A program made the translations under genes and the position numbers. Source: Zygnema circumcarinatum SAG 698-1b (taxonomy: Eukaryota; Plantae; Zygnematophyceae). Taken from it: a DNA stretch of 64,000 nucleotides. The notes below the pieces were generated by a model. That model did no database searches. It was not told the origin of the DNA and saw nothing but the letters and a program-made list of their open reading frames with translations. Position 1 is the stretch's first letter, and the number at the start of each line of letters is the position of its first letter. The stretch is taken from positions 2,914,001 through 2,978,000 of the forward strand of contig CM074808.1 in assembly GCA_037447605.1 (NCBI GenBank), read 5' to 3'. Positions 1 through 64,000 of this stretch are shown piece after piece.

Positions 1-299
1 GAGCGTGGATGCAGAAGGAGAAAGTTAGCCTCTCGAGGAGAGCAGCGTTCTCGCCAGCAGTGATTTGAAGCGCTTACAATCAAATTTCCCCTTGCAGGCC
101 CGGCAGCCAGGCCTTGCAGCTGCTGCTGGGCAGGGCAGACGGGCGCTGCCGTCAATCATCCCCCGCCCCCTGGCGAGCCATACTGCGACCATCAGCCAAT
201 GAGAATACGCCAAGTAGGCATAACTGTCAACGTGGCGCATCCTCATTGGGACATGCCAAGTCAGACGCTCGCTCTACCCCTAGAGCCCGTGGGACCTTG

Positions 300-725
300 G
301 GAACAATGTGGGATCCCATGGGTACCAATGGTTGCAACCAATGGGTAGGCGGACCCAACCAACTAGTGGCAATGGTTGAGAACCACTGCCAATGATTGTA
401 ACCATTGCATGGAGTATGCAGCCAGCCATCGCCAGTGGTTTCCAGCATTCGTTGTTGTTGATTGCCATGTATTGCTTAAACTTTGAACCCGTGGATTCAA
501 CGGTTGCCAACCATTGCCAATGGCTCAAACCATTGGTTGGGGAACTTGGTCAAGCATTGTAGGAATTGCTTTTACATTTGCCCAAAAGATCGTATGAGTG
601 GTGTGATTAAGGAGTTTCATGCCCACTGTACGTCGGATTGAAACGTGGTTCAGATTTCCCATCGGCAATCGTGGTCCGATGGTTGCCAACCATTGACCAG
701 GGCTGACCAACCCCAATGGTTGTCA
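300..725. repeat. Region dense in CCAATGG/CCATTGG/CAATGGTTG motifs in both orientations; probable degenerate transposon-derived sequence
   Basis: About ten motif copies (e.g. near 325, 339, 370, 389, 505-540, 680-695, 713). No convincing TIR plus TSD pair found. Confidence 0.4.
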
Positions 726-791
726 AACATTGCTTGGGCATGAGCCAAATATTAATATCGTAAATAATAAATTGGATGAAAAAAATAGTTG

Positions 792-911
792 TGGTGCGAT
801 CATACCTAGGCTATTACGCCGGATCCCATCAGAACTCCGCATCTAAGCGTCTGTGGGCTGGAATAGTACTGGGATGGGTAACCTCCCGGGAAGTCCCGGT
901 GTCGCACCCAC
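792..911 (+). rRNA. 5S rRNA gene, solitary and divergent
   Basis: TGGTGCGATCATACC...GCCGGATCCCATCAGAACTCCGCA...TAAGCG...TAGTACTGGGATGGGTAACCTCCCGGGAAGTCC...GTCGCACCCAC aligns with the plant 5S consensus over ~120 nt. The terminal stem GGTGCGA/TCGCACC pairs, and a T-run (Pol III terminator) follows. Confidence 0.9.
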
Positions 912-2467
912 TTTTAGAATTTTTGGCTTTGGTTTTTGCATTTCTAACACTAACAATTCCATTGTCCCAACGTTTCCTTTCAAGTCGCGCCCACAATTGA
1001 AATTTGATGACAACTTAGTTCACTTCGGTGTCCATGTCTAATGGGACGAGCAAGCATCACAAAGCCTAAGCGTGTTGCATCCGTTGCACAACAAATGCGC
1101 AACACTAGTATCCAAACAACATTGGCAAAAGCAAAACAAAGTCACAAGCCCCGAGCTTGCGGACGCGTCATTTAAATTGTTCAATTTGAACAAGTTCGGG
1201 TCAAGCGAACAACTTCCAAAGGCAGTTGTAGTGGTGGCAGCTGTCCGCCTAAAAAAAAGGGCCACCCGCAAGCGGCCATGGACTCCGAGTCTCCGACACA
1301 ACTGAAACCGCAACCGCAACCGCAACCGCAACCAATCTGGGCCTAGGGATGGCCTCACGCGCGAATATGGTTTGAAATTAATTTAAAAATAATATAAATT
1401 TTAGGCCCATCCCTCTCTCGGCCTTGCGCCTTGCCCTAGCGACCTTTTGGCCTTCTGTACGGATAGCAGCCGCGAGGGATAGTCCGTACTGTACGAAAAG
1501 CAAATGGGAGGCACCCTGGACCTCTGCGGGCCGGTTTGTCGGCGTCGTTGCAGCTCGCGCTGCAAGTTGCAGGAGAGGAAAGGGTGGGGGGGGGGAAACC
1601 TGCTTCCTGCTCAGATGTTTTCTGCGGGAGTTGCCGTCATATGTTGCATCAAATCGTCACATGCCGTATCAAATTAATTCATTTCGTCCTAGCAGTAATT
1701 TATTCTATTCGATACAGAAGATGTCATTCCTTGGTTGATTTCCGTTTTTTCCACAATGGCGAACATGCTGAACGACTGAGCTGAACACACGGGCTGGTAG
1801 GGAGTCTTCGCCTCTGCATGGCATTGGAATTCAAAATGTGGACGGTAAAGTTCGTGGAGAAAGTACGGGTGCTAAATTCTGTAAATTATTTAAATCCATG
1901 CGGGAGCAGCTTGTTCAAGTTAAGATCGCCATAAAGTGGATTCTGTAATGAGCTCGTGCACGGTCTTCCCTGTATTCGTTCCGTCATCTATGATTTCTTT
2001 CACCGGAGCATCAGAGATTTCTTTCGCAATGTTTATGTTGAAGGCAAACATTCAAGTATTGATCAGCTTCTCCAGTGCAAGTGCTACAGGTAATACAGTT
2101 TGTCAAAAGGCGGCAATTTTCTTCACTAGAAGCAAGAATCTTGGGAGGTACCATTCTTTCTTTGCTTGCATGTTTACTCGTTGCTTGATTCGGGACAAAA
2201 AGTTCTGATATGTTTCATTTATAGCTCACAGACTGCAGGTTGTGCGGTTTGGTAAACTGAAGGTCCTACTGGTGTTCATCTAAGGATAAATTAGCAGCAC
2301 CCATGTAAAAATCGGTTGTTACTGTTTGCGGCACCTGACAACAATGCTGATTTTCCCCATCGCAGGGCTAAAACTGAGTGAAGCTAATGATCATCTGGCT
2401 TGAAAACTACTGAAACCTGAATAGACTTTATATCTGTGAACGAAAAGCTCCCAGGAAAGCACAGAGC

Positions 2468-4060
2468 ATGGCGAAATATTCGTGGTTTCCTTCTTTTTGG
2501 AAGAAGCAAGGAAAGAGAAGCTCAGGTGGTTCTTCTGGAATTGGTCTCCCACGTCTTGACGCCAGCTTTTCAACGAGTGATGAAGGACAGCCGCTGTTCG
2601 TTGGAAGACCAACAAAACCAATAGTGACACATACTACTTTGTTCAGCAAGCCTACTCTGCCTAGCCTTTTCACTGTCAAGCCTGCTTATTTTCAACTACC
2701 AGTGGCTGAAGGCAAGCAGCCGTCCTCTGCAATACTATGCATCTCCGTCCTTTTATTGTTAGTTTCGTCGGCACTGCTGTGTGGCGCCTTTACCCTGTAT
2801 TTTCTCTCTAGGTCTGGCTCAAGTGTGTTGGTTGACAATACCACAGCTCCAGGAACTACCCATGACCTGGAAGACGCAGGCAATCAGCCACTCCCTCCTG
2901 GACCACTCCAGTCAGACCCGTCCTTACCAGCATCTTCCACCAGCTCCGAGCAGGATCAGTCGCAGTCTTCTGAACCAGGCTCTGAACCTTCTATCCCTCA
3001 GCCGGGTGGTGGTGAAAACCTTCATGGCAGTGGCCCAGGACCGCAGCCGAATGGCGCACATGGGGAATACTTTCTACCTTCTGAAGAAGACACTAAAATC
3101 CTACTTCTTTATCAGTTCTATCATACGCAGGAAGCATGGAGTCACATCCACAATGTGCCACCTTTCAGAGGAATCTGTGACTATCCCCAAATGGTCCGTC
3201 CAAGCAGCAATGACGTTGATGCGCCTTCCCTCCTACCAATCCTTCAGGATGTCGCTTATCAGGGACTCTTATGTGAATATGGTGCCATGCTTACAATTGA
3301 TAGCCATATGCAGGCTATTCAAGGAGCTGTGCCGTGGATTGGGTTTCAAAGCTGGAGGGCAACAGACCGTGGTATTGCTCTTTCTCCCTTAGCGCTGCAT
3401 CACCTTGAAGAGTATGTCAGGGCAAACCATCGAGTAGGCCCTGTGCCAGACACGAACATCTTCTACTACTGGGTAGCATATGGGCCTCTCGACTTTTATC
3501 AAGACTGTGACACAAGCTATGGAAAATGCTCCCATGTTTTCGCTGCGGTTTTTCAAGAATTGCTGAATACGGATGCAATCCTCGGATCGACGTCGGACAG
3601 AACCCTTTTTTTTCCTGCCAACCAGGAACATTTGCCGCCAATGCCAATCCACGGCCGAGGGTTCGCATGCTGCTCATATTGGCTCATGCATGTGGACAGC
3701 TTCAGGAGATTCATGAGATTCCTGCGGCTTTTTTATGTCACGTTAGAAAGTCTGTTTCATGTTCACGACAATGCGGAAGCTTGCCCCTTAGGAATCCGTG
3801 ATCAGCGGGAGTCGGCAAGCCAGTGCTGGTGCTTCATCATGGAAAGGCTTGTCAACATTTGGGTTTACCATACGGGACATAAAATGATGTTTGTTGATCG
3901 TGATGGGTCTCTGGACGAGCAGTTCCCTGTTCCGGAGAGGATCAGCTGGGCTGATCGGTTCACGTCAGAGAACTTGGACAGACTTGAGCGGAGCTTCCCA
4001 CAGCGATTGCTGCCGAGGGAGGCGGAGCTTTATCGGAGGTTGGGAGCAGAGATGGCCTAA
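2468..4060 (+). CDS. Intronless type II membrane protein, putative glycosyltransferase-like (weak DUF4422-like C-terminal motif)
   Basis: 530-aa ORF with a cytosolic N-terminus, one TM helix (ILCISVLLLLVSSALLCGAFTLYFL), a Pro/Ser stem and a Cys/Trp-rich globular domain (PWIGFQSWR; CWCFIMERLVNIW). Confidence 0.7.
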   Translation: MAKYSWFPSFWKKQGKRSSGGSSGIGLPRLDASFSTSDEGQPLFVGRPTKPIVTHTTLFSKPTLPSLFTVKPAYFQLPVAEGKQPSSAILCISVLLLLVSSALLCGAFTLYFLSRSGSSVLVDNTTAPGTTHDLEDAGNQPLPPGPLQSDPSLPASSTSSEQDQSQSSEPGSEPSIPQPGGGENLHGSGPGPQPNGAHGEYFLPSEEDTKILLLYQFYHTQEAWSHIHNVPPFRGICDYPQMVRPSSNDVDAPSLLPILQDVAYQGLLCEYGAMLTIDSHMQAIQGAVPWIGFQSWRATDRGIALSPLALHHLEEYVRANHRVGPVPDTNIFYYWVAYGPLDFYQDCDTSYGKCSHVFAAVFQELLNTDAILGSTSDRTLFFPANQEHLPPMPIHGRGFACCSYWLMHVDSFRRFMRFLRLFYVTLESLFHVHDNAEACPLGIRDQRESASQCWCFIMERLVNIWVYHTGHKMMFVDRDGSLDEQFPVPERISWADRFTSENLDRLERSFPQRLLPREAELYRRLGAEMA

Positions 4061-5775
4061 TGGCGAGCACCGGAAGCAGACGGTGAGTTCAGTTTTGATT
4101 AAAAGTCAATCGAACTTCAAGCCGCATGCAGCGTTTTGAGCTTGCAAACTCCCCGCTTGCTCGGTGTACTCTTCTGTACTTTTAAGTTTCTGTATGGTGT
4201 ACATGTAGATAGTAGATGTTGGAACAGCAGACTCTGTTGGGCTGGTTTCCTACCTTGGGGTAGTGACTTTTTTAGCCTGTGAATCCTGTTCACCAGGTTA
4301 TTAGGGGGTGTCAGACTTAAAACTTGTTCGTAAGTTTGAGATCAGAACGAGTACTCCGGCAAAATCGTGATCTTGCTGCGGCGGAGTACTTCTGAAACAT
4401 TGTTCGTAAGGTTTTGTTAAGTCCGTCACCCCCTGTTTGTTGCTGCGACAACAAAAAACTTGAAAGCTGTTAATCTTCTTTCGCATGTAGGATTACATCT
4501 ACAAAAAGGAGAAACGACAATAGTTTGTACTGTCGTTTCATGTCTATCGGTGATTTTACTCTTTTCGTTTCTGAGTATTGGCTACCGTTTATGTTCATTC
4601 TGAGGGTAGTTCTTACCAAAGTGGATAGGTGGTGATTTCTTAGCGCCGCATGTTAAAGGAGTCATTTTTTTTCGCAGCCGCAATCAAGGTCCACGGATGA
4701 TGCCGGCTGTGCAGAATCCGGCTGCTAGGAACGAAAGCAGAAGGCTCGGAAACAGCTTTGTCATTCTCGCTTTGATTTACAGCCAGTTCATACCGATACT
4801 TGTACCGTAATTAACAATAATAATAATAACCGTAACTTCAACGTTAACTCCTGTCAATGCAAGCATGCAAAGACCCTCTTGCCGTAGCAGCGCCACACTA
4901 TTGGCAGTGCCTCCTCATCTGTCGCCTGGCAAATAAAAACTAGCTTCACTGTGTCAGCACGAGAGCATTAAGGCCAGTCAGAAGGGCCTCTCCTCCGCTT
5001 CTTCCAAGACACTAACTTAGGCAGCCTGCAATTTCAGCCTATAATGTGTGGGCCTTAGTCAACTGACGCTATTTAACTAGCATTTGCTTCACTACCAGGC
5101 GGTTTTTCCAACTGTGGCCAGCATCAGCCTTCCCGAGCGGGCACACCCCACCCACGACTGTCAACTAACAACAGAAAATGGGCTAATCGGACACCATAGA
5201 AATTTGACAGGGGTTGTAAAATTCTCGTGGGCACCTTAAAAACGACCAAGAAGATCGCATACATGAATGGAACTTGATATGGCTGCATGCCATGAACTAT
5301 TGTAAATGCTCTACTGTTGCGTTCATCTGTACTGGGAGCTGCCTATTTTATGAACACTAACATTCATCTTTACTGAGAGCTGCCTATTTTTTGGACACTA
5401 ACTTGAAACAATGGCAACTTAAGTGTCACCTTGATCATGTCGAGAGCTGCAAGAGAGCCTCTCGAGTTGTGAAATTCGGCCTGCCCCATGGGAAAGCACG
5501 AGTGTGCAGCATCAGCAGCCAAAACATGGAGTTGCATAATAAACAGGTATGGATTTTTTCAACAAGCCAGAAAGTGCGCCCAAGTTTTTATAACATAACG
5601 TCTTTCAACAAAAAAAGGAAAAGGCTAAGGCTCCAAAATTTACTCGAGGTACTTAGTACAAGTAAAGGAAAAGGATCACCAAAGGAAAGGCCTAGCTCTG
5701 CTTGCTTACCACAAAGATTCGTCTGGATGGCACGCTCCTGTCCAACCTTCACCGTTTTAGCGTACATTCTTCAAG

Positions 5776-7926
5776 TCACACGGACATCCGTTTCAACTCC
5801 TCCAGCCTCGCCTTCAAGCTGGAAATCTCAGCCGCCCATTCTGGACGAACCTGAATGGGCTTCACAGGACCTTCAGGCACTTTCTTTTCCAGACGCGAAG
5901 CCCCTGCCCGCTCCTTGCGAGCGTTTCCTGAGCCTGCCCCTTTCTGCTTCTCTTCAGCCTTTGCTTTCTCAATGGCAACTTTTTGCATTGCAGCGAGAAT
6001 CATCTCTCCTGTAATTCGTGGCTTTCCCACATCACTACTCTCTTTTGGCGCTTCCTTGTCCGTTTCCTCCGTGCTTGATTCTGTTGAGTTTGCCATCACG
6101 TCATCCGATTCACTGGATCCTTTCGTCCACCTGTCACCTCTGAACTTTCGACCTTTCACATCACTGTGAACGTCGTTAGCCAAGACGGTTTTTGCTGCGG
6201 TACTCTCCGAAGTTGCACTAGGTAAAGGTACAGACTCTTCTCTCCTCTTATTTCTCCCTCTCTGCTCTCCAGCATTTCTAGTCTCCTCGCTCTTTTGATC
6301 TCTGACTTTTGATCTCCCATGTAACCTGGATCTCGGAGCTTGTGTCCCATTATTCGCATTCTCTTTCACTTCCTCCCTCACACGGCTCTTGCTCGTAGAT
6401 GTCTCCTTTTTCAGCCTTCTGAGACCATTTTGCCCCAGTTTTTCCTGCCCATCCTCATCAGCATTTGCAACCGCCGCTTTCCCAGTTGGTTCGTGCTTTG
6501 AATGTTTTCGATTTACACGGTCTTGTTCCTCCTCTTCTCCTGATGTCTTCTGTTCTTCACTCTTTCCAATTGACCGACTCTCAATTAAATCGTCACTGTT
6601 TTTTAGTTCCGCCATTTGAGTTTTAGCATCTTCATCGATGTCCCGTTCGTCACCCAATTCCTCCCGATCATCTAGGTTGTTGTCACTCCAACTGTCTGAC
6701 TGTGAAACTGGAAACCCGTCCGCAACAGTAATAGCAGGATCCGCAACAGTAATAGCAGTATCCGCAACAGGTGAAAATCCAGCCTTCAAGATGGCCATTC
6801 CAGAAAAGGGGTTACTTCCTCCTCCCTGAGGTATCCTACGCTCCGCACGCTTTGCTCGCTCCTTATTGATTGAACGCCCAGCTCGTGCTCGAGAAGCCGC
6901 TTGCTTGGACACCGCAGGCTCATTACCATCACGGACAATATGCTCACTGCCAAAATTCCTACTTTCCGACTGTGTCCCCTCAGACTGCAGCGGGACATGG
7001 GCCGGCTTATAAACATTTTGCTTTCCAAGTGCATCTGTCTCTGCTCCAGCGCTTGTTTCTTTGTCCACTGTCTCCTCAAATTGAACTTCCGTGGTAAAGT
7101 CTTTTGAGTTCTCTGATGAAACTTCCAACAGTTCAGGAACAGCCGGAACGAGCTGTGCTCTAAGGTCCACGAGAGCTGCAAAAGGTGATGAGCGACTCAC
7201 TCCTTTCGCTAATTTTTCATCCACTTCCAGGGAATTAGAGGCTTCCACATATCCGGACATTGCTGCCCGAGGCAACTCCAACCGCTTTGCAGGCTGCAGT
7301 CCAGTCAATGCTGATAGTTCATCTAATTTAGCTGCTGTTGCTGATCCTGAATTAGATTCCCTTACAGAACGACTTAATATCGACTGAACCCTACCAATTG
7401 TACCGCCATTGAGACGAACTTTCACGCCGCGTGGATGAAAGCTACTGTTTGTTAGTACTTCAGCCACAATGCCGCGTGTCAGTTTACCTGATCGCTGGTC
7501 TTCCTTGCACACTACCTCTACCTCTACGCCTGGAGGAACCCGACTTCGCACGCAGGCATCCTTTGAGGGCGTAACTTGCGCCGAAATAGGGGCTTTCGAT
7601 GAATTACGCGCTTGGAAACCCTTTCCATTGCGATGCTGCATAGATATGCCTTCAAATGGAATGCCTAGAAAGTGAGACGATGCCGAAGTCTGACAGGAAA
7701 GGCGGTGCGTCTTCTCACAGGACTTCATGGCGGCAGACGTCGTTGGGGGCTTCCCCGCAGTCACACTGACGCCATTTTTCCGTCCAAGAAAGACGAAGGT
7801 ACCTTCCGACATAGGCTCCACAAATATATGGAAACTTGCAACGCAGGGATGCCTCCCCATGGGAGCCGCTCTCCTGATGGCGGCCATGTCTGCTGGCGCC
7901 CCCCCACCCGCTACCGCAGCCGCCAT
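5776..7926 (-). CDS. Intronless 716-aa protein with a YwbE/DUF2196 domain, a long charged low-complexity region and a C-terminal coiled motif; possibly organelle-targeted
   Basis: aa ~127-184, RSRVPPGVEVEVVCKEDQRSGKLTRGIVAEVLTNSSFHPRGVKVRLNGGTIGRVQSIL, matches the YwbE pattern. The C-terminus is GPVKPIQVRPEWAAEISSLKARLEELKR. Confidence 0.8.
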   Translation of the reverse strand: MAAAVAGGGAPADMAAIRRAAPMGRHPCVASFHIFVEPMSEGTFVFLGRKNGVSVTAGKPPTTSAAMKSCEKTHRLSCQTSASSHFLGIPFEGISMQHRNGKGFQARNSSKAPISAQVTPSKDACVRSRVPPGVEVEVVCKEDQRSGKLTRGIVAEVLTNSSFHPRGVKVRLNGGTIGRVQSILSRSVRESNSGSATAAKLDELSALTGLQPAKRLELPRAAMSGYVEASNSLEVDEKLAKGVSRSSPFAALVDLRAQLVPAVPELLEVSSENSKDFTTEVQFEETVDKETSAGAETDALGKQNVYKPAHVPLQSEGTQSESRNFGSEHIVRDGNEPAVSKQAASRARAGRSINKERAKRAERRIPQGGGSNPFSGMAILKAGFSPVADTAITVADPAITVADGFPVSQSDSWSDNNLDDREELGDERDIDEDAKTQMAELKNSDDLIESRSIGKSEEQKTSGEEEEQDRVNRKHSKHEPTGKAAVANADEDGQEKLGQNGLRRLKKETSTSKSRVREEVKENANNGTQAPRSRLHGRSKVRDQKSEETRNAGEQRGRNKRREESVPLPSATSESTAAKTVLANDVHSDVKGRKFRGDRWTKGSSESDDVMANSTESSTEETDKEAPKESSDVGKPRITGEMILAAMQKVAIEKAKAEEKQKGAGSGNARKERAGASRLEKKVPEGPVKPIQVRPEWAAEISSLKARLEELKRMSV

Positions 7927-8170
7927 GGAGGGACCTTCGAGCTCGCGGTCCGCATTGCGATTTAAGGTTCCATGGCCAAAGTTCCAGTTCTAGTAGAACA
8001 GTACTGTGACCATGTACAATGAACCAGATTTCTCTAATTTCGTTCCAGGACTGCTTTCCTCGTTCTGTTAATTCTGATAGTTTTTGAACGGGGCACAGCT
8101 CAGTTGAACCGTTAGTCGTTTCCATGTCCGTACGTTCCCCTCCAAACTCCCTGCTCCAGTTGCGCGTTCC

Positions 8171-8980
8171 CACGTGGCACAATGACGACGATACCACCGC
8201 TTACAAGCCAACACGTTTCGCCAGCTCTGGCCTGCCACGCGTCAGCTCATGCCAGCCCCTTCATCGCCGGCGCCGGTCCCCTGCCATGCAGGCGCCCCAT
8301 CGCGTCCAGCCACGTGGCCGCACGTGCCGCCATCGCCAAGTGACTTGGCGCCCGCGGCCGCGGCGGTGGCGGAACCCTCCTGTACGGCCCATGCCACGTG
8401 TCCCTCCCTCTCTTCCCCGGCCGGTAGCCGTCCCCCCCGCGGGCGGACGCGGCCACGCGGCGCCGCCCGCCGCCCTCGGCCCATGTCCGCCGGACGCTCC
8501 GCCGCGCGCCACGTGGCCCCCTCTCCGCGCGCTCGCACCCGCGGCGAGCTCTGAGAACGCGTATTCGCACGTGGGACCGGAAAGTCCCGCCCGCACATTT
8601 GCCACGTGGCAGGACGTGGTCCCGCGACGTTTTCCAGTTCCGAAGTTTGGACGCGCACGGCGCATTTTCCCGCGCAGGGGCATCATGGGGCGTGCAAGGG
8701 CCTGCAAGGCCGGCGGCGTTTCCCGGGCCGGGCCGGCCGATGCCCGCACTCCCTCGGCCATGCAGGCGGGCGGGCGGTGTCAAGTCAGTCAGCGAGTCAG
8801 GGAGTCCTCGTCGCCGCGCAGGCACGCCTCGAAGAGGACGAGGCGAGGGAGGGAGGGAGGGAAGGGCCGAGGGAGGGAAGGAGGGGCCGAGGCCGAGGCC
8901 GAGGCGAGGCCGCTTTCCGCGGGTGGCCGGGGCCTTCCTGGGTGTTGCCGCTCCGCTTCGAGCGGCCCGCACATCTATTA
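8171..8980. promoter_or_regulatory. GC-rich bidirectional promoter with a G-box/ABRE cluster and a TATA-like element
   Basis: Perfect CACGTG at 8171, 8311, 8321, 8395, 8510, 8568 and 8603; CTATTAAG near 8975; lies between the divergent YwbE-domain and AP2 genes. Confidence 0.65.
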
Positions 8981-9447
8981 AGAGGGAGGGCAGGCGCTGC
9001 GGTCAGGGGCTGGATTTGATTGTCGGAGGCAGTTGATTTCTCTGTTCTGTGATCCCTTGCGTCGCTGCTGTGTTCGCAGGCTGGCGGTGGTGTTCCAAGC
9101 TTGCGATTTGAGAGGGTTAGAGTGCTTGCATCGCGTTACACGACGCAGTAACTGGGTGTAAGGTGGTGTTCAAACTTTGTCTGCCGAGCTGGGGAGAACC
9201 GGTGTTCAAGTTCCGTCCTGACGCGGTATCTTGAAGAGTCCTAGCTTGAACCAAACTGCTGAATGGCAAGTGAGCGACTGGGGGGCCTGAGACGCCTTGT
9301 TTCTTCAAAGCTGCAGCACCTTTCGAGCTGATTGCAGGATCCCACCATCTCTCCGATAAGGCTGGTCACTTGAGCCTGCTTGCAAGCTGCAGGCTTTTGC
9401 AAAGCGATTTCTTTTTCAATTGTTCAGTGGAGGAGTAAGTTAGCGAC

Positions 9448-12400
9448 ATGCAGGATACGGAGGGAGGTCATGCCGATGGCGATATGGAGTATGAAGGAGA
9501 GTGCGACGTCGGTGTAACAGTAGGGACAGAGTTACATAGAGATCCTTCAAATGCTTTATATGAGGGGTTTAAGTTTGAAGATCGTAAACTTGAGAAAGGA
9601 GCACAGTCAGGCTTAGAAGGGGATTGGAAAGGCCATGATTTTATGCTGGTCGCTCGTAGCTTTCCAGTGGATAAAAATCCATCGAGCCAAGAATTCCAAA
9701 ATCCCGTCTTTGTACAGAATTTCATGCAAGATTGTTCTCCAGCGGGACGGGGAAATTTCAAAGAAGATGATGAAATGGAGCGAGTCAGTTCAAAAGCGGA
9801 TGATCACGAGAGATGCAACAACGATCAAGTTTGTAGTACAAAGGGCGGGTCCTCACTTGAAGAGCCCATTGTAGGTATTGACGATGCAGATGCTGTCAAT
9901 GCTGCAGAAGCTCTCTGTACGTTTCCAAACGCTGCACTTGATGAACTAGATGAGCTATCAACCTCTACATCTGGAAGCAAGGCGAGTCGGAGTCCGATGC
10001 CGGTTGTGAAGGAGACGTTACAAGCAAGGACACCCTTAGCGAAAGGGGTAGGCGCAATGTCAACTCCAGCAAGCAAACCACTAGCAAAGTTGCAGGTGAA
10101 GAAGAGACGCGTAACCGATGGCACAGGCACGGTGGTAGGGCGCGAATCGATTTCAGCCGCTACTAACAGACCTGGAAAACGTGGCAAGTCATGCCAATGC
10201 TGCCAGTTAACACCTGCAGATTCACTTTTGCAAGAAGATCACCAGCAGGCTTTCCACAAACCCACGGAGGGACTTGGCTCACGAACTGCAACGAAAAATG
10301 TAGACCACATGCCTGTTCCCATGCAGCAAAGTGCTGTTAGCGATTCCTCGAACCTTCTTTCGTTGGGGAAGAATATGGAGAAAGCCGAACTCAAGGCGCT
10401 CTGGCAGACCCCACAGCAAAATTCCGACCTTAAAGTCGGCTGCAATTTCTCCTCTGGGAAGACTCCTAATGCCGCCGATCAGAACCCGTCGCCGGTTCAA
10501 GCACCACCGCGAGCTGCTCCTCGGAGTCGCACAACACGGAGAGGGCCGCGGTCGAGAAGCTCACAATATAGAGGAGTTACCTTCTATCGAAGGACGGGGC
10601 GTTGGGAGTCACACATCTGGTGAGCTTAATGTTTAAGGATCTTGGAATCATTGGGTTTGGCAAGTCAATGCTGCTCCTTTTTCATTTGGTTTAGGGTTCG
10701 CCATAGTGTTAGTGTTATCTGTGCATGATGTAGTTTTTCATTTGATGAAGGTCGTTTTATATGCGATAAGATGATGCTAAAACTTTTCTATGTCCGAGTG
10801 TTCTGTCATGTGCAGGGATTCAGGAAAGCAAGTGTACCTAGGTAGGCGATCGTTTCCCATTATAAACCTCACGCTGTTTTTAAGGAAATGCTGCTTTCTC
10901 CAAAAGTAGTCGAATGTGTCATCGTTCCTATCTCCTGTGTTTGCTACAAATGGTTCAAGTCCTCTTGCCGGTCTTTCAAACCTGTGCTAGCGCCTACATT
11001 GTTAGGTTGTTACTTTTAATGTACTGGTTGGATATTTCGAATAATATTTTGTCGTATTATGTGTATCTATGGTACAGGAGGGTTTGACACTGCGGAAGCA
11101 GCAGCGAGGTGAGTCGTAGAAAGTGCTTCAGTGCGCCTTCAAGCTATTTGGAACTGGAGCTATGCATATATTTCCAGCACCTTCAGATAATAGCGAGGCA
11201 GTTAGACGCACCACTGATGCCGCTTACTTCGCTTCTAATTTCAGGGCTTACGACTGTGCGGCCATAAAGTTCCGAGGCGCTGATGCCGACATCAACTTTG
11301 AGCATATTGATTACGACGAGGACTTAAAACAGGTATCGATGCATCTCACGCCCCGCGGAAAATTGCACTTGGAAATTAGGGTTCGATGTATGTCCATGCT
11401 TCGCAGTTTGGCGGATTCTCATAGAACTGCTGAAACTCAGTGGCTTCCTCTTCCGATTCCCTAAAAACCCTCGAAACCAACTGATGAATGGATGGAAGAC
11501 TGGGCGAAGTGAAAACCCTAAAAACCCTAAAACTGAGTTGCAGGCTGACGGGCTGAGCAAGGAGGCGTTCGTGCACACTCTCCGCCGCCAAAGCAATGGC
11601 TTCTCTCGCGGAAGCTCAAAATTCCGCGGCGTGACGCTTCATAAGTGCGGCCGGTGGGAAGCAAGGATGGGCCAGTTCCTTGGAAAAAAGTGAGCACTTG
11701 CTACTTTTCTTGTTCTGGCGCTGGCTTCATTCCATCTTGAAAGTCTTGAAAGTTTTTTCGCCGGTCTTTCAATGTTACTCGCGAGCAAAATCTTTTGACT
11801 GACTGATTGGAAGTTGCTGCTTCCATGCATGAGCAGATACATCTACCTTGGTCTTTTCGACAATGAAGAAGAAGCGGCGAGGTGATAAGCCTCTTCTCAC
11901 AGTGGCAATAGGATAAACTGATTACCATATGATTCATCAGTGTTCAGTTCATTGTAACTAGGAGTGCAGAATAAATACCTCTTTTAAACTGGGTTTGTTC
12001 TTACTAATGTGCATGCGAGCTGCGGTTCTGCAGAGCTTATGACCGAGCAGCTGTACGCTACAGCGGGAAGGAGGCAGTCACTAACTTCAACCCTATGCTG
12101 TACCAGTCCGAGTTGGAGCAGCACATGCAAGAGAAGGCGATGCGAACGCGTATGTTTGACTTCACCATATTCTTTCTATCAGTTTTTAGTTTGTTGCTCC
12201 CGACGAATTTGAGGTAATCATTTGATGAAAATGCTGAACTTTGTTGTAACGTGGTTTGCTTTTTCGTGCACGATTGCAGCGGCTGGAAATTCGCATGCAA
12301 ATATGAATCGAATGCAGCAGTTTCTCCAGACTCCTGACTCCCACAATCTCAAGGTTTGCCAATCTCTATCGTCCCCTCCCTCCCCCCCCCCTCTCTCTCT

Positions 12401-13917
12401 CTCTTTTCCTCTCTCTCTCTCTCACTCTCTCTCCCTCTCGCTCTCTCTCCTCACCCCTTAAAACAGACCATCTCCATTGTCTCAAACTGGCCATACATGC
12501 AAACTCTCAGCACCCATCTTTGCAAGATATAAACCATCCCAGTTCGTATGCGGTGCTTTCCCAGGCTTATGCGGAACCGAGGCCAACCGAGCAGCACCCT
12601 TCCAGGCAGTGCTTGGCCCTTCACCGCCAGCGGGCGGGCCCGGGGGGAGGGCCCTGCCCCTGCGCGGGAGGGCCCCTCCCTCCCGCCAGACCGCTCCTGC
12701 GCGCTCTCACTCCTCCTTGCGAGAAGAAGGGAGCGGACCTCGTCCCGTCAAAGAGCGGCGACGAGTCGTCCTGCAAAGGCAAGAGCGAGTCAGAGGATGG
12801 GGAGGATCTGGGCCTGAGGTTGGGCATTGGAGGCTCATTGGGAAGCTTTACTGCAAAGGAAAAGGGGGAGAAGGAGTCTTGTTGCAAGGAGGGAAGTCTG
12901 CACGAGGAGCCGAGCATGACGAAACTTTCTCTGAGTCTTGCGCTCCCGCCTTCAGCGAGCAGCCAATGCACAGTTTCGAGTCAGGTGCGAACCATGATGC
13001 AGATAAAAAGGTTACAGACTGTGACCATGATAAAGGGACCTCCTGCTGGATCCTGCACAAAATATTTACCTTGTATTGGCAGTCGCATCTGACATGCAGA
13101 GTTGTCTCTAAATATTTGAATCTGCAAAGCTGTTTCATTGAATGGGCGATTCCGAAGATGTGTATGTGAAATCTGAATTTGTTAACGCAATTTTGGAAGA
13201 AGCTAACAGACTACGGCTGCCATGGGCTTGCAGGCTCAACCCACGCAGTTCCAGTCCGGGTCCCGCCATCAGCTGAAGGCGCAAACGAACCAGCCCTTCC
13301 AGAGGCAGCTTCAGGCCCACACAGGAGCAGCCTGGGGTTCAAATCCCCCCATCCTTCCCTCTGCAGCACATGGCTATGATGCCAACTGGATGGCCTCCGC
13401 GCCTGCACGGACAGCAGCGTCGACTCAAGCAGCAGGTAGCCATCTCATGCTGCCTCCACATGGCCATGCTGACAGCTCAATCCCATGCATCCCCAAAGCT
13501 CCAGGATTCAGCAAAGAGCTCCTTCAGCATATAGGCATGCAGCTTTTGGCCCAACACTTGGGCCAGCAGTACCTTAATCAGGTCCTTGCAGCCCAGCACT
13601 TGGGCATGGCGGCGGCTGCCAGCGATCCCGCCCAAGTCCTGAGCCCGCTCGGAAGCGCTGTCAGCTTCCCCCTTGTGCCGAGCGGGGCCCGGGCGTCGCC
13701 TCCCTCCGGGAAGCTGCCCCGTACGGCCGCGGCGCCGTACATTCCGAGCCACAGAGTGGCGCAGGCCTCGCCCCACGCGGGGCCGGGGCCGGGGCAGATC
13801 CTGCCGTCCGTTGTGGTGGAATCGACGGTGGCAGGCGCTGCAGTGCGCAGCATGGGGATGGCGAGTGCGGCCATGCAGCCGGCGGTGGACGTGGCGGCCA
13901 TGCGCCATGGCGGGTGA
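9448..13917 (+). CDS. AP2: Double-AP2-domain transcription factor, euAP2 lineage (~951 aa, 10 exons)
   Basis: Exons 9448-10619, 10816-10841, 11078-11108, 11245-11332, 11544-11689, 11837-11881, 12034-12149, 12280-12353, 12511-12984 and 13234-13917 join in frame. Contains [50 protein letters not shown], a second repeat [34 protein letters not shown], the conserved 26/31/88/146/45-nt exon sizes and an EAR-like DLGLRLG. Confidence 0.93.
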
Positions 13918-13990
13918 GGGGAGGAGAGAGGAGAGAGAAGAGAGGGGAGAGGAGAGAGGAGAGAGGAGAGGAGAGGAGAGGAGGAGAGGC
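13918..13990. repeat. GA-rich (GAGAG/GAGGA) microsatellite immediately after the AP2 stop codon
   Basis: Directly visible purine tract. Confidence 0.9.
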
Positions 13991-14706
13991 GGAGTTTGTA
14001 AGGCGGCTCAAAGAGAGAAGATGATTTGTGAGATGGTAGCGAGGGGGAGCAATTCGCTGCGTAGCTTTTGAAAGAAGTGAAATTCATTCGTTTTTAGAAG
14101 GCGGGTATGGATAGAAGAATAAGGGAGGCGGCTTTTTTTTTTTGACAATAGAGGGGTTGCGGGGTAATGCAGTCAACTTAGCATGAACGAAGTTGTAAAT
14201 TCTCATTCGCCTCCGCTTTAGTTCAGCCATATCTTAGCACAGACCGACAGTGCGGTGGTAGTACTGTAGAGGGATTTTAGCCGCATTGGGGCATTCAGGC
14301 GAATGTTGCTTTCCTTTTATGCAAAACAAATCCTTTGATTTCCGATATGTTGGTTTTTAGGGTTCCCATGTCAATATATGTACGGAATGTGCTGCGGAGG
14401 GGCATGGCCTCCTCCTCAAGCTGACTCGCTGGACCCCGCGCCTTTGAGTCAGCCATGGCCGCATCACAGTGTCTGACTGAAAGGATTCATCTTTCCAACC
14501 ACTAACACCCCACACCTTTCTTTTCACTGAAAATAAAAAACAGTCGTACAAAGCATAGCGAAGCGATTCAAACGTAATATTAAATTTATTTATTTCTGTG
14601 AAGGGCTTCCTTTCAACGCAAGAAACTCGCACCCTCTTTTCCATTATCTTTTGCTGGTAAATAAGGATTGCTATCTGCGTCCTTAAAAAATATGTGTATT
14701 GGGCCA

Positions 14707-14744
14707 ATACAATATTGAGCCAATATTGAGCCAATATTGAGCCA
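14707..14744. repeat. Tandem 11-mer (GAGCCAATATT) x~3
   Basis: aatattgagccaatattgagccaatattgagcca. Confidence 0.85.
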
Positions 14745-15483
14745 TCCCCAACTTCGTGCGCACTCATGACTATTGTACCATCCATTATCATCGAACAACA
14801 TGACCGGTGACGTCACGCGCCTTGCAAGCCACCCGTACGGCACCCCAACCGTCACCTTCAATACGGTCCGTACAATCCGTAGTTGCCATACCGTACGGCA
14901 CGCGCCACTTGCTTTGATGACTTTGTCGAATAGTGCGACCCGGACCCTCGGTAAAGTCACACCCCCCTCGCCCTCGCATGGCAAAATTAGGGTTCCGGCA
15001 GCAACGTTGGCTCTGGCTGTGGGTGTGGCTGTGGCTGTAGAGGAGCTGGCCATCGCCTGCCTGCTTGCTTGCGGCAGAATCTTCCCTCGCCATCGCTCGC
15101 ATTCCTCATTCTATTTCTCATTTCTCATCCCTGCATTAGCTTTGTGCTCTCTTCCCATATCGACGGCGGGCGGTGCGCTGCTCGCTCCGTCGCAGCACTT
15201 GAGCGGGGCCTTGCAGTAGCAGAGAGTTTGGAATCGAGAATTGGCGCCACTGAGGAAGGGACTGGAGGGGGAGAAAGGCGCGGCCGCTTCCCACACAGTC
15301 TGTGCATGTGTGCCAACTGTCGGCTTTTTTTTATGATTTAGTTTTGGAGGCATGTCGCAAATAAGTTCGAACCGCGGTTTATGTAGTGTAAACTCGTTCC
15401 CCTGATTGAAATTTTGGATTGAGCTCGTTTTCATTTTTGCCATCGAGTGGATTCATCTTCCTGGAACGAAGAGAAGCAAGAAG

Positions 15484-18181
15484 ATGGATGTGCAGAGTGT
15501 GTCGGAGCTTCAAGAGAATCTCACAAACTACAAGGAGCAACTCGAGCAGGTTCATGCCTCCACTCTACATTTCAGTTTTTTAGAAGCCGTAGGCATTTGT
15601 ATTTAGTATCGTTTGTTTTCTCAATTTCGAAACTCACTTCAATAAATTTCTTTGCAGGTTAATGAATTGTTATCCGCAGACCCCGAAAATGAGGAGTATA
15701 AAGAGATGGCTAGCGGCTTGAAGGAGGTGAGCCCTGCAGTACCGGCTGAACTCGGACGCTACGGCATGCCTTCTTGCTACTATGCGAGTGGTTAACGCCG
15801 TAGCTTCATATTTTGTTGACATACCTATAAGGTTAGTAAAGTCTCTTGAGTCAAACTCTTAGGTCACATGTGCATGGTAGGTATCGTCTTATCCAGATAC
15901 CGCATGCATATGAATGTGAGGAGAAGACGTTGGTCTCTGCCTAAAGGAACACCATGTGATCCAAACAGGGCAGCAGGCTTGAGCTGTTTGCGACACGGGC
16001 TGCTGTGATCTTATGTGCCAGAGGTGAGGACCCTTTTCGGTACCTCTGCGCCCGTCTGGGTCTCACTCTAGAGAAAGGAACAATGAAGAGGAGGAAATAG
16101 GTACTCTTCCGGTTTAAGGGCGCACTTTGGTGAACTTTGGTGACACCTTATTGTCATTTGGGGGTCACGTCGCAGGTCATTGAATTGACTGAGGATCTCC
16201 TGAACACTGCAAGGCAAAATGAAAATCCCTCTGCACCATCTTCTACTTCGTCTTTGCAACAAACATCAGAAGGTCAGCAGGTTTCGTCATTTGGGTTACC
16301 TCCAGTTAACTTCGTGGCCTCACAGTCAAATTCTGCTACAGCGGCAAATACCGAGGTAAGTATTCACTGATCATTTACCTCTCTTTGGGTTTGATTAAAG
16401 TTAGTCAGGACTTTACTGCATTCTTCTACAGTATAATTGTTCCTCGTTTCCTTGTAGTTGCGAAATTCCCTGGATTACCACCATCGTACTACCTAGTTAG
16501 GCAGGAGAAATCATGCACAGGCCGTTCAGTTGATGAGTGTCACATAGCAATTTGCAGTCTGGTATTTGATGCAGAGGAGAAAGCTCATAGTTTGAACTGA
16601 CTTTCTGTCGTGTCATACGTGCAGGGCGTAAGTGGCGGAGGGAAATTGGCGGATAGGCTGCCAGTCGGAACTAGGGTGCGAGCAATTTGGAGTGAAGATG
16701 GAGAATGGTAAACGGACTGCCCAATTCAGTTATTTGTTTTTGTAGTTGTTTTCATGGTTTAGGGAATGGAACTGCCCATCAACATTGAACAATTGCATTA
16801 TCATCCGCACTGTGTTTGTGAATGCAGGCAGTTCTCTCTGGCTTTCTTTTACTGAGATCTTTTACAGATTAAGCAGTGCGATTCCTCATCTCGATTTGGC
16901 ATCTTTGCCGTCATCGATTGCGATTTTTTTCTCTAATTGAGAGCCTGTTTCCTCTGTTAAACGTGATGTCAGGTATGACGGTGTTATAGATGCTATTACT
17001 CCTGGTGGGTATCAGGTCACATATGTTGGATGGGGCAACGCAGAGGAGGTATGTCTCTGATGAATGCTTGAAGTGGAATTCAACTGAAATCCGAGCTAGT
17101 TATGAGGTTCCTAGTTTGCTCATGATTTTTTTTGTTCGTAAGTGCTGTGTTCTGGTTGAAGCTAGAATTTTCTGATTGCTATGAGAGGGTTCAACTTGTA
17201 ACTCGACATTGGTTGTTCACGTCAAATTCTCGATTGCAGGTTGAACCAGCTAATATTCGACCAGTTGTTGAGGAACACGAAGAGGAACAGGAACAGGTAG
17301 AGATAGAAGAGGAGGGAGAAAAGGATCATGATGCTCTAGCTGCTGCTGAACTGGAAGCTGAAGCTGCACGACAAGCAATCAAGCGTAAGCTTGTCGAAGC
17401 TGCACACCTTGAATTGATACCTCGGGATCTGCCCGCAAAATTACGGATAAACCCGGACGATTCTGAGGATGTGGTGAGTGATCATATTATCAGAAAAATC
17501 CTTCAGTTGCTTGTTTTGCTTAGTCCTTTTCTTCTGCTGCACAGCAATGATAAGTTATCAGTTTGCTGTCCGTTGCTGAGTATCTGCAACTTGATCACTC
17601 TCGTGAAACTGATCACTCTCGTGTGCCCACAGTTGCGAATGTTTTTTTTTCTTGTCTCTCCCGATACAGCTAGCTATGCTGAGGTTTCCTCAACTGCTGA
17701 CTGGTTGTCATAATGCTATGCTTTATGTGCGTAGAAAAGTGCAAAGCGGAAGAAAATACACTCATTCAAGTCCAAACAAAGGCTTGAGGTGATGGAGGTT
17801 GCCCAGAACCAGAAGCAGCATGCATGGCAGCAGTTCCAGACCAAAGGGAAGCAGAAGAAGGTGAGAAAGTGTTAGTGACTCCTTGGGCTGCCACGAAGTT
17901 TGAGATTGGTCCAAGTAGGTGGACAGAAGGTGGCCTTCCTCTTCCTCTATAAAATTATAGCAAGCCGCTCTCTCTCAGGCCTGGCCTGTCACACTAATTC
18001 TTTTTTTGGTTTTTGGCAGGTCGGTTTCTTCACGGGGAGAAAGAAAGAAAGCATTTTCAAGTCGCCGGAGGACATTAAGGGGAAAGTGGGGGTCACGGGC
18101 AGCGGCCACGGGATGACAGAATTCCAAAGACGAGAGAAATATGTCCCTGCGAAAGGCTCGGGTGAAGAGGGAGACGAGTAA
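15484..18181 (+). CDS. SPF30: SPF30/SMNDC1 Tudor-domain splicing factor (8 exons)
   Basis: Exons 15484-15549, 15658-15726, 16176-16355, 16625-16707, 16973-17048, 17240-17473, 17735-17860 and 18020-18181. Tudor motif LPVGTRVRAIWSEDGEWYDGVIDAITPGGYQVTYVGWGNAEEV; C-terminus GFFTGRKKESIFKSPEDIKGKVGVTGSGHGMTEF. Confidence 0.93.
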
Positions 18182-18978
18182 AAAATTGCTTGTTCATGTA
18201 AAGTCACAGGCGGGTCCAAGAACACAAATAATGTGGATGAGTGATTCCTTGTAGTACCCCTCTTGATTCAGTCCTTAGAACATGCGCTGAGGTCAAAAGT
18301 CATCAGTTCTTGGCGTTTTTTGGCAGAAGGTTATCTCCGTGAACATGTTGGAGGCAGTTCTTGGAGGCTGTAGCCCCTCCTGCTCACTTTTGACCGAAAG
18401 TAACATCGGCAGTCAAGCTCTGCCTATCTCCAGTACGTGGTTCGTGCTCCATTTTCTTTTTTTGTCCGCCATGGATTGGTCAGTAGCGAACCTCGGAAGG
18501 CGCTTGTCCTTGGATCTGTCGTCACGCACGTGATGAGCAAGTTCTAAATGTGTGTGCGGCTTGTGAAGCCAAAGGGCCGCCTTGTGACACTGCTTTTTCA
18601 TGCTTCCTCTTCCTTTCTTCTTTTTCATGGCGTACACACGTCAATGTTGCTTTTGTGTTCAAACGGTCGTACCAATACAGTGAAGGCGCGGAAGGGTCAG
18701 CTAAGACATTCTGAATGAAAGAAGACCAAACAATCCTCTTTCCATGGCAGCTTCTCCATATCACATCGTTCACATGAAGAAAGCATGCACATCTCACACA
18801 AGACAGACTGGAGACTACAAAAGCGAATGGGTCTTGAATGTAAAGAGGCGAATGCACTGAATGCAAGTGAGGAAACGGATCGGTCAACAAGCTGCACCAA
18901 ACTTAGTTGCAGCATGAATCCCAATACCTTCTAGCATCCAGCATCATCCGCATTTCCTAGAGTTTGAGTGACTTAAGG

Positions 18979-19314
18979 TTAGGATGGCCTTCCGACAAAC
19001 AGGCGCAATCTCTCCTTCGCGTCTTCCAAGACCTCACGAACGAAGTCGGCATCGGCAACTGGCCTCGTTTTCCCGCCCCTGTGAGACCTATTTCTCTGTA
19101 CGTTTCGATCGAGCACAGGCCGCCTTGCAGCCCCGCCATCCATTCTCTGGCGCTTCGTCAGACGGTTTCTGCCGCCGCCCTCCAAGCCTTCCACGCTAGG
19201 CGCAGGGAGCGGCGTGAAGGCCTGCTCGCCTGCTGCGGCTGCTCTCGCATTCATGACTCCTCCGTTGGCCTGCACCCATTGGCGGGAATCAGGAGAAGCT
19301 CTACAATTCTGCAT
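18979..19314 (-). CDS. Possible small basic protein or terminal exon of an unresolved gene
   Basis: 111-aa ORF with KRQR and a C-terminal amphipathic helix (DFVREVLEDAKERLRLF). No recognised family; upstream exons were not resolved. Confidence 0.3.
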   Translation of the reverse strand: MQNCRASPDSRQWVQANGGVMNARAAAAGEQAFTPLPAPSVEGLEGGGRNRLTKRQRMDGGAARRPVLDRNVQRNRSHRGGKTRPVADADFVREVLEDAKERLRLFVGRPS

Positions 19315-21603
19315 AGCTGAATTGATTGGGACCCGTCAGAACAATCCTGCACACTTGCATGAATAAAGATATGAAGGGGATGACACAAGTCTGCCTATTG
19401 CAAAGAAAGTAGGAACGAATGTTTACAGATACATCACGGCACACCGCCTCGTAATGTTTCTCGTACAATGATTGATTAGGGACGAGGAAAAAAATTGGGA
19501 AGGGGAGGAATAAGAGAAAAAAGAGCCAAAAAAGTACACGTGCTTTGACATGCAAATAAAAGAGACGCCAATAGCTGTAAAATCACCGCGCCCTCCTCGA
19601 CAGTCAAACACTGCGCATGGACGTCAACGCCATTGCGCACACGCTCAATTCAAGTTCCTTCGGACTCTACCGAGAGCTGGTGGCGCCCTCCGGAGCTATA
19701 GCTTTGCTGTTGGAAAAGCTTCATAACGACAGAATTAGGAAAATTCAAAGAAATTGCATTCATCCTCCCCGCTTCAGATTATGGCCATCACATCACTCGT
19801 ATACTCTTTATAAGATAAAAGCTAACCACCATCGCTGGCTGTTCCGCCATTTAGGAGGTGCAGACGCAATTACATTGAACATATTAAGTAAATGGACTTC
19901 CCTTTTAAAGAAACAATCCGAATTCATTCTCCCGAGCAGCAGGGAGGGCATCGAAAAGAAAAAGTCTCGATGAGAGTTACGACCTGAGAGATGACCTCCT
20001 CGCTGTCACTCATTGGAAAATCCCTGTCCGCTTTGCTCCCTATACAGTGCGAAGCACCGGCATCCTGCGCCCTGCAAGAACATGGGAACCGCGAAGAATT
20101 GAAATATTACACATCTTGACATAACAGAGAGATGCAATGCAAAAGAACTTCATATGGCTGAACATAATAAAAAAAAAAGAATGTACCATTCTTGTGCAAC
20201 CATCTGTAAGAACAGGTCCGAGTCCGTCGAAACGTCGGTATTTCCTTGCTCCAGACCTGGTTTTTTCTCACTGGAATTAGATAAAACAGACTCAGAAACG
20301 CCGACGACTTCTGGAACCAAGCACTGCAGGCTGCTGCGCCTTCACATTTCCCTTCGCCTTTCCCTTTCCCTAAATACGTTCTCTGTTTATCCCAGTAATC
20401 CGAACCAGAGATATCATGACAGTTTGCTCGTTTGCATGCGCTCTGTTTCTATGAATGGCTCAATGCAGAACACGAACAATCTCTCCTCCGGTCAGGCTCT
20501 TAGAAAATGTCTTAATGTCCCCTGCGACGCAGTTCCCATATTGCGACAGAATGCGAAAGGGTGCGACTTCAAAATCCCCATAGTGCGACTCTCGTGCGAC
20601 AAACCGCTAAATTTGAGTACGGGCGCCGTACTTTGTTATTTGAAAATTCCAAGCGGCAAACCGGGTTTGCCGCGACGAACCGTGACGCATGATGCCGTCA
20701 CGCGGAGGGCCACCCTCCAGGCAGCATCAGCAGCCCATGCGCTGGCTTTCAGAAATTATCAAAAAAATAAAAGAAACCTCTTGCAGTCGCCACATGTCTG
20801 CATGCGCAGCCATGGCCGGCGGTCTGTGGTCTGCATATCTCGGCAAAAGCGTGCAGCGCCTGCTCATGGATTAATCGACCGCCTGGCGGCTGACACGTTC
20901 CAGCGAGGGCCGCCATCACATCATATCTAATCACATCACATCAGTTTGCGATTTTCGATGAGAGAAAAAGTCGAGTTGGCAACAGTCGATGCTGCTAAAG
21001 TGGAAATCCATGGTGGATTGCGAGCATGCGCTCTGCCGGGCAGCTTCCTCTCTCTGCCTCTTCCGTGCAGATATGCCAAGTGGCAGGCCATGCCGCGTTT
21101 GCTTTTCGGGAACATAGAGGAAGAAAGCGTGGCAAGCATGGCTGGCTTCGCTTCGGGAATCCATGTCGGAAGATCAAGCAGCAAGGGACACCTGGCATGT
21201 GGAAGCAGATTGACCGCAGCCATGACAGAAGATCAAAGGGAGAAGGCTGAGCCCTTCTTTGAAGGCTCAAGCTGGTCAATGCGAGAGCGGCGGGGTTGGA
21301 AGCGAGAGATCGTGCTGCTTGTGTTCCTTGCAGAGTTTGGAAGATTGGCGGCAGAAAGCTTGTCACAAGGGTCATTTGAGCTTCTGTGATCAGTGTTTTT
21401 AAGGCTCTGCATTTACGGGCCGTACAAGGTAACTGCCAAGGAATTTCTCATTGTCGCAGGAGAGTTAGGCCAAAAATCTCTGTAGCAGTTGTTTTTTTGT
21501 CTGCGTCTTGGCTCCTTTGAGACTTATGAAAGCGCGAAAGGTCTATCAGGCAAAAAAAGTACAGCCAGTTTCCAGGAATACGCCGCACTTGGGCGAGGTG
21601 TAG

Positions 21604-23532
21604 ATGGCGCAGTCTTCCAACATACCAACTGTGTCGCCCGAGCCTTCCAGAGTTTCTCGACCAGACGATCGAAGACCTGCGGTAAACGCACCTCTTGCAA
21701 CTGCTGATCACTGCAATTTAACCGCAGGTACTTCTCGGACAGCGTTATCTGCGCCTTGCCACCGACCCATGAAGGAATTTCATCCGTATTGCAGAAGTTG
21801 TGGGGAGTACAATGGAGGCAACCAGAATCTGAATCGAGAGAGGAGCCTAAAGAGAGCTTTCGTCCATAAAACAGACATTACTGAAGGATGGTCAGTAAGC
21901 TGCCGTTGCTATACAAGACAGAAAACTGCTCTATCCCATAGTCTGCAACAGAAGAATTCTCAAACACATCGAGTCTGTGGGCGCTCTATGGGTGGGGCAC
22001 TCACAATTCATCCTCCTAACGGCATTGAGGGAGATTGCTCAGGTCCAGCGCCTTTGGAGAATTCAGAATTAGGCGCCTTTGAATGTCTTCCAAAGAAGGA
22101 AAGGTGTCACAAGTGTACTTCCTCTGGGCTTGGCGATGTTCATCAGCAAAGAGGCAGACGGAGCAACGCAAGTTGTCAGAATTTTAACAGGGAAAAAAAA
22201 GCTACACACGAAGCCCATTCAAGGACGGGAACCATACTGAATGCTGAAGTCAAGCCTACCGTAACACTTTCAGAACTGAAGGAGTTTGTGGACACGGTAG
22301 TTCTAGATTCCTTGTCAGGCACTTGGGCTCGTGATTTAACCCAACGCCTCAAGGAGAGTGGCTGCCAAGGAGCTCAGTCTGTAGATGGTTCTCCTGCACT
22401 TAAAGCGATGCTGGCTGGTACACGAAAGGGAGGCGACAGACCAGCCATCACGACTCAAAATCTTCAACAGTCTTCACTCGAGATGCGATCGAACGGAAAC
22501 CTGACAGATGAATTCGTGGAATTTGAGTCACCAGGATGTCCGCAAAAGCAGAGCTCTGGCGATGCATTTCCAGGGGACACACACCATCAATTTTTGCGCT
22601 CAGAAATTAAAGAAGGTTCAATTCCATTGAATGTGTCAGGGAGGAAGCGTGACCTTTCCTCAGTTGAGGGCACACATGCTGAAGTTTCTTGCAAGCGAAC
22701 CTCCGCCTTTACGGAAAGTTTTCAAGACAGTAGCGTTGACCTCTGCAGTCCTCCTCATCCTTCAACGGCTGCACCGTGCGTAAACTCGACGGTCCCATTC
22801 CATTTTGGAGGAAAATCGGAGCATTTAGTTACAGACGAGCATTTTGCTGAACTGATAGCAAATGCTTTTAATGGTTGCTACGGTTACCCGGCTCAAGGAT
22901 TCATGCAGGAGGATGAAGGTAGAGATGAAACATTTTTGTCAGTAATTGAAAGTAGTAGTTGGCGGCCAAAAGAGACTGTAATTGACAAGCCTGTTTGTTC
23001 GTCAAATTCTGAAGTTGAATTCGAACCGGAAACGACTGTTTTTCAGAAGGAGCCTTCTTCTAGCTCTCTGCTGACCGAAGTAGTAGACGGAGCGGATTTG
23101 GAGTATGAAAAGGCTACCAAGGAATTTCTAAGCCTGCTTGAGACTACGGAGGGAGCACACGCCAAAAGTGCGGCTTGTCCGGACCGACAAACCAGCCCAC
23201 TCCTTCAACAAAACCCGTCTGTACACAATGATGAGTTGGATCCTGGGGTTATTAGAAAGCCAACGAGGTCAAGATTCATAGCAGTGTCTATGTATGTCAG
23301 AGATCAGCGTGTCAAACAAGATGGTGTGGTCCTAAGTGCAGGGCAAGCTATTGATGAAGCACTTGTATCATCAGAGGATGGAAATAGCAAGAAAACCAGT
23401 TATGCAGGACAAGTACATGGAAAAATGCGATCACAAATAGGAGGAAGGAATGTAGTTGTTGTTGCTGGTGACGAGAAGAACCATGTTTTTGATTCAGAAG
23501 CAAACAGCAAGAGCGGAAAAACTTGCAAATGA
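21604..23532 (+). CDS. Uncharacterised 642-aa Ser/Glu-rich protein, single long ORF
   Basis: Uninterrupted 1.9-kb ORF; no recognised domain; scattered CxxC motifs (CRSC, CHKC). Confidence 0.6.
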   Translation: MAQSSNIPTVSPEPSRVSRPDDRRPAVNAPLATADHCNLTAGTSRTALSAPCHRPMKEFHPYCRSCGEYNGGNQNLNRERSLKRAFVHKTDITEGWSVSCRCYTRQKTALSHSLQQKNSQTHRVCGRSMGGALTIHPPNGIEGDCSGPAPLENSELGAFECLPKKERCHKCTSSGLGDVHQQRGRRSNASCQNFNREKKATHEAHSRTGTILNAEVKPTVTLSELKEFVDTVVLDSLSGTWARDLTQRLKESGCQGAQSVDGSPALKAMLAGTRKGGDRPAITTQNLQQSSLEMRSNGNLTDEFVEFESPGCPQKQSSGDAFPGDTHHQFLRSEIKEGSIPLNVSGRKRDLSSVEGTHAEVSCKRTSAFTESFQDSSVDLCSPPHPSTAAPCVNSTVPFHFGGKSEHLVTDEHFAELIANAFNGCYGYPAQGFMQEDEGRDETFLSVIESSSWRPKETVIDKPVCSSNSEVEFEPETTVFQKEPSSSSLLTEVVDGADLEYEKATKEFLSLLETTEGAHAKSAACPDRQTSPLLQQNPSVHNDELDPGVIRKPTRSRFIAVSMYVRDQRVKQDGVVLSAGQAIDEALVSSEDGNSKKTSYAGQVHGKMRSQIGGRNVVVVAGDEKNHVFDSEANSKSGKTCK

Positions 23533-24824
23533 AGTCGGTAATGCCGGAGGAGGATGCTCTAAAGCTCTTAGCGGAAACGCTGAAAATTTTCTCAGAAAAC
23601 AGCTGTCTACTATGATCTTCACCGACCAGCTTTGAAAACTATTGGGATTCAATCCTTGAGGCCAGAATTTCCAACCGAGACCCCCACTGTGTGTTTGGAG
23701 GTCGTAGGGTGTTGCAGGACCCACAGAACTGTAGATGGATCTCGAGCGGATGTTTCGAGCTGTCTGTTTCTTGCTTTTCAAGAATAAATTTCTGCTTTAC
23801 TTGTTGTGAGGCTTTTGTATCATGTGAATGTAGGATAAAGCAGCCAGTCATGGTGCATCTCTGCAAAGACTGGCCTGAGGTGTATGGCTGAGTCGAACCT
23901 TCGGAGAAGGACCACAATCTCGTGATATATGAGCATGCTCATTTGCTCATTTTCTCATTGTAAATTGTCCCCAGTGCAATGACACAGACCCCTTGCAGCA
24001 GAGGCCTAAATCATAACATTTTAGAACCAATGTCCTCCCACCCAATGACCTTATTTTTTTTAACCTAAAACTGAATCGCGGAATGTGTCATCCGCCGATT
24101 TCCTAAGCATTGCACTTCACTATACGTTTTTTCCGTGCACACAGCATTGGACATTTCTGATTGGTACTGCCGAGGGGTTCCTAGGTGTCAAAACGAGGGC
24201 AAACAACACTCACCCGCCTCCCCCCTTCCACGACAAAACAAGACGGCCAGCCAACAAAAGAATATCTAACTCAACCGCGGGAACCACAGGATTGAACCAC
24301 AGGGGCAAATGCCAGCACTAAAGAGATGAGTGGGTGATGAATGCATGTGCCGGCTGCCTTAGTACAATCGTGTCGACGAGCTACACGTAAAGAACAAATG
24401 TTATTCATTGAAAAAGCTGGCACTACCAAAAAGTGCGAGTCTCCAACTCGCCATGCTACTTCCTCATATCATCTTCGCCGGCCCGGCCACCCTACCCTAG
24501 CACCTGCCTCGCCAGCTGAACCCTCCTTTATGTGAATGGGGTTAAGGGTTCATGGCATGCATCATGATATCCTGGTGGCCACGGACACAACCACTTACAG
24601 ATCAGCTTATAGAGCATATTGCCTTAAAAGAAATTGTATGAACCGGGTACACTGTCGCCATATGACACAAGGTAACCTCCCGCTGGCTTAGCCTTCTGTA
24701 AAAGGTCTGCCTCATGCCCAGGCAGTTCCAGTTCCGTTTCCCGTTCCAAAGATTTACACAAACAACTGTAAAGAGAAACCGCGGTGTAGATGGGGTTGTG
24801 GCTAGTATTGCAAGGGGAGCCACT

Positions 24825-27800
24825 TTACGCCGTCTTCAACTTCTTCTTCTGCGCTTCCTGAGCCTGCAGTCACACATCACCCGTAACACCAAGTCAGTGA
24901 TACAACAAAGAGCAGCACTTGAGTGCCACAAACGTCAAAAGTCTAGACTGTTCCATGTGAACCTATCCATCAGCAGCCGGTGAACATTCGGAACTCATTG
25001 ACTGCCGTATCCAGTGTACTGCCAGCTTTACAATAGACAATCCGAGGGCACTCCTAAAAGAATAACACGTATCTCGTCTTTATTCTAAAAACGACATAGC
25101 TGCTGGTCATAGGAATCAAATGCTGATTACTACTGAAGGCATGACGAGTTCATGACAATGCCGTCAACACTAACAAATTCGATGTTCAGCCTCCGAAACA
25201 TTACAATAAAAACTCACTAAATCGGTAACTTGCAAGAACAGCATTAACGGCGCTCAAAGGAGTCAACCAACCTGAGAGTAAAGGAATGTTCCAAAGATGG
25301 CGATTGCAGCTCCCACAGCATTGATCGGCCTAACAGGTGTCTTAAAGATGATGATGGAAGCCACAATGACAGTCACTCGCTTCATTGTATTTCCAATACT
25401 GAATGTCAAAGGTGAGATTTGGTCCAAAGACATGTAGGAGACTTGATTGTAGAGGTGATAAAACACACTCTGAGCAGCAACCCACCTGTAAACACAAGGT
25501 CGGATTGCAACTGTCAAAGGATGGACTAAATTTCACAACTCTGTCAAATTCACAATATACATTTCTATGTAACATCTGACTAGTTTCAAATACATCTGCA
25601 AATAGCCCCTGTAGCAAAAATAAATGACTGCCACATAACAGGCGCCCCATTTTCTCTTTCTTCGAGCAAATGTCAACCCTCACCATGCAAGACTTACCAA
25701 TAATCGAATTCACGTATACGACTGACTGGTAATTAAAAATCATCACTGGGAATGTGACGACTATTCAGGGATAGGGTAACAAAGGTGCCAGTATCAGCGT
25801 ACCCTTCTCATACATTCAAAAATTTGAGTTGAATTAATGAAACCAAAACTTAACAAGCAAGACAACTCTAATGATTAAGCAAACAAAAATGAAACTGATG
25901 CTTTTGGACTGCTTCTCATGGCTGCAGACAAGTTTCATGCGAAAAAATCAATCTAAAACAACATCGTTAGCCATCAGATATGATGAAAAGTTGAGAGAAC
26001 TGACTTACCAAACAAACTGTGGGCCAACATCCGCAATGGCTTTATCCCATCCGGCAGCCCAAAGGGAAGGGCCTTCAGCAACGAAAGCGAAAGGAGTGAG
26101 AAGAATTAAGGAGAAGATTGAGAGACATGCGTAATAATTGAGACCGCCAACTTTTGTTCCAGTGCTCATTCCCTTCTTTGAGAAAATGTTCCGGAAGACG
26201 AAAGCCAAGTTGGAGATCATTGCCCCCATGAAACCTGTTCAAGAGTGACAATGTAAGGAGAGTTAGCCATCAAACCTTACCCTCTAAAGTTAAACTGTGC
26301 GTGGAACATCTAATGGATATAGATCTAGGCCAAGGGACAGGGGGAAACGATACTCAGCCTATCACATACAGCCTTCTATTCTATACAAAAAGAGAATCGA
26401 CAAAATCTAACAGTGCTGCCAATCGCTATCACAGATTCGCTAAAAGGCTATTATCAAGATGAAGAAAATCTAACCTGTCATGTTGAAGTTCAGTTCAGTG
26501 GCAGCTGCCAGAGCACATCCACCCACAACTGGCAGAAGTGAAAGGTAGACCGGCAGCGAGTAGGCCTCCCCCATCAAACTCTGAACAACGACACTGAATG
26601 CGGGCTCTGAACTCTTGATGATATGTGTAAAGGAAACGGCAACTTTTGACATACTGACCGTTGCTGCAACATGCCCAATGGTGTGAGCAAGGGCCACCTG
26701 CAACATTACAAGCACTGAAATAAGAAAAAAAAAATGGGGGAAAAGGCAAAACTGCACTTCCGTACCTATTCGAATTTAAAAGGCACGTGCCAAGTAGATT
26801 TAGTCGATCCAGACACGCAGGGCCAACGGAAAAAAGAAGAAAGAAGTTTCCGCAGATCCCAAAAACAAATTTGTTGAAAGGAAAATCTCGCCACGCTGAG
26901 TGAAAGAAGACGATCGGCATTCAATACTACAAGGTTAGGCATTTAAAAAAACAAAGATGGACCATAATGGCCTCATCCAATCTTTCCTCAACCTCCTGAT
27001 CCGAAACGATAGAAACTGAGGCTAACGAATCGCACAAATCTAACTGGACCATTGCCTCGAGGCCAGACTAACAGATCAGTGGCACATTGTGTCAAAACGC
27101 TTACTGGCTGCGAAAGGGATAGAAAGTGCTGAAATTTAGAAGGGGAAACCCACGCAAAACAAATGCAAGTACACATCACATGTCAATCCAAAGATTATAT
27201 TCAAAACAAAAACTTCAGGGAAACAAAGTAAAGGCTGACAAAAGCAGAAAAATCAATCACATTTCATTCAGCCTGATCCTGGACAGACGTAGCCTAGATG
27301 AAGGAAAAACATCGACTTACAGGGGCGAGTGTCTTCCAGAAGGCCGCATCCGTCTTTGGCGGTTCCACGATCCGGATCCCCCAGGAGACAAACATAATCG
27401 CCACTCCAGCCGCGAGAGACAAAGTGGAAGTAAGCCACGGATACGGATACGCGTTTAACACCTTCTTGTTATAGATGTTAAAGACCACGTTAAGCGCCCA
27501 CCAGACCGCAAAGTAGGCACCAATCTTGAGCTTCTTGGAAGCCTCTTCCATCGCTTCATCTGAAACAGCTCCGTCTGCTTCCGGGCTCGGAGTGAGAGAC
27601 TCCGCCTGCGCCTTCGCAACCACTGCCTGAAGTGCTTCCTTTCTCACTTGGAAGCCGGATCGGACCACGTCTGCAGAGATCCGCTGGTTTCCTGCAAGGA
27701 AGGACTTTCGAGAAGCCAAACCTCCCGGGTGCTGACGGATCCCGCGCGGAACGAGCGTTGCTCGGACGCAAACATGGTGCGCAGACGAGCTGCTCTGCTG

Positions 27801-27863
27801 CTCAGTGTTGAACGCAGCAGCGAGCGCTGCAGGCTGCTGTGCGAGGCTCGCTGCGACTGCCAT
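24825..27863 (-). CDS. GPT: Plastid glucose-6-phosphate/phosphate translocator (5 exons)
   Basis: Exons 27863-27321, 26697-26475, 26234-26009, 25485-25272 and 24863-24825. Transit peptide, then KLKIGAYFAVWWALNVVFNIYNKKVLNAYPYPW, VALAHTIGHVAATVSMSKVAVSFTHIIKS and WVAAQSVFYHLYNQVSYMSLDQISPLTFSIGNTMKR. Confidence 0.95.
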
Positions 27864-28199
27864 GACTGCCTCCTTCTCAGTGCCTCACCTCCTCTCCCTC
27901 CCACTCCCGCCTCTCTCCCTCCCCCTCTCTCTCTCTCTCGTTCTCTCTCTCCCTCACCTTTCCTGCTAGCGCGCCGAGCCGATCGAGAGATTTGCCCCAT
28001 CCGCAGCCGCTCCAAATAAAGGCCTCCCTCCGTCCAGAATATCCAACTGCCAGCTCACCCCCTAAAAATTATTCCCTTGCTCCCCGCTCCCTCCCGCCCT
28101 GAGCTGCCCGCAAATCTATTCACATTCCTGGTCCTCCCTGCCCGCCCTCACATTCCGGGTCCCTTCCCGGCCCAGATATTCCCACCGCCCGCTAATGGG

Positions 28200-28590
28200 C
28201 TTATCTTCAGGCGGGCACCCACGTGGCGCCCGGCCAATGGCCGCCCGCCGTTCAGATGCCCTTTTAAGGGAAGGTGCCCTTTTCAAAATTCGCTGCCAAC
28301 CACAAAATTTTCCGTGCCGGAATAAAAAAAAATCACGAGAATAGGAACACGTGGCGAGGCGCCATTGGCGTGATGACGTTGGCAGCGACCACGAGTCACG
28401 CTCGTACACTTCCGTACATGCGCGCGCAGGGAGGGGGACAGCGCGAGGGGCGCGGGCGGCACCGACACGGACCGGCGCCGGCCGGGCGCGACACGTGGCA
28501 GGCGCCGCGCGGGTCGGCCGGTCGGCGCCACGCGTCGCAACGTCGCGCGGGGAGAGGACCGGGCACGCGTCAGGGGACTGCCACGTGACG
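28200..28590 (-). promoter_or_regulatory. GC-rich G-box/ABRE cluster upstream of GPT
   Basis: CACGTG at 28220, 28348, 28492 and 28582, plus CACGCG variants. Confidence 0.55.
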
Positions 28591-30132
28591 CCCGCTCTAG
28601 GCGCTAGGGCTTGGGCTCTAGGCTCTAGGCTCTAGGCACTAGGGCTTGGCCTCTAGAGGCTCATGTTGGGGTTCCGTTCCATGTCTTTGTTGTGAGGTTC
28701 GAACACGTCGGCATCGAGGGCAAGCGCGGTTTCCAGAGGTCGAATGGAGGGCTGGGCGTCATGACCAGATTTGCACTTAAATTAGGGAAGACTACTGCTA
28801 TTGAAATGTGAAAGATGCAAGTATCTTCACATGGGGACCACTCAAGAGTTAGAGGTTAAAACGAGCTGGGTTGTGTTTAGTGGTGACAATGGGAGCAAGC
28901 AGTGGTAACTTATAGGCGGGGTGTTCTTATTGCAGAGGCTCGTTTTTGTCGCCCCCCACTTCCGGCCACGTATGCGGAAGGCTCCCCATTTTGTTTCGGG
29001 CTGCATTTGCAACTTCGGAAAGGAGCTGGAAAGGGAACCCGACATGAAGACGGATCATTGGGCTCCAAATCTCACAGGTTACAGACGACAGAACGCAGAG
29101 GCTCACATGGTTGCGACCAGTCTATGCTTAACCGCAGCTACAGCTCCTAACTAACCTAGAGGCTAAGGCAATGTTGGCAGCTCGAAATCCAAAGCTAAGC
29201 TGAACAGAGCTTGGAACCGAGAAGCACGCCGTGGCATACAATCTTGCACACAGCGCACAAAAACCAAAAATGGGCAGTGCTAACAAGTGTTTCGATCTAA
29301 ACATACAGCTGCCACCAGTCTCTAAGCAATGAACCATATCAGGCTGCGCATCTTGCTGCTCTAAAATCAGCCTGAGAAGCACCAGCCCTGCTTGGGAAAA
29401 CGATGAATGCTACTCCATCAGCCGCTGAATCGGACGGTCGTTCCCAAAAAATGGCCAGTGCATCCTGCTGAGGGTCAGCAAAACGTTCTTGTCAGCACAC
29501 GTGCTGCAAAGGATACAGCTATCTGAGCACATCAAGCCAGCTATGGTGGAGAGCCTTCACAAGTGACAAAAAAAGAATATGCAGAGGCAGTGTTTCTTAC
29601 AAAACTATCCATGATGCCTGCAGAACCCATGTGCAGTCATATGGTGCACCATGCGCAATTGTGCAATCAGAGGCCGCATGTGCCAGCTCATTTTCTTAAA
29701 ACTAATGCCTGACTGTCTCTTCTGCAATCTCTGCACTCTTTCAGCACTCACCCTGACTAAAGTTCGAATACAAGCTTCAGTCAATTTCACTCAGCCGACT
29801 AAAAAGTGGCTTATGCGCCCACCACTTCAAGCCAACCCATTACTGAAGACACACCTTGCTGCTGAATGACTGCTCCGCCCGAATACTTTGGCCGCACCAA
29901 TGTCATAGAATCACGTAACAGTGCCAAGCCAGCCCTCCGACGCACCTGGATCAGCGTGAATACAAGCTATGTGCTAATGTGCCAGCTTCCCAGATAAAAA
30001 TTGCTTTTCCCAAAAACATAAAAAGGGAGGGAGGGGATAGGAGAAGGGGAAACGCACTCAGAGAACATCTAGGAAGAACAGCTGACATGCTGGGACTAGT
30101 GCAAAATTCCCATCTATTGGTAAACTAATGAG

Positions 30133-32578
30133 TCACGAGAAAGCAACGTGCAGCCGATAGGCATTATAAGCAAGCTGCTCCGCCTGCCATCGATCCCTGT
30201 CTTGCCGCCACAGTTCCAAATACGGCTGCAACACCATACGAAGGGGTAGTAGCCAAACATGAGGAACATAGATTACAAAAAGCACAACAACTAAGAAGAA
30301 AGCTTGAACAGTACGAAAATAATTCATAGTGCATCTGCAATTGCATTAAGTGGATATGCATGTAGGTGAATGAGTGTGCCTACATCTTTATTTTAAACAA
30401 ACTCTAATGGAAGAATAGTACCCTCGTGCCAAAAACAGCAACTAGCAAGGACAAAGGAACGAACTACCTATCAATCAGCATTCACAAAGAATAGACATGG
30501 CATGTTGTACATATGCGGAGGGGTTGGAAAGGGCAAGGGAAGACTGACAATAATGACATTTATCTGTCTCCATTCGTTAGCAGAAAAATGTTTTAATGTT
30601 GTAGCTATCATTTCCTTGACTACCATGGCAGCTGATGGCTAATCCTCACACATTCTTTCCCATGCAGTTGCTCACCTCTTTCTCCTCCTTGCTTAACCTT
30701 CCCCATCGTTCTCCAATCATCCTGCTGATGTCAGATTCCGGCAAATCTGGACGTTGTGCCTTCAATAAGGCCCGCCATTCACTGTAGTAAAAGTTGAAAG
30801 AAGTCCGCTTTGGTTTCGGAGGAAACGCAGCGAGAGTCGTTGGAGGCACCTGCAAGGCTCCCGTTTGCTTGCCTCCAATAAGATCATTGAACGAAGTAAA
30901 ATGCGGTAGGGCCATAAAGAAGAAGTATTAAACACAAAAAATTGACCAGAATTAAGATGGGAAGGAAAAGATCCTGAACAGGCGCTATTCCTCAGCTTCC
31001 TTGCACGGCCAAGCTATTATAAAGTTGTGGTTATTTTTCTGAAGAAAGGAATGTTTATGAATTCAGAGGAAAGTGGAGAGAGGGATGCAAATCATGACAA
31101 GACAAAAAATAAAGAACGGAGGAAGTACAGAAAATAGAGAATAAGACCTCGTCTGCCTGAAAAATTGGTATACATTTGACTATGCCATTTTCCGATAACA
31201 TATAAACCTTCAAGAGAAAGTATGAACGGCATCAATAATGGGATTCTAGTATTTGCACTGTATCAAAACCCAATAACAACATTGGAGTGAATGAAGGGAA
31301 AGACGTGAAGAGAGAGAACAGCAAAAGGAAAACCAAACGGTTCAGAAGTCAGACATTTAGCTGATCTTGAACAAAGCAGATGATGCAAAACCATGTATTC
31401 TTTGACAATGTACATGGCCATGAGATTAATGCGCTCTTGTTTAGCTCAGAGTTTACGTTCCTCTTGCACACAAGTATTAGTTAGGGGTCAATTGCGACGA
31501 ATTCTAGCATCTTAACAGCTCAGCTGCATACAAATATGAACCTCGAAGTTCACTACCATACCCTCAAAGCCAATGCAAAAACCACAAAGCTGGAACCACG
31601 GGAGTGCAGCAGAATTCTCACAGATCTTTCGCCACCTCCCATGGGCGGAAAATGGTCCATATGTTGAAAAGATTCTTCCTCGACATCATCGTATTCATCA
31701 GATATATCCTCATCCTCGTCACTAGCAAAGCTCCCCTCTTCTTCGCCCCCTCCAATAACATCCCGCCCTTCATCCTCTTCACCTCCTCCATGCAAACCAT
31801 TTCCGTCTTGAACAAAATTTCCACCCTCTGCAACACTAGCCACAGATGATCCGTGCACGAACCTCGGCTGCTTTTGCTCACTCTGCATATAATTCCAGCC
31901 ACTTTGGGCCTCATCCTTTAACATTCTAATGGCCCTTGCACCTTGAACTCCAGTCTCAGGTGCATGGTACAAAATGCCAGAAAGCTGCTCGGACCCGACG
32001 GTAATTGTCACAAAGTAGCCATGGCTGAATTTGGAATGGATCACTCCCCTAACTGTATGCCCGATCCACTCCTCCGGGGCAATATCTCCGAATCCATCAT
32101 GCACATCATCTACCTGCTCCTTCAGGAGTGCAGATAAACTCTCCCTTACTGACCTGCAAGAACCTGCACCATGGCTGGCTGTCGTGGAAGCTCTCTTCCT
32201 CCGATGAACTGCTGCTCCAGCTTCTCCCAGCCTTGGCCTGGGCGGACCAGGTCTAGCAGAGACAACATTGGCGCCATGGACTCTCCTTAAATGCTTTCTT
32301 ACAACTTTGCCACCTCCAAGAAGAAGCTTCTTGCAGAGAGGGCACGTTTGTGGCTGACCCCCTTTCGGCACGACAATGGCTGAATCCGGCTGGTCCTCGG
32401 AGTCACCATGGCCCGAGCTCTGCAGCACGGAGTCATGCAGAGACTCCATCCTGCCCGAGGGCATCTGATCATCGCTTGGCCAGGCCTCAGGGATGTCCAT
32501 GAGCTCCTCCTGCTGCTCGTTCCCGTCATCCACATCCGCCATAGCCTTGCCGTCATCCATGGCGAGATAGCGATTCAT
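30133..32578 (-). CDS. C2H2-like zinc finger + HMG-box protein related to the ARID-HMG family but lacking ARID
   Basis: Exons 32578-31622, 30849-30676 and 30225-30133. Contains CPLCKKLLLGGGKVVRKHLRRVH, the ARID-HMG linker motif GHTVRGVIHSKFSHGYFVTITVGSEQLSGILYH and an HMG box PKPKRTSFNFYYSEW...IGERWGRLSKEEKE|PYLELWRQDRDRW. Confidence 0.8.
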
Positions 32579-34605
32579 CTGAATGCGGAACAGAGCACAA
32601 CAATAGGACTTCTGCGCGCCCTCATCCAAGACTTCAACTCCGCCCTCTCCGTCTCCCTTACAGTCTCCCCCTCTCCACACAAATCAGAAAGTGCAGCCCT
32701 TCCTTCTCCTTTGGGGCCATACTCGAGCATTTTCCAATGGAAACGTGCCACGTCAGCAATAGTTCCACGTGGAATTTCTCCATTGGATTATTAACCACGT
32801 AAGCAATGTCGTACGGTACCCACCCTAGTGACTGTACCAGGTACTTCGCCGCCCCCATTCCATTCCATGCTCACAGCTCACCTTTTTATAAGTTACTGCT
32901 GGCAAACGGTGACAGGAAACCTTAGAAGCGCAGTTGAGCGTTAAAGAGAACGGAACGGCGCGGCGGGGCGCATTCCGTGAATCCGTCCCAGAATTGAGCT
33001 GCGAGCGCAGCTGCTTTCCCGCCCTCCCCCCTGCAAGGAAACCAGTACGGTAGAGTAGCCGGAGGAAACTTGCAGGGGCTGGTTATACATTTTTGTTTTG
33101 GAAGATAAAGGGAAGGAAAGGATAGGAAAGGAAAGGAAAGGAAAGGAAGAAGGAAGGGAAGGGAAAGGAAGCATTGTTTTTAGCTTTTTTGTAACTTCCA
33201 GCTCCAAGCTTTTCCCTTTTGTGCTTAGGTCCTTTGCGAACAGTTCGTGGTTCCGCATGATGATTTTGTCCATGTACATGTGATGGCACCGCCATCGTGA
33301 GATCAATGCAACATCACCCTTTCTTTTTAGCTCGTTAAGGGAGTTTTTGCATGAAATTTACTTTCCTTTCGTTTGGGTATTCTTCGCATTGGCGCGCTTC
33401 TGCCCACCTGCTGCACATGGTGCTGCAGGGAAGGCGATTGGCGAGAGGGGGAGGGAGCTGAGGAGGAGTCGGTACAAGTCTCCAGCAAGCCTTTTAGATA
33501 AGGTATGGCGAATACGGTGACGCCGACGAATTTAAAGTTTGAATGACTTGGAATTGTGAGTTACTGTAGGTGCTGACTTATTTTTTCTTCTGCCAGTTAG
33601 ACATGATTTTTTTTTTTATATCGAGGCTGATTTCCTTATGCTCCTGCAAATACATGTGCGTTCCCTTAGGGTTGTGTTCCTGTCGCCCCTTAGCTCGGTC
33701 GAGCTTCGAGTGCTTGCCAATTTGAGCCTGCATGACTTGGTCTTGCCTTTCTATACGCTGCTTTTTTTGCTTCACTGATACTTCCGTGTGTGCGTGAACA
33801 TGGAGAGAGAGGACTCATAGAGGGTTGACGCGCATATGGTTCGTCTACTTTGGCTGCATGTATAACAGACTGCAAAGTCTTCAAGATATTGCCCTTACAT
33901 TTCTTGTCTTTGAAACGCCTTCCTCTTTTGCGTTCTTTTCCTCGCGAATGTAAAAGCAGTTATATGGCCGCCATGCCTCTTTAGTGTTTTGCCTTCCCTT
34001 CCCTCACTTAGTTTGTTGTGGCTCGCATGAAAAAGAGTTAACATTTCGTACCTTCACCATTGTTCATGCAGGCTTAAAGCCATGAACAAGCTAATCAGAA
34101 ACGTCTCATTTTGGCGTGCCAATTTCTGTGCATTTGGTCCTGTTTTTCTTGAGATTGAAAAGGCTCTTATCGATTTTTATTATTTCAATTGTCCTCGACC
34201 CTTTTAAATTTCTATGCCCCATTCTCGCAGTCGATATACGATCGATCGCGCGTCATTTCCAAGAAAGATGGGAAGCCCTCACTTAGGAGGGCTTGACCTT
34301 TTGAAAAAAGTGAGAAGTGAAAGTTGTCGGATGATTGTTCGAGGAATCTGCCCGCGGTTAACTTGTTTCCTGAATTGTTCAAATGATCCAGTTATTAAGC
34401 GAATTTCTTGTAAATGCGTTTTGCATGGTACAGTGGTGGTCAACACATAAGGACTGTCCGGGACGGAATGAATGAGAGAAAAATCTGTGTTTCTATGACT
34501 GTTTCATAAGCCTGACAAGTTCTTTATGATAGCGTAATCATTGTTGGATGACATATTTTGTTTTGGGTGGTTTTGGGACTAAAAGGTTTTGACAGAGGCT
34601 GGATT

Positions 34606-35186
34606 ATGGCTACAGAACGGTTTTGTCGAATAAAGCCCAGTTCAAACTCTTCTCTTGCACTTTCTGTGCATAATGTTCTTGGAGTCAGTCTCCAACAAAG
34701 CTCCGATACAAATCTACATCAAATATGGCGCTGCGAAGAGTTGGGTGGTGGAACACAGGGCTTTGTCCTTGTACACCAAGCTACGAGCAGGGCCTTAAGT
34801 TGGAAACAAGCAGGGCATAAGGTCAGTCGTCAAGTCCTCTTTTGCTTCGTTTCCCGTTATGCTTTGTCTGTCAGTGATTCATTTCGTATTCCTTCAGGCG
34901 TACAATAACATACAATTCGCAGTTTAAGCATGACATTCACTGCTTTGGGAAGGAAGGGCTCTTCTTGCAGGTCCGCCTTGATCCCTATCTTCCAAAAGCA
35001 CCAACTCCGCAACAAGTTTGGGTCATGACCAATTTGGCAGATTCGCCAAACAGCGCCAAGAAAATAACCCCATTTCAGGATAGTTCAGTTTGTCTGGATA
35101 TGAAAACGGGTTCAATAGCCGGTTCAGAAATTTTTACGGCATCATGGAGAGGGTCACCAAACCAGCAATGGGTGACAGTTGATTTG
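34606..35186 (+). CDS. EUL/ricin-B (beta-trefoil) lectin domain in two 216-nt exons; a separate small gene or the N-terminus of the downstream ARID-HMG gene
   Basis: Exons 34606-34821 and 34971-35186 give MATERFCRIKPSSNSSLALSV...DTNLHQIW...GFVLVHQATSRALSWKQAGHK|VRLDPY...QQVW...VCLDMKTG...WRGSPNQQW, with QxW-type repeats and EUL-like spacing. Confidence 0.7.
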
Positions 35187-35324
35187 GTACGTTTGTGTAC
35201 TCTGTTTCAGAAGAAGAGCATAGGAAGCTGATGTGAGTCGACTACAGTATGGCAATTGGTATTGTTTTTTAAACGCTTGACTGTGAATTTGCAGTTATAG
35301 GATTCCTTGCCAACCCCATCGTCG

Positions 35325-38279
35325 ATGGACTCACCACCACAAAAGTTGCACGCATCCAAAATTGTGGTCAAAGTGAACTGAAGGACTGGACTTTCTTCTG
35401 ATCTTTAACCAGTAAATTTGTTATATTTTTTGGAGTTCCTTGTGCGCAGCCGGAAGGCTCTTTGTACCCTCTTCCCTTGGCCAGCCATGCAGAGGTGGCT
35501 AATGATCAACACCTCTTTCTTACGACACTTTCACATCTTCATTCTTACCTTGGCAATACTCTGAAGTAAGCTTGTGATCCACTCTTCTGTAAAAAAAAAG
35601 GCAGATCGCATTGATTTTGTTTTTCCGTCTACGCATCTTTTGTCTCTTCCTTCCTCCAGCAATGAACACGCTGTTTGTTTTGGGAGCTGTTTTCCTGTTT
35701 ATGGCCACGTGGGACTTCTGCTACTCTGATTAACGGCCGCGGTCCATAGCTTTGTTTCTATGCTCATTTTTGTTCTCGTGGATGCAGGATTCCTTTGATG
35801 GGGGGGAAAGAGCTAGACTTGCACTTACTGTACAGGGAAGTGACAAGGAGAGGAGGGTTGGCACAAGTAAGTTTCACTCCTACCCCTCATCAAACATCTC
35901 CACGTAATGCATTTGTTTTCCTTCACTCGCGTCGAAACAGGTCTATCAGCTTCCATTGATGCATTGTGTGCTTGTGTGGGTGAGCTGAAATGATGTCCAC
36001 TCTGTAAGTTTCTCCTTTGGGGGGGTGTGCAAAGGACACTTATATATGTGTGGGATTGAACGCGCAGGTGACGTTACGCAAAAGGTGGAAGGATGTGGCG
36101 AAAACTTTTCGACTGCCTCCGACAATTACAAGCGCATCTTTTGTTATGCGGAAATACTATACAGGCCTTCTGCACCACTACGAGCAGCTTTACTTTTTTG
36201 GCGCGCGTGGCCCTCTTGTTCCTCCATTGTGTAAGCATCTGCGAGCTAACTTGTCCTTCTTCGGTTTCTCAGGAAGGTTGTAAAATTTGTCTGCATTTGC
36301 AGAGATGACGTAGGCAGTGTCGAATGTGTTTATTAGGTGTCGGATAGCCTGCCTTATAAATTATGAAAGAGCATGGTACGACTTGTATTCACTTTTTTAT
36401 TCAAAAACTTGGCCTTCTTTATACTATTGCTTTAATTAGCTGGATTTTAAGAGAGAGACTGTAGGCAGACTATAAGGGTAGTTTCGTGTGTACTTTTTCA
36501 TTTTTCCAATAAATGCGTTCGGTGATCTTGTTTGGTGATACTAGTGGTTTGTGTGGCCTCTTAAACTGTCATCTGCCGCTGACCAGTCAATTATATTTGG
36601 GTTTTGAGTATTGATATTACGACTTTCTATCCCCTTCCCTCACTTCTTTATCCGCCCCCTATTTTGCTCTTATTCCAGCAATGCTCCCCACGTCTTTTCC
36701 CAAAGAGCCGAGAATTGCCCGCATTCAGCCTGAGCTTTATGGCATCGACATTCAGCTCACAACAGATTTGGCTCCTCGAAAGGCCGGGAAACGGAAAAGG
36801 TCAACTGAGGAGGCCGGTGGTGCAGGTCATTACCTGCACATTCTTTGTTTAACTAGTGTTCTATTTCCTTTCTTCTCTCTCTTATCTCCTCGTCTCCCGT
36901 TCTCTGCATCTGGTTATTTACTGGGAAGCTTGGTTACAGCTGTTGGACAGCTCTGAACTTCAGTATGCATCTGTTGATTGTCCTGTGAATGGTTGTGGTG
37001 TATGGGAGAAGGAAAACCGCTTTAAGACCTTTTCTGACACCATTGGTTGATTTTTTTGCCAGCTCCTGAAGATCCCCAAGAAATGCTCGGCCACACGGTG
37101 ACTGGGGTTATACATGCGAAGTTTGAACTAGGGTATTTTGTGACTGTTCAAGTAGGAAATGAGACTTTAAGGGGTATTCTCTACCATCCTCCAAAGGGGG
37201 CTAGTCCTCATCCCCATTCCATTTTGGAACCGAAAGCAATTGCGGAGTTTTTGAAACAACGGAAAGATTCAGGTTTACCTTTAGGAACAATACCAGAGTA
37301 TCCGAGTAGCATAACGGGAGACCGATCGGCCTTTGACCTTTTTTATAGCGAATGGCATGATAGACTGAAGGAGATGAACCCAGATGCCACAGATGAGGAG
37401 TGTGCACTTTGGCTGGCAGAGCAATGGAGGAGTTTACCAGCGGAAAACAAGAAGGTGAGTAGTTTGTGCGTAGGAGCTGTCTCTCTTTTCACTGTCGAAG
37501 CAGAGGGGGGTCTGGCAAAGGCATTTGGAAGGCAGGGCAGCTACACATAGATTTGAAGAATTTCAGCTACACAGCCCACATTGTTGCCCTTCCCTTGTTT
37601 TGAGCATAGTATACAAAAAAGTGCATGGATGCACCTTGCGATTTGAAGACCCTTAAACTTACGTGTTGCCGCTGTCCTGTTTGGATGATAGAGGTATAGA
37701 GCCTGCATATCCTTCGCACTTCCTTTTTTCAAGAACCCGTTAACGATTGATGCGCTTATGGTGTGACATTTGCAGACTTACGAAGATGTTGCAGATGCTG
37801 AGAAGGCACGACTGGGCAGAGAAGCTATAGAGACTGCTCAGGAAGAAGTCGCACATAGTGGTGCTGCCATGGTGGGGGATGATAGGAGCGAAGGAGAGGG
37901 AGAGGGAGAGCTTCAAACGGGAGTCGGACAGCCGGAATCGCAATTGAGGGCAAGGATTGAAGAGCACATGACAGAACCCAGATCACATTTGGAGGCAAGA
38001 TTCAGAATCCAATTTCCTTGAAAGGGTCTGTATGAGGTGGGAAGTAGAGCAGGAGGTTTTCTTATTGTCTTTCTGGAGCAGCGTATACCGCTAGAGCAGT
38101 ACTTTTTCTTGGTCAGAGTTCATTATCCTCTTACAAATTTTCCCCTGTGTATGCTTTGTTGTTTGCAGCCTGAAGTTGTCCATTCTCCAGAGGCCAAAGA
38201 GGCAGATTTAGATGATGCGAAGGTGGCTTTGGAAGAGGATACTGCCCTGATGGAGAACCGGGGCTTCAGTCTCTTCTAA
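35325..38279 (+). CDS. ARID + HMG-box protein (HMGB9/10/11/15-like family)
   Basis: Exons 35301(or 35325)-35372, 35450-35565, 35788-35866, 36068-36230, 36679-36825, 37063-37454, 37776-37994 and 38169-38279. ARID: YPLPLASHAEV...LGNTLK|IPLMGGKELDLHLLYREVTRRGG...WKDVAKTFRLPPTITSASFVMRKYYTGLLHHYEQLYFF. Also the GVIHAKF motif and an HMG box. Confidence 0.9.
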
Positions 38280-39149
38280 AGGCTCTCCTGCTATGATGGC
38301 GTACAGCACTATGTTTTGCCTCCTGAATGCGAAACAGCTTCCACGCGGAGGGCGCTCAAGAAATAGTCGTTTGGTTTTGCTGTGTACATTGATGTTCACC
38401 TTCCATCTTCTTTAATGTGCTTTGGGAGTTTGAAGAGCTTAACTGACAACGGCTACTACTTTCTGTACGGGCAATCAATCTCTTCTTGTAAGCCTCTTGG
38501 ATTTCTCCATCAGTAGAAGGCTCTCCTCCCTGTCTCAGTGACGGCTCGATTGACCCCCCGGGTTGTTGCTGCTGCTAACTAATATCTCGAATAAGTAAAT
38601 AGTACTATCGCAATAAGGTGTAAAGCTAGGACGTTACTTTGAGGGAATGAATCTTGAGTTTCTCCTTTCCAGTTGTGTAGAGACCGAGGAGGATATATAT
38701 ACATATATGTGCCCCCTCTGCGCATAGTTAGTAGGAGTAGTGAGCAGGCAGAGTGCGGGGCCTTCTTCCTTGAGAGCCTGCACTGACCGACCGACTGCTG
38801 AAGAGGCGGCTCCCCGGGGATATTGGAAAGGCCTTTCTTTTTTTACAGAGGAAGGATCCCTTTCTTGCGGCTTGGTCGTTTATCTACCCAATTAGGGTAT
38901 GGCTGGTCTCCAGTTGTTGTTGTTTTTGTTCCCAAGTTAATCTTATATGCCATGTGTGAAGGATTTTGAATTGCTTGACATGGTTCATGTGCGCATCCTG
39001 ATGACATGCATCCATGGAACAACAACGGATGGAAGGGCACGATAGGTTTGCACTTTCGCGAAGTATACAAAAAGGGGAGGACAGTTTTTGCACAGATTCT
39101 GGACCTGCACGTTTCTGAAGGCAGCGCTCGCACTTGCAAGAGCTGCTGA

Positions 39150-39228
39150 AAACCCTACAAACCCTAAACCCTTCAAACCCTAAACCCTAAAACCACTAAC
39201 CCTAGAACCCTGAACACAAAACCCTAAG
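39150..39228. repeat. Degenerate (AAACCCT)n telomere-like/telobox tract upstream of the Rho_N gene
   Basis: aaaccctacaaaccctaaacccttcaaaccctaaaccctaaaaccactaaccctagaaccctg. Confidence 0.8.
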
Positions 39229-39613
39229 GACGAACAGTACGGCTCTGGTCAGGCAAAGGTTCGCCTATCCGCCCTCGCCCCCTCTCCTGCCGCCACGTGG
39301 TGCGGTCAGGTTCACTAGCTGCCACGCTGGCAGAAATGAACCTCTCGAAACTTGACACGTGGACTGCTCTTTCACTGTCTGTACACTTGCCGTACGAGAA
39401 TCTGAAAAGAACGGCCTAAAATTTGGAAGTTCAAATATTTAACGGGTGTTTAACGCAGTTCCGTAGTTTGTAGAACTAGTTTCCAACATAGAACTGTTGT
39501 CTAGGAACGGCGCCCAGGGGAGGGGGCTTGGCTGATGGCAGGGCCCACTTTTCTTCTCGCTCTTCTTTCTCTCGCTGCCCTCCTCCCTCACAGCGGTGCC
39601 ACGAGGCGATGCC

Positions 39614-42256
39614 ATGGGGCTCCACGCGCTGGCGCCCTCTCCCGCTGCCACGTGTGCATGCTCTCTGCAGAGGTCCTCTCCAGCGCCTCCATTCTCTGCG
39701 GCATGGCCGCCATTGAGGAGAGGATGGCGGCTCATCTCTCAGCGCAGGCTGTCATGGTATCCAAGACATGGCGCGGTGCACGCCACAGCCATGCAGGACG
39801 GACATGGAGATGCGATGAACGTTCAAGGTGGTATATTTCTGCTGTCTTTTCGATCACCTTTTTGCAGTCTCTTGAATGTTTTCGTTCTGATCCCCTCATC
39901 GTTTGGAAACGTGAATTGAAGCATGTTTTGCCTCCAATCTCAAATTGGCGGCATTGTTTTAAGCTAAATCTGGTGCTTTTTCATGTCAGCAACTTGACTC
40001 GCTGGTCGTCGTAAAGCGACAGTTGCGGGGCTAGTGCAGTTAGATGTGCACAAGCTACTGTAGCCTGCTCCTGTGCTTGAAAGGGTGCTGTGTTGTGGTA
40101 GACCAGCTGTTCCACCTGACTAGCTGTCAAGTCCAGCTTGTTGCTGGAAATGATAATTCTTCCTTGTACTGCAGTAAATTCAGCACTGTAGTTCAGTCAA
40201 CTTTCACAGTAGGGTCTACAATTTGTTTTCCGGGCATGAATTAGCACTGCGTACACACTCCCTTCTCTTCAGCCAAGCACAGAGGTATACTGAATTGCAA
40301 GATTTTTAAATTCGGAGTCTCTGTGAAGAGTTGATTTTTATCCTGTAATTCAGTTTATTGACTAAAATTCAAAATTGTTCTGCAGAGCTCGCGGATGGCA
40401 GTCTCCTATTTTCATTTGGAAACGATGGTGAAGGCAAGAAGGAAATACTGGCTAGCATAGGACAAACAGGGAGCCCTCGACCCCCTCATCGGCTTCCCTC
40501 TGTGTTTCAAAAGCGCAGTCCGATTCCTAAAAGACAAGCTCAGCCAAGGCCGATTCAAAAGCATGAAGTGGGAGCTGAAGGGCCCGTTTCCATGCCTGAA
40601 GGGGCAGAGCCAGTTGTCACGCCAAACAATGCTTTGCAAGGGATGGCAAGTGTTCCAGCTCGCCCGCCTTCTAAGTTTGTGAAACATTCTCCCATACCTG
40701 CTGGAGTTCGGCGGAGCCTTCGTTCGCCCCCAATTCCGGCAAATCCTCTATCAATTTCCGAAAATACATATGGCCATTCTCTATCAATAGATGCGCCTTC
40801 CTTCACTTCCTCTGAACCAGTTGCAGCTTCCCTGACAGAGCACGCTGAAGCGTTTGATTCAGATGTTCACACCAATTCACCATTCTCTTCTCCATCATCT
40901 ACTCATGTTCACTTCTCACAGCCTCCTGAAAGAGGGTCGTCGTCGGCTGCGTCTGCTGCATTTATTTCCAGCACTCATACCCCCTCCTCTAATGGTGCAG
41001 CTTTTGTGTTACAGCCAGTCATTTCTTCCCTTCCGCAAACACCCGTTAGGATGGCTCCTTCAGCCGTTAAGCCTTCCGCTACAGTACGACCCACAACTCG
41101 ACGTCAAGCTTCTTCTTCTGAGAGTGGTTTTGCAACTTCTAATGAAGGTGGAGAAAGCTCAGAGTTCTTAGCCCCTTCAAGACCACCTTCTACATTTGTG
41201 AAACGATCACCTATTAGTAATCGCAGTCCAGTTAGGGATGCCACACCCAGGGCAGGTGGCAGCAGTTCGGGCTCTCCTTCAGAGCTTGTAACTCGTGCAG
41301 TCCCAAGGTCACAACCTGCAGCAAAGAAAACCTCATCTGCAGCACCAGGGAGCAGGAGAAAGATGGCAAAGAAAGTGGAAGGTAGTCTGGTAGTGCCTAC
41401 TCCTCCCACCCGTCCGCCTTCAAAGTTCATACGGCGCTCTCCAATTTCTGGCCCCACGCCATTGAGATATCCACCTGCAGTTTCAATCACTCCTGTGGAC
41501 GATTCTGGTAGTTCTGCATCTGATGTCCAGGCCCAGGTGGTAGAGGCGAAAGAAGTGACACCCCCTGTTCCTAAGAAGAAAATGTCTGAGAAGAAAATGT
41601 CTGAGAAGGCTGGGAAGAGCAGCAGAGTGACTGCCACCAAACGACAGGCTGCAGCTGCTGTGGTTTCTCAAGAAGGTGAGGATTTTCTTGCTGGGACACC
41701 TGCAAGTGAGCAAGGCAGTGTGTTCTCGCATTCTATAGGTATTGAGGCAGACCAGGGGACAGTAGGGGCCCCGCAAAAGAAGGCTGCAAAGAAAAAGGAT
41801 CGGAAAGCGAAGATGGAGAATAATAAAGCTGCAGATGCTGGTATAGATACAGATACAGGTACAGATAAAGGGACTGACTCCTCACTTGAGTCGGCAGCTC
41901 TTGTGGGAAGATCCATCCCCGATGCGTCTGTGTATCGGAATGGAGTTGACCTTCCTTCTGTGCAAAATAATGAGGGAGGCCTTACGTTTGGTGGTAGCAA
42001 CTTCAGCGAGCTGGCAATAGGAGCAAGTATCAGTGAAATGGAGGAGACTTCTAGTAGGAGCGGAGTGTCAAGTGAAGACAACAGTGAGGATTCAGGGCTC
42101 CAAGAGGGAGCATTGCAACAGGAGGCGCAACATGGAGGAGAGGAACTTAAGTCCTTGACACTGCCAAAACTAAAGGAACTGGCCAAGGCTAAGGGCCTCA
42201 AGGGGTATTCCAAACTTAAGAAGTCCGAGCTTGTCGAGGCTTTAATAAACCCTTAG
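39614..42256 (+). CDS. RHON1: Plastid Rho termination factor N-terminal-domain protein (RHON1-like); 5' exons not fully resolved
   Basis: Transit-peptide-like first exon from ATG 39614; large exon 40386-42256 ending ELKSLTLPKLKELAKAKGLKGYSKLKKSELVEAL (Rho_N); four RPPSxFxxRSP-type motifs. Confidence 0.8.
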
Positions 42257-43329
42257 GGACTTACTAAGTGAACAGTGCTAATTGGTCAGGTGTAAAAGGT
42301 GTGCTGAAGTTAGGAGCTTGATGCATCCACGTGTAGAAGCAAAAAAGTCCCTGGTCATCTCTAAGGCGCGTATGCAAAGCAACAATGTGGAGTAGCGGGT
42401 TGGTGGTGAAACTTTTGACCAAAGGAGTGCGGAAGGGAGGAGACTCTCCTGCTACTTCAGTTTAAGTTTTGGGCTGCGGTGAAGCTGCAGAGAAGCTTGG
42501 AGGTGAGTTGAAAATTCCACCTTGGAGGTGTCGTTGATGCAGTTGGCTCCTGCCCCATTGAACTGTGCTGGAGTTTGCTCTCGCAAACCTGGAAAACTTG
42601 AAAACCAGCGTAAGCTTGGAGGAGGGATCTGGGCGTCTAGGATGGGCTGGGCGGGGAGCATCATTTAGCAGTAGAACACGATGCTTAGGGTCTGGAAGTG
42701 TACAATTTTGCGTTGTATTTGGTAATTCCCTTGTTTAGATTGAAAGCTGAGGAATGCGCTGTGTTCATAACGTGCAGTTCTCTCTCGCTCTCTCTGTGTG
42801 TGTGTGCCGCTCTCTCTCTGTGTGTGCCGCTCTCATCCGATTTCTCTGTGATTACACATGCAGGCTGAATAGAAAGCTTACTTTTTTTTTTTAATTCCTC
42901 TGTACCAGTTATGTAAAATATGAAAAGCTGACTGTCTGGAGGAGTGATCTGGATTATTTCGAAGATCTAAAAAGTGAAGTAACTTATTCTGTTTTGTTAG
43001 CTGAGAGTAGAATTGTTAGCTGTTAAAAAAGTGACTCCAGTGGCTTTGTTCAGGATTGGTTCGTCACCGTCAATGACAAGAAAACACAAACCGTAGGTCC
43101 CAAACAATGAGTGCTAACGCAATGGTGAGCAGAGCACGTAATTGCTCCAATGGGTTTGTTGAAGTAGCAAAGAGTAACTTTATGGCCCATCACGTTGTAG
43201 CTCACCTCCCTGACCATAGCTCCCCTCCATGTCTCTGGCCAATCGGAAAAGCAAATGACAGCCCACACTTCGTTCCTACTCGTGAACCAATTCAGCTGCC
43301 AATTGTCAATGTCATCCTAATTCAGCGCT

Positions 43330-46214
43330 CCTCCCACCTATACGATCTTAAAATACCGGGAGGAGGTCTGCATGAGGAGGAACACGCAACCTCGACAAGA
43401 GACGTAAGAAGGAATCTCATTTCTACTTCTAGTTCTACTTCTTCTTAATCTACTTCTTCTTGATCTGGACGTAACCAACACTAAGCCAGCCAGTAATCAC
43501 TATGTGGAGATACCCAACCTTCCACACTCAGAGCATTATGCACACACTCTCTCAAGGGAGGACGGCGTGAAGAGAAGCCGAAGGGGGTAAGTTCATCGGA
43601 ATTGACAACCAAAATTCTGGAATTCTGCTGCTTCTACGTAAGGGAAGCCCATACAAAGCATGCGGAGATTTACAATGGAGGCTAATCTATCGACTCCGGC
43701 TGCAAGCGGACCCATCCATTCGCAAACACATTTGCTAGCTTGAGCTGCCCATTGCCAGTCACAAAAAAAACTCTTCGGAAAGTTCCTGTATTGAAGTCGA
43801 GGAAAGGAAGGGAGCCAGAAACGAATAGTACAAATGACGCTTTAAACGAGTCATCCGGGCCATCGAGGCCTTGTTGCAGCTTGAATCTCCAGAAGCAGGT
43901 TCAGTGGGCAACAGGACTGCCACAGCACAAGCAACAGTCTTCCTAAGTGGCGGATTCCAAGCAACACCAGCTGTTCAAGGACGGATAAGGGAAACAAGCA
44001 CTTACATTCTTGAGTACCTAGAAGGAGCTAAGACTGAGACGTGTCCTTGATAAAACAGGACAATCGACACTTGCCTTACAAACACACAGCAGGGTGCATG
44101 TGTTCTGCCAGTGGGTCTACTGATAAGATTCAACTCATTGAGCCATAGACAAGGAGGGATAAAAACAGACCTTTGACTTCTGCATCTGCTCGGTAAGGGT
44201 TCCAATGATGTATCTCTCCAAGATGCGGTACGGTTCGGACTGCGGCTGCGGCTGTATGAAAAAAAAATTGAAGGGAACACAATGTCAGTGAGCAGTGCCC
44301 TTCATAATTAAATAATCAGAACTCCAGCTATAACTCAAGTATGGATGAATATTGCATCTTGAAACACGAAACTCTTCGGAACTCAAAGCTGATGAGTAGG
44401 CACTGGGCTCTTTCACCTGTGGTCCCTTCGTCTACTCATATAGCGGCCATCATCATCTCCTTGGTCATCCCTCCTTAATACCGGTGAGGGGCTACGAACT
44501 TTCCGATCACAATAAGCTCCAAAACGTCCATGTCGGCGTTCCGGGCGTGGTGAACGTGACCGTGATCGGGACCTCGACTTGCTTCTCCAGGACCCCCTTT
44601 GAACTTCCAGTTCCTGAGCCCAACAAAGTGTCATTGGTTTGAGAAGGGTATCTGAGCAGAAAAGTCCACATTGAAAAACTGGCTAAACCCAGTCATGCAT
44701 TCGGGTGATATTCATGGATGAGAAAGCCCTGTTAACCTAATCAAAACGATTTAAGCTCTTACCTCTCTGACAAGAAGAATGCAACCATAGAGCCGCTTCC
44801 CATCCAGAAACCTTGCAGCCTTGTGTGCCTCATCCTCACTTCCGAATTCCACCACGCTGAAAACGAAGAAAGAAATGCATGTGAGAAGCTAGCATAGAGC
44901 TTCTGATCTGCTTCAGAGCCAATAGTTACAATTAATCAGCAAAAGCCAGCTCCAGATCACCAAACAAGCGGAACCGAAGTAAGGATGCTTCACTTTTGGC
45001 TGTGTACTAACGCCACCTTGACTTTTGTTCCTTCCTCCCTAACACTGCTGTATCTTCGGTTAATCAGCGAGTCCTCAACACAACCATGGAGTTTCTACTC
45101 ATCAACATGTTTGGGACCAGGACAGCAAACACATCCAAAAATCCTCCAACATTAAGGCTATTCAGTAACATTAAGCAAACAGAAAATTCACGATTATCAT
45201 TTCAGTGAGGATAGCAAGCTTTCCTTACCCGCGTTTCTTCCCTCGGTCTGTATAAACGTCAGCATAGACCACATGACCGGCATCTCGAGCGAAATCTTTA
45301 AGATCTTGCCAACTCGCTTCAGAAGGAAGACGATCTGTGAGAACGGACGAACATAGAAGGACAACACAAATTTGTTCTGTTTGGAGGGGAATGAAAACTA
45401 GCTGTCCTATTTACCAATGCTGTGGTAAATAAGGAAATGAAAAGGTAACTGTAGAAGTCTAACCAAGTTGCGGAAGCAGGGGACACACCGACAATAATGC
45501 GACGCTCTTTACGCCGAGTTTGGCCTCCCACAACAGTGCCTTCAGTCTTATGTTTATTTTTTGCAGCTTCCACTAACAAGCGTCCTCCGCCCAGGGCATA
45601 TCCGTCGAGCCTCTTTATTGCAAGCTCCGCTTCTCGAGGATGCTCGAACTCGACAAAAGCAAACGCAGACTGCGCCCCATTATTTCACAATGCGCCCTTG
45701 TAAGAGATCCTCCAATCTCAAATTGATCCACCAACTTCTAGGTACGCAAAGCTGGATGTTGAACCGTCCATTCAATAACAAACGTAGGCCTGCGGGCCAG
45801 TATACTACATGATGCGTTTTTAAGGTTCTCTTTTAACGGCCGAACGGTGTACAAAGCCGCGAATAGACTCCCTCGAATTAACGTTAGCAGGCAAGCTACC
45901 CTCCAGCCCCTCGATTCCTCACGCTATAACTGAACTCGACAGCAGAATCTCTTTCCAACCTTCACTTCCACTGATGAGCTCCTCCTTACAGTGATGCTGT
46001 ACAGCGATAGACCTCATAAAGATGCAATTTGTCCAAAAAGAGCAAATTCTGGAGCAGAACTGCACTCAGGCTGAAACAATCTGCAGCCACTTACATCCGA
46101 CCGCGCCTTGTAATCACATCTCGTTACACGTCCGTATCGCGAAAAAAGATGCTCAACCTCGTCCTGCCTAATCTTTGGCGACAGCCCTCCAACATAAACC
46201 CGGGATGACGCCAT
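43330..46214 (-). CDS. SR splicing factor with two RRMs (SWQDLKD type) and an RS tail; 3' end approximate
   Basis: Exons 46214-46095(or 46107), 45669-45489, 45334-45229, 44856-44763 and 44613-~44417, then further RS-rich exons. Motifs RVYVGGL, FAFVEF, LPSEASWQDLKDFAR, VVEF and SRSRSRSRSP. Confidence 0.88.
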
Positions 46215-47374
46215 GACCAAAATCATCCTCCGATTTCTACAAGTACACGCAAAAGACTTCCATGCCTCTCAAGAATCCGCATTAAACGCAAACACCGTCA
46301 CTCCTTAGAACTTTTCGGTGACCAGCTACTTCGAAAACAGAGGCTTCTAGCCCCAGAAACGGGGAAATCACCGATAACCAATCCTTCACACTACAGAAGC
46401 CACAAGAGGATTCAAAAAAGGGAGCCCGAAACTATAGCCAACTCCTACTCCCAGCTTCAGCCGCATTACCCCTTCCTTTCCTGCACGCACGTCCACATCA
46501 AAGCACGCGATTCTCCTCACTATACCAGCCCTTCACTGTGTGCCGCCTCCCTCCCTCCATCCCTCCCTTCCTCCTCTCTGCCGCAGAGAAGGCCATCCGC
46601 CATGGCCTGCCTACTTCAAGAAAGCATTCAGCGGCTCCAGGGAGAGTAAAAGCTGCCACGTGGCCCCGCAGCCCGCTAGGTGACTGCCGTCGACTCTTTC
46701 GGTTGTACGGAAACCAAAATGTACATGTACGGATGTCCTTCAGACCAATTTATATACGGATGTACCTGAATGGTGGGAGCCCATTGGCATGGATGGGCCC
46801 ATGGGGGCCATGGCTCAGCCCTTAGACTTGGGGGACTATGGAGGGAAGTTTAACGAACCACGCACTGTCGATTGATGCATTAGGGATCACACTCATAGTT
46901 TGCTCACAACAATCTTTGGAACACACATTTAACGTCCTTAATGTCATCGTAAGGCTGTTGTTCGACTTTAGTGCCATTAAGATTCCGTCCATCCATGATG
47001 CGCTTGTTAGGAAGTCGTCGAGGCCCTTTTTCGAGATAGTTTTGACCCTTTCGGCCCTTTTGACTGGTTCCGTACATTCCGCTCGTGGAACACCAGATTC
47101 GTCAAACAGGAAAATATTACGGGTTCCGTAGCAGGACACCGCGTCATGGAACGCCGTACGGCCCCCCTCGCGAGCCGTGCGAGGGGACATTGTTAAGGGG
47201 ACGTGACATGACGTGACGCACACATCCCAAAAGTCCAAACACAAAGTCCACAGAGGGGGGAAACCACTAGTATTGGAGAATAGGAGTGCATTTGTTTCTT
47301 GTTGGTGAACCTGTCTACCCATGATGGGACATGGGAAGGAGGGAGGGAGGGAAGGAGGGAGGGACGAGTTCCAT

Positions 47375-48816
47375 TTAGCGCACTATTGCATTTAAGGGAA
47401 TGCAAATCACGCGCCCCACATGAAGGTTCCTATTCAAACAAACTTCCTTCTTGTTCAAGGCTTTGTACGTCGACTTCTTGTTGCCGAAGTACAATTTCAC
47501 TAACTTCGCACACGAGTCGCCCTTTCTTATTTTGTAGGTCTTGCCCGTGCAGCCGGCGGCTATGCCTGTCATCCGCTCGCCTGTCAAGTAAATCTGCACA
47601 GTTTTGGGGGGGTTATAAAGGTTTGCATTAGTGTTTCTAGGGTTTTAGATTACGTACTGTTTTTAGTACAGACAACCCCAGCGTTGCATTTGAGAGTGAA
47701 CCAAGTGAGCAAGGGAGAGTGAGAGTACATGTTACGCATCCTGCAAGGGACTCAAACTAAAGGCAAAAACATCAGGACATTCACGACAAGCATTTCATGC
47801 AAGCGCCCTCACCCTTAAACCCTTAAGAACATAATAAGGAATAGGTTTTGACGAGCACCTCTTGTCCAAAGCTTTCATCGAAAGATGTTGATAAGACCAA
47901 CCGGATGCAGTAAATTCCACGATTGAGAGCAAAGAACAGGAGGGAGTTGCCGTTGAAGAGAGTGGCGATGATGGATGCACATGTGTCCCCCTTTGCCGCG
48001 ATGTATGCCGAAGTGGGAACTAAAACATCGGAGGGACTCCCCTTCGAGATGCACATCTGCATGGGACCGGCGGCATGCAAAGCATGTGAGGATGGGCATG
48101 TGAGAGGAATAACCCTAAAAACCCTAAAAACCGTAAAAACTATAAAAACCCAAATGTAACGATTGGTAGCGAGATGGACCACACGCAGGCAAGGACAGTG
48201 GCGATCCAAGATTTTGCTCAAGGAAGGCTAAGCCCATTTTGAGGGGAGGCTAAGCCCTCTTTCAGCATAAAATACATATTATAAAATATAAAAAAAAAAA
48301 TGAATTTGCAAAATCTCCAGGGGGGGTAAGCCCGTAGACCTGCTGTCCAGGCTGAAGTTTGGAGCAGTTGAAGCTCGGGTTGAGGGAGTTGGGTCCCACG
48401 ATTTCGGCAATCGACTTTTTCAACAATCCTCCAATCGAGTCACAAGTGTCACCCTGTAATTTTATCCAAATTAAAGTAAAATTTTAAGCCAAAGGACAAT
48501 GAAGAAGGAGAGATTACATTGCACGAAGCTCGCTCCTTATCACTTTCCAATTGTACCAGTCAATCATGGCTACGAAATACGCCCAGAACGACCATTCTGT
48601 GACAGCTTTTACAAACTTCTTCTCCGCCAGAAACTGCCAATTGGAGGATGAAGCTACAACGCACCTTGTTGATTGCATACGTCACGTTGCAATTGGGCAG
48701 CTGCAGGGGGAAGGCCACTGTCACATTGGTCCCCGCGGGGAGGGGCACACTGCAGTTGATGGCCTGCACATGCATGCATGGCCCTCGACTCTTCCGCCAT
48801 TAGTCGACAGGCCTCT

Positions 48817-48882
<66 letters not shown>

Positions 48883-51800
48883 AATAAAAACCTAAAAACC
48901 TTGACAACATTGATTTTTAAAATCCTCTATGCATGCATTAGCAGCTGAACATATCATCATAATAACAAATAGTGAGAAAACTAATTAGCATACGAAAACA
49001 CACCAATAAGAGATTCCATGCTACAATTCATTTGCTATCGCCGTACATGCAGTGGTGAAAGAAGCAGAAGCAACGACTGTCTCTAAAACGAGGTGCAAAA
49101 TCATACCGGGTTCATCTGCAGGAAGGCAGCGAGCGTGAAGCCGTACAACTGAATGATGGTGTCACATGTTATGGGAGTAACGACGAAGTACGTGCGCGAA
49201 GAATTTGATGCTGCGTGGTGAAAAAAACAGTAGTAAGAAAAAAAAGAAACTTAAAACTATTAGATTCTATTCAATAATCACGCTTGAATACTCGAGTTTC
49301 ATTCGACCATGTGAGAACTTTGCACTTCAATTCAATGCAGAATTTCGTGTTCCACATCGCAACCTAATATAGCCCTCTTACCTCTCATTACAGCCACCTG
49401 CACTCCCTACTTTTACTATGGAAGGTGCCAATACTTACTCCAAATGCAGGTGGGTTTTCCGTCAGCAGCAAATGTCCCCAACTCGAGTCCGAGAGGACAA
49501 ACGCAAGCATAGTTGCCGGGGGAGTTGGCCACGTCAGCACATGCTCCTTGCCCGCACGGATTGAAGGTGAAGAATGTGCAGGGAGACACTGCCAATGTCA
49601 ACAGAAACAGAAGAAAGATTGCCATCAATAGACTCAACAGAACTAAGAAATATGAGAAACGAGTTGCAACATTTTCCTTGAAGCAGAGATGTTTGGCCCT
49701 TCACCTGGAACACAGGATTCGGAGCCGTCAGCTGCAACTGCCACAGTGAAGGGCGACCTGCAGTCGCATTTGTTGGTCAAAACAGAGCGGGAGATTCCAC
49801 TCACTACCACCTGCTTTGTGATAGGGCTGCAGGTGTACCCTCCGCAAGGGTTCAGCATGCCCGGGCCCACTGCGTTCTGAAGCTTCAACTTCCCAAATGC
49901 GTTGTTGTTGCAAGGGTCCGGCCCTAAGCAGGGAGACAACGGAGAAGAGTTTAGTCAATTTGCAAAACTCCTTAGACTACAGAATGGACGAGGGAAACGT
50001 AAACCTGAAAAAAAACCCAAACATTTGGTTCTATACCACCCATCAACCAACACTTCTGCAGTGCCGGAGGAGTGAACAGTCGAAAGAAGTGGAGAAATGC
50101 AGAGAATGGATATAAACTGTAGAAACTCTGTGATTCCGAAATGTCTATGAATACAAGATGTCTCATCCACATGGGTGAAGCTACCTCATTCGAAAAACAA
50201 AACATGTTCGGATGAAGTTTTTTTTTTCTTTTCACGCACCTTTGATGACTGGATAGATGGCAGGCAGAGTGTTGATGTTGCAGATGCCCGTCCCCCCCCG
50301 GATGGCCATCCGCATATCGCCGTTCTCTCCCCATGCAGGGCCCCATGAGTTGCGGATTTTCCAGTGCTGCGGTGACGTGGTCAAATCGTAGCCGTAGACC
50401 ACTACGCTATGATCCACCCCCTCATCTGCGCAGCTATCGTCGTCATATATACCCTGCAACGCAACGAGAGTCACCCGTAATCACGCTCAAGACCTTTCAT
50501 ATATCTAAAGAATAAGAATACATTATGGAATCAGTGTTCGTCAGCTAGTAGTAGTAGTAGTAGTACAAATCACTGAATTTTCAATCTTAGGAATGGCTGC
50601 GATTAAAAAGATGAATTCACATTAAAGCCCAAAATCGCATATGCCTCGTACCCCGTTATAGTTGATGAAGGAGATGTGGTTCGCTCGGATTGTCACGATC
50701 ACGGACTGCTGCTGCACGACCAGCATGAGACCAATCCATCCATAGAAATTGACCATCTCATAGGAGGTCACGTTCAGAGACGTCCTCTGCAGGCAAAAAA
50801 ACAAGATGTCAACAACTTCCAACAGCCTGCATGCTTTAAAAATCTTAAAAAACTAGCAAAAAAGAAATTAAAAAAAAAATGTAAAAATTCTGTAAATTTT
50901 TTTGCAAATGCAAAATTTTTGATCTGCTTTATTCGCTTCCTTTCGGCAAAAATAGTGCCAGTTGAGGATGTACAGTGATTCCACAGTTCTTGGATGCAGT
51001 CGACCCCGCGTAGGGGTAAGCGATGGAGGTAGTGACTCCATTCTTGATGACAAAGTCGAGAGCAGTTCCGGGCCACTCCCCATCGCACCCACTTGTTGCA
51101 GCGCAGTCCAAAATGTGCTCTACGGAGATGTCCGGCAGTGAGGCCCCTCCGTGGTACAGAAAGTATGCCGTTTCCAAGGTTGCAGCAGCTGCAAATGCCC
51201 AGCATGCATCTGGACAGCACAAGGAATATATTCCGTCAGTGGGGCATGGAAACACATGGCAACGCAGGGCAGCCTCATGTGATTTGCGTAAAAGAGAGAG
51301 ACCAAATGTGATGGTGATGGGTGGGATGCGATTGCGGGTTGTGAGGACATTATTGCATTGCCTTTTGTTGTGTGCAGTGTGAAGTTTGGAAGAATAGGAG
51401 TCCTAAACGCCGTACAAGAGAGACACAGAGAGAGTGACACTTCCATTACACAAAATTCCAAACTGATCATAAGCATCCAAAACTCTTGAAGAATTCTACA
51501 AGCACTTCGTAGTTGGTGAATGTATGAGGAAAAGAGAAATGACATACTGCAAGTTGAACCCTGCGATTTGACCGGTCGGAGTGCTCCCTGTTGACTCCAA
51601 TCCCACTGCATCGCCGCCAACCATGACGGCTTCTTGTCTAAAGAATTCAAATATCCCGCACTCGCATAGCGGAACCCCGTGCCCGAAAGACTTGTTTGTG
51701 GAAAAATCGATAAGCCAAATGTGAATGCACCTGCTCCCAAAATGCAACAGTCCTTTGTCCTTATTGAAAATGTGTTTCCAGAAATGCTGTTCCTGCTCTC

Positions 51801-54800
51801 ACGAACTCTTCTTCTTCTTCTATCCCTTTCTCTGCCCACAGCTCGCATTGCTTCGCAATCATCATCACGTTCCATGGCTTGAGCAAGAAAAAAAGATAAC
51901 GAGTTCATGGAATAGACATGCGTGCTCTCTGAATACCAGAACACTCACTAGAGGGGAGGGGAGTTGCAGTGGGAGGAGGAAACATAAAGAAGGCAGAGGA
52001 GAGAAGAGAACAGAAGCGAGTGAACCGCGAGATAGTGGGAAAGATAGAATTTTGAAGAGGGAGGATAGAGCCCATTTGACGAAGGACCAACCAAAAGGCG
52101 AACATATAGACTCACCAAAACGGCATGTTTTGCCAGAATTGGTTGATGTATAGCCCGAGTCGCATAAACAAGTAGGTGCTGTACTGTCAGAGCCGGGCAT
52201 GCATTGGCCATGGCCGCCACATGCACCTTGAGTTTGATAGCTATCGCAGAAAGCAGAACATTCTGAATAGCTTCCTTGAGTTTCTAAGAGACAAGCTGAT
52301 GTGGGGTCGGCAGTTAAGCAATTTTCGGCCAAAGATCCGAAAACTGTAGGGGTTCTCGCTTGTGAATTAAAATCTGGTGGGCAGAATTCTCCGGATGAGT
52401 TGTATAGGATGGGACTTCCAGAGAAATAGTTGTTGCGGAAGTTGACATATTTTATAATGCTGGATTGGAATGTGGAGATAATTTGACCGGTAAAGTAATT
52501 GTTTTGTACGTCTCTGAAAGCACCCCCATTTAATCAACATTTACTTCAAATAAATAAGTAAAGAGATTAAACTTCAAACAAGCACTCCTTCAGATTCTCA
52601 CAGACAGCTTTCCTGTTAAAAACTTGCCATTCTGGGTTTTGAAGGTCTGAAATGTCCTACAGCTCTGTGAGGTATGGCAGATGCGCGATTATGTGCGGAA
52701 GCTCTCCCGTGAATCGATTATCATTCAGAAACCTACAAAAAAAAAAAACATACCATGTGTTTTTCATCGCTCATCCTTACTTTTGAGAAGAGAATTGAAC
52801 CAAAAGGTAATTGAAAGGACAGAAAAAGCTCACAGATTTCGAAGTGACGTCATTGATGCGATGCTCGCTGGAACAACTCCAGTAAATGAGTTTTCAGGCA
52901 GAAACCTGCATCATAAAAAACTACGACAAGTTTTTTATGTTCAAAACATAAAAAACTACGACCCCATAGTCGAACCAGAGTTACACATTTGAAAAAATGA
53001 AAACTTGCCGTTCGTGTGAAGTGACCCTGTCACGGCTTGGAATTCAAAGTTTTTAAAGGCAGGATTTTCCCCCTTACAAGTGCCAAAGGTATTGGAGATT
53101 TCCGAGACTGCCCGGTAAAGTGCCGGTCAGTGAGCAACCATATGCGCTTCTGAACCACCAGATCGCAGAAGGCACAGAAAAAAAAAAAAAAAAAAAAAAA
53201 AGCGTTCAGAAATCGAGAATGAGTCCTAAGATATTTTAAACGTTTACACTGATCCCATTTTTGGCGAGATCTCCGACATCAAACTGACAGCCTGCAAGTC
53301 AGAAGTTTAACATATATCGATGAAGGACTTGAAACTTGACCACTTTCTTTCAACCCAGAAGTGAAATGAGGGGCAGAAAGAGGCATGTGAGAACTAGGGA
53401 GAGAGAGAGAGAGAGGGTAACAGGGAGAAGGAGAGAGGGAGAGAGGGAGAGCGAGATGGCTATATGTCAATTCCACGAGAACGTCTTGTATTCAAGAGCA
53501 ATTCGACAGTCTCATACTCACAAGGTAACTAAACTTTTCATGTTTCCGATGTTCGAAGGAAGGGTCCCCCCTAAAGGGTTCCTCTGTAACTCTCTGATAA
53601 ACGATACATAACATCAGCCATGTAAGAAAGTAAGAAATTTCATCAAGGAAAGCTCTGATCTTTAGAAGTGGGATAGCCAATAATCAATCCACTCCTTTTC
53701 TGCATTGTCGTCTCCCCTTCTCTCCGTCCTTCCCATTCTCTTAACGATGAAATCAGTGTCCTGTTGCTGTTTTAAGAAATGAAGATTTTCAAACCCTAAG
53801 TTTTTCATATTCAGCTGTTACCCATTCCAATTCCGTATCACAGTTGAACTAGATCTATATCTAGTTTTTTTAACCGCCCGGGCTCATTCCATTACTTGAA
53901 AGGAAACTGGTTTCAGTCTCTCTAATAGCCCCGTTCTCCCCTTCGCAATTTGTAGATGCAGCTCACACAGGACACTCACAAGTATTGCAATGACTGAAGA
54001 TTCGTAATGGTTATTGGAATGCCACCGGAAAAGCTGTTCTTACCAAGTTTCCTGCAACATTTAAAAAGAAATCACGATATAGCTTGGTTTAGGAACAGAA
54101 CATCCAAATATGTAAATTAGAAACCAAAAGAACAAAATAGTAAAACCAGTGACAAAACAGAGTAAGTCTTCCACTGCTAAGCGACCCGTTATCGACCAAC
54201 TTGCTGATTGCAAGAGCGCATTATCCTACATGTAATATCGTTTAAAGTTTATTGACTCACAGAGTGACAATTTTCGATAGGATGCCGATGCTAGGTGTAA
54301 TTTTTCCTGTCAGGCTTTGAGAAGTCAAATCTCTGCAAGAAAAGAAAGGACCTTTGTTATACCTTCTCCTTACTTTTTCCATCCTCTCCCTCGCTCTTTC
54401 CCCCTATCCACTTTGCTCTCTTCCCACCTATCCTTCTCCCATCCCACTCTTCTCTCCTCTCCGTTTCTACAACAGTCTCCCTCTCATCCATTTTCGCACT
54501 CCCTCTTTCCCTATCTCTCCCTGCTCCCTCTTGCGACCCGCTCCATCTTTTGTCTATCTCTCTATAAAATTGGTGCTATAATGACTCTACTTACATTTTG
54601 TTCACTGCTCCAGTTGCGTCACACCAAACACCGTTCCAGTAACTTGTGATCATGCAATCGCCGTCGTAGACCCAATTGTTTAAGTAAGCATTGGGGTCAC
54701 TTGTTATTCCCCTCTTGAAGTCCATGAGGACTCTCACTGCAATTGATGGAGGGCAAGAACGCTATACATTAGCCCATATAAGCACAAGCTGATTGATTAG

Positions 54801-57388
54801 TCATTCATTTCTAAGTCCGCATTGCGTCGATAGGTTCATTCCAAAGCTTGAGTTCCGGTAACAGGAACGAGTAGCTTCATTCCACTCTCTAAATTACAGC
54901 GAGAGTTTTTTAGAGCTGCTAAAGCAGATAAAAAGGGAGGCTCTTACGTTCAGGTAAAAGTGTAGCCGGAGTGCCAAATGCTTGAACTTCGCAAAGGGTT
55001 AAAAATCGATTATCTCCAGGAAGATGAGCCCATAGGTAGCGACCAGATAGGAAGCAATCTATGGTGAAGGGGAATCCGCGGTCTGTGTCCGAATACACAA
55101 AGTTTGCATTGGGATTACAACGCACATTTCCAAAAGCATTCCAAGAACTGTTGCTGTTACCGACCCACACCTCCACCCCATTCAGTCGGTCAAAGCAAAC
55201 ATCGCAGTCGAGTCGGTTGAATAAGTTAACAACGTTCACATTGAAGATGGCTCCCAGGTCGACATACCACCACGGGTCACTCTGTTCATTTGTACAACTG
55301 CAATCATCTGCAAAATTCCATGAGGTGATACCGTTCACCGCATAGAACGCCCCTCCTCCAGGAAACAAGCTCGACTGAAAAGCAGGTTTGTTCACAGCAA
55401 GATTTGGAGCTCCATAGACCTCCACTTCACAAATTGTGAGGATAATACTTTGAGGAAGGTAAAGCCAAACATAACGACCGCGAACATAACAGGGCTGAAT
55501 GTGCGGAAAGCCGGTTGAGCTTGTTGAGAATGCAAAGATAGTAGAGGGGGAACATTGAGTATTTGCAGTGATGGAGTCGTTGTTGTTGCCAATCCAAACT
55601 TGAACACTGTTCAGTTGATCTGCACAGCAATCCTGCCTGTTGAATATCTTCACCCAGTCGATCAGATGTTCTGTTTGAAGGTCCACCTTCCACCACAGAG
55701 GAGCTGGCGAATTCCAGAACGTTGAAGCACAAGTTTTGCTCCCCCAATTGCCCTGCCCATTGTTGCCATCAACAGCTAAGGATGCAGGATATTGGACCCC
55801 TCCATATACTCCAACCTCTGATATGAAAGACGGTTTCTTCAGGGCGACATTGCCTGCAAACAGACATTGCGTAAAATTTGAAAAAGATATCCACGATTTT
55901 AGTCCAGCGGGGGTCTGAGATGCAAGATTTTTAATTTAGGGGGGGCAAACCAATGAGTTGGGAAAAGTTCTGAAATTCGAGTGTAGTTTTTCTACTCAAC
56001 CTTCAAAGGCGGTTTCAGTGGCTGACAGCTTTTCAAAATCTGAGGGGGGAGGGGCTAAGCCCCCCCTCAAGCAGCCATGGATCCGCCACTGGACCATCTC
56101 TGTGCTTGTTTATTACTCGCTAACCTTCAGAGGCAAACCTACTTGGATAAATAAAAGCAGGGAAGCCGAGGAGACGATCTTTGCCACTCGGAGGGCCTCA
56201 ACATTTGAAGCGATGTCCAGCCTATTACGAGTTTTTCCTTTCTACTTAACTTTGACTTTGATTTTGGCAACAACCTCAAGCACTTACTGACGGACGATGA
56301 AACTCGATATGCTTCGATCATCCGGCAAGCGTTGAAGAAGAAGAAACTCGTCACGGCATGGAGCGCTCTCCAAGGGGTCACCTGTACCTGCATGCATGCG
56401 CAGTACAAAAGACGTGACTCCAAAAGGCGTGTTCAACCAGGCTCAATCGGTGCCACCAAAGTCAAAAAATCAACAACTTGTCCCTCGACATTGTCAACCC
56501 CATGATCGAAAGAGAGGGGTCAAAGCGGCAGCGCTATAGAAGGCCTGTACAGAATATGGTGGGGAAGGACGACCATATACCTTCGCTTTTAACGACAGAC
56601 ACATGGTTGGTTCAGGGCACAACGCAGTGGACAATGAAAAGCATCGCCATGCATGCCATACATGAATGTCAAACCATACGCGGTCAAGTGTACATAACCA
56701 TGCATCCATACCATACTGTACGCATGTCAATACACTCGTGCTATACCTCATACCATACATGCATATCCGTTCATGCGTGCAAACCGCACAATCAACACAT
56801 TGATATGGTGTGCATGCACATCCCACATCCGTACAGGTACGCGCATGCATCACATCCAAATGTGCTTCACCCCACATTTCATGCGCATCCATGCGCCTCC
56901 GCCATGCGACACATGGCATCCTCACATCCTTGCTATGCTCCCATGCACCCACGCCATGCACATCCGTACATCCCAGGATGGGATCGCCGGCTTGTCGAAG
57001 GAGGCTTGTCCTGGCCTGGCTGTACGGTCACCGCATGCAAAATTCTATCCTGGCCAAGGTCACAAACGGGAGCCGCCGCAAAGGTGTGCCCACAACTCGC
57101 ACCAAACTCGCATGCATGCATGGGTGCATGCATATTGTGCGCCATTCAGAGGCTTAAAAACTTCAGTTTTCTTTCTTTCGTCCTTCCTTTCATCTTTCTT
57201 TTCCCCATGTTGTGGGGTAAACAGCACATGGTGGTCCACTAGTTGATTCCCAGGGGGGCTGAGATCTTCTATTCTTACTCCGTTGTTTGTTTTTTGTTTC
57301 AATTTCCTTCGACTCCATCTCCTTTTCCTTTTCTCGGACCCAAAAGCACGCAGCCACTCACCCCCTTCGCCGCCCGCCGGCCCGCCAT
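47375..57388 (-). CDS. ~1267-aa multidomain protein: 2x F-type lectin (FTP), LRRNT, LRRs, EGF, papain-family (C1A) protease, 2x EGF, 4x LysM
   Basis: 21 exons (57388-57362, 56387-56288, 55853-54948, 54736-54595, 54332-54261, 54051-53980, 53593-53522, 53149-53078, 52905-52834, 52513-52116, 51730-51548, 51209-50974, 50786-50652, 50453-50240, 49923-49705, 49588-49439, 49210-49107, 48763-48665, 48453-48340, 48056-47859, 47593-47375). All have GT-AG boundaries with matching phases and sum to 3804 nt. Confidence 0.82.
48196..48333. mobile_element. Truncated MITE in an intron of the multidomain gene, same family as 55902-56094
   Basis: Starts CAGTGGCGATCCAAGATTTT and contains GGCTAAGCCC repeats shared with the copy at 55902. 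Confidence 0.5.
48817..48875. repeat. (CT)n microsatellite, intronic
   Basis: Directly visible. Confidence 0.95.
55902..56094. mobile_element. Intronic MITE-like element with imperfect TIRs
   Basis: Left end GTCCAGCGGGGGTCT versus right end GGATCCGCCACTGGAC; internal GGGGCTAAGCCCCCC. TSD not clear. Confidence 0.5.
56480..57145. repeat. CATG/ATGCA-rich low-complexity intronic insert, probably repeat-derived
   Basis: Dense catgca/gcatcc/catac motifs inside intron 1 of the multidomain gene. Confidence 0.45.
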
Positions 57389-57435
57389 CGCGACTTCGAC
57401 GGCACCTCCGGAGAACAGCGGTCGCTCGGAGCACT

Positions 57436-57590
57436 TAAACCCTAAACCCTGAACCCTTGAGCCCTTCACCAAAGACCTAAAAAAACCGGAATGCCTTGAC
57501 CCTGAACCTTTGACCGTGAACCCTAAAACCAGAAGCTCTTGACACTGAAACCTTGATCCTTGACCCTGAACCCTTGACCCTGAACCCTTT
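57436..57590. repeat. Degenerate 7-nt-period telomere-like tract (AAACCCT/GAACCCT/TGACCCT)
   Basis: aaaccctaaaccctgaacccttga...ttgaccctgaacccttgaccctgaaccc. Confidence 0.75.
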
Positions 57591-57836
57591 CCGGGGGAAG
57601 AGGGAGACTTTGGCGGACGGAAGGACCCTCTCGCGCGTCCACTTGTGATGTCCAATTTTGCCGTTTGCGGGCTCAACCGTCAACTGTATTTTGCCGAAAA
57701 TTTGTCGTTAGCGGGGCAGTTAGTTTCTGTTTCCAATAACATTGTGTATCCATTGTGTACAATAATAACAGCCAATCATGATGAAATAAATTAGTTTATT
57801 GTCTTAGCACGTGTGATGTAGACCAACGTCGTAGTA

Positions 57837-58698
57837 CAGTAGGGGGTCCTCATATTTTCCACCCTGGTTCCGGCCAATATGAGGCGAAAATATTAATTTT
57901 GCATATATAAGGTTCGTGTTACGAATAGACGGGCGGTATTATGTTAGAGTTCATGTTGGACCGTACGTATCGTACCGTACCATATCGTACTGTATCATTT
58001 AGCATCGTATCGTATCGTGACATATCGTGACGCATAAGCGTAGTTTTTAGGACTATGTTGTTCGTCTCATTGATGATGCTATAATTATCAATAGTGGAAG
58101 AGCACACCCATGATAAAATAAATGAGTGAGTTAATATTGGGCTGGGGGTTGACGGGCTTCCATGGCAATGAAACAAAATTGGGTGCCTTGTGCGACTGAG
58201 ACGACGCTCAATACCAAAACACCTCTTAAAGTCAATATGCTTGCTTGTCAATATGCTTGCTTGTCAATATGCTTGCTTGTAGATGGTTCATGTGGATGGT
58301 ATATGGAGCAGATGTAACAACTGACGGGCTAATCCCCTCAGTCGTGTGCGGAAATCTCTCAGTCTGCGGTACGTTGGTTGGATGACGACAGTCATCCTCG
58401 CCCCTATATAGTATCGGGGAGTTTCGTGTCGTATCGATCGTATCGTATCGTATCGTATCGTATCGTGTCGAAGTCAAGAAGACGGGGCGAAGAGCGAGCG
58501 CCTCTTACGGCGGCACGAGCGGGGAGAGTAGTGAGTTTTGCGTAAGCCCGTAACGGCTAGTACAGATAGTACGAAAAGTACGGATAGTAAGGATAGTACG
58601 GCTAACACAAGTTACCGTACAAAAAGGTGGTTTCGGCAAAATCGGGGCGAAAATATTGAGGACGCACTCAGGGTGGTAAATACGAGGACCCCCCACTG
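57837..58698. mobile_element. Non-autonomous Tc1/mariner-superfamily element (862 bp)
   Basis: 30-bp TIRs CAGTAGGGGGTCCTCATATTTTCCACCCTG / CAGTGGGGGGTCCTCGTATTTACCACCCTG (3 mismatches), flanked by TA on both sides; internal (CGTAT)n tracts and a 16-mer triplication; no transposase. Confidence 0.88.
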
Positions 58699-58828
58699 TA
58701 GACAAAATTGTTTGTACTTATTTGTCGACTTTTGGATGTACAAAACAGAAAATAAACGGGTTTGCAGAAACCGTTTTTTTTTGCGGAGGTCGCCTGGCGT
58801 TGACTGTACGAAATTATTGTCCTTTCAG

Positions 58829-59233
58829 TAGGGATGGCCCGCGTTATAAATTCCGAATACATTATTTACTTTACAACGGGTTTAAAAGTAGTAATATATT
58901 ATAAAGTAAAAGACTTTATTATATATATTATACCCATTCGTTTTGAACAATTAACGACCGTACGACCTAACTAGTACGGTCGTACGGTCGTACCATACCA
59001 AAATTAGGTCGTTTTGGCGTTGGCGTTGCGAAATGCGTCCGTCTGGTTCATCCTGTCTGCTCGTGCTCGACCGTACATTCGTACCGCATAATTCCGTATA
59101 GTCGTACCACCATACGACCGTCCGACCGTACATGTTGTAAAGGCGTTGTAAAGTAATATATATCAGCCGTTATCTAGTCGTCACAGTTGTATAATATAAT
59201 ATATATTATATGGTCGTAATTAATCCATCCCTA
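58829..59233. mobile_element. Non-autonomous hAT MITE (405 bp)
   Basis: TIR TAGGGATGG...CCATCCCTA (Ac-like), perfect 8-bp TSD CCTTTCAG at 58821-58828 and 59234-59241, and many GTACGAC/CGACCGTAC subterminal motifs. Confidence 0.92.
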
Positions 59234-60360
59234 CCTTTCAGAGAGGTTGTTTTGACTTTTGTCCGCGTCGTCGGCTCGTTCGTCGCATTTTTGTCCATTG
59301 CGATTTTGCGACAAAATGGTCGTCATTTATTTTGTCATTTTATGAAAGGTCCACGTCAAAGCTAGAACGCGTCGAAACCGACAAGTGGCTCAAACTGCGA
59401 GCGGAACATAGAACTGTGCATCATAGCCGTGAAACTGACGAGATCTTTACAGTTCCGTGAATGAAAATCTGGAACTGGGACTGCGGCCGTCATATGAAGA
59501 TGGATTCTGTCACATATGTCAGAAATATTCTAACGGTTCCATGTAAAAATCTGGACCCACACTTAAGGGTCGTCTAGGTCAAGGGACCGTTGCGTAGGGT
59601 CCAACTGTGACGGTCGTTGTCGGTTGCCGGTCTCGGTCAGTCGGCTGGCGCCAGCCGACAGCCAATCGGCCGATCGCCGGCACGTCGCCAGTTCATATCG
59701 GACGATAACCACCGGCTACCGTCAATATTGCCCTGACGGTCAAAGGGCCCCATTCCGTGTCGTAGCGTAGCGTAAAACTGGGCCCAGTTCAAGTTTTGAC
59801 CTCAGTTGCAGTTCAGCTGTGTTTCACCGTATCACTTAGTGCCGATCGGCTCAATCTGAACTGTCCGATACGCTCCCAAGGGCCGCCGGCGACATGCATG
59901 GAGCGCCAAATCCCAGCTCCAATTCGAGCTTTATGCAGTCGCTTTCAGACTTCATTCCAAAGAGCGTCCTCGAAAAAAAAAAAATCTTTTTTAGCCTTAA
60001 GTGATAGTCAAAGCCACTTGTGAGTGTGATTTCAGTTTTGAATTCATATATTTTTTTTAACTTTCGTAATAATTATTTTCATTTTGCTAAAAAGACTTCA
60101 GTGGTACGGTATCCCTTTAGATAAAGGAAAATTCTATTCTCACACCTTTTTTGTCTACGCACAGACCTCTTTTCGCTGGGCAGATTTTAAAATAGACAAA
60201 AAAGGAACACACCTTTCACACCTTTTTTTTTTCACTTTTTTTTTCACATCTTTTTGGAATCGATACACGCTACTACTCCTGAGCGGCCGAGCGCCGTGAG
60301 ACCTTTTTCTGTCGGGCAGATTTACTCCTTATCATTTATTTTCAGAGAAAAAAAATATCT

Positions 60361-60928
60361 GCCTGCCCGAATCCACTCGGAGCAGAAGATCCGTCCGCCA
60401 CGAGATCGTTCGCGGGTGGCCGTCCTTCACACGTGCAATAATTTTCCGCCGTCGATATTCACGCAGATCGCACCATGGCAGATCACCGTTCGATCAGAAG
60501 CCGGGCTCTGTCCCACGTGTCCCACCCAAGCCGGCTCCAAGGACCGTACAAAAGGCGTACGCCCGCAGCTTCGAGGAAAGTCAAAAAACGTAATAATTAA
60601 AGTTGAGTGCCTGTACCAATCACAGTTTGCCACGTCTAAAAAGAGCACGCGGCAGATGGTGATTGGTTCAAGCTCGCAATGTAAGGAATTTAGACTTTCC
60701 TCGAAGCTGTGACCGTATGAGTTGTGTACGGTCGAGCCTGCTCGGGTGGGACACGTGGGCGTGTGCCATTCGCTGGAACCGAGCCCGGCTGCCGATCGAA
60801 CGGTGATCTGCCGTGGTGCGATCTGCTCTAGAATCGACGGTGTATAGTTTCTGCACGTGTGAAGGACGGCCACCCGCGAACGATCTCGTGGCGGACGGAT
60901 CTTCTGCTCCGAGTGGATTCGGGCAGGC
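60361..60928. mobile_element. Long foldback element (MULE/FB-like), right end lost in an assembly gap
   Basis: 60361-60582 is an inverted repeat of 60693-60928 (outer ~70 bp perfect); the spacer is partly self-complementary. Confidence 0.8.
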
Positions 60929-60938
60929 NNNNNNNNNN
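60929..60938. other. Assembly gap (N10)
   Basis: Ten N characters. Confidence 1.
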
Positions 60939-60939
60939 C

Positions 60940-61320
60940 CCTTCCCCTCCCTCTCCCTCTCTCTCCCCAAGCCAATCAGCTTTAATTCTGTAATGAGGTT
61001 TTGCTGGCTGTGGCGGAGCCGGGTGGCTATCTCCCACTGGTCCGTTGCTTCTGCACTCTTTCCCTACCCTCATCCCTCTCTCCCTCTCCCTCTCTCTCTC
61101 TCCCTTACTCTCTCTATCTCCTTATCTCTCCCTCTCTCTCTCGTTCTCGCTGCTCGCGCCACATGAGCCAAAGTGAGTACGTGGCAGTCTGGTAGTCTGG
61201 TAGTCACTCGCTCCCTCTCTCCCTCTCTCTCGCTTCTGTTTGGGTGAATTCGTGATATCCACAGTTATCCCTTCCTCAACTCTCTCCTTCTCTCTCTCCC
61301 TCTCGCTCTCTTTCTCTCTG
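60940..61320. repeat. CT-rich low-complexity tracts
   Basis: Several (CT)n/(CCT)n runs. Confidence 0.8.
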
Positions 61321-62273
61321 CTTTGAAATAAGTTCATGCATTTTTTTCTGATTACTTTCGTTCCTTCCATTGCAGAGGCGTCACGTGACAGTCTATGAAT
61401 GCCTGAGCCGCTTTATTCGCCAATAAATAGTCTCCTCCGTATTTTGCCGCAAACTGTACGCATGTAGCGGCCGTAGAAACCGTTAAACGGAACCTCACGG
61501 AGGCTGCATGTGAGGGCGAGTCGGAAGGCAGAATTGCATCTTTAGAGGTGAGGGAGAGAGAGGGAGGGAGGGAGGGAGAGACAGAGAACTTCACTTTACT
61601 CCACATTTCACTCCCATGAAACTTGGCGATAGACCCTTGGAAGTTGTGGAAATCTAACCTTAAAGCAAAACGCTACTGAGATCCTTGAGTTCCCATTCGT
61701 AGGTGGAACCTGCCATATATACAGTAGCTCCATGTGCCACGTAACTCTGTGCCCTATTGTAGTTGGATGAGGCCACCTTCAGAGCGGAAGGGACACTGGG
61801 AAACAGCCTCCACTCGAATGCCAGAATTGTGTCAAGCTTCATGCAGATGGTCTTTCTTATTTTTATTTTTTTATACCCGCTCTTACTTTTACATTACGGT
61901 ACCTGAAGATCAGAAACTACAAATTTCTCTCCATGATAGTCTTGGGCAAATTTATTATAAACAGGGGCGTGAATCGCACAGGCTCACCATTTGAAACGCT
62001 ATGTTGCAGCAACTACAACCACGCAAACCAAGCAGAGAAAGTCATCGGCCTGCTTGTCCATGGTCCACCCAAGACGAAAAGACCCACGAGAACTATTGCA
62101 GCACTAACAGAGGACAAGTTACATACGGATTGCAAAACGACAGAGCCAGTTTTCTTGCTCTTGGGAGGCGGTGTTGAAGGTCATGGAATTGATGTTGGGG
62201 CCAAGTGAAAGTCAATCAAGGATTTGCTTCTCCATGACAGCTATGTCACAACTATGTACACAATGTGCGATTT

Positions 62274-63314
62274 CTACCTCCGTCTCTTCAGCTCTTCCAG
62301 AATGTGTTCTCCCAATCCTACAACCTTTGCAGCAAATTCGTCCAACATTTGTTTGCTCCTTTCCTGAAACACCAACTGCGCCTGTTCTGCCCTCTTGTGA
62401 GACAATTCCATAACTTCCCGCAGAGCTGCACTCAACTCTGCTTGTTGCCTGTTGCGTTTCTTCCTCCCAACGGTATTTCGCAGTGTTTCATTGCTATTTG
62501 GCGCCGCAGGAGGCATATCTGGCACTTGAGTATGCGCCTGCTCTCCCGGAGGAAGGACGTGCCTGTAAACCCCTAATGCACTGCCCCAGATTATTGAAGG
62601 GTCTTTTTCAGACACCCATGAATCCATCGCATGAAACAGCTTCTCTGATAGCCCTGCGGGCAAATGACAGGCTCGCCGTTCGTCCGGATTCATATCCCAA
62701 TAGCTTTTTGCTCCGTCTTGTTGCTTAAACTCTTTTACTTTCTTGTAATAGTTTCTCAACACATCCCACCTTCGTCTACATTCAGGTCCAGTCCTCGTCA
62801 CTCCTGCGGTAGCCAGAGCTTCAGATACTTTCCTCCACCTGCTGTATTTTCTCGTTGTTTTTTCCTTTATTCCTGAATTTTCCCTCTGCCATTCTTCTTT
62901 CTTTATTTCAATCAACAGCAGCGACTCGTGATCGCCCCATTTTTTCGCCTTTTTGCCTTTCTTCGCCTGGCTTTCTTCACCGCCTTCCATCTCATCATCC
63001 TGTCCTTCTGACTCTGCTCCACTCTGCGAGTTGACATCCTCTCGCAGAATGCCTGCAGAACCTACTTCCTTCTTGTTCAAACATTCGGCAGAAAACTCTT
63101 TTGATGCATCGTCTCCATCCTGCTGATGGTCGTCAGTCTCTGGTCCAGCTGATGTAGACGGATGATTCCCTACACCTCCTGGCTGAAGCTGCTTCAGCGC
63201 GGTGATGTATTTGATTAGGTCACCAGTGCTCATTTTGGTAAAATGCAAGCGCTCGCCTCGTCTATCCTCAAAAGGAGCGCATTCAGCAGTGGGGTCCGCT
63301 CCGTGCTCCATCAT
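62274..63314 (-). CDS. Trihelix (Myb/SANT-like, GT-type) DNA-binding protein, intronless ORF
   Basis: KKWGDHESLLLIEIK...RWRKVSEALATAGVTRTGPECRRRWDVLRNYYKKVKEF...SYWDMNPDERRACHLP, followed by a C-terminal coiled coil. Confidence 0.85.
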   Translation of the reverse strand: MMEHGADPTAECAPFEDRRGERLHFTKMSTGDLIKYITALKQLQPGGVGNHPSTSAGPETDDHQQDGDDASKEFSAECLNKKEVGSAGILREDVNSQSGAESEGQDDEMEGGEESQAKKGKKAKKWGDHESLLLIEIKKEEWQRENSGIKEKTTRKYSRWRKVSEALATAGVTRTGPECRRRWDVLRNYYKKVKEFKQQDGAKSYWDMNPDERRACHLPAGLSEKLFHAMDSWVSEKDPSIIWGSALGVYRHVLPPGEQAHTQVPDMPPAAPNSNETLRNTVGRKKRNRQQAELSAALREVMELSHKRAEQAQLVFQERSKQMLDEFAAKVVGLGEHILEELKRRR

Positions 63315-64000
63315 TCCTCCCACTCCCTGTGCATGTTTCCCAATCCGTTGGTCCTCCAGCAGCGCCGCCTGGGGATACAGCAGGAGCTGCTCTTCCCTTT
63401 CAACTGAGAGCCTTCAGCTCTGCATCCTGAGGAGGCCCAGGCCCTGCACATCCCTGGAGCAGCCCCAGCCCCAGCCCGAGTCCCAGCCCCAGCCCGAGTC
63501 CCAGCCCCAGCTCCAGCTCCAACCCTAAACCTCTCCCTGCAAGCGGAGGGAAAATCACAAAAAAAGCAGCTCAGGCTGCAAGGAAACCTGTCCAAAAAAC
63601 TATCGAGTGAGTTTGCTGATGGCATTGGCGCGTATGCTGACGCAATATAACTGGCATTCTGTGAGAAATCTAGAACATTCTACAGTAGTTAAATGTACAG
63701 TACAGTAAACAGATTGTAGTATTTAACTCGAAACGGGACTGCGAGGACTCATAGATTTGCGTCGCATATGTACGGCACCACGCTGTCCGTACAGTTTTCA
63801 GAAAGGCCTGTTGGTTCATGACTCATTCGTACGCTTTCCTGTTCCTGCAGACTGAGAAGTGAGGACTGTCGTCCCTTTGAATTTTAGAGCCGGGTCTTTC
63901 TGAAATGGGAATGCAAGGAGAATGTTGGAACTTGGAAGGAGTGTTTCTGGAACGGCTGCAAACTTTTCACAGATCGGACCATTAGACAAACCAGTCGACT

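Follow-up and report, generated by a model that had tools for sequence, protein, structure and literature searches.

The plant nucleocytoplasmic lectins, among them the EULs and Nictaba, are thought to signal via glycosylated nuclear and cytoplasmic proteins, and their targets and outputs are poorly known. For Nictaba, a tobacco lectin, entry into the nucleus and sugar-dependent binding to O-GlcNAc-modified histones have been reported (PMC4030858). EULs have been described as occurring in land plants alone and never in combination with a further domain, and a catalogue of plant lectins from 38 genomes lists no lectin-ARID-HMG combination (PMC6362431). The residues conserved across the EUL family are QxWxxDxxxS, LxNK, H71, L81, D90, W95, D100, G102, R109, W141 and NQxW (PMC2788552). 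The EUL sugar site consists of Asp, Trp, Asn and Gln with a Trp-to-Asn spacing of 5; it lies in the C-terminal subdomain, its first residue may be Asp or Glu, and in rice EULS2 mutation of the matching Trp abolishes glycan binding (PMC4030858).

The other described group that bears on the present gene is that of the plant ARID-HMG proteins. The Arabidopsis HMGB9/10/11/15 type, ME000147S01093 of Mesotaenium and the "high mobility group B protein 9" of Magnolia share one domain order, namely ARID, basic linker, beta-rich middle domain and HMG box. We found the same order in Zygnema, an alga that is a relative of land plants, in a gene within the 64-kb window (the whole stretch of DNA analysed, to which all coordinates refer), here preceded by a lectin-type trefoil. 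The N-termini of the plant ARID-HMG relatives that we found are short or of low complexity and lack a trefoil, in line with the statement of an initial annotation of this DNA that plant ARID-HMG proteins are not known to carry a lectin domain. Literature searches for a lectin combined with ARID or HMG returned nothing relevant.

Gene structure and the lectin-ARID splice

All nine exon joints of the gene, including 35186>35450, are present in spliced RNA contigs from four runs belonging to two studies, and a single contig of 2821 nt (run X1) spans all nine, from the 5'UTR to the 3'UTR. These are assembled contigs, in which transcript starts and ends are invisible and from which rare isoforms can escape. 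With high confidence, this is one gene of ten exons at approximately 33034-38973 (+), whose main mRNA encodes a trefoil-ARID-HMG protein of 552 aa. The single ORF, 34606-38279 (+), comprises 552 codons, and all splice sites are canonical, including one GC-AG pair.

The 5' non-coding exon (33034-33502, +) forms the outer end of the contigs in the four runs. Its 3' end and the GT donor at 33503 (AAG|GTATGG) were verified and its last 30 nt match once, at 33470-33499, while its start at 33034 was inferred from the contig, which continues for 466 nt on the 5' side of the joint. This exon, which the initial annotation lacks, contains eight upstream ATGs, an (AAGGA)n run and an in-frame TAA (33499-33501), and is spliced from 33502 to 34586. 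Exon 1 (34586-34821, +) carries 20 nt of 5'UTR, the ATG at 34606 and trefoil residues 1-72, its coding part corresponding to the alpha subdomain and the first half of beta, with a QIW motif at 34720-34728. Exon 2 (34971-35186, +) encodes trefoil residues 73-144, with QVW at 35013-35021 and QQW at 35163-35171. The joints 33502>34586 and 34821>34971 occur in all four runs. Both lectin coding exons (34606-34821 and 34971-35186) are in phase 0, and the sequence agrees with the initial annotation on the start codon and on the end of the lectin part at 35186.

Between the lectin and ARID parts lies intron 2 (35187-35449, +; 263 nt, GT..AG). The donor after 35186 is joined to the ARID exon at 35450, in frame and in phase 0 on both sides, in four of four runs (contig depths of 445, 264, 175 and 224), and the contig depth at this joint equals that of the flanking exons. 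The lectin-ARID link is thus shown to be an ordinary constitutive splice.

The downstream exons are all on the + strand; those for the ARID and HMG parts are as the initial annotation gave them, and the last of the introns starts with a GC donor. The ARID region starts in exon 3 (35450-35565; PEGSLYPLPLASHAEV...; 5' phase 0), continues with its core in exon 4 (35788-35866; IPLMGGKELDLHLLYREV...; Pfam ARID E 4e-06) and ends with its C-terminal half in exon 5 (36068-36230; Pfam ARID E 7e-05), the three exons being placed by RNA joints; PF01388 scores 27.5 bits on 35789-35866, over its cut-off of 24.1, and 23.6 bits on 36068-36229. Exon 6 (36679-36825; RNA joints, translation) encodes the linker with the basic stretch KAGKRKRS, which resembles a nuclear localisation signal and may act as one. 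The beta-rich middle domain (GHTVTGVIHAKFELGYFVTVQVGNETLRGILYH), which is conserved, is encoded by exon 7 (37063-37454). The HMG box is divergent and is divided between exon 7, which supplies its first two thirds (Pfam HMG_box E 1.5e-05; PF00505 on 37065-37454, 25.8 bits against a cut-off of 25.4), and exon 8 (37776-37994), which holds its end and an acidic region. The intron at 37995-38168 is the GC-AG one (donor GAG|GCAAGA), its joint 37994>38169 being found in four runs. Exon 9 (38169-38973) encodes the C-terminal tail and contains the TAA at 38277-38279 and approximately 700 nt of 3'UTR, and the 3' contig ends reach 38928-38973. RNA joints across all exons place the HMG box C-terminal to the ARID in one polypeptide.

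The ARID exons are 59-66% identical to the Mesotaenium and Magnolia proteins, exon 3 is 50% identical to the N-terminus of Magnolia HMGB9, and a YP.PLA.H..V motif before the ARID is common to the Zygnema protein and these relatives. The beta-rich middle region aligns to relatives from Mesotaenium, Magnolia and Closterium, and the HMG box is much more divergent than theirs (E 1e-5 versus 1e-17 in Mesotaenium).

A second species carries the same architecture, as the initial annotation had suggested checking in related algae. P0001, a protein of 535 aa from an intron-free transcript contig of 2170 nt in another run (SRR8128908), has its trefoil at residues 1-143 and a complete ARID at 163-247 (E 4e-19), followed by the HMG box (PF00505, 29.2 bits), with a precomputed label PF27637 between the two. 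Its joint is identical to that of Zygnema (...VDL|PEGSLYP...), and the Zygnema exon borders map exactly onto it. Exon 1 is 77% identical to P0001 residues 1-71, exon 2 71% to residues 72-143 and exon 3 84% to residues 144-181. Over the lectin part the two species are 74% identical, with synonymous sites saturated (dN 0.16, dS ~1.7, dN/dS at most ~0.09); we therefore conclude that selection keeps the lectin part. No conserved uORF peptide was found between the 5'UTRs of the Zygnema gene and P0001. The window exons were searched singly, and P0001 served as a whole-protein proxy for searches and folding; word-based searches with its lectin region (proteins of 294-936 aa and of 79-250 aa) returned no further relatives, a negative that reflects the limit of word matching and does not prove absence.

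Two other accounts of the link between the parts can be weighed against these data. The initial annotation had described an in-frame fusion, which the RNA joints and the second species bear out, and had ascribed it to a 6-nt acceptor switch in TTTGCAG-TTATAG-GATTCC (35288-35306), where the AGs indeed end at 35294 and 35300: the choice between them would toggle a lectin-only protein and a 576-aa fusion containing a mini-exon at 35301-35372. The letters permit both outcomes, since the first AG adds Leu and then a stop, and the second gives DSLPTPSSMDSPPQKLHASKIVVK in a frame that remains open as far as a GT at 35373; the calculated lengths of 576 aa and 1731 nt are also right, but the product read from RNA has 552 aa. 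Every contig joint was listed, and 35186>35295, 35186>35301 and 35372>35450 were represented by zero contigs in the four runs, so that the switch, the mini-exon and the Leu-stop isoform find no counterpart among the contig joints. The donor at 35373 (GTGAAC) is weak, the P0001 mRNA runs from VDL directly to PEGSLYP without the mini-exon, and an ATG with 16 open codons and a GT easily arises by chance in a 263-nt intron. Intron 2 is covered solely by unspliced contigs (35200-35391, depth 18.7; 35157-35478, depth 10.9), the tandem acceptors, the mini-exon and the ATG at 35325 are all unused in contigs, and a lectin-only form was detected solely as unspliced RNA, whose depth is about 4% of that of the spliced RNA. 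We hold the switch to be very improbable. The ATG at 35325, offered as an internal start, is intronic, and because 35187-35449 is all intron the argument that some 140 bp left little room for a promoter no longer applies. We also rejected the idea that the mini-exon with this ATG is a relic of an ancestral ARID-HMG first exon: it is unlike other N-termini, and its frame is of a size expected by chance.

Still less credible is that a lectin gene and an ARID-HMG gene merely lie side by side, the fusion being read-through or an assembly chimera. A contig across two genes does not by itself prove a single transcript, and an ATG with an open frame does precede the ARID exon in the window. Yet the link is an exon-exon splice joint and not an overlap of UTRs, it is found at full flanking depth in two independent studies, and an independent transcript from another species carries the identical joint within one intact ORF. 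After splicing, the first Met past 35450 falls inside the ARID domain, and the mature mRNA lacks a start codon of its own for the ARID-HMG part. The lectin part is constrained, and its rate of evolution equals that of the remaining protein. A constitutive fusion, shared with the second species and kept by purifying selection, is thus a stronger form of the claim than that in which it was first made.

The trefoil domain and its relatives

The N-terminal 144 residues are, on the modelling evidence, a ricin-B-type beta-trefoil. Three QxW motifs (QIW 39-41, QVW 87-89 and QQW 137-139) fall in columns with a conservation of 90% or more when the domain is aligned with ricin-B domains (20 rows). In an HMM scan, PF14200 matches both lectin exons (34606-34812, E 0.02, 16.0 bits; exon 2, E 0.011, 16.8 bits) as well as P0001 (19.9 bits), but all trefoil scores lie below the gathering cut-off of 25.6. 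By profile comparison the HA33 trefoil aligns with residues 7-141 (E 1e-4), and exon 2 retrieved ThreeFoil and HA33 from the PDB, where exon 1 alone gave only chance antibody matches. AlphaFold, given P0001 residues 1-146 and the hand-built alignment A2 (20 rows of ricin-B domains), on which the model depends, produced a fold of 12 strands with a pLDDT of 90.6, whereas single-sequence folding of the P0001 lectin part failed (pLDDT 38). In Foldseek the model of the P0001 trefoil matched botulinum HA33 (TM 0.82), ThreeFoil (TM 0.78) and an earthworm R-type lectin, so that the expectation that this region would model as a beta-trefoil was borne out. No other ricin-B-like sequence was found within the 64-kb window.

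Compared with the C-terminal trefoil of HA33, ThreeFoil and earthworm EW29, the modelled domain has the same fold (TM 0.78-0.83, rmsd 2.1-2.5 A) at 23-26% identity. These R-type lectins bind carbohydrate as secreted or extracellular proteins, and several active sites are common among them; the Zygnema trefoil, in contrast, is presumably an intracellular module with at most one site, carried on a DNA-binding protein. The best fold match in the Atlas is a Streptophyta PF14200 cluster named "hydroxyproline-rich glycoprotein family" (TM 0.88), which is the database label of Arabidopsis EULS3, with bacterial ricin-B rows close behind (TM 0.82-0.86).

Of the initial name "EUL", what stands is a ricin-B trefoil with an EUL/HA33-like gamma site, but most EUL signature residues are missing. 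Like ArathEULS3, EEA and PhypaEULS3, the domain forms one beta-trefoil, of about 145 aa, and has three QxW motifs; it keeps Asp, Trp, Asn and Gln in the C-terminal (gamma) site only, with a Trp-to-Asn spacing of 5, and it lacks a signal peptide, which fits a nucleocytoplasmic protein. Its beta-subdomain motif GFVLVHQAT..AL resembles GFILINKAT..AL of Marchantia, and the R-type-wide residues plus EUL L60, L81 and D100 are present. By-eye comparison with the published list (PMC2788552) and the alignment shows that the EUL-specific S46, N62, K63, H71, D90 and G102 are absent, and that D41 and R109 are conservatively replaced by E and K. The Asp-to-Trp distance is 16, against 22 in EULs, with a loop six residues shorter. 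The internal intron positions also differ, and the Zygnema gene has an intron at the exact end of the domain where EUL genes carry one in the stop codon. Among the named or domain-scanned of the 21 phmmer matches to exon 2 (E <= 0.001, 1.84 billion representatives) there was no plant EUL, all being bacterial or fungal ricin-B proteins, for a 72-aa query that is weak. Since the domain lacks most of the signature residues and sequence searches brought up no EUL, its membership of the EUL family is unproven.

It is unlikely, in our estimate, that the trefoil is a pre-land-plant relative of the EULs that was captured onto an ARID-HMG gene to yield a chromatin protein reading a nuclear glycan or sugar metabolite. 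Such a capture would have occurred in an ancestor of these algae, via the donor placed exactly where the lectin ORF ends, the stop-codon intron of land-plant EULs marking the corresponding place, and the protein would directly recognise an O-GlcNAc-type nuclear mark or a sugar metabolite. If true, an EUL-type domain would for the first time be recorded outside Embryophyta, and for the first time in combination with another domain.

The putative sugar site

Asp115 (35097-35099), Trp131 (35145-35147) and Asn136-Gln137 (35160-35165, all +) match the four-residue EUL/HA33 sugar site, and these residues and the Trp-to-Asn spacing of 5 are shared by P0001. The alpha and beta subdomains have lost the sugar-binding Asp in the 20-row alignment, and in both species an Ala stands two residues ahead of the gamma-site Trp, at a position that is aromatic in many ricin-B domains; sugar binding can therefore not be taken for granted. 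That the trefoil binds carbohydrate is possible, and we put it forward tentatively.

The beta-trefoil domain of the CSL transcription factors is an example of a non-lectin role. A comparable fate, in which the Zygnema trefoil is no longer a lectin and serves a chromatin factor as a module for protein-protein, autoinhibitory or nucleic-acid contacts, is possible too, though less likely than not. It would account for the missing Asp in two of three subdomains, the Ala at the usually aromatic position, the Pfam lectin scores under threshold, and the presence of the non-lectin trefoils fascin, protease inhibitor I66 and AbfB among the language-model neighbours. It fits less well with the retention of all four residues of an EUL/HA33-type site in two species whose synonymous sites are saturated, with the need for the matching Trp in glycan binding by rice EULS2 (PMC4030858), and with the nearest sequence and fold matches, which are genuine sugar-binding R-type lectins.

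Proposed role of the trefoil-ARID-HMG protein

The reading that we favour, and consider probable, is that of a ten-exon gene for a 552-aa trefoil-ARID-HMG protein that would combine nuclear DNA binding with glycan recognition. From its N-terminus the predicted protein comprises the trefoil (residues 1-144), the ARID, the basic linker, the beta-rich middle domain, the divergent HMG box and the acidic tail. It is probably nuclear, judging by the lack of a signal peptide (by eye), the KRKR stretch and the two DNA-binding domains, and it would bind DNA or chromatin through its ARID and HMG box as in land-plant ARID-HMG proteins. The single intact gamma site of the trefoil may bind a glycan, a glycosylated nuclear protein or a small glycoside, and binding would tie the recruitment or activity of the chromatin factor to that ligand. 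The protein may thus be a glycan-sensing chromatin factor, as the initial annotation proposed. Nictaba offers a functional precedent only, its fold being unrelated; it is also free-standing, whereas the Zygnema trefoil is covalently joined to DNA-binding domains.

The Zygnema trefoil protein is algal and fused, unlike the EULs as described in PMC6362431. If the trefoil is EUL-related, the statements made there on a land-plant origin and on the lack of domain combinations would have to be revised; should it be a generic ricin-B domain, that 38-genome catalogue still contains no case of its combination with ARID and HMG. The gene is expressed, conserved in two diverged algae and under selection, and a lectin-type domain covalently placed on two DNA-binding domains would provide a testable link between carbohydrate recognition and chromatin.

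A single spliced mRNA encodes the trefoil-ARID-HMG fusion

At least half of the window is contained in each of five public runs of this organism; we analysed four of them, from two studies, whose contigs skip GT..AG introns and are therefore RNA-derived. Over the ten-exon gene at ~33034-38973 (+), nine identical joints were found in all four runs: 33502>34586, 34821>34971, 35186>35450, 35565>35788, 35866>36068, 36230>36679, 36825>37063, 37454>37776 and 37994>38169. The last spans a GC-AG intron (37995-38168, GAG/GCAAGA ... TTGCAG), and in run X1 all nine lie within one 2821-nt contig. The ATG at 34606 opens two phase-0 lectin exons (34606-34821 and 34971-35186), and the joint 35186>35450 links the second of these straight to the first ARID exon, phase 0 to phase 0, across a 263-nt intron. 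Contig depth at this joint (445, 264, 175 and 224 in the four runs) equals that of the adjoining exons; an assembly chimera was ruled out, as the splice joint occurs at full depth in two studies. A non-coding upstream exon has its 3' end at 33502, with a loose contig end placed at 33470-33499, and because an in-frame TAA occupies 33499-33501, 34606 is the first in-frame ATG. The spliced ORF has 552 codons; its ARID-HMG half lacks a separate start codon, and the next Met in frame falls within the ARID. The fusion is made from a single, constitutively spliced mRNA, as seen in assembled contigs, which rare isoforms can escape and which do not show transcript ends.

The initial annotation had proposed this in-frame fusion through a 6-nt acceptor switch. 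Its reading of the DNA is accurate: TTTGCAG-TTATAG-GATTCC sits at 35288-35306, the first AG leads to Leu and a stop codon, the second gives an open frame, DSLPTPSSMDSPPQKLHASKIVVK, as far as the GT at 35373, and the ARID and HMG exons follow downstream. The switch itself is rejected, since both acceptors and the mini-exon (35301-35372) lie inside the 263-nt intron, where unspliced contigs alone cover them; the arithmetic behind a 576-aa protein was sound, but the product has 552 codons. The fusion is borne out more strongly than claimed, by the 35186>35450 joint and by an ortholog that has no counterpart of the mini-exon. Unspliced contigs cover intron 35187-35449 at a depth of 11-19, ~4% of spliced depth; this form, whose frame ends 14 codons into the intron and would yield a lectin-only product, may simply be pre-mRNA.

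Unspliced contigs also cover the ARID/linker intron 36231-36678; relative to the spliced form, their depth is ~10-23% in the three P2-study runs and <1% in run X1, these contig depths being rough. The frame then stops after the ARID (…PLVPPLCKHLRANLSFFGFSGRL*), so that a retained intron would yield a lectin-ARID protein lacking the basic stretch and HMG box. In run X4, one contig exits the window at 38093, within the GC-AG intron, and continues into >255 unrelated letters, and another has sequencing-adapter letters ahead of its start at 37892; both probably arose as artefacts of the assembly or the library.

Conservation of the fusion in a second species

With lectin exon 2 as query, phmmer gave one strong match among 1.84 billion cluster representatives, P0001 (E 2e-27, 71% identical, at residues 72-143 of 535), encoded by an intron-free 2170-nt transcript contig from a different run. 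It contains the trefoil, an ARID (E 4e-19) and an HMG box, with a lectin-ARID joint of ...VDL/PEGSLYP..., and the exon borders of the window gene map on it exactly (lectin exons 1-71 and 72-143, ARID exon from 144). Synonymous sites are saturated (dS ~1.7), and P0001 therefore comes from a different species; with a dN of 0.16 in the lectin part, the trefoil is under purifying selection, which by this comparison is about as strong as on the ARID and HMG parts. The alignment of the two proteins shows a conserved fused ORF and a constrained trefoil.

The 5'UTRs of the window gene (33034-33502 + 34586-34605) and the ortholog (L001 1-508) are ~490-510 nt long, with eight upstream ATGs in either case and maximal uORF lengths of 36 and 39 codons. 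Between the two we found neither DNA similarity nor conserved uORF peptides. An (AAGGA)n microsatellite lies at ~33100-33170, within the window gene's 5' exon.

The N-terminal trefoil and its relation to EUL lectins

Scanned exon by exon, Pfam recognised the ARID on two exons and the HMG box on exon 37063-37454; RicinB_lectin_2 matched both lectin exons weakly (E 0.02 and 0.011), under the gathering threshold. Exon 2 is similar in sequence to ThreeFoil, to HA33 and to mistletoe lectin B chains, and a two-species profile aligns residues 7-141 (E 1e-4) with the C-terminal trefoil of botulinum HA33. Three QxW motifs are conserved in an alignment with 17 ricin-B domains, and the language-model neighbours of the domain are beta-trefoil families throughout. 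Single-sequence structure prediction gave no usable fold; alignment-based prediction of ortholog residues 1-146 gave a 12-strand trefoil (pLDDT 90.6; TM ~0.8 to HA33, ThreeFoil and an earthworm R-type lectin), which is not fully independent evidence because its input alignment consists of ricin-B domains. Taken from sequence and model, the N-terminal domain is a ricin-B-type beta-trefoil, despite its sub-threshold Pfam scores.

Of the label "EUL/ricin-B lectin", the ricin-B part holds; EUL (Euonymus-related lectin) membership is unproven, with points for and against. The EUL sugar site, modelled on HA33 and ThreeFoil, is made up of four residues of the C-terminal subdomain, Asp, Trp, Asn and Gln (PMC4030858), and the window protein has Asp115, Trp131, Asn136 and Gln137 with the EUL Trp-to-Asn spacing; P0001 shares these putative residues and spacing. 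The Asp is missing from the alpha and beta subdomains, as it also appears to be, judged by eye, in the EUL rows of the published alignment, and the beta-subdomain motif resembles that of a Marchantia EUL. An intron at the end of the lectin part recalls the one at the extreme ORF end of EUL genes, and the top structural match in the Atlas comes from a Streptophyta cluster that bears the same label as Arabidopsis EULS3. However, most family-specific signature residues are missing, internal intron positions differ, bacterial ricin-B models score nearly as high in the Atlas search, and neither phmmer against the 1.84 billion representatives nor word-based searches with the ortholog lectin part retrieved any EUL. 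"EUL-like ricin-B trefoil" is a fair label.

Distribution, genomic context and possible role

No trefoil occurs in the ARID-HMG relatives that a full-length P0001 search recovered from Mesotaenium, Closterium, Magnolia and others. A lectin architecture survey of 38 genomes describes EUL domains as limited to land plants and never combined with other domains, and mentions neither ARID, HMG nor DNA binding in its text and seven supplement files (PMC6362431); the combination was not found in the other literature searched. On this evidence the fusion seems restricted to a narrow algal lineage and has apparently not been described before.

Head to head with it, across a ~460 bp divergent promoter region (32572-33033), lies an HMG-box gene at 30646-32680 (-), a paralogue of its C-terminal half. 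The first exon of this neighbour (ATG near 32571) has a C-x2-C...H-x4-H motif and shares the beta-rich domain of the fusion protein, at 66% identity over 41 aa (E 4e-17); a later exon, 30646-30915, encodes an HMG box more canonical than that of the fusion gene (Pfam E 1.6e-10, with 51% identity to Mesotaenium), and no ARID was found. Downstream, a Ser/Pro-rich 632-aa ORF at 40358-42256 (+) probably represents a further gene for a nuclear protein; it has repeated "PPSKFVKRSPI"-type motifs, and Pfam recognises a Rho_N (SAP-like) motif (E 9e-09) in its C-terminal part.

By analogy with land-plant ARID-HMG proteins, the fusion protein would be nuclear and bind DNA via its ARID and HMG box. As the main rival to a sugar-binding role, the trefoil may have been converted to a protein-interaction or regulatory module. 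If it does bind sugar, its single intact site could recognise a glycan, a glycosylated nuclear protein or a glycoside, a role for which Nictaba, which binds O-GlcNAc histones (cited in PMC4030858), offers a precedent.

What the first reader, a model, noticed from the sequence alone, without database searches (positions are those of the whole stretch)
47375..57388. Single gene joining two lectin types, LRRs and an active papain protease (FTPx2-LRR-EGF-C1A-EGFx2-LysMx4)
Seen: about a dozen short ORFs and pieces missed by the ORF track splice into one 21-exon frame of 3804 nt (1267 aa) with consistent phases. It includes five exact 72-nt phase-2 LRR exons (e.g. DLTSQSLTGKITPSIGILSKIVTL), an LRRNT (LMDFKRGITSDPNAYLNNW...C...WNGVWC), papain Gln/Cys/His/Asn (KSQG, ACWAF, DHSV, RNSWG) and four LysM repeats; no transmembrane segment is evident. 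Established: F-type lectins bind fucose-type glycans, LysM binds GlcNAc polymers (chitin, peptidoglycan), LRRs bind proteins or peptides, and C1A proteases act in plant apoplastic immunity. Inference: a soluble sensor-effector protease targeted to microbial or cell-wall glycans, acting in algal defence, mucilage remodelling or mating. I do not recognise this full architecture from land plants.
Basis: partly seen in the sequence, partly recalled or inferred. Interest (0 to 1): 0.88.

Follow-up and report, generated by a model that had tools for sequence, protein, structure and literature searches.

The report
Lectin-headed LRR-papain-LysM protease gene
This alga related to land plants carries what reads as one 22-exon gene for a large secreted protein joining two fucolectin-type modules, receptor-type repeats, an intact papain-type protease that lacks its usual built-in inhibitor segment, and four chitin-type LysM modules; earlier notes of this scan describe the same body plan at other places in this genome, I found no paper on it, and I could not show that the gene is transcribed.

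Summary
On the minus strand, 57388 to 47375, I rebuilt a stop-free chain of 22 exons (3783 nt, 1260 aa), every intron GT..AG. There are six 72-nt phase-2 LRR exons, not five. The domain order is FTPx2, LRRNT plus 8 LRRs, EGF, papain, EGFx2, LysMx4. Papain Cys, His and Asn are present.

- Both F-type lectin domains lack the canonical fucose-binding His (Ser/Arg/Gln and Cys/Arg/Arg).
- The protease has no I29 propeptide; EGF1 runs straight into the mature N-terminus.
- All six module boundaries are phase-1 introns, and the FTP pair is one intron-less 1-1 exon, so it can be swapped in frame.

I obtained no transcript or database support. My protein searches retrieved neither this protein nor any relative of its body, largely for technical reasons. 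"One gene" therefore rests on phases, short introns (101-478 nt between the modules) and the lack of separate signal peptides.

Earlier notes of this scan report the same LRR-EGF-papain-EGF-LysM body with other heads at several other places in this genome. I could not test those notes. On that reading this is the FTP-headed member, not a unique architecture. The most likely function is a glycan-tethered extracellular protease.

The parts
57362..57388 (-). Candidate exon 1: ATG plus 8 codons (MAGRRAAKG), ends in phase 0
   Evidence: ATG followed by a GTGAGT donor. Uncertain: an alternative start ATG lies at 56393.
56288..56387 (-). Candidate exon 2 (100 nt) with a moderately hydrophobic signal-like core (ALHAVTSFFFFNAC), ends in phase 1
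   Evidence: Acceptor AG and a perfect GTAAGT donor. Hydropathy maximum over 14 residues is 1.35.
56139..56196 (-). Alternative exon 2 (58 nt), giving a more canonical signal peptide (MAGRRAAKGALRVAKIVSSASLLLFIQVG)
   Evidence: Same phases as the other candidate. Hydropathy maximum over 14 residues is 2.06, but the splice sites are weaker.
54948..55853 (-). Single 906-nt phase 1-1 exon encoding two F-type-lectin-fold (FTP) domains
   Evidence: PF22633 E 5.9e-27, two stretches. FBP32 3CQO E 1.5e-42 and eel agglutinin 1K12 E 2.4e-15. Fish and amphioxus fucolectins are 35-38% identical.
54595..54736 (-). LRRNT exon (phase 1 to 2)
   Evidence: PF08263 LRRNT_2, 25.2 bits against a cut-off of 20.7. 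Splice sites.
54261..54332 (-). LRR exon 1, 72 nt, phase 2-2
   Evidence: AG..GT and a 24-residue plant-type LRR.
53980..54051 (-). LRR exon 2, 72 nt, phase 2-2
53522..53593 (-). LRR exon 3, 72 nt, phase 2-2
53078..53149 (-). LRR exon 4, 72 nt, phase 2-2
52834..52905 (-). LRR exon 5, 72 nt, phase 2-2
52661..52732 (-). LRR exon 6, 72 nt, phase 2-2
52116..52513 (-). Exon with LRR 7-8, a Cys-containing cap and EGF-like module 1; ends in phase 1
   Evidence: One continuous exon, so the LRR-EGF link needs no splicing. Weak EGF hits: EGF_Teneurin 22.2 bits, below its cut-off. Weak FLS2 LRR match.
51548..51637 (-). Papain exon J: mature N-terminus (QWDW...VKSQGSTC) with the oxyanion-hole Gln
   Evidence: Aligns to DW..VKNQG in uninterrupted papain ORFs, with a one-residue insertion before the CxxC.
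50974..51209 (-). Papain exon K with the catalytic Cys (ACWAF)
   Evidence: PF00112 E 2.7e-16. Aligns from residue 24 of ananain, papain and cathepsins.
50652..50786 (-). Papain exon L (central beta-sheet part)
   Evidence: No Pfam hit on its own. It is colinear in the alignment of the spliced domain with L002 and L004.
50240..50453 (-). Papain exon M with the catalytic His (DHSV) and Asn (RNSWG); ends in phase 1
   Evidence: PF00112 E 2e-14. Cathepsin K residues 148-213, E 4e-12.
49705..49923 (-). EGF-like module 2, phase 1-1 exon
   Evidence: Six Cys including a CxC pair. No Pfam hit. Codon-usage score is coding-like, 0.60.
49439..49588 (-). EGF-like module 3, phase 1-1 exon
   Evidence: Canonical six-Cys EGF spacing. 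Only a weak FXa_inhibition hit, E 0.052.
49107..49210 (-). LysM1, first part
48665..48763 (-). LysM1 end and LysM2 start
48340..48453 (-). LysM2 main part
   Evidence: PF01476, 13.9 bits, E 0.053. The donor GTCTAC is weak.
47902..48056 (-). LysM3 main part
   Evidence: Similar to LysM4, tblastn E 6e-4. Repeat alignment.
47375..47636 (-). LysM3 end, LysM4 and the stop codon
   Evidence: PF01476, 19.0 bits, E 1.4e-3. Aligns along its length to the LysM of fern chitinase A, 4PXV.

Best explanation
One minus-strand gene (about 57388 to 47375; 22 exons and 1260 aa in my model) encodes a soluble secreted mosaic protein. Its order is:
- a signal-like N-terminus;
- two F-type-lectin-fold domains;
- LRRNT plus eight plant-type LRRs;
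- one EGF-like module;
- a papain-family (C1A) catalytic domain with Gln/Cys/His/Asn in place and no I29 propeptide;
- two EGF-like modules;
- four LysM.

It most likely works as a glycan-tethered extracellular endopeptidase. The LysM repeats (GlcNAc polymers such as chitin or peptidoglycan) and the lectin/LRR head would hold it on a surface, and the protease would cut proteins there.

All module boundaries are phase-1 introns, and the FTP pair is one symmetrical 1-1 exon. Heads can therefore be exchanged in frame by exon shuffling. On the earlier notes' account, this is the FTP-headed version of a common LRR-EGF-papain-EGF-LysM body.

Shown here: exon structure, domain identities, catalytic residues, absence of a propeptide, cassette phases.

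Inferred: a single transcript, secretion, ligands, activity and role. My split for the role is defence or microbe-facing about 45%, the alga's own wall, mucilage or mating remodelling about 35%, other about 20%.
For: - A chain of 22 exons, all AG..GT, with no stop.
- The spliced papain exons J-M align colinearly over about 212 residues with uninterrupted papain ORFs of metagenome contigs (L002 36%, L004 33%). Those junctions are therefore right.
- Domain hits: PF22633 5.9e-27, LRRNT_2 above its cut-off, Peptidase_C1 2.7e-16 and 2e-14; 3CQO 1.5e-42.
- Catalytic Cys, His and Asn are aligned.
- The LRR-to-EGF1 link lies inside one exon.
- Gaps between modules are only 116-478 nt, while the next upstream gene (Myb/SANT ORF, 62277-63413) is about 4.9 kb away.
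- There is no in-frame Met with a hydrophobic start ahead of the LRRNT exon.
- All six module boundaries are phase 1, out of 7 phase-1 introns among 21. My hand-calculated hypergeometric value, from the phases listed, is about 1.3e-4.
- Every exon scores positive on a codon-usage test and the intron read-throughs score negative.
Against: - No transcript and no database protein supports the model. Searches returned neither this protein nor any relative of its body. Look-ups of neighbouring ORFs found no record of this genome.
- The signal peptide is ambiguous, with three possible 5' models.
- The fucose triad is incomplete in both FTP domains.
- LysM and EGF score below Pfam cut-offs exon by exon.
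- Cathepsin-L-type enzymes normally need their propeptide to fold, so its absence raises doubt about activity.
- A 274-codon open frame (51944-51123) with an in-frame ATG precedes exon J.
Confidence: 0.6

Rival explanations
1. The locus makes two or more products. Either separate genes exist (FTP, with or without the LRRs, and protease-EGF-LysM), or an internal promoter gives a shorter protease-EGF-LysM protein starting at the ATG of the open frame upstream of exon J (MNSLSFFLAQAM...).
For: A 274-codon stop-free frame (51944-51123) runs into exon J in frame. It contains an ATG followed by a short hydrophobic stretch. No transcript data link the blocks. Reading through the donor of the FTP exon meets a stop after 9 codons, so an FTP-only product is formally possible.
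Against: The open frame scores like intron by codon usage (-0.20 per codon, against +0.04 to +0.83 for the exons) and has no Pfam hit. Gaps of 116-478 nt leave no room for a terminator, a promoter and a signal-peptide exon. The LRRNT exon has no Met and hydrophobic start of its own. All boundaries are phase-compatible.
Confidence: 0.12
2. It is one gene, but the papain domain is not a free-running enzyme. Without a propeptide it may fold poorly, it may need activation or inhibition by a partner, or it may serve mainly as a binding module. The protein would then act as a multivalent adhesin or lectin.
For: There is no I29 or ERFNIN-type segment anywhere. One residue is inserted between the oxyanion-hole Gln and the CxxC (QGSTCNAC against QG-CGSC). 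An earlier scan note reports relatives with Ser in place of the catalytic Cys (not tested here).
Against: Gln, Cys, His, Asn and the NSWG Trp are all retained, and the domain is full-length and colinear with active-type homologues.
Confidence: 0.12
3. The model is intact on paper, but the gene is silent or a young duplicate on its way to decay. No such protein is made.
For: No fragment of it was found among proteins of 161-512 aa, nor in the mixed-alignment search, whose one hit was 988 aa long. Those collections include run assemblies. The gene sits next to repeat-rich DNA and an assembly gap.
Against: There are 22 exons and 1260 codons without one stop or frameshift. The splice sites are intact, and every exon has coding-type codon usage. 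The searches were limited by query length and word matching, so absence is weak evidence.
Confidence: 0.08

Closest known systems
The LRR-EGF-papain-EGF-LysM mosaic genes of the same genome, noted earlier by this scan (for example s1-339062, s1-378308, s1-360947)
   Same: By those notes: the same order of LRR, EGF, papain, EGF-EGF and four LysM, a secreted design and variable N-terminal heads. One relative is said to carry PAN-PAN-FTP-FTP-PAN.
   Different: Here the head is only two FTP domains in one intron-less exon, placed directly between the signal exon and the LRRNT exon. I could not retrieve any relative's sequence, so similarity was not measured.
Papain-family (C1A, PF00112) peptidases such as ananain, papain and cathepsin K or L
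   Same: A full catalytic domain with Cys25, His159, Asn175, Gln19 and the NSWG motif. Partial alignments to PDB enzymes score E 1e-12.
   Different: No I29 propeptide; the domain is embedded between EGF-like modules. One residue is inserted before the CxxC.
F-type lectins: striped-bass FBP32 (3CQO) and eel agglutinin (1K12)
   Same: A tandem two-domain arrangement, as in FBP32. The core motifs are conserved (PWW.VDL, NR.DC, CEV.V.G), E 1.5e-42.
   Different: The fucose triad His52/Arg79/Arg86 reads Ser/Arg/Gln in domain 1 and Cys/Arg/Arg in domain 2. Here the pair is the head of a protease, not a free lectin.
Plant LysM ectodomains and LysM chitinases, such as fern chitinase A LysM (4PXV)
   Same: TY.I..GD(T/S)C ... 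N....C ... L..G..(V/I)C pattern with plant-type Cys, in four tandem copies.
   Different: The LysM block is C-terminal to a protease. There is no membrane anchor, kinase or glycosidase. LysM1 lacks the GD pair.
Green-algal matrix enzymes with sugar-binding modules
   Same: Secreted algal hydrolases joined to LysM-type modules. PMC2728734 lists 'peptidase+LysM' among architectures of green algae and mosses that angiosperms lost, and uses a Volvox chitinase as an algal outgroup for LysM-kinase trees. PMC2474614 notes that the Volvox C1A enzyme VcPap-11 is induced by the sex pheromone.
   Different: From memory, Amon et al. 1998 described chitin-binding repeats on the Volvox enzymes; that paper is not held. 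I found no report of LRR or FTP modules on such proteases. F-type lectin modules are reported in chlorophyte receptor kinases, not in proteases (PMC12757656).

Membership tests
Peptidase C1A (papain family) | Catalytic Cys25 in the CW motif | tested here: met
   ACWAF aligns to SCWAF from residue 24 of ananain and papain.
Peptidase C1A (papain family) | Catalytic His159 and Asn175 | tested here: met
   DHSV and RNSWG align to NHAV and KNSWG of cathepsin K.
Peptidase C1A (papain family) | Oxyanion-hole Gln19 six residues before Cys25 | tested here: inconclusive
   The Gln is present (KSQG), but one extra residue lies between it and the CxxC.
Peptidase C1A (papain family) | N-terminal I29-type inhibitory propeptide (zymogen) | tested here: not met
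   EGF1 ends ...CRF and is followed after 12 residues by the mature DW motif. No ERFNIN or GNFD motif is present. No Pfam hit in any frame of the 478-nt intron, and its open frame scores as non-coding.
F-type lectin (FTP / fucolectin) | Sequence homology to the F-type lectin fold | tested here: met
   3CQO E 1.5e-42 and 1K12 E 2.4e-15. PF22633 E 5.9e-27, two domains.
F-type lectin (FTP / fucolectin) | Fucose-binding triad His52/Arg79/Arg86 (eel agglutinin numbering) | tested here: not met
   Read off the alignments. Domain 1 is Ser/Arg/Gln, by its alignment to eel agglutinin 1K12. Domain 2 is Cys/Arg/Arg, by its alignment to FBP32 3CQO at the matching motif positions.
LysM (PF01476) | A match to the family profile above the curated cut-off | tested here: inconclusive
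   Exon pieces reach 19.0 and 13.9 bits against a cut-off of 20.9. Three of the four repeats are split by introns and could not be submitted spliced. All four align to the 4PXV LysM.
Plant-type extracellular LRR (LRRNT_2 plus 24-residue repeats) | LRRNT_2 cap followed by L..L.L..N.(F/L)(S/T)G.(I/L)P repeats | tested here: met
   LRRNT_2 at 25.2 bits, above 20.7. Eight 24-residue repeats can be read in register. Single 24-aa exons give no Pfam hit.
EGF-like | Six-Cys EGF pattern recognised by a profile | tested here: inconclusive
   Module 1: EGF_Teneurin 22.2 bits, below 24.3. Module 3: E 0.052. Module 2: no hit. The Cys spacing fits in all three.
The scan's LRR-EGF-papain-EGF-LysM family | Measurable sequence similarity and shared exon structure with other members | not testable with these tools
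   No member could be retrieved. Only the domain order matches the notes.

The most novel reading that the evidence does not exclude
The propeptide-less papain domain is held in check, or switched on, by its own flanking recognition modules. Binding of a ligand to the LRR-EGF unit just upstream, or to the LysM or FTP modules, would then release proteolysis: a one-molecule extracellular sensor-effector. Phase-1 head cassettes shuffled across many copies would give the closest algal relatives of land plants a combinatorial recognise-and-cut repertoire that predates receptor-kinase immunity.
Probability: 0.12. Interest if true: 0.8.

Novelty: new variant of a known kind. Interest (0 to 1): 0.5.

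Why it matters
Land plants use separate molecules for extracellular recognition (LRR and LysM receptors, lectins) and for extracellular attack (apoplastic papain-like proteases). This gene appears to put all of these on one polypeptide, in an alga that earlier notes of this scan describe as a close relative of land plants. Three features make it more than a list of domains:
- The protease has lost the propeptide that normally folds and silences such enzymes.
- Every module is bounded by a phase-1 intron, which explains how different heads could be placed on one body.
- The fucolectin head has an altered sugar pocket.

If the gene is expressed and active, the family could be used to test how targeting modules steer an extracellular protease, and how plant-type immune modules were combined before land plants arose.

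Tried and rejected
1. Representative-library search with the FTP exon. It returned 7382 hits, and the top 150 are multi-FTP proteins. None carries anything similar to our LRRNT, LRR-end/EGF1, papain, EGF or LysM exons (blastp; for all 373 stored proteins).
2. Plain protein search with the FTP exon. It returned only animal fucolectins at 29-38% identity, with no fragment of this gene. The length filter (161-512 aa) excludes a 1260-aa protein.
3. Two attempts to widen the length filter by aligning window exons with a long unrelated protein, after local simulation:
   - A1 was swamped by fish multi-FTP proteins.
   - A3 returned only a relative of the padding protein.
4. Viral-contig scans meant to fetch a neutral padding sequence found nothing. 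I fetched a phage G region but did not use it, because proteins from that locus are barred from profile searches.
5. Metagenome scan with papain exon M. It gave 32 generic papain loci, none with LRR, EGF or LysM neighbours. They served only to validate the spliced protease.
6. Exact look-ups of three neighbouring ORFs, to find this genome's annotation, found none on record.
7. A single-exon start with a strong signal peptide: none found.
8. A hidden propeptide in the EGF1-to-protease intron: rejected.
9. A copy of the gene within the window: none.
10. Literature. I found no paper on an LRR-papain-LysM protein. Amon et al. 1998 is not held.
Full report
WHAT IS THERE

The region lies in eukaryotic, intron-rich DNA. 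Six-frame reading of the minus strand between 57.4 and 47.4 kb shows about twenty short stop-free pieces whose translations carry recognisable extracellular modules. I listed all AG acceptors and GT donors around each piece and chained the pieces.

The result is 22 exons, every intron GT..AG, 3783 nt and 1260 codons with no internal stop.

A codon-usage score, trained on the exons against the introns of this gene, is positive for every exon from the FTP exon onward (+0.04 to +0.83 per codon). It is negative for intron read-throughs. The training is circular to a small degree.

DOMAINS

- FTP pair. The 906-nt exon 55853-54948 encodes two F-type-lectin-fold domains: PF22633 E 5.9e-27 in two stretches. 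The best solved relative is the tandem fucolectin FBP32, 3CQO, E 1.5e-42, followed by eel agglutinin 1K12. Fish and amphioxus fucolectins are 35-38% identical.
- LRR block. The next exon is an LRRNT_2 cap (25.2 bits, cut-off 20.7). Six 72-nt exons and the start of exon I then give eight 24-residue plant-type LRRs in register.
- EGF1. Exon I continues, without any intron, into a Cys-rich cap and an EGF-like module (weak hits only).
- Protease. Exons J, K, L and M encode a complete papain-family domain: PF00112 E 2.7e-16 and 2e-14. Cys25 aligns to ananain and papain. His159 and Asn175 align to cathepsin K.
- Check on the protease junctions. The spliced J-M protein aligns colinearly over about 212 residues with uninterrupted papain ORFs on metagenome contigs (L002 36%, L004 33%). 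This independently supports the three junctions inside the domain.
- EGF2 and EGF3. Two more six-Cys EGF-like exons follow.
- LysM block. Five exons encode four LysM repeats. Exon by exon these stay below Pfam's cut-off (19.0 and 13.9 bits against 20.9), partly because three repeats are split by introns. All four align to one another and to the LysM of fern chitinase A, 4PXV, including its Cys positions.
- Anchors. No hydrophobic stretch qualifies as a membrane span, and the C-terminus has no GPI-like tail.

First, neither FTP domain keeps the fucose-binding triad of eel agglutinin (His52, Arg79, Arg86). The chain numbering reproduces these residue numbers. Domain 1 reads Ser/Arg/Gln by its alignment to eel agglutinin. 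Domain 2 reads Cys/Arg/Arg by its alignment to FBP32 at the matching motif positions. The fold is an F-type lectin, but fucose binding should not be assumed.

Second, the protease has no propeptide. EGF1 ends ...CRF, and 12 residues later comes the DW motif of the mature N-terminus. There is no ERFNIN or GNFD motif anywhere in the model. No frame of the 478-nt intron gives a Pfam hit. That intron and exon J do lie in a striking 274-codon open frame (51944-51123), but its codon usage is intron-like.

Third, the intron phases are ordered. All six module boundaries are phase 1: signal|FTP, FTP|LRRNT, EGF1|papain, papain|EGF2, EGF2|EGF3 and EGF3|LysM. Only 7 of the 21 introns are phase 1. By my hand-calculated hypergeometric test the chance of this is about 1.3e-4. 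The FTP pair is one symmetrical 1-1 exon, so removing or replacing it keeps the frame. This is the classical signature of exon shuffling. It fits the earlier notes of this scan, which describe one constant body with changing heads at other loci of this genome.

ONE GENE OR SEVERAL?

I found no transcript evidence. The case for one gene is intrinsic:
- LRR and EGF1 share an exon.
- The gaps between modules are 116-478 nt, whereas the nearest upstream gene (a Myb/SANT-type ORF at 62277-63413, PF13837 E 2e-14) is about 4.9 kb away.
- The LRRNT exon has no Met and hydrophobic start of its own.
- All these modules are disulfide-rich secretory-pathway domains. They need a signal peptide, and only the 5' exons can provide one.

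The one loophole is an in-frame ATG with a short hydrophobic run in the open frame ahead of exon J. I give the rival of separate or internal products 0.12.

The 5' end itself is unsettled. The ATG at 57388 with exon 56387-56288 has the better splice sites. The alternative exon 56196-56139 gives a far more canonical signal peptide. An ATG at 56393 is also possible.

DATABASE AND LITERATURE CONTEXT

My large searches failed to reach relatives.
- The FTP exon finds only animal and bacterial-type FTP proteins. None of the 373 proteins I retrieved has a papain, LysM or LRR part like ours.
- The spliced protein cannot be submitted by reference. Two padded-alignment work-arounds failed.
- Neighbouring ORFs of this window are not on record in the gene-position collection.

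Everything I say about a family therefore comes from earlier notes of this scan, which I did not test.

In the literature I found no description of an LRR-papain-LysM protein. The nearest precedents are:
- 'peptidase+LysM' architectures listed for green algae and mosses (PMC2728734);
- a pheromone-induced Volvox C1A enzyme (PMC2474614);
- F-type lectin modules in chlorophyte receptor kinases (PMC12757656).

HOW IT MOST LIKELY WORKS

It is most likely a secreted, soluble endopeptidase. Four LysM repeats would tether it to GlcNAc-containing polymers. An LRR block and an altered fucolectin head would add a second specificity. The protease would then cut proteins at that surface.

The target could be a microbe (about 45%) or the alga's own wall, mucilage or mating structures (about 35%). 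That question is open.

The missing propeptide means one of three things: the enzyme is made active, it is controlled by its own neighbouring modules, or it is not a working enzyme.

VERDICT

By the scan's earlier notes this is one more member, with a new head, of a repeated mosaic-protease design that I did not find described in any paper, rather than a unique architecture. Interest is moderate.

Noticed in passing
window 51123-51944 (-): A 274-codon stop-free frame spans the end of the EGF1-to-papain intron, exon J and the whole next intron, with an in-frame ATG (MNSLSFFLAQAM...). That length is unlikely by chance, yet its codon usage is intron-like and it has no Pfam hit. It is unexplained and could mark an alternative internal start.
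   Followed up: partly
window 54948-55853 (-): The two-domain FTP head is one intron-less 906-nt exon in a gene whose other exons average about 140 nt. This suggests a late insertion of a ready-made cassette by exon shuffling, retro-copying or transfer.
   Followed up: partly
window 56500-57150 (both strands): A CATG/GCATGC-rich low-complexity block lies inside the putative first intron. It gives long ORFs on both strands (for example 254 aa on + at 56478-57242), which are almost certainly not genes.
   Followed up: no
window 48818-48875: A (CT/GA)n microsatellite of 58 nt lies in the intron between the first two LysM exons.
   Followed up: no
window 62277-63413 (-): The upstream neighbour is a 379-codon open frame with a Myb/SANT-like DNA-binding domain (PF13837, E 2.1e-14). 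Its exact product is not on record in the gene-position collection.
   Followed up: partly
window 60929-60938: A run of 10 N (assembly gap) sits in repeat-rich DNA between this gene and its upstream neighbour.
   Followed up: no
window 5779-7926 (-) and 40358-42253 (+): Two long single ORFs. One is 716 aa with only a DUF2196 domain (E 5.4e-25) near its N-terminus. The other is 632 aa with a Rho_N domain at its very C-terminus (E 8.9e-9).
   Followed up: no
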